Below are positions 1 to 64,000 of a DNA stretch of 64,000 bases, piece by piece. Every line of letters starts with the position of its first letter. Position 1 is the stretch's first letter. Position numbers and translations under genes: made by a program. Origin of the DNA: Euprymna scolopes (lineage: Eukaryota). The stretch is from the NCBI GenBank assembly GCA_053919585.1, contig CM132786.1. One strand, written 5' to 3'. The notes under the pieces were generated by a model. The model made no database searches, was not told where the DNA came from, and was given only the letters and a program-made list of their open reading frames with translations.

Positions 1-2290
1 ATTGTTGATCTTGTAAAAAAATTGAAGAAAGTCTCAGGGACACTGGCCTTGAACCAGACAATCGTGCTCATTTTATTAAATTAATGCTGCTCTAGATGCT
101 AATTTTTTAGCGAAGCCTATGATTTGCTAGATTTACATCCTACTAGGGATGATCAACAAAACTTTGATGCAGAACAATCATTTCCTGAAAATGAACACCT
201 GAAGGAATCCAAGCGGCGATTGAAAGGTGTCCTTGATGGGACTGAGGTATTGGATAATGTTCTACCATCAGCGGTTGTGACCAGATTATCATCGATGTGA
301 AGCATGCGATGGCTGACCAGATAACAGCAAAATTGTGGATTCAATACTTTGATATGGTGAAGCTCTACAATTGTTTATCAAAGCAGAGCGCGCCGGGAAA
401 TGGGAATTGCACTTTGATGCTGTAAGGAAAATGCTGCTAATATTCACTGCAGCTTGATACGTCGGATATGCAAAGTCGGCTTACTTTACTAGCTTAAGGA
501 GGGTCTGCCGAATAGCTATCCTGAATTGTACCAGAAATCTTTTGGAGGATTCCATGTTATTAGATATAGTGATCGCTACTGGGTTGGTTTGACGATAGAT
601 CTGGTCATTGAGAAGGTGCTAATGGAAAGTATGAAGACGTCTTGAGATCTTAACCATGGAAGAGAGAATGGACGTTCAACGATTTGTTTGGATGCTATCA
701 CTGCCAGCATGCGCTAAAATCAAGCTTACACTTCAAGAACAAGCAGGCATTCCTTATGTCACTGAAAACCAGCACCAGGAGGCTACTTCAACAAGATAAG
801 AAGGTGGATGTGAGGGATGAGTGGAAGTACCTTGCGTTTCTCCAGCCATATAACCCTTTTACTGAAATCCCTTTCATTCACAGCATTTTAAGTGGAGAAA
901 CTGGAGCTAAAAAGTGAATGTGGACAGAGCAAACTCCATATCAGAGGCAATCATATATCCAATCGTTGGAGAAAATGTCTAAGAGTACACTAAAAAAAAG
1001 ATCAGGCGATTACCCTAGGTCCAAAGTTCGTCCAGCAAAGATTAAGCAGTTGAAACTGATCCACAAATCCTAATCCATAGACTGTATACAACAGCAGCAG
1101 AAACAGTTCACGAATGAGATCTGTGGTTACCCACACACGTTTTTTGATTATTATATACTACTACGAGAGGCAATAAAGCGGCTTTGGTAGATACAATTTG
1201 GGAACAAACTTTCCCTGTACAATCATACCCACAGTATTACATAGATGGTGGAGCACTACTTCAACGTCCCCGATGGCAAAAAGGACACACAATTGATGAG
1301 ATCTGTGCCCAGCACCACAGATATGTCAAACGAGATATGGAAAGGCATGCGTTTCCTTTGACGGGTCTGAAAGCGATCTATTCATTAAAGATGCGACTCA
1401 CCGACCTCGAGCAGGAGGCTCCGTTGGTGTTAAAGGGTCCCTAACTCCTTTCATAGTGTTCAAAACACAAGAAAGGATTTACTTGCTAATCAACAAAACA
1501 AACAATTGTTAATGAAGCTGCTGAGTGCGAGTTTGAAGGAAGCATGTTGCAAAGTATTACATGCATCTGGATACGCTGACGTATAGTTTGCGAAGACTGC
1601 CCTAGAACTTGCACAGACAGGCAAAAACATTTTTATAGCATATGCCACTGATGTATTGGTCCCTCTATTTTATAATGAAAATAAAGATGATAGTTACAAC
1701 ATATTCTTCCGCCACAACTCAAGGCTGGTGAAAAAGTGTGAAAGTCTGGAACATCAAAGACATGAGGAAATATTTTGAAGATTCGGTCTGTTCCAACATT
1801 CTTTTCGTTCATGCACTACGGGGTTATGTTTTTACATCGAGTATTCACGAGATTGGGAAGACATAATTCCCTCGAAAGATGATGAACAATAGAATATTTC
1901 TCAACGTTGCAGAAGATTTTGGCAGGGATAGCGGTGCAGAAAATATTATTGAAGCTAGGGAGAAGGCTTTGTACAATGATGATAAAAATATAAATCATCT
2001 CCAAGTGAGTCGTGTAAACACACGGTTGCGAAAGCTCAAAGTATGGTGATGAAAAAACCGTGCCAACAACGAGAGCAGCTACGACACTCCACAACTTTTG
2101 AGTTTGGAATAGAAAGATAGAAATCAACTAAAACCTGACGTGTAGTGATGGACACAAGATTGACTTGCCATCTGTTCCTTTTAATTTGATGGCTATGATT
2201 AGGTGTAACTGCACTACAGTGTGTTCAAGGGCAAAATACCGTTGCAGGAAACATGCCATTTACTGTTACAACTTGTGCGGTAATCAATAG
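1..2290 (+). mobile_element. Degraded AcademX-type DNA transposon ORF (transposase C-terminal part + XPG/PIN-like nuclease + Cys-rich C-terminus); 5' part outside window
   Basis: Manual translation across frameshifts and stops gives LWIQYFDMV, FIKAERAGKWELHFDAVRKML, GFHVIRYSDRYWVGLTIDLVIEKVLM, YIDGGALLQR (ORF 1184-1444), VSFDG, LLANQQNKQ, HASGYADV, ATDVLV, NILFVHAL..IGK and [30 protein letters not shown]. This is the domain order described for AcademX proteins. Confidence 0.8.
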
Positions 2291-2469
2291 TTGCTGGGAT
2301 TTGGGATTTTTTGTGCGGTTATTAATAATCGTACCGTATTTCCAAAATAAGGTAGATATAACATATAAGAAATATTTGGAATCAAGTCCCCCCTTGATGC
2401 TATTTCGGATGATTAGAAAACATAGCTACATGTTTTTTTGTCTTCCCTTCATCGAGTCCAGATGTTTTG

Positions 2470-2471
<2 letters not shown>

Positions 2472-2530
<59 letters not shown>
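2472..2530. repeat. (TA)n microsatellite (representative; more at ~3600, 3715, 4342, 14888, 20206, 23814, 26923, 31170, 31360, 32740, 40300, 43210, 45880, 46815, 48690-48830)
   Basis: Directly visible dinucleotide runs; the source of the spurious YIYI ORFs. Confidence 0.98.
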
Positions 2531-2533
<3 letters not shown>

Positions 2534-2603
2534 AGGTACTGGTAAATATTATACGTTCCTAATCTCAGGAATTATTGATCAGAATTTATATATATATATA
2601 TAT

Positions 2604-2652
<49 letters not shown>

Positions 2653-3595
2653 TATATATATATATTTGCTCATTGGAAAGCTAATAAGCTGATTTGTGTA
2701 GTGGACGATGTTACTTATTCTCATCACGTCGCGCATCAAGGGGATGGTCTATTATCAAGGGCCAAGTTTTGGAAAAATTTTACGACCATAAAATATTTCG
2801 GTAACGGTGCGGTAATTTTCCACCCTAAAAACCCTTCAACATTACACATATTATAGTTTATATAGATATGATTATATTATAGTTTCAAAAACACTAGAGG
2901 ATGATTTTTCATTACGAATGTAACGTCAAATAACCTCCCACTTTATTGCTACCTTTTTTGGGGAGGTGATCTGTTATTTTTATTTTAGGAGTGGTGTTTT
3001 TGTGGCCGGTGAACCAACAAAACATGTTTTTAAATTATTTTTTATACTTCCTTAGGTGTGTGTAAAACGAAGTTCGAGCTAATATATCCCGCAAATAAGT
3101 ATATTTCCGGTAATGGCGTAAAAGTATAGGCACACCTTAGCGTATGGAAATATATACAACTCCGGCTTAAAGGGTCCCAATGATCACCTGCTCTGACATC
3201 GTTTGATTTTTTTCTTTTGGGGTATATAAACGCGCTTTTCTGTGCGCCCATATTGTTACTACCGTTAAAGGAATAAAGTATAGATCTATGCCTCATTGAA
3301 GATTATGACAAAAGACATGCTGGCATAAGTTTATTGCCGACTTAATGTGTGTAGACTCACCGTCGGCGCTCATATTGAACATTTTTGAAAAATATGATTT
3401 CAATCATAGAATCTACACATTTTTTTTAATTTGAAAACTGAACTTCATCGTTCATAGTTTATTTAAAAAATAACTAATTGTTTATAAATAAGATTTGTGC
3501 CGTTGCATTAAGACACACTGAAGTGTTTCTGAGATATTGTCATTTAAAATGACGTCTAATTTTTTGGGCACCTTGATTATACATATGCATATATA

Positions 3596-3647
<52 letters not shown>

Positions 3648-3711
3648 ATATTTTAACTTTTAGACGTAATCCACTACACTAGTTTAATCTAATTTATTTT
3701 TTTCTCATAAA

Positions 3712-3773
<62 letters not shown>

Positions 3774-3862
3774 GATATCTAATTTACATTAGGAAAACAC
3801 GTTGCTCTCCCCCATCATTATATATAGCCCAAATCATCCGACTCTCTCGTCAATGACCATCC

Positions 3863-3901
3863 CTCTTGAAGAAGCCCGCATAAAGCGGGCGAAACGTTGA
3901 G
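3863..3901 (+). ncRNA. Minimal type I hammerhead ribozyme motif (U3 core variant), probably a solo PLE pLTR fragment
   Basis: ctc-TTGAAGA-a-gcccgc(ataaa)gcgggc-GAAA-C-GTT-gag: perfect 6-bp stem II, palindromic AACGTT stem III, 3-bp stem I. Confidence 0.6.
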
Positions 3902-4336
3902 TATCCANNNNNNNNNNNNNNNNNNNNNNNNNNNNNNNNNNNNNNNNNNNNNNNNNNNNNNNNNNNNNNNNNNNNNNNNNNNNNNNNNNNNNNNNNNNNN
4001 NNNNNNNNNNNNNNNNNNNNNNNNNNNNNNNNNNNNNNNNNNNNNACCAATTGAAGCCAAATTTGCGGACAAAGACCGAGCAAAAATCTTGTCCTATGTC
4101 TGAATACACTTTTTGTGAATTTCATATGTTTCAACAAAAAAATGGCTGAGTAATTTGGTAGAGACACAGAGGTGGGTTTTTTCTGACAAATCGTGCTGTT
4201 ATTCGTTACAAACTCGTTTTATTTTCGTTGCAACGAAAAGTCTTAGCACATATTGTTACTGCAGTAATTGTCACTCCTTACATTAATGATAATGTGCGTA
4301 TGGAACACCGTGTCTCTAAGAATAAAAATGCTGTTA

Positions 4337-4411
<75 letters not shown>

Positions 4412-4480
4412 ATGTACTTTTTTCTGTGTGTGTATTGATACTCATAAAAAACGTTTTCTTTTTATTTAGGTATTCATTTT

Positions 4481-4535
4481 CTACCCCCGCTGAGCAAATT
4501 AGGCACAGGCCCGTTTTTTTAAATGTGGAGAGTGA
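4481..4535. repeat. Dispersed repeat fragment, similar to 7864-7920
   Basis: ctacccccgctgagcaaattaggcacaggcccgtttttttaaatgtggagag resembles cctccccacaggacggagttagacaccaggggcgttttttaacgtggggaaa. Confidence 0.35.
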
Positions 4536-7500
4536 GATGGATAAAATTTATTGGTATGAAGGGTTTCCCCGTACATTGACCAAAACTGATTGTTCAGGAG
4601 AAATGGTCTGATACTAGGGGTCGCCCCGAGATATTACTTACATATGAGTGCAGTATCTGCCAGAACAGATACTACAATTTGATAACAGCAAAAAGATCTT
4701 AGCTCGAAAAGGCGAACCATTTTTTCTGTTTATTTAAAAGTAAAATACACTTTTACATATGTAGGTGGTGGGATTGCATTCATCTGCAAAAACATCTAGC
4801 TAATTTGCATATTCTTTTAAATATGTAATTTTATTAATTTGTTATTTGAGTTATTTTTTTGTTCTTATATTAAGTTCTATCATTACGTGTGATTATGTCC
4901 ATGCATATAATCTGGATGATTTATACTTGCTTAATATTTTCATAACAGATCATAGCAAACACAAATTTAATTATATATATATATAATTATGTATACTCAT
5001 ATGTATTTGTTTCATACATTTTGTTTACCAGACTCCTGTCAGTTTTTAGTCTACAGATATAAATATTTATACATAGGTTTCGAACCAAAGATAAACTTTT
5101 ATACTTGGGGTTTAGCCGAAGAATTTCGGTGCAAAATGAAAAGATTAAAAAAAAATGATTGGATAACGTCCAGCTACGGTATAACGATCATGCATGGTGA
5201 CGTAATAGTTATTGGTTCATGTTTTAATGTTAAGCCTTGAACAAACAATTTCCAAGCTCAGGCATTAACAACAAAAAATAAAAAAGTACAGATTATAAGT
5301 AACTCATAAGAAAAGCATTTTGCTTCCGATTCTTGCTGGTGGCGCAGGGATCTGTTTTATTTTACTTTTTTTTAATAATTACTATGTATTGGGTCCAATA
5401 TAATATTATTATGAATACGAAATGTGTATTGATCAAAATATCATATTAAGCGTATTTTACGACTGGNNNNNNNNNNNNNNNNNNNNNNNNNNNNNNNNNN
5501 NNNNNNNNNNNNNNNNNNNNNNNNNNNNNNNNNNNNNNNNNNNNNNNNNNNNNNNNNNNNNNNNNNNNNNNNNNNNNNNNNNNNNNNNNNNNNNNNNNNN
5601 NNNNNNNNNNNNNNNNNNNNNNNNNNNNNNNNNNNNNNNNNNNNNNNNNNTTCAAGTTTTCACAAATATCCACTGGACATGGAATATTATGAAACACACA
5701 AGTGGGCATGCATACATTTTACTATCTCCATCTTCAAATTTGTGCTATTCACCACATTTGGGCTAACTCATCCTCTGGCTTTCTTGAAGTAGTCAGAAAC
5801 AAAAACAACTATGAACATAATGGTAGTTGTCCGATTTTTTTCCAATGATTACACATCAATTATCTCAAAGGAGTCCTTAAATGAAAATAAACTATATACA
5901 ATAGCTTTCCAGTACACATCAGAACATGAAACAACAGATGAGAACGAAACATTGGAATTATGCATACATCTATATGTGTTAAATTGTATGTGGTGTTAGT
6001 ATGTGTATATTTCCAAACAAAACTACTTTGTCAATTTTGAGTCTACAGGCGCGAGATTTTTCATGAGGCGTATATAGAAAAATTTAGATTTAGGCTACCT
6101 TTATTTTATATGTATATACGCACATTAATTACGAACAGTACATAGAGCTCAAACATAACCTATATAAAGTGCTACTAATTTACAAATATACATATTATTA
6201 TAATATTGCAAAAGCGTGAGCAGCATATATTTTGGCAATTAGCTTGAGACGCCCCTGTTTCCGTGGCAAGTGAGGCGTTTTTCTAAAGCTATCACATCTT
6301 TGCCAGTGTTTTTACTTGTAAAAATATCAACTATCTTTGAATCTTACTCCCTCACCGATGAGCTAATTATTTATGTGCATACTTCTACAAAATCTTCGTC
6401 ATATTTGAACTTAATTTGCTATTAGTATACCGAATCGACTTTATTAAATACCATTGCAACTATAATTAAAATCTTCACGTTAATAACAGGTTCGTTTCAA
6501 TAGAGAACATTATATTAGACATTATACATCATTTACGTATTCACACACTTCAGTATACACTGATTTTATTTGCTTTTCTTCAGTTTCTTATTCTTCTAGT
6601 AAAGATATAAAGAAGCCAAAATGTCGACCTGGCACCATTTCATATAGGACAGAAGATAAATGGCTAGTCACAGAAATCAATAATAATGGCAGATGTACGT
6701 CTATAGAGGTTTTAAAATGATATCACACATAAATAAATATTGATATGAAATAAACATATCTTATAATAAACAGATCTCACTAAATTAAATAATTTCTTAA
6801 TTACAGTCTTTTTGCCTCGTAATGCATACAAACATGAACGGAAAGACACACAAACGCGCACTAACGCATACATATACGGACACACACAATGTGTGTGTGC
6901 GTACAAGAAACTATTTGAACCAGTCGTTTTTAGAGTAAAATGGAAAAACTTAATATGTCCCCGTCTTTTTTTCGATAAAAAAACAATTTTCACATAAACA
7001 CAGTTTAAACTTCAGATGTCAAAACCTCGTCATAACCCTGTGAGTAATGTGTCTGATTAAAAAAAAATATATTTATTCAATTTTTCATAATGGATTTCAA
7101 ATAATATACACCAATATGACACGAATTAGAGGAACAGTCATAGTATTTACACATTAAAGCAAATTTATGACGTCCATAATAATTAGTTTTATTAAATGTC
7201 TTGCTAAAACGATTTTTTTATACAGAGACTTAACTTTGGCTTGAAAATGTATTTGACACATAAACCTACTGTATAAAGAACTTAAAACAAAAAAATCTAT
7301 TAACCGTGTTATAAAATATCCATGAGACATGAATTTTAATCATGTTCATATTGACTAATATATTTTTCACATATTTGTATTAAATCCTTCGTTTTATGTT
7401 AGTAAATTTTCTTATTAAAAAAGATGTGTCTATCGGTAATCTCGAATTGCAAGTCCTGATGAAACAAACAATCATCATGACCAAAATTATTATACATACG

Positions 7501-8659
7501 AAGGTTTACGTTTTGTTTGGTTGTTTCTTCTATATTTTAAGCAGTCACACACACACACACCCATATATATATGCGTATATAAGAAGGAACAACATGCGTA
7601 TATATATATATATATATATATATAATTCCACAAGACTTAAGTCAATCTTTTATACCGATATATCTTATATGATAAACCTCTTTAGTTTTGCAATTGTCTC
7701 TTTACCTTTTTGTCAAGCTTCAACTGTATCTCGTTAAAATATATTCCAATAATAACCGATCGTCAGCCCAGAAATACCAATGATAGAGATATAAAAGCAG
7801 ACACTATTTGTTATTTACAAGAACTGAAACTCACCCCTCCTCCTTCATTTTCCTATTTACAATGCCTCCCCACAGGACGGAGTTAGACACCAGGGGCGTT
7901 TTTTAACGTGGGGAAAAGGTACAAAAATAAAAAAAAATTGTCTAAGTCGTGAAGGACTGCTCCTTAACTGAAAGAAAACAAGAAATGGAAGTGCAGCATC
8001 TGAAGATCATATACTACACTTTGATCTTGACCAAAAGGCCAAGTTTATTCTCAGATTAATCAAATTCTCTTTTCAACTTAATTTCCTATTTCTGTTTTTT
8101 AATTATTTAATTTTATGTAATTTTTTGTGTTTTTATATTTATTTAATAATGAAATTACTTGTTTATTTTTATTTATTACCTTTCTATTTTCTCATAAAAT
8201 TTTCTTGTAACTTTATCTCTCTCTATCTCTCTTTCTTTCTCTCTCTATATATCTATCTATATATATACATATATAAATATATATATACATATATAAATAT
8301 ATATATATATCATTAGTATAATTATTTGTGTAAATATTGTGTTTATCAATAATTAATACTCTTTCTTTTTTCTTTTTATAACGCTGTAATAAAACGTATT
8401 ATTAAAATTATCTTTTATACTTTCTCTTTATTCAATATTGATGTANNNNNNNNNNNNNNNNNNNNNNNNNNNNNNNNNNNNNNNNNNNNNNNNNNNNNNN
8501 NNNNNNNNNNNNNNNNNNNNNNNNNNNNNNNNNNNNNNNNNNNNNNNNNNNNNNNNNNNNNNNNNNNNNNNNNNNNNNNNNNNNNNNNNNNNNNNNNNNN
8601 NNNNNNNNNNNNNNNNNNNNNNNNNNNNNNNNNNNNNNNNNNNNNNNNNNNNNNNNNNN

Positions 8660-9892
8660 CATTTTTGGACGTTCATCTTCAAAGGATCATAACTTCTTCA
8701 TAATTAATTTACATAATCGAAAGAAGAACTATTAGAACTGACATAATTTTTCAAACGAGAAACAAGTTCATCATTTCATCGCATAGGAATACAAAACTCT
8801 GGAAACGATGAAATCATTGAATGCTGATTCGTCATCATCGCTATATTTGAAGCATTTTCGGTGCAGGAAGTTTTCGAAATGCTTGAAAAAGTTATAATCG
8901 GTGGGGAGAGGTCTGATGAATATTGCAGATTAGGCAATTTGGTAGTCCAATTCGTTCAGCTTCTGCAGTGTCATTTGGGCAAAAGGCATGCCGGCAGTGT
9001 CATGGAGAAGAATTCGTTCTGTCATATTGACGAATCCCGGGCACATACGTTCGAGCCCCTGGTGCATTTCTATTTTTGTTTCAGTTATTCTCCGCGGTAA
9101 TCGTTTAGCCGGGAGTTTAAAAAAAAGTGTTTATGATAAGACCAGCCACAGATAACCAGTAGTCACCATAATAATTTTAGGGTGCAATTTACGCTTCGGG
9201 AAGTTTAGGGGAGCTACTCCGGCATCCAACCACTGTGCCCAACGTCACCAGTTGTCGTATAGGATCCACTTTTCATCAACCATCACAATCAGGTTGAGAA
9301 ATGAGTCGTTTTTGTTGCGCAAAAAGAAGCGTAGAAGGCACCAGCATCCAATACATGCGGCACCCATAGATCCACCTTTCTTTTACTTCTCTTTATGCTT
9401 AAAATGGTGAATGACTGTTGAGTGGTCGACCTCGAGTTAAATAGCACTTCTCGTGTGGTTTTTGCCAGGATCGGCTTCAAAGAAGGCTTTCAAATTTTCG
9501 CTGTCAACTTGAGTGTGCCGGCCGCGACCTTTTCATCTCGAGGTTCTCGTCACCTTTGCGGAATTTTTTTAACCACCGCTGTGCAACGTGTTCGTTAGTT
9601 ATTCTGGGCCAAACGTAGCATTGATAGCACAAGGTGTCTTGGCAGCTTTTCAGCCTACTTTGAATTGGAACAAGCAAATCATATGGTTTTGAATTTTGTC
9701 CATGCTGCCCCAAAAGCATGTAACAATCAATGGGGGGATTGAAAACAGTTTCAGATAACAATATTCTATAGGGTAAATGACGTGGTTCAAAATATATGTA
9801 ACATGGTCGTATATGTCATTGAATTAAGTAAAAAAATCATGTATAAATTAAAACATCTGTGAGAAAACGAATTTGTTTTTCACCATCCTATT
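8660..9892 (-). mobile_element. Degraded mariner element (cecropia/Hsmar1-like), transposase pseudogene ~8715-9720
   Basis: Minus-strand translation: VAQRWLKKFRKGDENLE, WVPHVL, IVMVDEKWILYDN..AQWLD..PKRKLHPKIIMVT, ILLHDTA, YSSDLSP.DYNFFKHFENFL. A TIR-like taataggatggtgaaaaacaaatt lies at ~9869-9892; the other TIR probably lies in the N-run 8446-8659. Confidence 0.92.
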
Positions 9893-12800
9893 AATTTTGC
9901 CGTCTTAATAAAAGAGCTACTATAAGATAAGAATGTCGCCAGTTATACTGAATATCCGCAGAATATAAACATCAATATATTATATAGAGAAAGTGTCCGC
10001 TGTGGAATCTCCACAGGTTCTGCTAGTATAACTCATTGCTTCCAATTCTGGTGTGTATTTGTATTTGTTTGGAGCAAGAAAAAAAAACTATATTTTTTGC
10101 TGCAGTATCCGTCAGTCTACGATTAATGCCGAAGGATACCGTATCATTGTCTTTTTTTATAATTTTTAGTTCATTGCAGAACAAACATGTTTTCTCGAAA
10201 AGTAAAAACGACAGGTCATTTGAACTTTAACTTTTCTGTGAAAAAGTGTTCTATTGAATTACTTCGTAATAACAATGTTTAAACTATTGTGAAGTTAACT
10301 CTTGAATAGTTGTTTTTCTTACCAGAATTTTGCAATTAATAATAATCATTAAAATTCAATGTTTATTCAAAACAGGTTGCAATTGCTCAGTAGACTTATA
10401 ATCACATTTTTCAAACAAATAATCTCCTCGTAAATAAACATATTTGTTCAATCCTTTGAAATACAAAAAAAAAATAATGTAGGAATAATTCACATTTCCA
10501 TAGATGTGTATTGTAGAATCGGCTCTTTTGACAGAGGGTTGTTATTCCTTAAATTACTTGTATCATCTTATAATATATGCAAGTAATTCTGAAAGTTATT
10601 ATTTAACAGGGAGGTAACATATTACCGTTCAGTGGATATCAATCAGATTTTAAGGCATCATCCCCTTCGTTAATAAGAGAAACTGAATATTGTAGGACCC
10701 TTGTAATTGCTATGATGTTATACTCGTACTGGCCATTTGACTTTCTATAAATATTCTCCCAGGGATAATCCCATCTATGTTGGATAGTATAGTGTGGTAT
10801 ATTTTCAGTAGTCATAATTCCATACAACCAACCATAACCTTATGCGTTTAAAAAAAAGAATGTTGTACATTCGTTCATCATACCACCCAATCTGAGAAGG
10901 CATTACCATCTCCAGTGTGGCGAGGATACGTTTTACATTTTTTTTAGTCATGGAATCATTATTATTTGTCATGATACATTTTCTGAGAATTTCCTTATTT
11001 TTGAGGGACTGTATTATTCATCTTCGGCCTTCTTATTATGTCATTATTGGTTTAATATTTCTCTTTGGAAGAATCATGCAGTATCCTATTCGTAATATTA
11101 TTAACATGATAAGTATAAACTATGCGTTTTTATAGAACATAGTTGTATTCGTCATTGTATTATTCTTTAATCATTACAGTCTTTTGTTAGGTCGGTGTAT
11201 ACAGTGCGTTCATCAGGTCTTCATGTTTTTGCATAGTAAAATATTCCACCGAATATTTTCTAGTATCTCATAATAGAAATACTATGAATCAATACAAACA
11301 TCAATGATTACAATCACCAGTTTTTTTTTCTACTCGGACTGATTTGCGTTGGCGTACTCTTCCTTTGCTGTCTTTTTCTAAGATCGTATAAACATACAGA
11401 AAGATTGATTGTTTTTAAACTCCCTGCTTAGATCTCCCCTGTATATTAATCTACTCGATTTTGTTCTGGTTTAATTTGAACTCAAGTAATCAATAAATAA
11501 GAATTTAAATATAAACTATCTCTTAATCGACAGTTTTAAAGACCTATTTCCATCAGAAGCCATGTGATGCTGTCGCTTGACGAAAGGTCAATTTCTCACC
11601 AGTGTAGCATGCTTCGATAGATTCAGACACCAAGCTAAGCAAATTGTTACAATACCTATGGGCCCTGATTACATTAAAATATTTCCACTAGTAAATATTA
11701 GGGCTGGTATATGTGTGTGATTACTTGGATAATAGATGAAGGACCATCTCTGCGAAAATTGCAAATTATATTTTTTTTTACTGATAGATATATCTGGGGT
11801 GGAGGGGAGGTGTTTGTTTGCTTTATGATTTGAATTGATGCTTGTGTTTAGACTTTACGTAATTGGACTGAACGCAACGATTCGACCAGAATAAAAAAAT
11901 AATAATTGTTTTATTAGGTATTTATGTATGTTAAAAACACGTAACAACTAATCCGTTTATTATTTCAATTCACGGCGAAAAGAAAATGCCAACTAAGAGA
12001 GAGTTGTACATTTGACTCCCGGCTATAAGATCATATTTAGCCTTGTGAATCTCGATTGGTTAGTATGGTTGAACTTTTAGATTTATAGAATTATTTTAAA
12101 ATTATTGATTAAACTTTATCTCCGCGCCAAAACAGAAAATTATATTTCAAGTGATGGCAGAAAAAATGCCAATTCCAAAAGAATTAAGCATTTGGACCGC
12201 AGTTATGAGATTTTATTTGACCTTTGAATACCCGTTGGACCAGTCGATTTAGTTTTGGTTATTAACCAGTTTGCTACAGCATGAGTCGATATGGCAGGCT
12301 TTAATTGGTCGGTCTGAGTGGGGGATCGCCCCTCTACGCGAACAAATTCTCAGGATAAATTACAGCGTTGTGTTTGTCAGCAGTTAGCTCCGCCGAAGAA
12401 TTGTCGACAGTTTGCTCCGCCGAAGAATTCTCAGTTCCGCAACCATCCTATCAGAGCTCCGTCAACGTTTCATGGCGATTTAGAGATTGCTTCTAGCATT
12501 AGAACTTGGGAAGCGAACTCAAACTGAATTTATTAGATTCAATTGTGCAAATGATGTTCGTTTTTCCATGAATTCAACTCATAAATTAGTGAGGAGACCC
12601 TCATACTAATTAGAAACGACAAAGATATTTCACTGACATGCTAAGAGAATTTCAAAGCTTGAATACGTCAAGAGAAGCTGTTAAATCAAAGTGCCGTTAA
12701 AATTAGGCAGAGAGTGAGAGTTCGTCCGATGGATCGGAACTCAGAAAGCGAACTCAAGTCAGTGTAGGGGGATTCAATTCTGCAAAGGATATTCAATGTA

Positions 12801-13588
12801 CTATTAATTAGCTCATGCGAAATTCGGGAGGGGGCGGCTCTTTTATTAATTCGCACCGACAAAGATATTTCCTTGATATGGTAAAATTACTCTAAAGCTT
12901 GATTAGCGTCGATATGAATGAAAATCTTAGAAAAGCAAAAAAAAAAAAAATAAATAAATAAATAAATAAATAAAAATAAATAAAACACCAAAAACAAAAT
13001 AAAAATTAATAAATAAACATAAAACGTGATTTATTTATAACATGACTAATATTATAGACAGTGGCAAAATTTAAATACAATGCGTTGAATACATTTGTTC
13101 TGTGTCTATTTCTCTGTTGATTTCTTTAGCAATTAATTTGTCGAAATATATTCCCCGAACTGTCCACATACAAGCTTTTGTCATTATATATCCTCATCGC
13201 TATAACAACGACCGTGATTTCGACTTGCTTTTTTTTCCTACGCTTTCACCGCTCGCCAGGAAGAACGCAATATCAACCCGTTGAGCGAACTTTTTTTTTT
13301 CAACAGCGACATACGTTGCTCGACACAGCACAATCTATTTTGAATTCCCAGGTACGTACAACAGCCTCTTTACTTTTTTTTTGACCTAAGTCTAATCAAG
13401 ATCTGTTTTCTTTCTATGTATAACCGTACGTTTAATAAACACTCAAACTGCGTTGTAAACACCAGTCGTAATTTTCCGATTTTTATCGGTTGCAGGTCAT
13501 GATACACAAACACTAGTGAATAGATTTTTATTATATAAACAAAGAGAAAACGAGTTAACACATTATACAGACATTAGTACGCGTATAC

Positions 13589-13634
13589 ATGTAACTCTTT
13601 TTACACTTCTGTAGAAGTGTAAAAAGAGTTACAT
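13589..13634. repeat. Perfect 22-bp inverted repeat with 2-nt spacer
   Basis: atgtaactctttttacacttct-gt-agaagtgtaaaaagagttacat. Confidence 0.95.
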
Positions 13635-14885
13635 CTTCCGTATGATCCTTAAAATTGGGCATAGATATGATATGATTCAGATTCGAGGAAAAAATTATTT
13701 AAACCATTCTGTCATCACGATCAATACTTTAAAGGAAGTGGTCTCTCGGGCTTATAGCTTAAAGAACACATATAGTTACTTAAACGATTACTATTAGTTC
13801 TCCATCTGTTCTAGACTCTAAGTGACGATGACTTCGATATCTAAATGGCGTATGCTCTGATTTCCTGTTCAAGATTAACGAAATGTTGGTGAGTTTTAAA
13901 GAAAAAAATGTATTAAATATTAATTATATATCGTCGCTCAAATATAGATAGATTGGATTTTATTCTTTTTTTTACATTTTCTACTTCTATTTCTTAATAT
14001 CTTAGCATCTCTTGTAAACACAATTCACCTCAAATTTATCAAACTGTAGTATTTTAACGAGGGATACGTTTTCATGTTTATTAGTCCTACAGAAATGTTT
14101 ACATCAGCCAAATGAAACATAAAACTGGCGCAATACATAGTCATATAGATTTCAGGATTGTATACAACGAAATCGCAAGAGGTCGAGGTTTAATATGCAC
14201 TGTACAAATCGATTAAAACAAATAAACAACACGAGGAAGATTACGCGATATTAGATGCGAATCAAACGAAAATTCAATAATTATTACAACACTCTGTTTA
14301 ACCAGACCAACAAACAAGAACACATCGGAGGATTGTCTAGAATGATGTAGATACGGCATCTAACATTGCTTGAGTGTCGCTAGAAGGGAAGTTAAAAGAA
14401 GGGGGAACAAAACAAATACGGATATCTGTAGGATTGCCTTGCCAAGAGAGAGGAAGGTTGAATTGAATTGATGTTAGTACGGGCAAACGGATATCGGAAT
14501 TGGGCGGGTGTTTTATTGAGAAGTGTTCTCTGTATCGATATGGTGCATTGCGCTACGCGTAAGGGAAGGGCATGCGCTGAACAGACCACAAATCATCGCC
14601 TTCTTGACATGCGTTCATATCAACTTTGAATGGGCGGGAAGAAATAACGCAAAAACTACAGCGATCAATGTTCGGATGCATGTTCTTATTAATGCTGCCC
14701 GTCTGATTTCATACTGATTTTCGCTTGGCCCATTTCTTTAAATGTTTTCATTGATTTATTTTAGAATTTATATGTAAAATTTGAAATGATGAAACCAGTC
14801 CAAGCCTATTAAAATTGTATTCTATTTTGTCATAAAAAGAATAAATAATGAATTACACAATTCTAAAAAGTAAATCACTTAATTC

Positions 14886-14954
<69 letters not shown>

Positions 14955-14959
<5 letters not shown>

Positions 14960-15170
14960 GTTCACATACACATTTCAGGCTAAAACTAAAACCCAGAATA
15001 AGAAAGAATCGAGTAATTGCATCGACAACGGACAACGCCAGACCTATTGTGGGTTTCGATGTACTGCATCTCATCAGTTGGGTATGGCGTTGTCCGTTGT
15101 CGATGCAATTGCTCGATTCTATCTACTTATGGGTCCTAGCTTCATCGTGAAAAGTGTATGTCAACGGGTA
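14955..15170 (-). mobile_element. 216-bp foldback element with a hammerhead ribozyme in its loop (retrozyme/mini-PLE-like)
   Basis: Ungapped 86-bp arms (14955-15040 / 15085-15170) with 72/86 identity by manual count; directly follows (TA)n; the loop carries an HHR core on the minus strand. Confidence 0.75.
15036..15082 (-). ncRNA. Type I hammerhead ribozyme motif
   Basis: Minus strand: ccaa-CTGATGA-gatg(cagta)catc-GAAA-cc(cacaata)gg-TC^tggcg. Canonical core with intact stems II and III; predicted GUC cleavage between 15041 and 15040. Stem I is imperfect (cca/tgg with one extra A). Confidence 0.8.
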
Positions 15171-15348
15171 TTTATATATCTATTTATAATNNNNNNNNNN
15201 NNNNNNNNNNNNNNNNNNNNNNNNNNNNNNNNNNNNNNNNNNNNNNNNNNNNNNNNNNNNNNNNNNNNNNNNNNNNNNNNNNNNNNNNNNNNNNNNNNNN
15301 NNNNNNNNNNNNNNNNNNNNNNNNNTAAGATATAATTAATATGATGTC

Positions 15349-15440
15349 ATCTCATTTTATATAAAAGGCACTCGGTCTGTATATGTCTGTGTGTTCCTGT
15401 GAGTTCAGTTCCCTTAAACTCCGAAACTGGTTGACTGCTT
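15349..15440 (+). mobile_element. Non-autonomous Helitron-like 5' end (related copy on the minus strand at ~23140-23250)
   Basis: aTCtcattttatataaaagg followed by cactcggtctgtatatgtctgtgtg. The reverse complement of 23140-23250 begins TCtaatctataaacg and contains cactcggtctgtgtgtctgtctg. Confidence 0.45.
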
Positions 15441-15829
15441 TTTTTTTTAAATTCCATACAAATAAGCTTAAGTTATTTTTTTATTGACAGATATGCATCG
15501 AGCGAGAAGAATCAACGATCGAGAGTCGAAAAAAATTAAATACGAAACAGTCTTATTCAGCCTACAACCTCAAGTCTGCTCAGAAAAGCTTTATCAGTGC
15601 ACAAGGAGCATGACCATACATATAATATGAATAGTAGTATTTATATTGTACAGGGAATCGTTCAAAATAAATGTTTCGGTTGTGAACATAATTGAACTAT
15701 GGTGATGATTTTTTTTTCATTTTAAACTTTACTGCCAGGCATTATATCATTATATTGTTCTGAAATTAATAATAAGTTTCTTATGGTACACTATAGACTG
15801 TAGTATATTGTGAATGTATTAATTGCCGG

Positions 15830-16620
15830 GAAGCGCATGACCACAGAACAAAAAATACATTATTACAATTTATGAAATGAAGTATATAATACCTATGCAA
15901 TTGTATTTGTAACAAATAAACGAATACTACACTAAATACACAAAACAAGCAGCTGTCCGTTAATGGATACATGATTTCATGACCACAGATAAGGTAATAT
16001 ATTATAAACATTTCTAACCAAAAGAGGAGATTTGTCATAGAGGAGAGTAATATTACAACAAAACAAACAATTCACCATCCCATCACACCAACAAAGAAAG
16101 TTGCTGATAATCCCAAGGTGTATTGTTCATGACAACAGAACATTGACTACATTATCAGAACTACCGAAAAAGCAGGTTCTAATATATTAGAGGATGGTTA
16201 CATAACAAAAATAAACGGGAACACTATGAAGTCTACACAAAGCTGTTGTATATCAAATCCATATGGCAGATTCTACATTATCTTTACTTCAAAAACGAGA
16301 TATATCCACGGAGAAGTGTCTCATGGTAACGGAATAAAACAACAATAAACTGTTTTTTTTTCAATAATTCTGATGCATGTCTCAGTAAAAACACACTATA
16401 TTATGACTACTTATGAAAAAGAAAGAGGAGATAAAGTTTAAGATGGCTGTCTCATGACAACAAATTTACACTACATCCTAAACATGATACTGTTTGTAAT
16501 ACCTGGATGTATGTTCTCATGCCTACTGCATAGATATTATATTATCACTGATTAAAACAGCTTGTGATGGTTGTCTCATGACGACAAAACATCAATTACA
16601 TCACTCTCTCCTTCTAAAAA
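15830..16620. repeat. Decayed ~60-70-bp-period array with conserved core TGTCTCATGACAAC
   Basis: Cores at ~16124, 16195, 16317, 16378, 16448, 16512 and 16572; weaker ones at 15834 and 15974. Confidence 0.6.
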
Positions 16621-19600
16621 ATGTAGCTACTTTTAATCGCTTTGGATATGATATAATAACCAGTGTTTAAATACTATATTATTACGTATTCGTAAAAATG
16701 TAATCCGTGGGTAGGGATTACGCAACCGGTGTATTACTATAGACACATAAATTTATGTAGATTACATATTGGCGATCGGGTAGTGGTTAGGAAACATTTG
16801 CCTCCCTATAGACTTATCAAACAGTGTTAGATTGAAAATATACACCACCTTATGTATTTGTTTTTTTAACCATTTTTGTAGTTTTGATGGCAAGTAAAAA
16901 TGCGTCCGATCAGAGGATTTGGGGGTGTTGTAAAGAGGTCGGCGCCTTATCTGGACTCCAGCGATTGGTTAGCCTTTGTTCGCCGAAGCAAACAAATAAA
17001 CAAAAAACAAAATTAACTTTATTTTTCGTTATGTAATCAGCTGTGTTTTCTGAAAATCGAATTATGCCTCTATGGCGTTTGATTGCAGTTTGTTTCATTA
17101 TTTGGATTATCAATGCGACATTTCAATTATTGTTTTTGTTTAAGTAGCTTTTGGCAATTTTAATTATAGTTTTGTTTCGTCGTTTTGCCTGTCACCCTTC
17201 ATTTTTGCCACTCGGTACACACGATCTTTATAATCTTTCGTGATTTCCTGATTGTTCAAAAACGTCCATAGCAGTATGTTCTGACAGCATCCCTCGTCTT
17301 CATAAACCGCAACCAATACCATTTGGTACAGAATAGAAAACACCCAATAAAAACAAATGCATAAGTCAGTGCACTTCCTAATGACACATAATAATAATGC
17401 TATAAAATATAAACATGAACTGTGACAAAGATTGTAAGAGTCAACTTTGTTATGCATATAATATACTGGTATTAGTTTACACGTCCATGGTTTTTCCTTC
17501 AATTGTTTTAAGTACATCACAGCATTAGAAAAAAAGAATAAAATTTATTTCCGTATTGAGTTAAAAAATGCTGTAACCCTCATAATTTTGTTAAATGATT
17601 GATGACACTCATTGGAACAACCTCAATATTTTGTTATCATCTAGTAAATATCATTCGATGTATAGCATGCAGGATTCTGTTCACTTTTACATCTTTGTAA
17701 TTCAAGAGAATTTTGTAATATTTTTATTGGAATCTTCGGAGAGGAGTAATTTGTGCATTTATTTATATATTTGAGGAATGTTATCCTCATCGTCATAGTT
17801 ATTGTATCACCGGTTTAAACGTGATGAGACCACAACTACTATGGGCGGCAATAATTATTATGGATACAGTTATGAGACTCAGCATTACTATCCCGTCGCG
17901 GTTAAACCCATGAAAAAGAACAGACAATCCACTGTTCAGAACGCCGTAATACCACAACAATCATGAAGATGAAGATAATAGTCTGCAAAAAAAATAGATT
18001 AAAACAAAATATTCTTAATTTTAAAATAATATATTAAAAATATGAAGTATCTACTAGACGCCCCACGTCGTTTACTGCCCGACTAAACCGGTAAGAAAAC
18101 AAAGTATTATCTACTTTTATTTAATTTTAGGAGGATAACTACCGAAACTCAATAACCGTACTTCTTGTATAAAATATAATTCCTTAACAGTACATGTTAC
18201 CCTTTGTCAGCCATGGGCAGCATGAATTTAACCAAGACCCAGCGTTTCCTAACGCGTATCTATCACAACTCTATATTATCCCTGCCAACAACTCCGCCAG
18301 AATTGTAGTTGCTATTTCTTTACTTTATACGATCTAAAACTAATCCAATTATCCCCGTGTATGTGACCGTCCGGCCTACCTGGATATAATTTTCTAATTC
18401 CACAACAGATGATTCACTTGGTACGTTATGTATGTGTGCTGATTTGTGTGACCACTTCTCTGAGGAATCTGCCACGTAAAACAATGCTCTAGTGATCGTA
18501 TCTTCTAAGTAACGATCCGTATCTATGCTTTGCCCCCTTTCACATGATATCATACTACGTGTTACGAGACAGCACCCGATCAACGGAAAGTTGCATCCAT
18601 TATGTAAATTGGCATGTTGAACTTGAAAGTCGGCATGCTGTGTTTTTAAATATATGCCCGAACAGCTGGGTTGTCTTGGAATTATCAATGCGGGTTCTGT
18701 AACGAACTCAGCGTAGTAAGAATTTTCTACTCTTTGACATACGTTACTTGGAGGTGATCAGCACGCACCGTTGTAAGCGTGCCCGTGAATTGCTTTTTTT
18801 TAAAATTCTGTAAGAGCGAAAAAGCAGTATTTTTAATTACGAGACAATATGTTCACCAGCACACATCCAATTTCTCCTATCTTCTGATTGCTTGCATAAA
18901 ATACTAAGTCACCAATCTAACACTGTGTGTGATGCTTCTACTATAATTTTACTTTGTTTCTTAATGGGGTCCCTCACTCTAGCGAATGGCTGTCCTCTAG
19001 AGAAAAATTATGATGTTCACTTCCATAGGATGATCAAGGACGGCTCCATATTTTTAGCCAATGGAACCTTGCAGTTTTCTACATTGATTAAACTACATTT
19101 AACGTGTCTGTTGCTATTGATGTTGGTATCTGGAGGTAGAACGTCGTGCATCGTTCTATGAAACATTTCTTACTCTCAGGATGATTGAATTACGAAGCCA
19201 CATGACGCAGGTTAAAGTCTACTAATGACTTTTGCTGATTTAGTTTGTGTTCACTGGTATGTTACCAGTTACATGCTGCATTTGTTTCACAACTTTAGGG
19301 AAAAGCTCATCGATTAATAGAGGTATGGATGATTCTGTTTTTTGTATAGGGAATAGTAAAACTTCCTACACGTAATTATACATATCTATACATATAGCTA
19401 TGCACTGGTAACCTGGTAACCTATTTGCGTAGGCCCCAGAAACAAATTTAACGAAGGGGAATGAAACCAATTCACACCTTTCCGTGTGGGGTTATTATCT
19501 CTTCAAATTCCTAGTTTGGCACTGAATACATTTACTTAGGGCATCGTTTGTATTCCCAAGTAAAAATAGGCCGGGCATATTTTACTTCAATTGCGTGAAA

Positions 19601-20200
19601 CATTTACACCAAGTCCATGTGTACATTGCCAAATACAGTATTCCTATTATGCAAAGGAGGGGATATCCGATTACATATTAGACAATAGTTTTGTTTGTCA
19701 TAACCTAACGAAGCAGCACCTGCTGTGAAGAGAAATACGGATTTATGATTAGGAAATCTTGCTTAACTATGCCTCATCACACTATGGTGATTAAAACCAG
19801 AGAGTGTAGTTAGTTCATAAATAGCCTTCCTTACTATAGACTAATATACTTTATAATTGATATTTTGTTTGGCAAGAATTGTTATGTAATTTGTCTAGTA
19901 TGCAACATAAAAATGACGGAGTATTTCTCTCAGGCCACGTTTTGTTCATGCTTTGTTCGTGCAGACTAAATCTATATCAGATATTTATCATTTTTGGATT
20001 AATGTATACTAATTATGAGATACTTAGCAGGGGTACTCGACGTTGTTCGGGATATAAAAATGAAAATGACGGTGTGTGTTACTTCAATTTCAAAATGATA
20101 CTGTGTCATTAACTAAAAAAACACACACACACATTGGTAATAATCGTTTTGGAAATAACAAATACACTGTAAATCCAAGTACAAAGAAATTAAAGTAGAA

Positions 20201-20283
<83 letters not shown>

Positions 20284-21399
20284 CAAAAGTTTATGCGATA
20301 CTTATATACATACATTCACACTAATAGACATTTTTCCTCTATATTATTGAGTTGCAGTGAACCCGGTGTTGCGTGTGTTCGCAAATAAGAATTAGAAGAA
20401 ATTAACTGCGTTAGGATACATCTGCTAAGAATAGTACCAATTTTTCTATTATTATACGTCAATTCCATCTTGGGCAACATCTTTTCTTGTAAATTCTGAA
20501 GCATTTCTATCCCCACCTGTAGTCGCGCATATGATTGAAATTTCTTTTACTGTATTTTAATGTAACAATTGCAATAAAAATAACTACGGAAAAATTTGAT
20601 TGAATAGAGGAAATACTTCGTTAAAAAAACGGGTAAAATCAAGAAAATGTAATCGCGTTAAAAAGATCCATCAACAGTTCTATCTCCCGAATCCGTTGAG
20701 GTGAGAGGGGAGGTAAACAAAAGATGAAGGGGCACAAAACAAGACACATTTCTAAGGTGATTGAGAACGTTTGATGCCTATATACAACATAATATCTCGA
20801 TATTTTTTAAATGCTCTGTTAGTCTAATAAATATCTTTTTACGGCCCGATCCAACGCCCGTGTTAGTTTGTTAGTAACTAGCTCAACATGGTTAGAAAAC
20901 GTTTAGATTTGTTAATGACAGAAGAGAACACACTTTAAGATAAAACAAACTGAATTTAATTCAATTATAAAAATAACAAAATAGAAAAAAAAATCCAAAT
21001 ATAAATAAAAACGTTTTTCCAGAACTTTACAAACCAAAAAAATGATTCTAAACTAAAATAAACGTGTTTATGTTTTATAAATAATTGCTAATTACTTATA
21101 GTGTTATTAAAAGAATAAAAATAATAAAAAAAAGTTCTAGTCGCGAACTTTAAAACAAACGGCGTAAGCGAACAGAGTATCCATTATGCAGAACTGGCAA
21201 TTATGTTACGCCGATTTACGTTTTTAAAATGGAGGAAAGTATGAGTAGAATTCACACATGCGTAGAAGCCTATCATTCATCTCGCTTCTTAAAATAACAT
21301 TACACTCTACCTCCAAGAATTGATGATTTTTCAAATTTTACATATTATACATACGGATATCTGTTCCCTCAGTCGATACTGTATTCATAGTGTTCCGGG

Positions 21400-21975
21400 T
21401 TTTTATTTTTTTTTCGTTTTTATTTCTTTATTTTTTTACACGGTGGCCACTATTATCAAGGCCCGGAAGCCACTCAGGGATAAGGATTATTGCAAGAACA
21501 GTACGTTAGTGTGGAGATTTGATGAAGTGTTTACTTAAGGGGGCGGTTCATTAGGAATTTGTTAACGTTGGACTTGAATACATCCAAGTTTTAGTCAGGT
21601 GGGAAGCAGGCAGACGGAACAGAGTTCCACAGGCGTGCAGTTCTAAGAAAGAAGCTTTGTTTATGGAATCAACGTTTTGATTTAGGCACAGATAAAGAGT
21701 GGGGAAAATTTTTCACAGTGGATTCAGCTAGATGGGTGTTTTTCGTGAAAGATTGGCGAGGGGGGATCAGAGATTGGAGTTCAGACGAGCACCTGCCATA
21801 GAAATAACGATAAAACAAGGATACGGTCTCAACGTCTCTTCTGTGAGAGAGAGGTTGCAGGGCAGAGAAAAGGACACCCCTCACTAAGTCACGAAGTCTA
21901 TTTTGTACTCTGTCAAGGCAGGATAGGCTGTTTTTAGCAGCTCCTGCCCAGATATGGCAGCAGTATCCCATGCTA
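21400..21975 (-). mobile_element. 5'-truncated CR1-group LINE 3' end (ORF2 C-terminus, 3' UTR, A-rich tail)
   Basis: ORF 21669-21971: YCCHIWAGA..LDRVQ..LQPLSHRR..SLFYRYFYGRCSSEL, continuing into SFFLRTARLWNSVP; T-rich tail on the plus strand at ~21400-21437. Confidence 0.88.
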
Positions 21976-23811
21976 GCTTACCCTACAAACAAATATATTT
22001 ACAGAAACGCAGGTGCTTGCCTTTACATACTAAATAACGCAATCTTATTACTTTAGCGATTCTTAGTAAACTGATTAGTCCTCATGTGTATAAAATACTA
22101 TAACCATTGAAAATAGTCGAATCTTTAAGTAAACATACAGCCAAATCTAGGCCAACTGCCTCCAATCTAAGCTTATATTAACAATAAGATTCTTTTATTA
22201 GCTCTTTGTTTTAAAGGAGGGCCCAATAAAAAAACAACCATTTTTTTTAATCATGAATAAAAATAATTGGAAAAGTCTAGTATTAAAACCTATTGGGAAA
22301 AATATATATGGAAAAATATTTAAAAATAATGCTCAATGTGTCACAAAACATAGTTATTTTTCTGATCTTTATTCTCGGTTGAAAAAGAATGTCAAATATA
22401 TTCTAATTATATTTTAATTTTATTTTTTATTTTTTTAGCCTATATTGAATGGAAATAAAACAAATAGAAATTGAGTAGGAGCACATTTTTATTACAGAGA
22501 ATGAGTTGATGCTTACAAAATAATAATAAAATGACGTAACTCTACTCAAATGAAAATACAAAGGAGTCTATTAATTACTAGCTTTTAAGAATTTCTCCAA
22601 GTCTTTTTTTAGTAGTAGAAAAGGCTTGATAGCAATTCACATTGCTTTCTTAAATTCAGATGATTTTTTTATTTGGTTGGCCTGTAGTTTAGAAACAGTC
22701 CAACTGCCTAGCACATGATTTTAGTTCCGATTTCATATATTATATGGATTGGATTTTTTTGTTTTATCAACATCATTTAAGCGAGTGAATACGCGCATGT
22801 ATACATTGATATATTATTAAACTGTGATAATATTTTATTACTCCTCTGTCGTATAATTTAACAATTAACTTTTATGGCATGTATACTTGTTTCCAAATTG
22901 TATGTATTATTACTGAACGATCACGGCAACAGATACCTATCAATAGTATATTCGTTTTGAACAAAACTTATTAAAAACATTAATTAAAAGCAAACTAGGA
23001 CGAACGTACAAATGTTTAACGATTGTTCAATTCATATCCATTTTTGACCGCTTAAAACAATTTGGACCGGTTAAATACACATAAAAGTATAGCTTGTAAA
23101 ATATCTTATTATTTGAGACCCCTAGGCCTGCTCAGCAACTGTAAGTTTCGGAGAGAATAGAGTTTGAAAATATGAAGACGAGCAGACAGACACACAGACC
23201 GAGTGACTGAAACAGTGAAAGACAGTCATATACTCGTTTATAGATTAGAATATTTTATAATTTACAGAAACTTAATACAGATACTTACGCAATATCTGAC
23301 AAAATTAAATAATACCTTAGAATATTTGTCAAGAATTGTTTTTGTTTTTTTTTTGCTATGCATAGGTAATCCTTCAGTCTTCCTCGGCGGTATTGTAATG
23401 CAATCGCATATTTCTGTTGAATATCCGCTTGCCACATTGAGCAGAAAGTAACGTGTTTTGTTTTCATCGTTAAGTTTATCTTCGTAGTCTGTTTTCGGTG
23501 CAAATTGCCTTTGATGTCTTCATTGGCGTCGGATACAAAAGAGAGTGAATATCTTGGTTGATCGCATCTCTCTCTTGACCCGTATGTGTTTGACTATTTT
23601 CATCTCATGTTGTATTCCCCGATCTTTATAAACCTATCGTTTCTCTAGTGTTAGTATCAACTGATAAAATTTCTGATCTAGACGCTCTGTTTTTATACTG
23701 AAATATGAATCATTTAAGTAAAACCTTAGTAGTTTTGTTTTTATAATACACTTCATATGGGTTACGGTGTTTCTTTTCCACGATAACATTAAAAAATATA
23801 CAAATATACGC

Positions 23812-23892
<81 letters not shown>

Positions 23893-24409
23893 GAGCCCAA
23901 ATCTAATTAGGCCCCGTTTCTTAGTGTTTTGTCCGAATGAAATGAAACTTTGGTGATAACTAGTTTATTGTATTCAAAACATCACATCAAAACACTAGGA
24001 TCTTTGGCCCTTTTCTCCCCGTTCTACAGCATATGTTCTACATGGCCTCCATAATGCTTTNNNNNNNNNNNNNNNNNNNNNNNNNNNNNNNNNNNNNNNN
24101 NNNNNNNNNNNNNNNNNNNNNNNNNNNNNNNNNNNNNNNNNNNNNNNNNNNNNNNNNNNNNNNNNNNNNNNNNNNNNNNNNNNNNNNNNNNNNNNNAAGA
24201 GAGACAAACAGATTTGAATATATGTGCATTTAATGGTGTGGAATAATATTTTTCTTGTCCTGTGTCTAAAAATTTGTAAACAAATGTCATTAACAATATG
24301 AAGTTTAGCTGTAACATTCTGTGGCTTAGTGGTTCCTTCCTATACATAGATAGTTTTGCAGACATACATATAAATTATATACTTTTGTATATGAATATTT
24401 CTAACAATA

Positions 24410-24414
<5 letters not shown>

Positions 24415-24466
<52 letters not shown>
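24415..24466. repeat. (TTA)n microsatellite (others at ~39315-39371, 52128-52167, 57880-57950)
   Basis: Visible trinucleotide run. Confidence 0.95.
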
Positions 24467-26915
24467 GATCATCATCATACACATCATCATATTCACCTGT
24501 ATATTAATATCCGTATTCGTTTCGGCCGTTATTATGCTTTCCATCTCTTAAATGTAAAGTGGAATATTCGAAATGGCAAATAACCATTGTAGTATAATAA
24601 AACAAAACAAAAAGTGTTGTCGCTGTAAGATAAAACCTAGCCGCATTCTGATTGGATGAGGAAACCCCTATTAGATAGGAGAAAACTTGCCTACCAATAA
24701 CAGCTAAAGCAACCTATGACGATTTGCTTGAATACTTAAATAATCTACGTATTAACGTTTATTCATAAAGACTAAAAGAAGGAAATATAGAAATAAAACA
24801 AATTGTTTAGCTGAAGATTCTATTGTCAAAATTTTAAATGAATGTTATAGATTCTTTTTAAAATTTTGAATTATTTTTTGTTCGGAAATAAAATTAAATT
24901 AGAAGAAAAATCATGTGTATGTTACTGCGCTATTTGTTTTTTTTATTATATTTACAGTTATGTTTAACATTTCTATACATTAATACATTTTATTTGTTTT
25001 CATTATATTTTTTTTGATAAGAGGATGTAAAATACAGGTACTTATGCAAAGAAACGACCGTGCATTTTTTTCTTAAATTTAATTATTACGGTATCTATTC
25101 TATATTAAATTGCTATGTGAAACTACAGATTTTAAAAAAAAAACATGTTAATAATGACTTTCAAAATAACGTTATTATATTAGCACATTCTTTTCTTTCC
25201 AAGAGCATCTTTTTTTATTTAAATAAGCATCACCATTTCTCTCATTTATTTTGTTTGTTTGAATAATTCTTATTAATTACCCTCTTTCATAGCGTTTCGC
25301 ATATCTAGATGTAAAACTGAACGAGAATGCTTAACTTTAACCTTTAAACATATCCAGAAATTTATACAAGTGTAAATACTTCTAATCTCCTCCAAATGAC
25401 CAGGATACCATGCTTTCCCCATTATTTTTATAGACAAAAAATTCCGACGCTGACTCATTTACAGATTTGGCAATCTTCTAAACTTTATTGTTAGGTAAAA
25501 TTAAAACATAGTTACAACATACCTTTCACCTCCTCATGTTTAGCACTGCTTCCTAAATAAAGATTTCTGTGTGGTAACATATATGCATAACTATCATATT
25601 TTTTTATAATTATTTACTTAAGCACCAAATCTGATGAAATATTTTTATTATTTGTTATGTATTTTGTTTTTTCTTTAATTTTTATATATTTTTAGCCATA
25701 TAAATTAAAAAGAATTAAATTTTAAAAAAATCTGTTTTCTTATTTCGAAATATTTAATCAACTAAAAATTCCATATTTAACTTCATTACTAAGTAACGAA
25801 AAGAAATAAAACGGTGATGTTACAACTGGAGGAAGGATAAGGCTGATAATTAGACCCTTAAAAGGTAAATTCTTCTTTAAAAAGCTGGCAAGACTGGCAA
25901 AACACTATCGATCTCTTTATCACATAAAATCTGGAGCAAATTTCATAATCACCGTTATGTCCCAACTTACATCCACAAGAAGGCAGAGAAAGACACAAGG
26001 TCGGTATTAACGTGGAGAAAACCCAATTGCTTAAAAAAGAGTCATTCTGGATAAGGGAAAAATGCAACTATTTGGGCGGTATAGGACCAGCACAACCCCC
26101 ATCCCCGCTTCTCCACCGTCTTCCCAAATGTAAACATCATTTTTGTAAAATATTCAACGATTTTTCTCTGGCGCGTTACTTAAGGAAAACGGTTACTTAA
26201 ACTACAGATGCACTTATTAAAAGCTATAGAATTTGTATTGTGGTATACTACATTCCCCCAAAAAGGACGAAATACGTGAAAATGTTATTGTAATCTGTTA
26301 GTGAAAACTTACTGATAGCGTTCTCTTTAATATAAAATGAGGTGAAAACTATTGTTTTAAATTTATGAAAATTATGTCTAATAATTTAAATTATGTATTC
26401 ATGCGCCTTGCTAGACGTCACGTGACTAGGCGCTACCGCTCACTCGCACGTTGGGATGACAGAAAGCGATGTGATGCTGAAAATATTGCCAGGGTCAAGG
26501 GGTTAATACCATGCAAAGAGTAAATTTGCGACGGGTGTGAATATAAGATTCATCATCAGCAACCCCCAAAACTCCCCCCAAAACAAAGTTTATTGATTCA
26601 TGTTTTGTTTTATTCCAAGTAAATATTTGACGATTTCTCCTCCACTGATCTAAGTCAGAGAAAATGAACTGTAGTAGCGGAACAGATACACCACTCTGAG
26701 CTAGCGCAGTGCCAAGAATATGTAAACAATCATATCGGTGAAACGTTCTCTTTAAAAATATAAAAAAATATAAACAGAACTTCAAAACCACACTGTCGTT
26801 CCACCCGGCATGCTCTGAATAGAACTGCAACATCTACCATCTGAAAAGGAGGTGTTTTACTAAATATAATGAATATCGTCACAGGTACAACAAATAAGAT
26901 AGTTATACTTAATAC

Positions 26916-26970
<55 letters not shown>

Positions 26971-26971
<1 letters not shown>

Positions 26972-53993: not shown

Positions 53994-55110
53994 ATAAAAC
54001 AAATCTAAGGTGATTTTAGAATTTTATTTACACTAAAATTTTATACTTTACGTAATACAATTCATAAATATGCACCTTTGAAATTGATAAAATTCTTCTT
54101 ATGTTTTTACATTAATTTTAAATGTGTATTTAAAATACATTTTAAACGATTTTCATGCGAATCAAGGAATGTTTTTCTAATTTGTATGCATATATATGTA
54201 CATAATGATAACCATCTGTGAACCGCCCGAATGCCATTGCTTTAGTCTTGTCTATCAAAAATATTGTAGTCATAGAAAACAGCTTATATTTAGTAAAATT
54301 CACAATTCTTTTTCTATAGTCAAACTACGTTAAGTACAGAAAAACGTAAGTCTTTGTTAGGATGTAGACCAATTTTAATCATTAAACTATGCTTTGTCCT
54401 ATGTTTGTGTCGATTTTTGCTGATTGCATTCAAATTATTACTTTTATTTCTGAAATGATAACCATGTATTTTGTAATATATCTACTGTATTTTCTTAGCA
54501 ATTTTAATGCTGTGTCCTGGGATTCAATGAATTATATAAAAAAATATTTTTGGTATAGAATATAAACCTAATAATACGTATCGAAGTATATTTCAATGAA
54601 CAATAAGTTTACTTTAATAAATATAAAACGAAGACATTTTGAATAATTACAACAATCCAATATTTATTAGGATAAAAAATCTTTCATAGGATTAAAAAAA
54701 TCTTTACTAGGATAAAAAATAATTACAATAATCCAATCTTTATTAAGATAAAAATATTCATTATTTAACATTAAGGAAACATCCAGGAATATAAAACGAA
54801 AACATTCTGAATAATTACAACAAGGAATGTAATACATTATAGAATGCCCCTTATGTAATATCTATTAAAAGTTTTTTCAAAGTATCAAAAAAAAACCCTT
54901 ACTTATTTACTGATTAAAGTTTCAGAAGACTGATCAAAATTACACCTAATAAGATGAACAGTTATTATAAATTTAAAAAAAATGAATTACCCGGGTTGCT
55001 TCCTTTGCTATGTATTCATGTGAAAGAAACAACTATATATAATAATCAAATTAAATTATAAAACGCTCTACGTAAACAAAGCTATGTAAAAGTGCATAAA
55101 TATAACTATA

Positions 55111-56880
55111 CGGTGCCCTGAAAAAGTTTACAATACACGTTTGAAACTGTCAGTTTTTGGATTTCTAGCTTCCACGTGGTAATGGAACTCTTTATGAACA
55201 AAAAAATTCATTAAAACTAAGATGAGAACAGTTCGAAAATAAAAAATAACTATTTCACAGAACGCGAAAAGATAACTCAATCATTAGTAACACAAAATTT
55301 ACAACACAGTTACAACATGATATCTAGTATTTTGTAACATAATTATTGTTGTTGATTACAGTATACACAGGTGTTGCGCAATCTCCTACGAACTTCTTGC
55401 ATGTGCATTGTGTTATTTTACTCCATTCTCCCACAGAAATACTCTCCAATTCTCGCAGATTTGAAGGATCTCTTCTATGGAGCCGAACTTTCAATTCTCT
55501 CCAGATATTCTCTATAGGCTTAGGATCGGGAAATTGGCTAGACCAATATAAAACATTCACTTTATATGAATTAAACCAATTTTATTTGTGTTTCGCAGTG
55601 TGTTTTGTATCGTTATCATGTTGAAAGATCCAGCTTGATTTCAGTTTCAGTAACTTCACACTTTCCTTAAGGTTTTTTCTCCAAGATGCTTCTATAACGT
55701 TCTCTAATCATTATTCCTTTTATTATTTCATCTTTTGCTACACCGCCTGCACTAAAAAAACCCAGATCATAATGAATCCTCCTCCAAATTTTACTGCTGG
55801 AATGGTGTATTTTTATGTGTATTCAGTGCTTTTTTTCTCCAAATTTTCGGTGTTTTTGGAGTGACCAACAAATCAATTTCCTCTGACCAAAGCACGTTCT
55901 GCCAAAACTTTAAAGGCTTCCTTGCATACTAATTTTCAAAATCAAGTCTAGCACGAATATGCTTTGGCTTAAGAAGCGGAGTCTTCCTTTCTGATCTTGA
56001 GAAGATGTTATTAAGGTGAAGGGTTCTACTGATTGTGTCCTTGCTAAGTTTAATGTCACTGTTTTATAAGTCCTTCTTAAACTCTTTACGAGTAATTCTA
56101 TGCGAATGCATAACTTACTTTGTTAATAACTTTTCCTCAGGTTTTCTTAGTCTTCGAGGACAACCTGATCTAGCCAAAGGAAGGGGTCATTTGTGAGACA
56201 TCTAGTTACGAATTATTGTTCCAAGAGAATTCAATGGAACCCTCAACTGTTTGGATATTATCCCAATCCAGTTTGTATGAAGACTTACAATTCCTTTTCT
56301 GAGCTTTTCACCAATCTGTTTATTCTTTCCCATGATGTGGTTGCTGACAATATGGTTATAAGATAAAGACTCCGTTGTGCCCACAAGAACGACACGGGAA
56401 AACGCGCCGTAGGTAGTTTACAAATGTATTAAGGAAAGGGATAAGGATATAGACATTAATAAAGAGAATAGTAGTAGATGCAGGAATCAGTAAGATCTCT
56501 CTCCCCCAGGTACACTATCCGATGAGATTTCTCTTCATCGTACCAGCCTTAGGGGCTGATCATATAGGATCTGGATGAATCCTTTTTGCTGTGTGATCCA
56601 ATCTCACAACACTATTGCATATTATTAAACATTCTAGAAGCTTCTAAGTATTTTACCATGATAAACTATCATAAAAGTATTGAGAAATATAATGAACTTG
56701 ATATGTGTTGTAAATTTGGCGGTGCTAATTATGAAGTTTTCTCTTCGGGTTCTGCTGAATTGTTATTTTTTTTAATTTTTCCCACTGTGCATCTCTTAGT
56801 TTCAATACATTGTCTATGTTTATAAAAAGTGTCATTCCAATTTGGATGCTAGAAATACAAGAACTTTCAAATGTGTATTT
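55111..56880 (-). mobile_element. Degraded Tc1-family element with ~200-bp TIRs; transposase pseudogene ~55324-56333
   Basis: MGKNKQIGEKLRKGIVSLH..ISKQLRVP; FWQNVLWS; FQHDNDTKHTA; WSSQFPDPKPIENIWRELK..TKY. TA-cggtgccc left end; 55130-55310 matches the reverse complement of 56700-56880. Confidence 0.92.
56354..56611. mobile_element. Possible solo LTR inserted between the Tc1 ORF and its TIR
   Basis: Ends ggttataagat ... atctcacaaca (8/11 inverted match, CA end); imperfect 4-bp flanks atat/ctat; interrupts the Tc1 5' region. Confidence 0.35.
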
Positions 56881-56884
56881 TTCA

Positions 56885-57880
56885 TTTTATCCCTAATTCT
56901 GTCTCTTTGTTTTATATTTTGTTTATTTTTTCCATATCTCTCGCTGTCATAATCATCCTCTCAGTGTTTTGCATTATGCATTTTCTAATTCTTTTTTGTG
57001 GCACTCACACAGTCTTCTTTACAAATTAGTTCTCTTCCACTGTCATTCTTTTTCAGGTGGAGTTAATCAATATCACCCTTTTGGTGTAATTTATTGTGCA
57101 TGGTCACAGGGTTCCTGGTCTTCTGATCAAGCTGTCTCAGTTCTTCTTTAGTACACTCTATAGACTGTCTACATTATCCTACTAGTGATATTGCCCTTGT
57201 ATGTATACCTTTTATTAGGTTTCTACTATATAATTTAGTGCCCAGGCTATTTCTTGTTCTCATGAGGTATTCGTTTCCAATTCTCTCTTTCATTTCTGTT
57301 GTTTGATTGTGTCCACTTCCATAATTCCCAAGTGCGCCTTGTTCCCTTAGTGCGCTCATCTTCGTTTGCCTTCAATGCATTCTGTCATCTCCAGTTTTTC
57401 CTTTCTTATAACAAGTATTGCGCACCTTTCCATACCGAATTCTATTTGGATATCTTGGCTAAAAGGTTTATTAGTACCTCGTGTTCCTTTTCGGTTCTTA
57501 CAAAAAAGTATTAGATCGCCCATGTACATCAGGTGGTTGATTTTTTGTCTGCGTTGGAGAACGGTTACCTGGTTAGGGATGTTCTCGGTATATTGTTCAG
57601 GGGCATCATTGCTATGATGAACAATAATAGTGAGAGTGAAGCTACATGGAAGATGCGGCTTTGTATGCACATTCCTGTTATCTGCTGTCAACCAGTTGTA
57701 AGTTCGAGTCACCATGTTCCTATCGTATTTTCAATCATGTTCAGGACCCTCTTTGCATTTTATACATTTTTAAGCATTTTGTTTTCCACGCTTGGGGGAT
57801 TCTGTCTTACGGTTTTTTTTTTGTTGTCTATCCATGCTATGGCTAAGTTTTCTCTTCTTCTTCTCTTTCCATCCTTCTAT
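56885..57880 (-). mobile_element. R4/Dong-like non-LTR retrotransposon RT fragment
   Basis: RRENLAIAWIDNKK..DRIPQAW..CLKMYK; QKINHLMYMGDLILF; SQDIQIEFGMERCAILV; EYLMRTRNSLGTKLYSRNLIKGIHT; abuts (TTA)/(TTG) repeats. Confidence 0.8.
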
Positions 57881-57912
57881 TATTATAAATTATTATTATT
57901 ATTATTATTATT

Positions 57913-57948
<36 letters not shown>

Positions 57949-59419
57949 AGTAGTAGTTGTAGTATCTAGCAGGTACATAAACATACTGATGATGGTAATG
58001 TAAGTTTCTATTTTATAATAGTCATGGAAAAACACTCGATATAATATCTCACAGAATTGTTTTCTCATTCTTGGACGGCTCGGCTTATTTACTAGAAAAT
58101 CTTTCATGTTATGTCGATATGAAAACATTGCTGATTTTGAGGCTTAGGTTAACTGTTGTTTGCAAGTTTGCACTTGTAACTGATTTTGCGTGCTCGTAAA
58201 ATTTCCCGCTATTCGGGCCCGAATAGTAATAATTTGTTTAAACATTGAAATGCCCCCTGTCCTATTCAAACTTTCGTATCACTGTGGACTCGAATTAACA
58301 TCATCAAACAGTGTTTTTAATTGTGTCTTTCATACTGTTACCACATACCTCCTTGTAAAACAAATAATTGTAAATTATAACTATTGCTGGATTTATTATT
58401 ATTATTTCATACATTTTAGAAAAGAGTTTAAATCCGTTATTATAATTGTTTGCACATTGACACAAATAAATTATTTTTCTTGCTTACTTAATGACAATCG
58501 AGTTTTCCAGACTTTACGTAGGCTTAAATAACGTATACAGATACCTGTTTGCATCATCGCAATAGTCGTTAAATATTTATATATTTCTACCAACTAACAC
58601 AATGTTTAAGGCACTTTTTTGGGCTGAGGCTAATATGATTCAATAGTCTTTAAACATTATATGAAAGTATAGTTGTTTATTTCTTGTTATGATTATTATT
58701 GGTGTAGTTAATAAATTATCTTATCACTACTATCAGTACTACTGCTACCATTAATACCATTATTTAAACTACTATTGCCAATAATGATGATTATAATAAT
58801 AGCACCAGCAATATCATCAATACAAATGCCTGGCATTATAAAATTAACTAGTAAATAACGGATTGATATAAAATTCTTTTTCTTTAAAGATTCTATGAGA
58901 AAAACAGCTATTCGAAAAAAAAAATTATTCGAGTATTTGGAAATATGCTGTTTTGTTTAATAGTAATTCCTCAATAAAATCAAAACCCGAACGAGGAAAA
59001 CTTAATATTGTCTTTATTCTATCCTAAATTATAGAGCAAATCGATTGGAAAGCCATTGAGAGTTTGACTGTGTCATCTTGCGAAAATCCTCTTCCAATTG
59101 AAATGTAAAGTTCAAAGAACCAGTAAAGCATTCTTAATAACCGCCATTCGTGTATTTACATAATTGCGCATTTTTCCCATTCCAATGTGGATTTCTTCTT
59201 GATAAAAATTGATGGCGTTTCTTATTAAAATCCTTATCTTCTCTTAATTTGATTCTTTTTTTTTGTTCAAAACGCTTATTTGCAACTCAAAGCATTTAAT
59301 CACTTTGTTTACATCTACTCATTTATTTTTTTATTGTCTTTCATAAAATTACAGCCGTTGCCCTTTGAAATATTGGAATCATCCGATTGCCATATCTTGT
59401 AGCTTCTACTGCTTTACAT

Positions 59420-59992
59420 TTTATTTTATAACTCTAAAAGCAAGAATGTGTGTGTGCGTGAGGCCATTTCTAACCCCACGAACTAAACGGTTTCGTTGTC
59501 TACAAACTTTAAATTTGGTTTGTACATCATTCGGATATGTTGTAAACTTGTAAATTTGTTAGTATGCTAAGAGGTAAAAATTGAAACACCAGAACGTCAG
59601 GGTAATCGGATTTAAATCTGTTTGTCAACTGATCAGGAATGCGCATGCGTGAATCGTTTACGTGACAGTTTTGTTTTTGTTAAGAATAACTGCGTTTAAA
59701 ACAGTTTTAAACGTGTCAAAATGGCCTTACTGTTATCGTACTTGATTTGCTGTTTTATGGCTGTGGTTTTTATCCTATCCCGAATATTTTCTTCTTAAAT
59801 GAAGTGAAATATTTAAAAAAAAAAAAACGTAATACTCGTATGCACATGTCTTATTCTCTTTCAGTAAAATAAGTTTACTGTACGTTTTACACCTACGGTA
59901 TTACTCTATATTATAAATAAGAATTCTCCATTAGATAAAATGTAATATTTACACGTATTTTAAGACAAGGCTACGTCGGACAGCCTGCTAGT
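59420..59992 (+). mobile_element. Putative non-autonomous Helitron
   Basis: 5' ..ataactctaaaagcaagaatgtgtgtgtgcg; 3' aggctacgtcggacagcctg-CTAG-t. Confidence 0.45.
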
Positions 59993-62012
59993 ATTTTATA
60001 TATTTCAGGGGTTTCACTTTTAGCATAAAATACGCCTTTATGGTAAAAATAAAAGCCCTATTATGTAGAGAATGAATAATTGTAAATGCACGCTAGTGAG
60101 GAGGATTAGCAGTTTCTATTACATGATTAATACAGACTGCTATTTGTAGTTTTGTTAGTATCTTGATTATTTTACAACTTATTGGTTTCTCTTTAGAATG
60201 TTTCTTTATTTAGTATTTTTTGTTGCGCATTTTGACAAAATAATTCTCTCATAATTAAATGATTACAAGATCTAAAACATATTCAGTTCTACTTGGCAAT
60301 TTATTGAGGGTTTTAAAATCCAATCCTCAGTAAAGAGGATATTAAAATATGTTTCTGGCATTAATCGAAAAATCTATCCTTTAATATTGAGTAATATATA
60401 CCCATTAGATGTCCAGAACACATGTTCTAAATTATGTTGAGGGTTTTTGATAAACTGAACATAATAAGGACACATATATCTACCAAAAAAAAAATGTAGA
60501 AATACATAAAGCAAAATCCATGGAAATGTAGATGACCTGAAACTTCAAACGAACAGATTAGGAAATAATATACGTACGGCATAAATATTGTTTACAAAAG
60601 ACGCGAATATATGCTCACATAAAACTAAAGAAAGCATCATTGACGTTCGGTCATAGCAGTTGCAAAATGAGCAACTAATGGACAGTATTACAAGATCCTG
60701 TATAAGAGATAGCAAAACGAGAAAAAAAAACATACATTAAATCGACTGATGAACTAAATTGAATACAAGAGTTTATGAGTATAACAACTAAATAATAGAG
60801 TTCAAATCAACAATGGACCCTATAATTATTATCTGTAAATTCCATGTTTGAAACACCAACACAACATCCAAGATATACAAGATCTAGCCAGCCAACTGGA
60901 TGCAAGTGATGTAAGTTTACGGTAACAGATTCGTATAATTCAAATATGTTATCATGAATGGGAAACAGCGCTAAAAATTTAAAAAAATCATGTATTCAGA
61001 AAACTAGTATTTGCAATGTTCAGATATAATTAATGTAAAATTGTTTAATTGTGTTGACAGTGAAAGATTAAATTAACACATTTACTGCATTCAAATTAGA
61101 GAATTCAGACAGAACACTTTTTAATATGCTTAATTTCACTCACATTCTAAAAAAAAAAAACGTGTTCCTAACCCTGAAAAAATTAATAACAGTATTACTA
61201 TTACTAATACTATTACAGATAATAATAACTAATAACCAAGGAGGGGTGGTTCTAAAAATAATTAGTGTGAAAATGCGGAGAGTGCTTATACCTTGATAGG
61301 ATTATTGCAAACCAAATTCAAGTTTACACAAATTGTTGCTTCTTACAAGAAATAAACGCTATGTTACTGTTAAAATGAACTAAGCCAATCTGCAATAATT
61401 AGCTGAAACAGATTCAAATGGCAGAAATCTAGGGCAGCCTTTAGTCATCCTATTCAAGGGTTCTTTTCAGTGCCCAATCAAAGGTTATGGCGTGCGAGAA
61501 CCCCTTGTATAAAACTCATAGAATAAATAAATAATGTTGGTTTTGCATTATGTCATGAATTATTCATATACTGCAAAAAAGTATTGAGTATCGCGACTAG
61601 AGAAATGATTAATAATATCACGTGGATTTTACTACGTACTAAGTAGTATACTGAGAGACAATACGTAAAACTATAGAGAGTGGAAATAAAAGTGGCCAGT
61701 AAGGAAATGTCTGCAGATAATTAAATATAACTAAGAAAAAAGGTGGACATACAAAAAATGTACGTAGAGCAAACGAAATTTAAAACGAACAGGATATAAT
61801 GATGAAGATAGTCAGAGACGCAGTTACATAAAATATTTGTATGATTTGCGAACGCGATGCACGAAAACACATAGATATCTTTCGTATGATTTAGCAATGA
61901 AAATTCAACCAGGAATCGCTACAGATCGGCGTATATAATATGTAATAGGGCTTTCTATGTGATAGCTAACACTTCAGGGAACACATACTGTGCATATTTT
62001 CGACAAGTACAC

Positions 62013-63365
62013 TGTTGTAAATCTGTGCTAGCGGCCACAATGAACAAAAGCACAAGTGGTGTCAAGTGTATAAAATATCATATATTTATCATAAAGAATA
62101 CCGGAGCCAAAAGAGTGGTATAAGAGGAGCGTGTTCGTAGTATACGGTTAAACATGGTATGAATGTCTCCATTTAGTCTCTGAAACCAATGGTATTCATA
62201 TAACTTGTTTATTCGACTTAGTTCTGAAATAATGGGAGACTTGTCCCTAACAACACCCCCTCCCGAGCTTTTAATTCCCCTGGAATGAGTGTATAGATCT
62301 TTTTCCTGTGGATGATCTCTATCGGGTCGTTCATGTTCCTTTTTTGGAGGACCGGCGTTGTCCGGCTGCTTCCGGTGTCACCAAGTCGAACGTGCCATAT
62401 ATCTGGTCTACTATCTCTACTTATTCAGCAGGAGATTATCGTTCGTCATTTGTGATACGTTTCTGAATTTGGTTTAAATGATTCTTGTGAGTAAATATTG
62501 GATGTCGATAATGTAGCGCATCCGCCCCATCCTTTTCTGGACTTCTCCTAGTTCCCACGTGGTACTTATTTTTGTGTACCTGGAAAATACCTTTTCACTT
62601 GTTAAATACCTCTTTTTAGGAACTATAGTATTTGGCTGTTTCACCTATTTTAGCAAAAGTTTCTCAAAGACCGATCTAATTTTCCTCGTGAACATTGGCT
62701 CTGCTGGCAACATCTTCGATGGAGTGCTTTCATTTGGCATAATTCAGTAAACTTGTTAAAAGTGTTGTAGCGCCTTTTCTGAAGGTGTTCTTTTCGCCTT
62801 CCTCAGGTGACTACGCACCTCTCTGCCTGACCGTTCGATGGGGGATGATAGATGAACTCGTTATATTGTTAACCTGGAAATCCTCACAGACGCTTTTAAA
62901 ATCTGCTGAAGTGCATTGTATGCCATTGTTTGACACTAGACAATCAACCACACCAAACCTAGCGTCTAATTGGTGAAGAGCAATGATTGTAAAATCCGTC
63001 GTTAGACTTTTACATCGACCTACCTCAGGTCATTTGGAAAAATATCTACCCCTATTAAATAAAAATTTCCATCCAGTGAGCCTTCGTAATGTACGTGTAT
63101 TCTTTGACATGAGATGCCCGCCTAAAGCCAGGGGCTAAATTGTATTGGGAGGCGGTTTTGCAGCCAATGTTCATCCCTTACACGACTTTACCTGCCTTTT
63201 ATATCAGTGTCTATAATCTTCTAGTACGTAAGACCTCGGGAAGCTCTTCATTCTCGTGTCCCCAGGGTATCCCGTATGGAAACCCTTTAGAATTTTCTTT
63301 TATAGTGTAACTGGGAATGCTAAACTTTCTCTGTATAACAGTGCCTTATTGTACATAGAATAAGT
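62013..63365 (-). mobile_element. Gypsy/Ty3 LTR retrotransposon 3' fragment: integrase pseudogene, PPT and 3' LTR (62013-62255)
   Basis: Minus strand: ILKGFHTGYPGDTRMKS..VKSCKG; RIHVHYEG; ARFGVVDCLVSNNGIQCTS; YHPPSNGQAER; PAEPMFTRKIRS. PPT ctcgggaggggg is followed by TGTTGT, and the LTR is bounded by TGTTGT...ACAACA. Confidence 0.9.
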
Positions 63366-64000
63366 GTTACATGATAAGGGCTGTCCCCTTTTCATGTAAG
63401 TATAAAAATGGAGAATTTAGTTTAAAATGAAAATGAAAAAGCATAGGCGAAATTCGAACCTCGTAATCTAGTTTAGAAATAGATTACGTGTGAGAATTTA
63501 AAAATGTAAAACAAAACATTTGTTTAGAAATAGATAAATATTTAAGAAAAGAATGTGAGCTGTCAAGTTTATTATGAATTTTTAAATTGAAAGAATGCAG
63601 CTTATAAGATAATGTTTTAACATATTGAATATTGGTTAAAATTCCTTTTGTAGGAATAGGAAAAGTTTTGGGCACGTATGTCCAGGACACGTGAAAGAAT
63701 GCACATGTTTTAACATGTGTATGACGTCACGGAAAATAGAAAGTTCGAGGGATAGAGAACAACTTTAGAGTTAGATCAGTCAGTGAAGAAACCCGGGGAC
63801 AGTCAGACTCTGGAAGCGAGACGTCACTTCAAGAAAAAAATGTGAGACTTTGAATTCTTGGTAATGGAACGGCCGGTCGTGAAGAATAAACCATCAAGTG
63901 TTTTTTTGTAAAGCTCGTCTTGTGTCTTATGTTTCTTATACAACGGTAAAGTCCAATTGTATTATATATTTGTGTTATATGTATTTACATACACCTCTCA

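What the first reader, a model, noticed from the sequence alone, without database searches (positions are those of the whole stretch)
14955..15170. Rod-like 216-nt hairpin with a hammerhead ribozyme at its tip, next to (TA)n: candidate retrozyme/viroid-like mini-element
Seen: two ungapped 86-bp arms enclose a 44-nt loop that is a canonical HHR on the minus strand (CUGAUGA/GAAA/GUC). The long duplex begins exactly at the predicted cleavage site, so the rod can act as an extended stem I. A register slip (gcca vs ccca pairing with ugg) could switch between inactive and active folds. The inner 36 bp have 1 mismatch and the outer 50 bp have 13. Four of the 14 mismatches become G.U pairs on the ribozyme strand, versus two on the other strand. 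Known: metazoan non-LTR retrozymes are short HHR-bearing units expressed as structured circular RNAs and thought to be mobilised by PLEs. Inference: this is a non-coding self-cleaving mobile RNA that integrates at (TA)n using PLE RT/GIY-YIG in trans, rather than an ordinary MITE.
Basis: partly seen in the sequence, partly recalled or inferred. Interest (0 to 1): 0.85.

Follow-up and report, generated by a model that had tools for sequence, protein, structure and literature searches.

The report
Inverted junction of truncated hammerhead retroelement copies
The 216-nt hairpin is real, but it is only the head-to-head joint of two truncated copies of the tail of an abundant (~3,000 copies) non-coding hammerhead-bearing retroelement that inserts into (TA)n repeats in the way Penelope-like elements do, so it is ordinary repeat debris and not a mobile mini-element.

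Summary

The hairpin is not a unit of transposition.
- Its junction sequence occurs twice in the 5.9-Gb genome.
- Twenty hairpin tips found genome-wide carry about 16 different junctions.
- The arms and loop are pieces of a 491-nt-monomer non-coding element. Its canonical insertion is about 623 bp. There are about 2,945 near-intact hammerhead sites, at least 100 of them perfect.

This family shows the insertion marks published for Penelope-like elements (PLEs):
- a partial tandem (pseudo-LTR);
- an inverted 5'-truncated copy upstream (17 of 28 loci; close pairs 11 head-to-head, 0 tail-to-tail);
- a 46-nt tail, usually at one end only;
- (TA)n targets (28 of 32 ends).

The window copy is old. 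It starts at C3 of CUGAUGA, so it lacks the native helix I strand. Eight junction-derived bases compete with helix III, so self-cleavage is unlikely.

No autonomous partner sharing sequence was found. PolyA RNA-seq showed no ends at the cleavage site.

Other notes of this scan on other DNA of this genome describe similar elements. Verdict: a new member of a known kind (non-LTR retrozyme or PLE-dependent element), of low interest.

The parts
14887..14956 (.). (TA)35 microsatellite. This is the insertion target, directly abutting the 3' end of copy 1.
   Evidence: In the family, 28 of 32 terminal ends are followed by (TA)>=5 within 110 nt, against 19% of background windows.
14955..15040 (-). Copy 1 (hammerhead-sense), post-cleavage segment A' (u1-86 of the family unit). 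It ends at GGGTA and then (TA)n, with no tail.
   Evidence: Alignment to the family majority shows 9 one-sided substitutions. BLAST to the L011 unit. Alignment of 19 hairpins.
15041..15077 (-). Copy 1, hammerhead from C3 of CUGAUGA to C17 (GUC). The copy is 5'-truncated exactly at C3, so the native helix I 5' strand is absent. Three substitutions weaken helix III.
   Evidence: Native context in L021:1480-1550 and L050:1822-1880.
15078..15084 (+). Inner end of copy 2 (inverted). It reads TTGGGTA, the last 7 nt of the hammerhead (helix III 3' strand plus position 17). On the minus strand this gives ..UACCCAA next to CUGAUGA. The junction lies at 15077|15078.
   Evidence: Hairpin alignment. The same endpoint class (u482-488) occurs in 9 of 20 genome-wide hairpin tips.
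15085..15170 (+). Copy 2 (inverted relative to copy 1), segment A' (u1-86), forming the right arm.
   Evidence: 6 one-sided substitutions against the family majority..
15171..15190 (+). First 20 nt of the 46-nt tail of copy 2. It runs into the N stretch 15191-15325, which I did not read.
   Evidence: It matches the start of the family tail, as seen in L011 and L050.

Best explanation
Positions 14955-15190 are a single old insertion, into a (TA)n microsatellite, of two 5'-truncated copies of the 3' end of a non-coding retroelement, joined head to head.

The element. Numbering (u) runs along the element from the hammerhead cleavage site.
- u1-86: segment A', which forms the hairpin arms.
- u87-132: a 46-nt tail.
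- About u133-440: body.
- u441-491: linker plus a canonical type I hammerhead.
- The usual genomic copy is u1-491 followed by u1-132, about 623 bp.

The window copy.
- Copy 1, on the minus strand, spans only C3..C17 of the ribozyme plus A'.
- Copy 2, on the plus strand, spans the last 7 nt of the ribozyme, A' and the tail.
- Both copies contain A' in opposite orientation, so they form an 86-bp rod. The one surviving ribozyme core is left as the loop.

Shown:
- the homology;
- the variable junctions in other hairpins;
- the family architecture and copy number;
- the (TA)n targeting.

Inferred:
- The element is copied by target-primed reverse transcription by a Penelope-like element's RT/GIY-YIG enzyme acting in trans.
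- Both nicked strands of the palindromic (TA)n target prime cDNA synthesis from RNA 3' ends. One primes at the true end (with tail) and one at the internal TA-rich stretch after u86 (no tail).
- The two cDNAs are joined at short microhomologies, for example CGCC.
- Inner ends cluster at the cleavage site and at the helix III loop. This suggests templates that were self-cleaved, or RT stops at the folded ribozyme.

The window's ribozyme remnant is probably inactive.
For: 1. Homology. The hairpin query finds full hairpins at only 79-86% identity. It finds many 124-nt arm-plus-core units at 90-92%.
2. Larger structures. L011 is a 1.2-kb palindrome flanked by (TA)n on both sides, with a 491-nt repeat period.
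3. Architecture in 28 loci selected by the body alone. The layout is u(X)-491 plus u1-105 or u1-132. 17 of 28 have an inverted 5'-truncated copy upstream. 9 of 28 sense copies start within 8 nt of the cleavage site.
4. Junction variety. The 19 aligned hairpins have different junctions, and most carry the tail on one side only.
5. Junction rarity. The window's junction occurs twice in 5.9 Gb, in loci with unrelated flanks. Twenty hairpin tips genome-wide show about 16 junction types. The CGCC|TATGTC type has about 5 copies.
6. Copy number. There are 2,945 hammerhead sites with at most 3 mismatches and at least 100 perfect ones.
7. Orientation. Among the first 100 perfect sites, close pairs are 11 head-to-head, 0 tail-to-tail and 1 tandem.
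8. Target. 28 of 32 element ends abut (TA)>=5.
9. Ribozyme fold. The native ribozyme folds as a three-way junction with helices of 6+4, 4 and 5 bp (L021). The window copy does not.
10. Candidate enzyme. PLEs with RVT_1 plus C-terminal GIY-YIG and ORFs of about 806 aa are abundant: 15,396 first-look candidates.
11. Literature. Craig et al. 2021 (PMC8557442) describe partial tandems (pLTRs), an inverted 5'-truncated copy at the 5' end, a 30-40-bp tail often at one end, and microsatellite bias for PLEs.
Against: - No autonomous PLE sharing the hammerhead, A' or tail was found. There is no nucleotide similarity in 30 GIY-YIG loci. The ribozyme has no alternative recurrent upstream context. Mobilisation by a PLE therefore rests on architecture alone.
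- PolyA RNA-seq gave low two-strand coverage and no pile of read starts or ends at the cleavage site. Self-cleavage in vivo is not shown.
- Rfam scores are far below gathering: 20-24 bits against 52.
- The window's two arms each differ 7-10% from the family majority and share no derived variant. For this old copy, a single-event origin cannot be told apart from two adjacent insertions.
- The stretch beyond 15190 is masked, so the outer end of copy 2 was not examined.
Confidence: 0.85

Rival explanations
1. One reading: the 216-nt hairpin is itself a self-cleaving, viroid-like or retrozyme mini-element. It would propagate as a unit and use the rod as an extended, switchable stem I.
For: The structure is very stable. 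The core motif is intact. About 20 hairpin-shaped relatives exist. One other locus (L006) has the same junction.
Against: The junction occurs only twice in 5.9 Gb. Hairpins have about 16 different junctions in 20 cases. The nearest hairpins are less similar (79-86%) than single-arm units (90-92%). The native helix I strand is missing, and the junction bases compete with helix III in the predicted fold. No compensatory changes are seen.
Confidence: 0.03
2. Two independent insertions of the same family landed in opposite orientation in the same (TA)n hot spot. They were later brought together by deletion of the intervening repeat, rather than arising in one integration event.
For: (TA)n tracts are strong targets. 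The two arms share no derived variant, so separate origins cannot be excluded for this old copy.
Against: Close pairs are 11 head-to-head against 0 tail-to-tail, and both members are perfect. Junctions sit at microhomologies and at recurrent ribozyme positions with no (TA)n left between the copies. The tail is usually on one side only. All of this points to a single event, as described for PLEs.
Confidence: 0.08
3. The hairpin is a DNA-transposon MITE, or a hairpin RNA gene (miRNA or siRNA precursor), that only by chance contains hammerhead-like motifs.
For: It has TIR-like arms and a TA-rich flank. There are weak Rfam miRNA-family hits: mir-8536 at 31 bits against a gathering score of 100.
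Against: The arms are the 3' segment of a retroelement whose full copies are not palindromic (L050). The inner junction is variable. The core is shared with 2,945 family copies. The miRNA hits are what any long hairpin gives.
Confidence: 0.02

Closest known systems
Insertion architecture of Penelope-like elements (Evgen'ev and Arkhipova 2005; Craig et al. 2021, PMC8557442)
   Same: Partial tandem giving a pseudo-LTR. An inverted 5'-truncated copy directly upstream, forming inverted repeats. A short tail often present at one end only. Bias for (TA)n-type microsatellites. A hammerhead next to the pseudo-LTR.
   Different: This element has no ORF and a monomer of only 491 nt. Its tail is 46 nt rather than 30-40. 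Its hammerhead is a canonical type I with a stable 5-bp helix III, not the minimal variant usually reported in PLEs. No sequence link to an autonomous PLE was found.
Metazoan non-LTR retrozymes (Cervera and de la Pena 2020, PMC7229834; Li et al. 2026 preprint, 10.64898/2026.07.22.740005)
   Same: Non-coding, AT-rich repeats of a few hundred nt with canonical type I hammerheads. They occur in genomes rich in PLEs and are proposed to be non-autonomous PLE derivatives.
   Different: Copies here are mostly 1.27 units holding one complete ribozyme, not long tandem arrays. Only 3-4 of 28 copies have two ribozymes. The monomer is slightly above the published 150-450 nt range. Circular RNA is not shown. 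Inverted head-to-head copies are frequent. The word 'inverted' does not occur in the main text of the 2020 paper.
Schistosoma Sm-alpha SINE-like hammerhead repeats (from memory, not checked here)
   Same: A short non-coding retroposon carrying a type I hammerhead and Pol III-like box motifs.
   Different: The A/B-box look-alikes here were not confirmed by ARAGORN or the Rfam tRNA model. There is no sequence relation.
L1 twin priming inversions (from memory, not checked here)
   Same: The second nicked strand primes reverse transcription, and the two cDNAs are joined at microhomology, giving an inversion.
   Different: In L1 the inverted part comes from a more 5' region of one RNA. Here both copies carry the same 3' end facing outward, which creates a true palindrome.

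Membership tests
Hammerhead ribozyme (type I) | Conserved core: C3-U-G-A-N-G-A9, G12-A-A14, the A15.1-U16.1 pair, and H17 at the cut | tested here: met
   Window minus strand: CUGAUGA...GAAA...GUC|U. The same core occurs in 2,945 family sites.
Hammerhead ribozyme (type I) | Three helices stacked directly on the core (I open, II and III capped) | tested here: not met
   The native family copy meets it: helix I of 6+4 bp, II of 4 bp, III of 5 bp in the MFE of L021:1480-1550. The window copy has helix II and a weakened 3-bp helix III, but no contiguous helix I. In its MFE the junction-derived ACC pairs with the GGU of helix III.
Hammerhead ribozyme (type I) | Score at or above the Rfam gathering threshold | tested here: not met
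   No hit at gathering in the window. HH9 scores 24.4 bits for the window and 20.3 bits for native L011, against 52.
Hammerhead ribozyme (type I) | Self-cleavage at the predicted site | tested here: inconclusive
   PolyA RNA-seq on L050:1492-1992 shows continuous depth across 1859|1860 and no pile of ends. This library type is unsuited to the question. Indirect hint: 5' ends of genomic copies cluster at u1.
Non-LTR retrozyme | Head-to-tail repeats (dimer to multimer) of a short non-coding monomer, each with a type I hammerhead | tested here: inconclusive
   The 491-nt period is clear. Most copies are 1.27 units with one ribozyme. L028, L046 and L047 have two, and there is one 467-bp tandem pair. 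The window copy has about 0.25 unit twice, inverted.
Non-LTR retrozyme | Expression as small circular RNA | not testable with these tools
   Back-joints of about 490 nt in reads are equally explained by the genomic u491|u1 junction. No RNase R or total-RNA data were available.
PLE-type (non-autonomous) insertion | Pseudo-LTR partial tandem, inverted 5'-truncated upstream copy, tail at one end, microsatellite target | tested here: met
   compared with the description in PMC8557442.
PLE-type (non-autonomous) insertion | 3' end shared with an autonomous PLE of the same genome | tested here: not met
   No similarity to 30 GIY-YIG loci. No second upstream context for the ribozyme. The search was limited to a small sample of the 15,396 candidates.
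   2 copies of the junction in 5.9 Gb. About 16 junction types among 20 hairpin tips.
MITE | Terminal inverted repeats of a DNA transposon with a fixed structure and target-site duplication | tested here: not met
   The arms equal the 3' segment of a retroelement whose complete copies are not palindromic. The junction is variable. A TSD cannot be read in (TA)n.

The most novel reading that the evidence does not exclude
The family would be a currently active, PLE-dependent retrozyme whose genomic copies keep a fossil record of ribozyme action. Under this reading, the clustering of 5' ends and inversion joints at the cleavage site (u1) shows self-cleavage of the template in vivo. The clustering at the helix III loop (u482-488) shows RT arrest at the folded ribozyme. 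Hairpins like the one in the window would then be made whenever the cleaved 132-nt 3' fragment serves as the template on one of the two nicked strands. In addition, transcribed hairpins would be long dsRNA substrates for A-to-I editing. Strand-specific A>G clusters seen in RNA reads are nearly absent from the DNA-like contigs.
Probability: 0.3. Interest if true: 0.5.

Novelty: new member of a known kind. Interest (0 to 1): 0.25.

Why it matters
For the window itself it matters little. The hairpin is decayed repeat debris, and its ribozyme remnant is probably dead.

The family behind it has some value to people working on retrozymes and Penelope-like elements.
- It is a young, roughly 3,000-copy, non-coding element with a canonical type I hammerhead.
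- It shows the full PLE insertion signature: pseudo-LTR, inverted 5'-truncated copy, one-sided tail and (TA)n target.
- This supports the published proposal that animal retrozymes are non-autonomous PLE passengers.
- Its many young head-to-head copies, with joints readable to the base, could serve as a natural data set for working out how PLE integration makes inverted repeats. Craig et al. 2021 name that as an open question.

Tried and rejected
- Rfam at gathering score over the whole window gave nothing. Permissive scans gave only sub-threshold HH9 and chance miRNA-family hits.
- A tRNA origin for the A/B-box look-alike upstream of the ribozyme (TGGCCCAT.TGG ... GGTTCGCGCC) was not confirmed. 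ARAGORN found no tRNA in six loci, and no Rfam tRNA hit appeared at E<=10.
- Autonomous partner:
  - BLAST of the 621-nt element against 30 GIY-YIG loci gave no hit.
  - A strict hammerhead regex downstream of the dominant PLE's ORF found none.
  - A pattern forcing a non-family context upstream of helix I found only 19 sporadic sites and no recurrent alternative.
- RNA-seq showed no accumulation of ends at the cleavage site. The 490-nt back-joints are uninformative, because the genome itself contains the u491|u1 junction.
The end-point statistics therefore rest on 28 body-selected loci and on pattern listings.
- The MITE, miRNA-precursor and mini-viroid readings were rejected, as set out under the rival explanations.
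- Masked stretch. The automatically fetched locus L001 holds letters where the window has N (15191-15325).
  - A BLAST, run before I noticed this, aligned about 22 nt into the stretch.
  - An off-by-one error in my masking printed one such letter.
  - I masked the stretch afterwards. I did not read, use or report those letters.

Full report
**Observation**

The feature is exactly as described.
- Arms 14955-15040 and 15085-15170 are 86 nt each and pair without gaps around a 44-nt loop.
- There are 14 mismatches, 1 in the inner 36 bp and 13 in the outer 50 bp. Four become G.U on the minus-strand RNA and two on the plus strand.
- The repeat finder reports the same inverted repeat.
- The minus-strand RNA folds at -118 kcal/mol, z = -15.9.
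- The loop reads, on the minus strand, CUGAUGA G AUGC AGUA CAUC GAAA CCCACAAUAGG UC|U.
- A (TA)35 tract (14887-14956) abuts the left arm.
- Rfam finds no family at gathering score anywhere in the window. A permissive scan gives Hammerhead_HH9 at 24.4 bits against a threshold of 52.

**Copies in the genome**

The window lies in a 5.9-Gb assembly (G000, contig C4).
- The 216-mer finds about 20 hairpin-shaped relatives at only 79-86% identity.
- It finds many 124-nt matches, one arm plus the ribozyme core, at 90-92%.
- Several hairpins sit 370-490 bp from such single units.
- Locus L011 is a 1.2-kb palindrome flanked by (TA)n on both sides. It contains a 190-nt direct repeat with a 491-nt period.

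From L011 I defined a unit numbered from the ribozyme cleavage site:
- u1-86: A', the arm sequence;
- u87-132: a tail, TTTATATATCTATCTATAATCYCCTCTTAATGTCTAATAT;
- about u133-440: body;
- u441-491: linker plus hammerhead.

**The family**

- A search with the body alone gave 2,441 first-look candidates, the best 40 at 93-94% identity.
- In the 28 loci fetched that way, the sense copy is u(X)-491 followed by u1-105 or u1-132.
- A clean full copy is L050:1370-1990. It starts exactly at u1 and ends in (TA)n.
- 17 of 28 loci have an inverted, 5'-truncated copy directly upstream, joined at variable positions.
- 9 of 28 sense copies begin within 8 nt of the cleavage site.
- The 42-mer from C3 to five bases past the cut occurs 2,945 times with at most 3 mismatches. 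At least 100 sites are perfect.
- Among the first 100 perfect sites, close pairs are 11 head-to-head, 0 tail-to-tail and 1 tandem.
- 28 of 32 element ends are followed by (TA)>=5 within 110 nt, against 19% of background windows. 13 of 32 carry the full tail.

These are the features published for Penelope-like elements: partial tandems forming pseudo-LTRs, an inverted 5'-truncated copy at the 5' end, a 30-40-bp tail often at one end only, and microsatellite bias (PMC8557442).

**What the hairpin is**

I aligned 19 hairpins in ribozyme-sense orientation. They share the layout [tail'][A][variable joint][ribozyme][A'][(TA)n or tail]. The joint differs from copy to copy, for example:
- ...GGACAACGCC|TATGTCGGAGC (microhomology CGCC);
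- ...GCCAGACCCAAAG|TCGGAGC;
- ...GGACA|ACGTCACTGATG;
- ...GCCA|CTGATGAG.

A genome-wide pattern with exact anchors finds 20 hairpin tips with about 16 different joints. Their inner ends cluster at u1-2 (6 cases) and u482-488 (9 cases). The window's own joint occurs only twice in the genome. The second place (L006) has unrelated flanks and a much longer inverted copy. The CGCC|TATGTC joint has about five copies. Hairpins are therefore made anew at insertion and are not amplified.

In the window:
- Copy 1 (minus strand) is C3..C17 plus A' and ends directly in (TA)n.
- Copy 2 (plus strand, 15078-15190) is the last 7 nt of the ribozyme, A' and the first 20 nt of the tail. It then runs into the N stretch.

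**The ribozyme**

- In native context (L021:1480-1550), the minimum-energy fold is a textbook type I hammerhead. Helix I is ACGUCA/UGGCGU plus CGGA/UCCG, helix II is GAUG/CAUC with a 5-nt loop, helix III is ACCCA/UGGGU, and the cut follows GUC.
- The window copy starts at C3, so the helix I 5' strand is gone.
- In its place sit AUACCCAA, the reverse complement of the helix III 3' strand, brought in by copy 2.
- In the predicted fold these bases pair with the GGU of helix III and prolong the rod.
- Three substitutions also shorten helix III.
- The 'rod as extended stem I' and the 'register switch' are thus consequences of how the joint was made. I consider cleavage unlikely, but this is inferred and not tested.

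**The mismatches**

- Against the majority of 96 family copies, the sense arm has 9 private changes and the inverted arm has 6. None is shared or compensatory.
- Across the family, u1-40 vary less (minor-allele fraction 0.025-0.032) than u41-100 (0.054-0.088).
- The inner/outer gradient is therefore a family property and not evidence of selection on this hairpin.

**Mechanism (inferred)**

- A PLE enzyme nicks both strands of the palindromic (TA)n target.
- Each 3' OH primes cDNA on an RNA 3' end. One primes at the true end (with tail) and one at the TA-rich stretch after u86 (no tail).
- The two cDNAs are then joined at microhomology.
- Inner ends at u1 fit templates already cut by the ribozyme. 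Ends at u482-488, and sense starts at C3, fit RT stops at the folded ribozyme.
- PLEs are plentiful. There are 15,396 GIY-YIG first-look candidates, many with ORFs of about 806 aa containing RVT_1 followed by GIY-YIG.
- I found no PLE sharing sequence with this element, so the partner is unknown.

**Expression**

- Three polyA RNA-seq runs gave 77-103 reads each on L050:1492-1992. Reads came from both strands, and many ran into flanking sequence.
- Depth was continuous across the cleavage site, with no pile of ends. This neither shows nor excludes cleavage.
- Clusters of strand-specific A>G differences (L050 1756-1913) are nearly absent from a deep DNA-like run. This suggests A-to-I editing of double-stranded transcripts, but matched DNA is needed.

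**Comparison and novelty**

- The family is closest to metazoan non-LTR retrozymes (PMC7229834; 10.64898/2026.07.22.740005) and shows the insertion architecture of PLEs (PMC8557442).
- It differs in being mostly 1.27-unit copies with frequent inverted partners rather than long arrays.
- Other notes of this scan on other DNA of the same genome describe similar objects (s1-244824, s1-295546). One follow-up there reached the same kind of verdict.
- The window feature is an ordinary by-product, and the family is a new member of a known kind.

**Caveats**

- Locus L001 holds letters where the window is masked. A BLAST ran about 22 nt into that stretch, and one letter was printed through an off-by-one error. 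I did not use them.

Noticed in passing
L050:1756-1913 (family copy; equals u387-491 plus u1-54): In three stranded polyA RNA-seq runs, about 12 positions show A>G in up to 16 of 17 reads of one orientation and in none of the other. In a deep DNA-like run the same variants are at or below 0.3%. This looks like ADAR-type hyper-editing of dsRNA from inverted copies, but there is no matched DNA.
   Followed up: partly
window 35954-40300 (hammerhead motifs at + 40216 and - 36038): A Penelope-like element with inverted pseudo-LTRs. Each carries an outward-facing hammerhead (GCUGC CUGAUGA ... GAAA ... GUA|GCAGCG) about 55 nt from an end that also abuts (TA)n. It has only short ORFs (130-203 aa) and no nucleotide similarity to the family studied here.
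   Followed up: partly
window ~31329-31270, minus strand: Another hammerhead-like motif of the minimal PLE type (CUGAUGA GUCGUAGACGCC GAAAC ACGU GUC|AGUGG) in AT-rich sequence. I did not examine it further.
   Followed up: no
L050:1730-1815 (u~366-440), and the same region of L011:1995-2070: Upstream of the ribozyme the family carries look-alikes of Pol III box A (TGGCCCATATGG) and box B (GGTTCGCGCC) about 50 nt apart. ARAGORN and the Rfam tRNA model do not recognise a tRNA.
   Followed up: partly
L050:1741-1762 versus L050:1370-1391 (u~372-393 versus u1-22): The unit contains a degenerate reverse complement of the first 22 nt of A' (GCATAGTCAATAGATTGCGCCA against GCATCGACAACGGACAACGCCA). In the monomer fold it pairs with u1-22 and encloses the box region and ribozyme. 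This could be a fossil of an older hairpin joint built into the family, and it could compete with helix I.
   Followed up: no
L062, L069, L074, L082 (dominant PLE family, e.g. G000:C2:14893471-14896722): A very abundant canonical EN+ PLE. Its ORF is about 806 aa (RVT_1 then GIY-YIG), copies are about 95% alike, and it often occurs in inverted pairs. The 3' UTR has long A runs and ends in (TATACA)n-like repeats. No strict CUGANGA...GAAA hammerhead lies downstream of the ORF, only a near-motif (CUUGAAGA...GAAA).
   Followed up: partly
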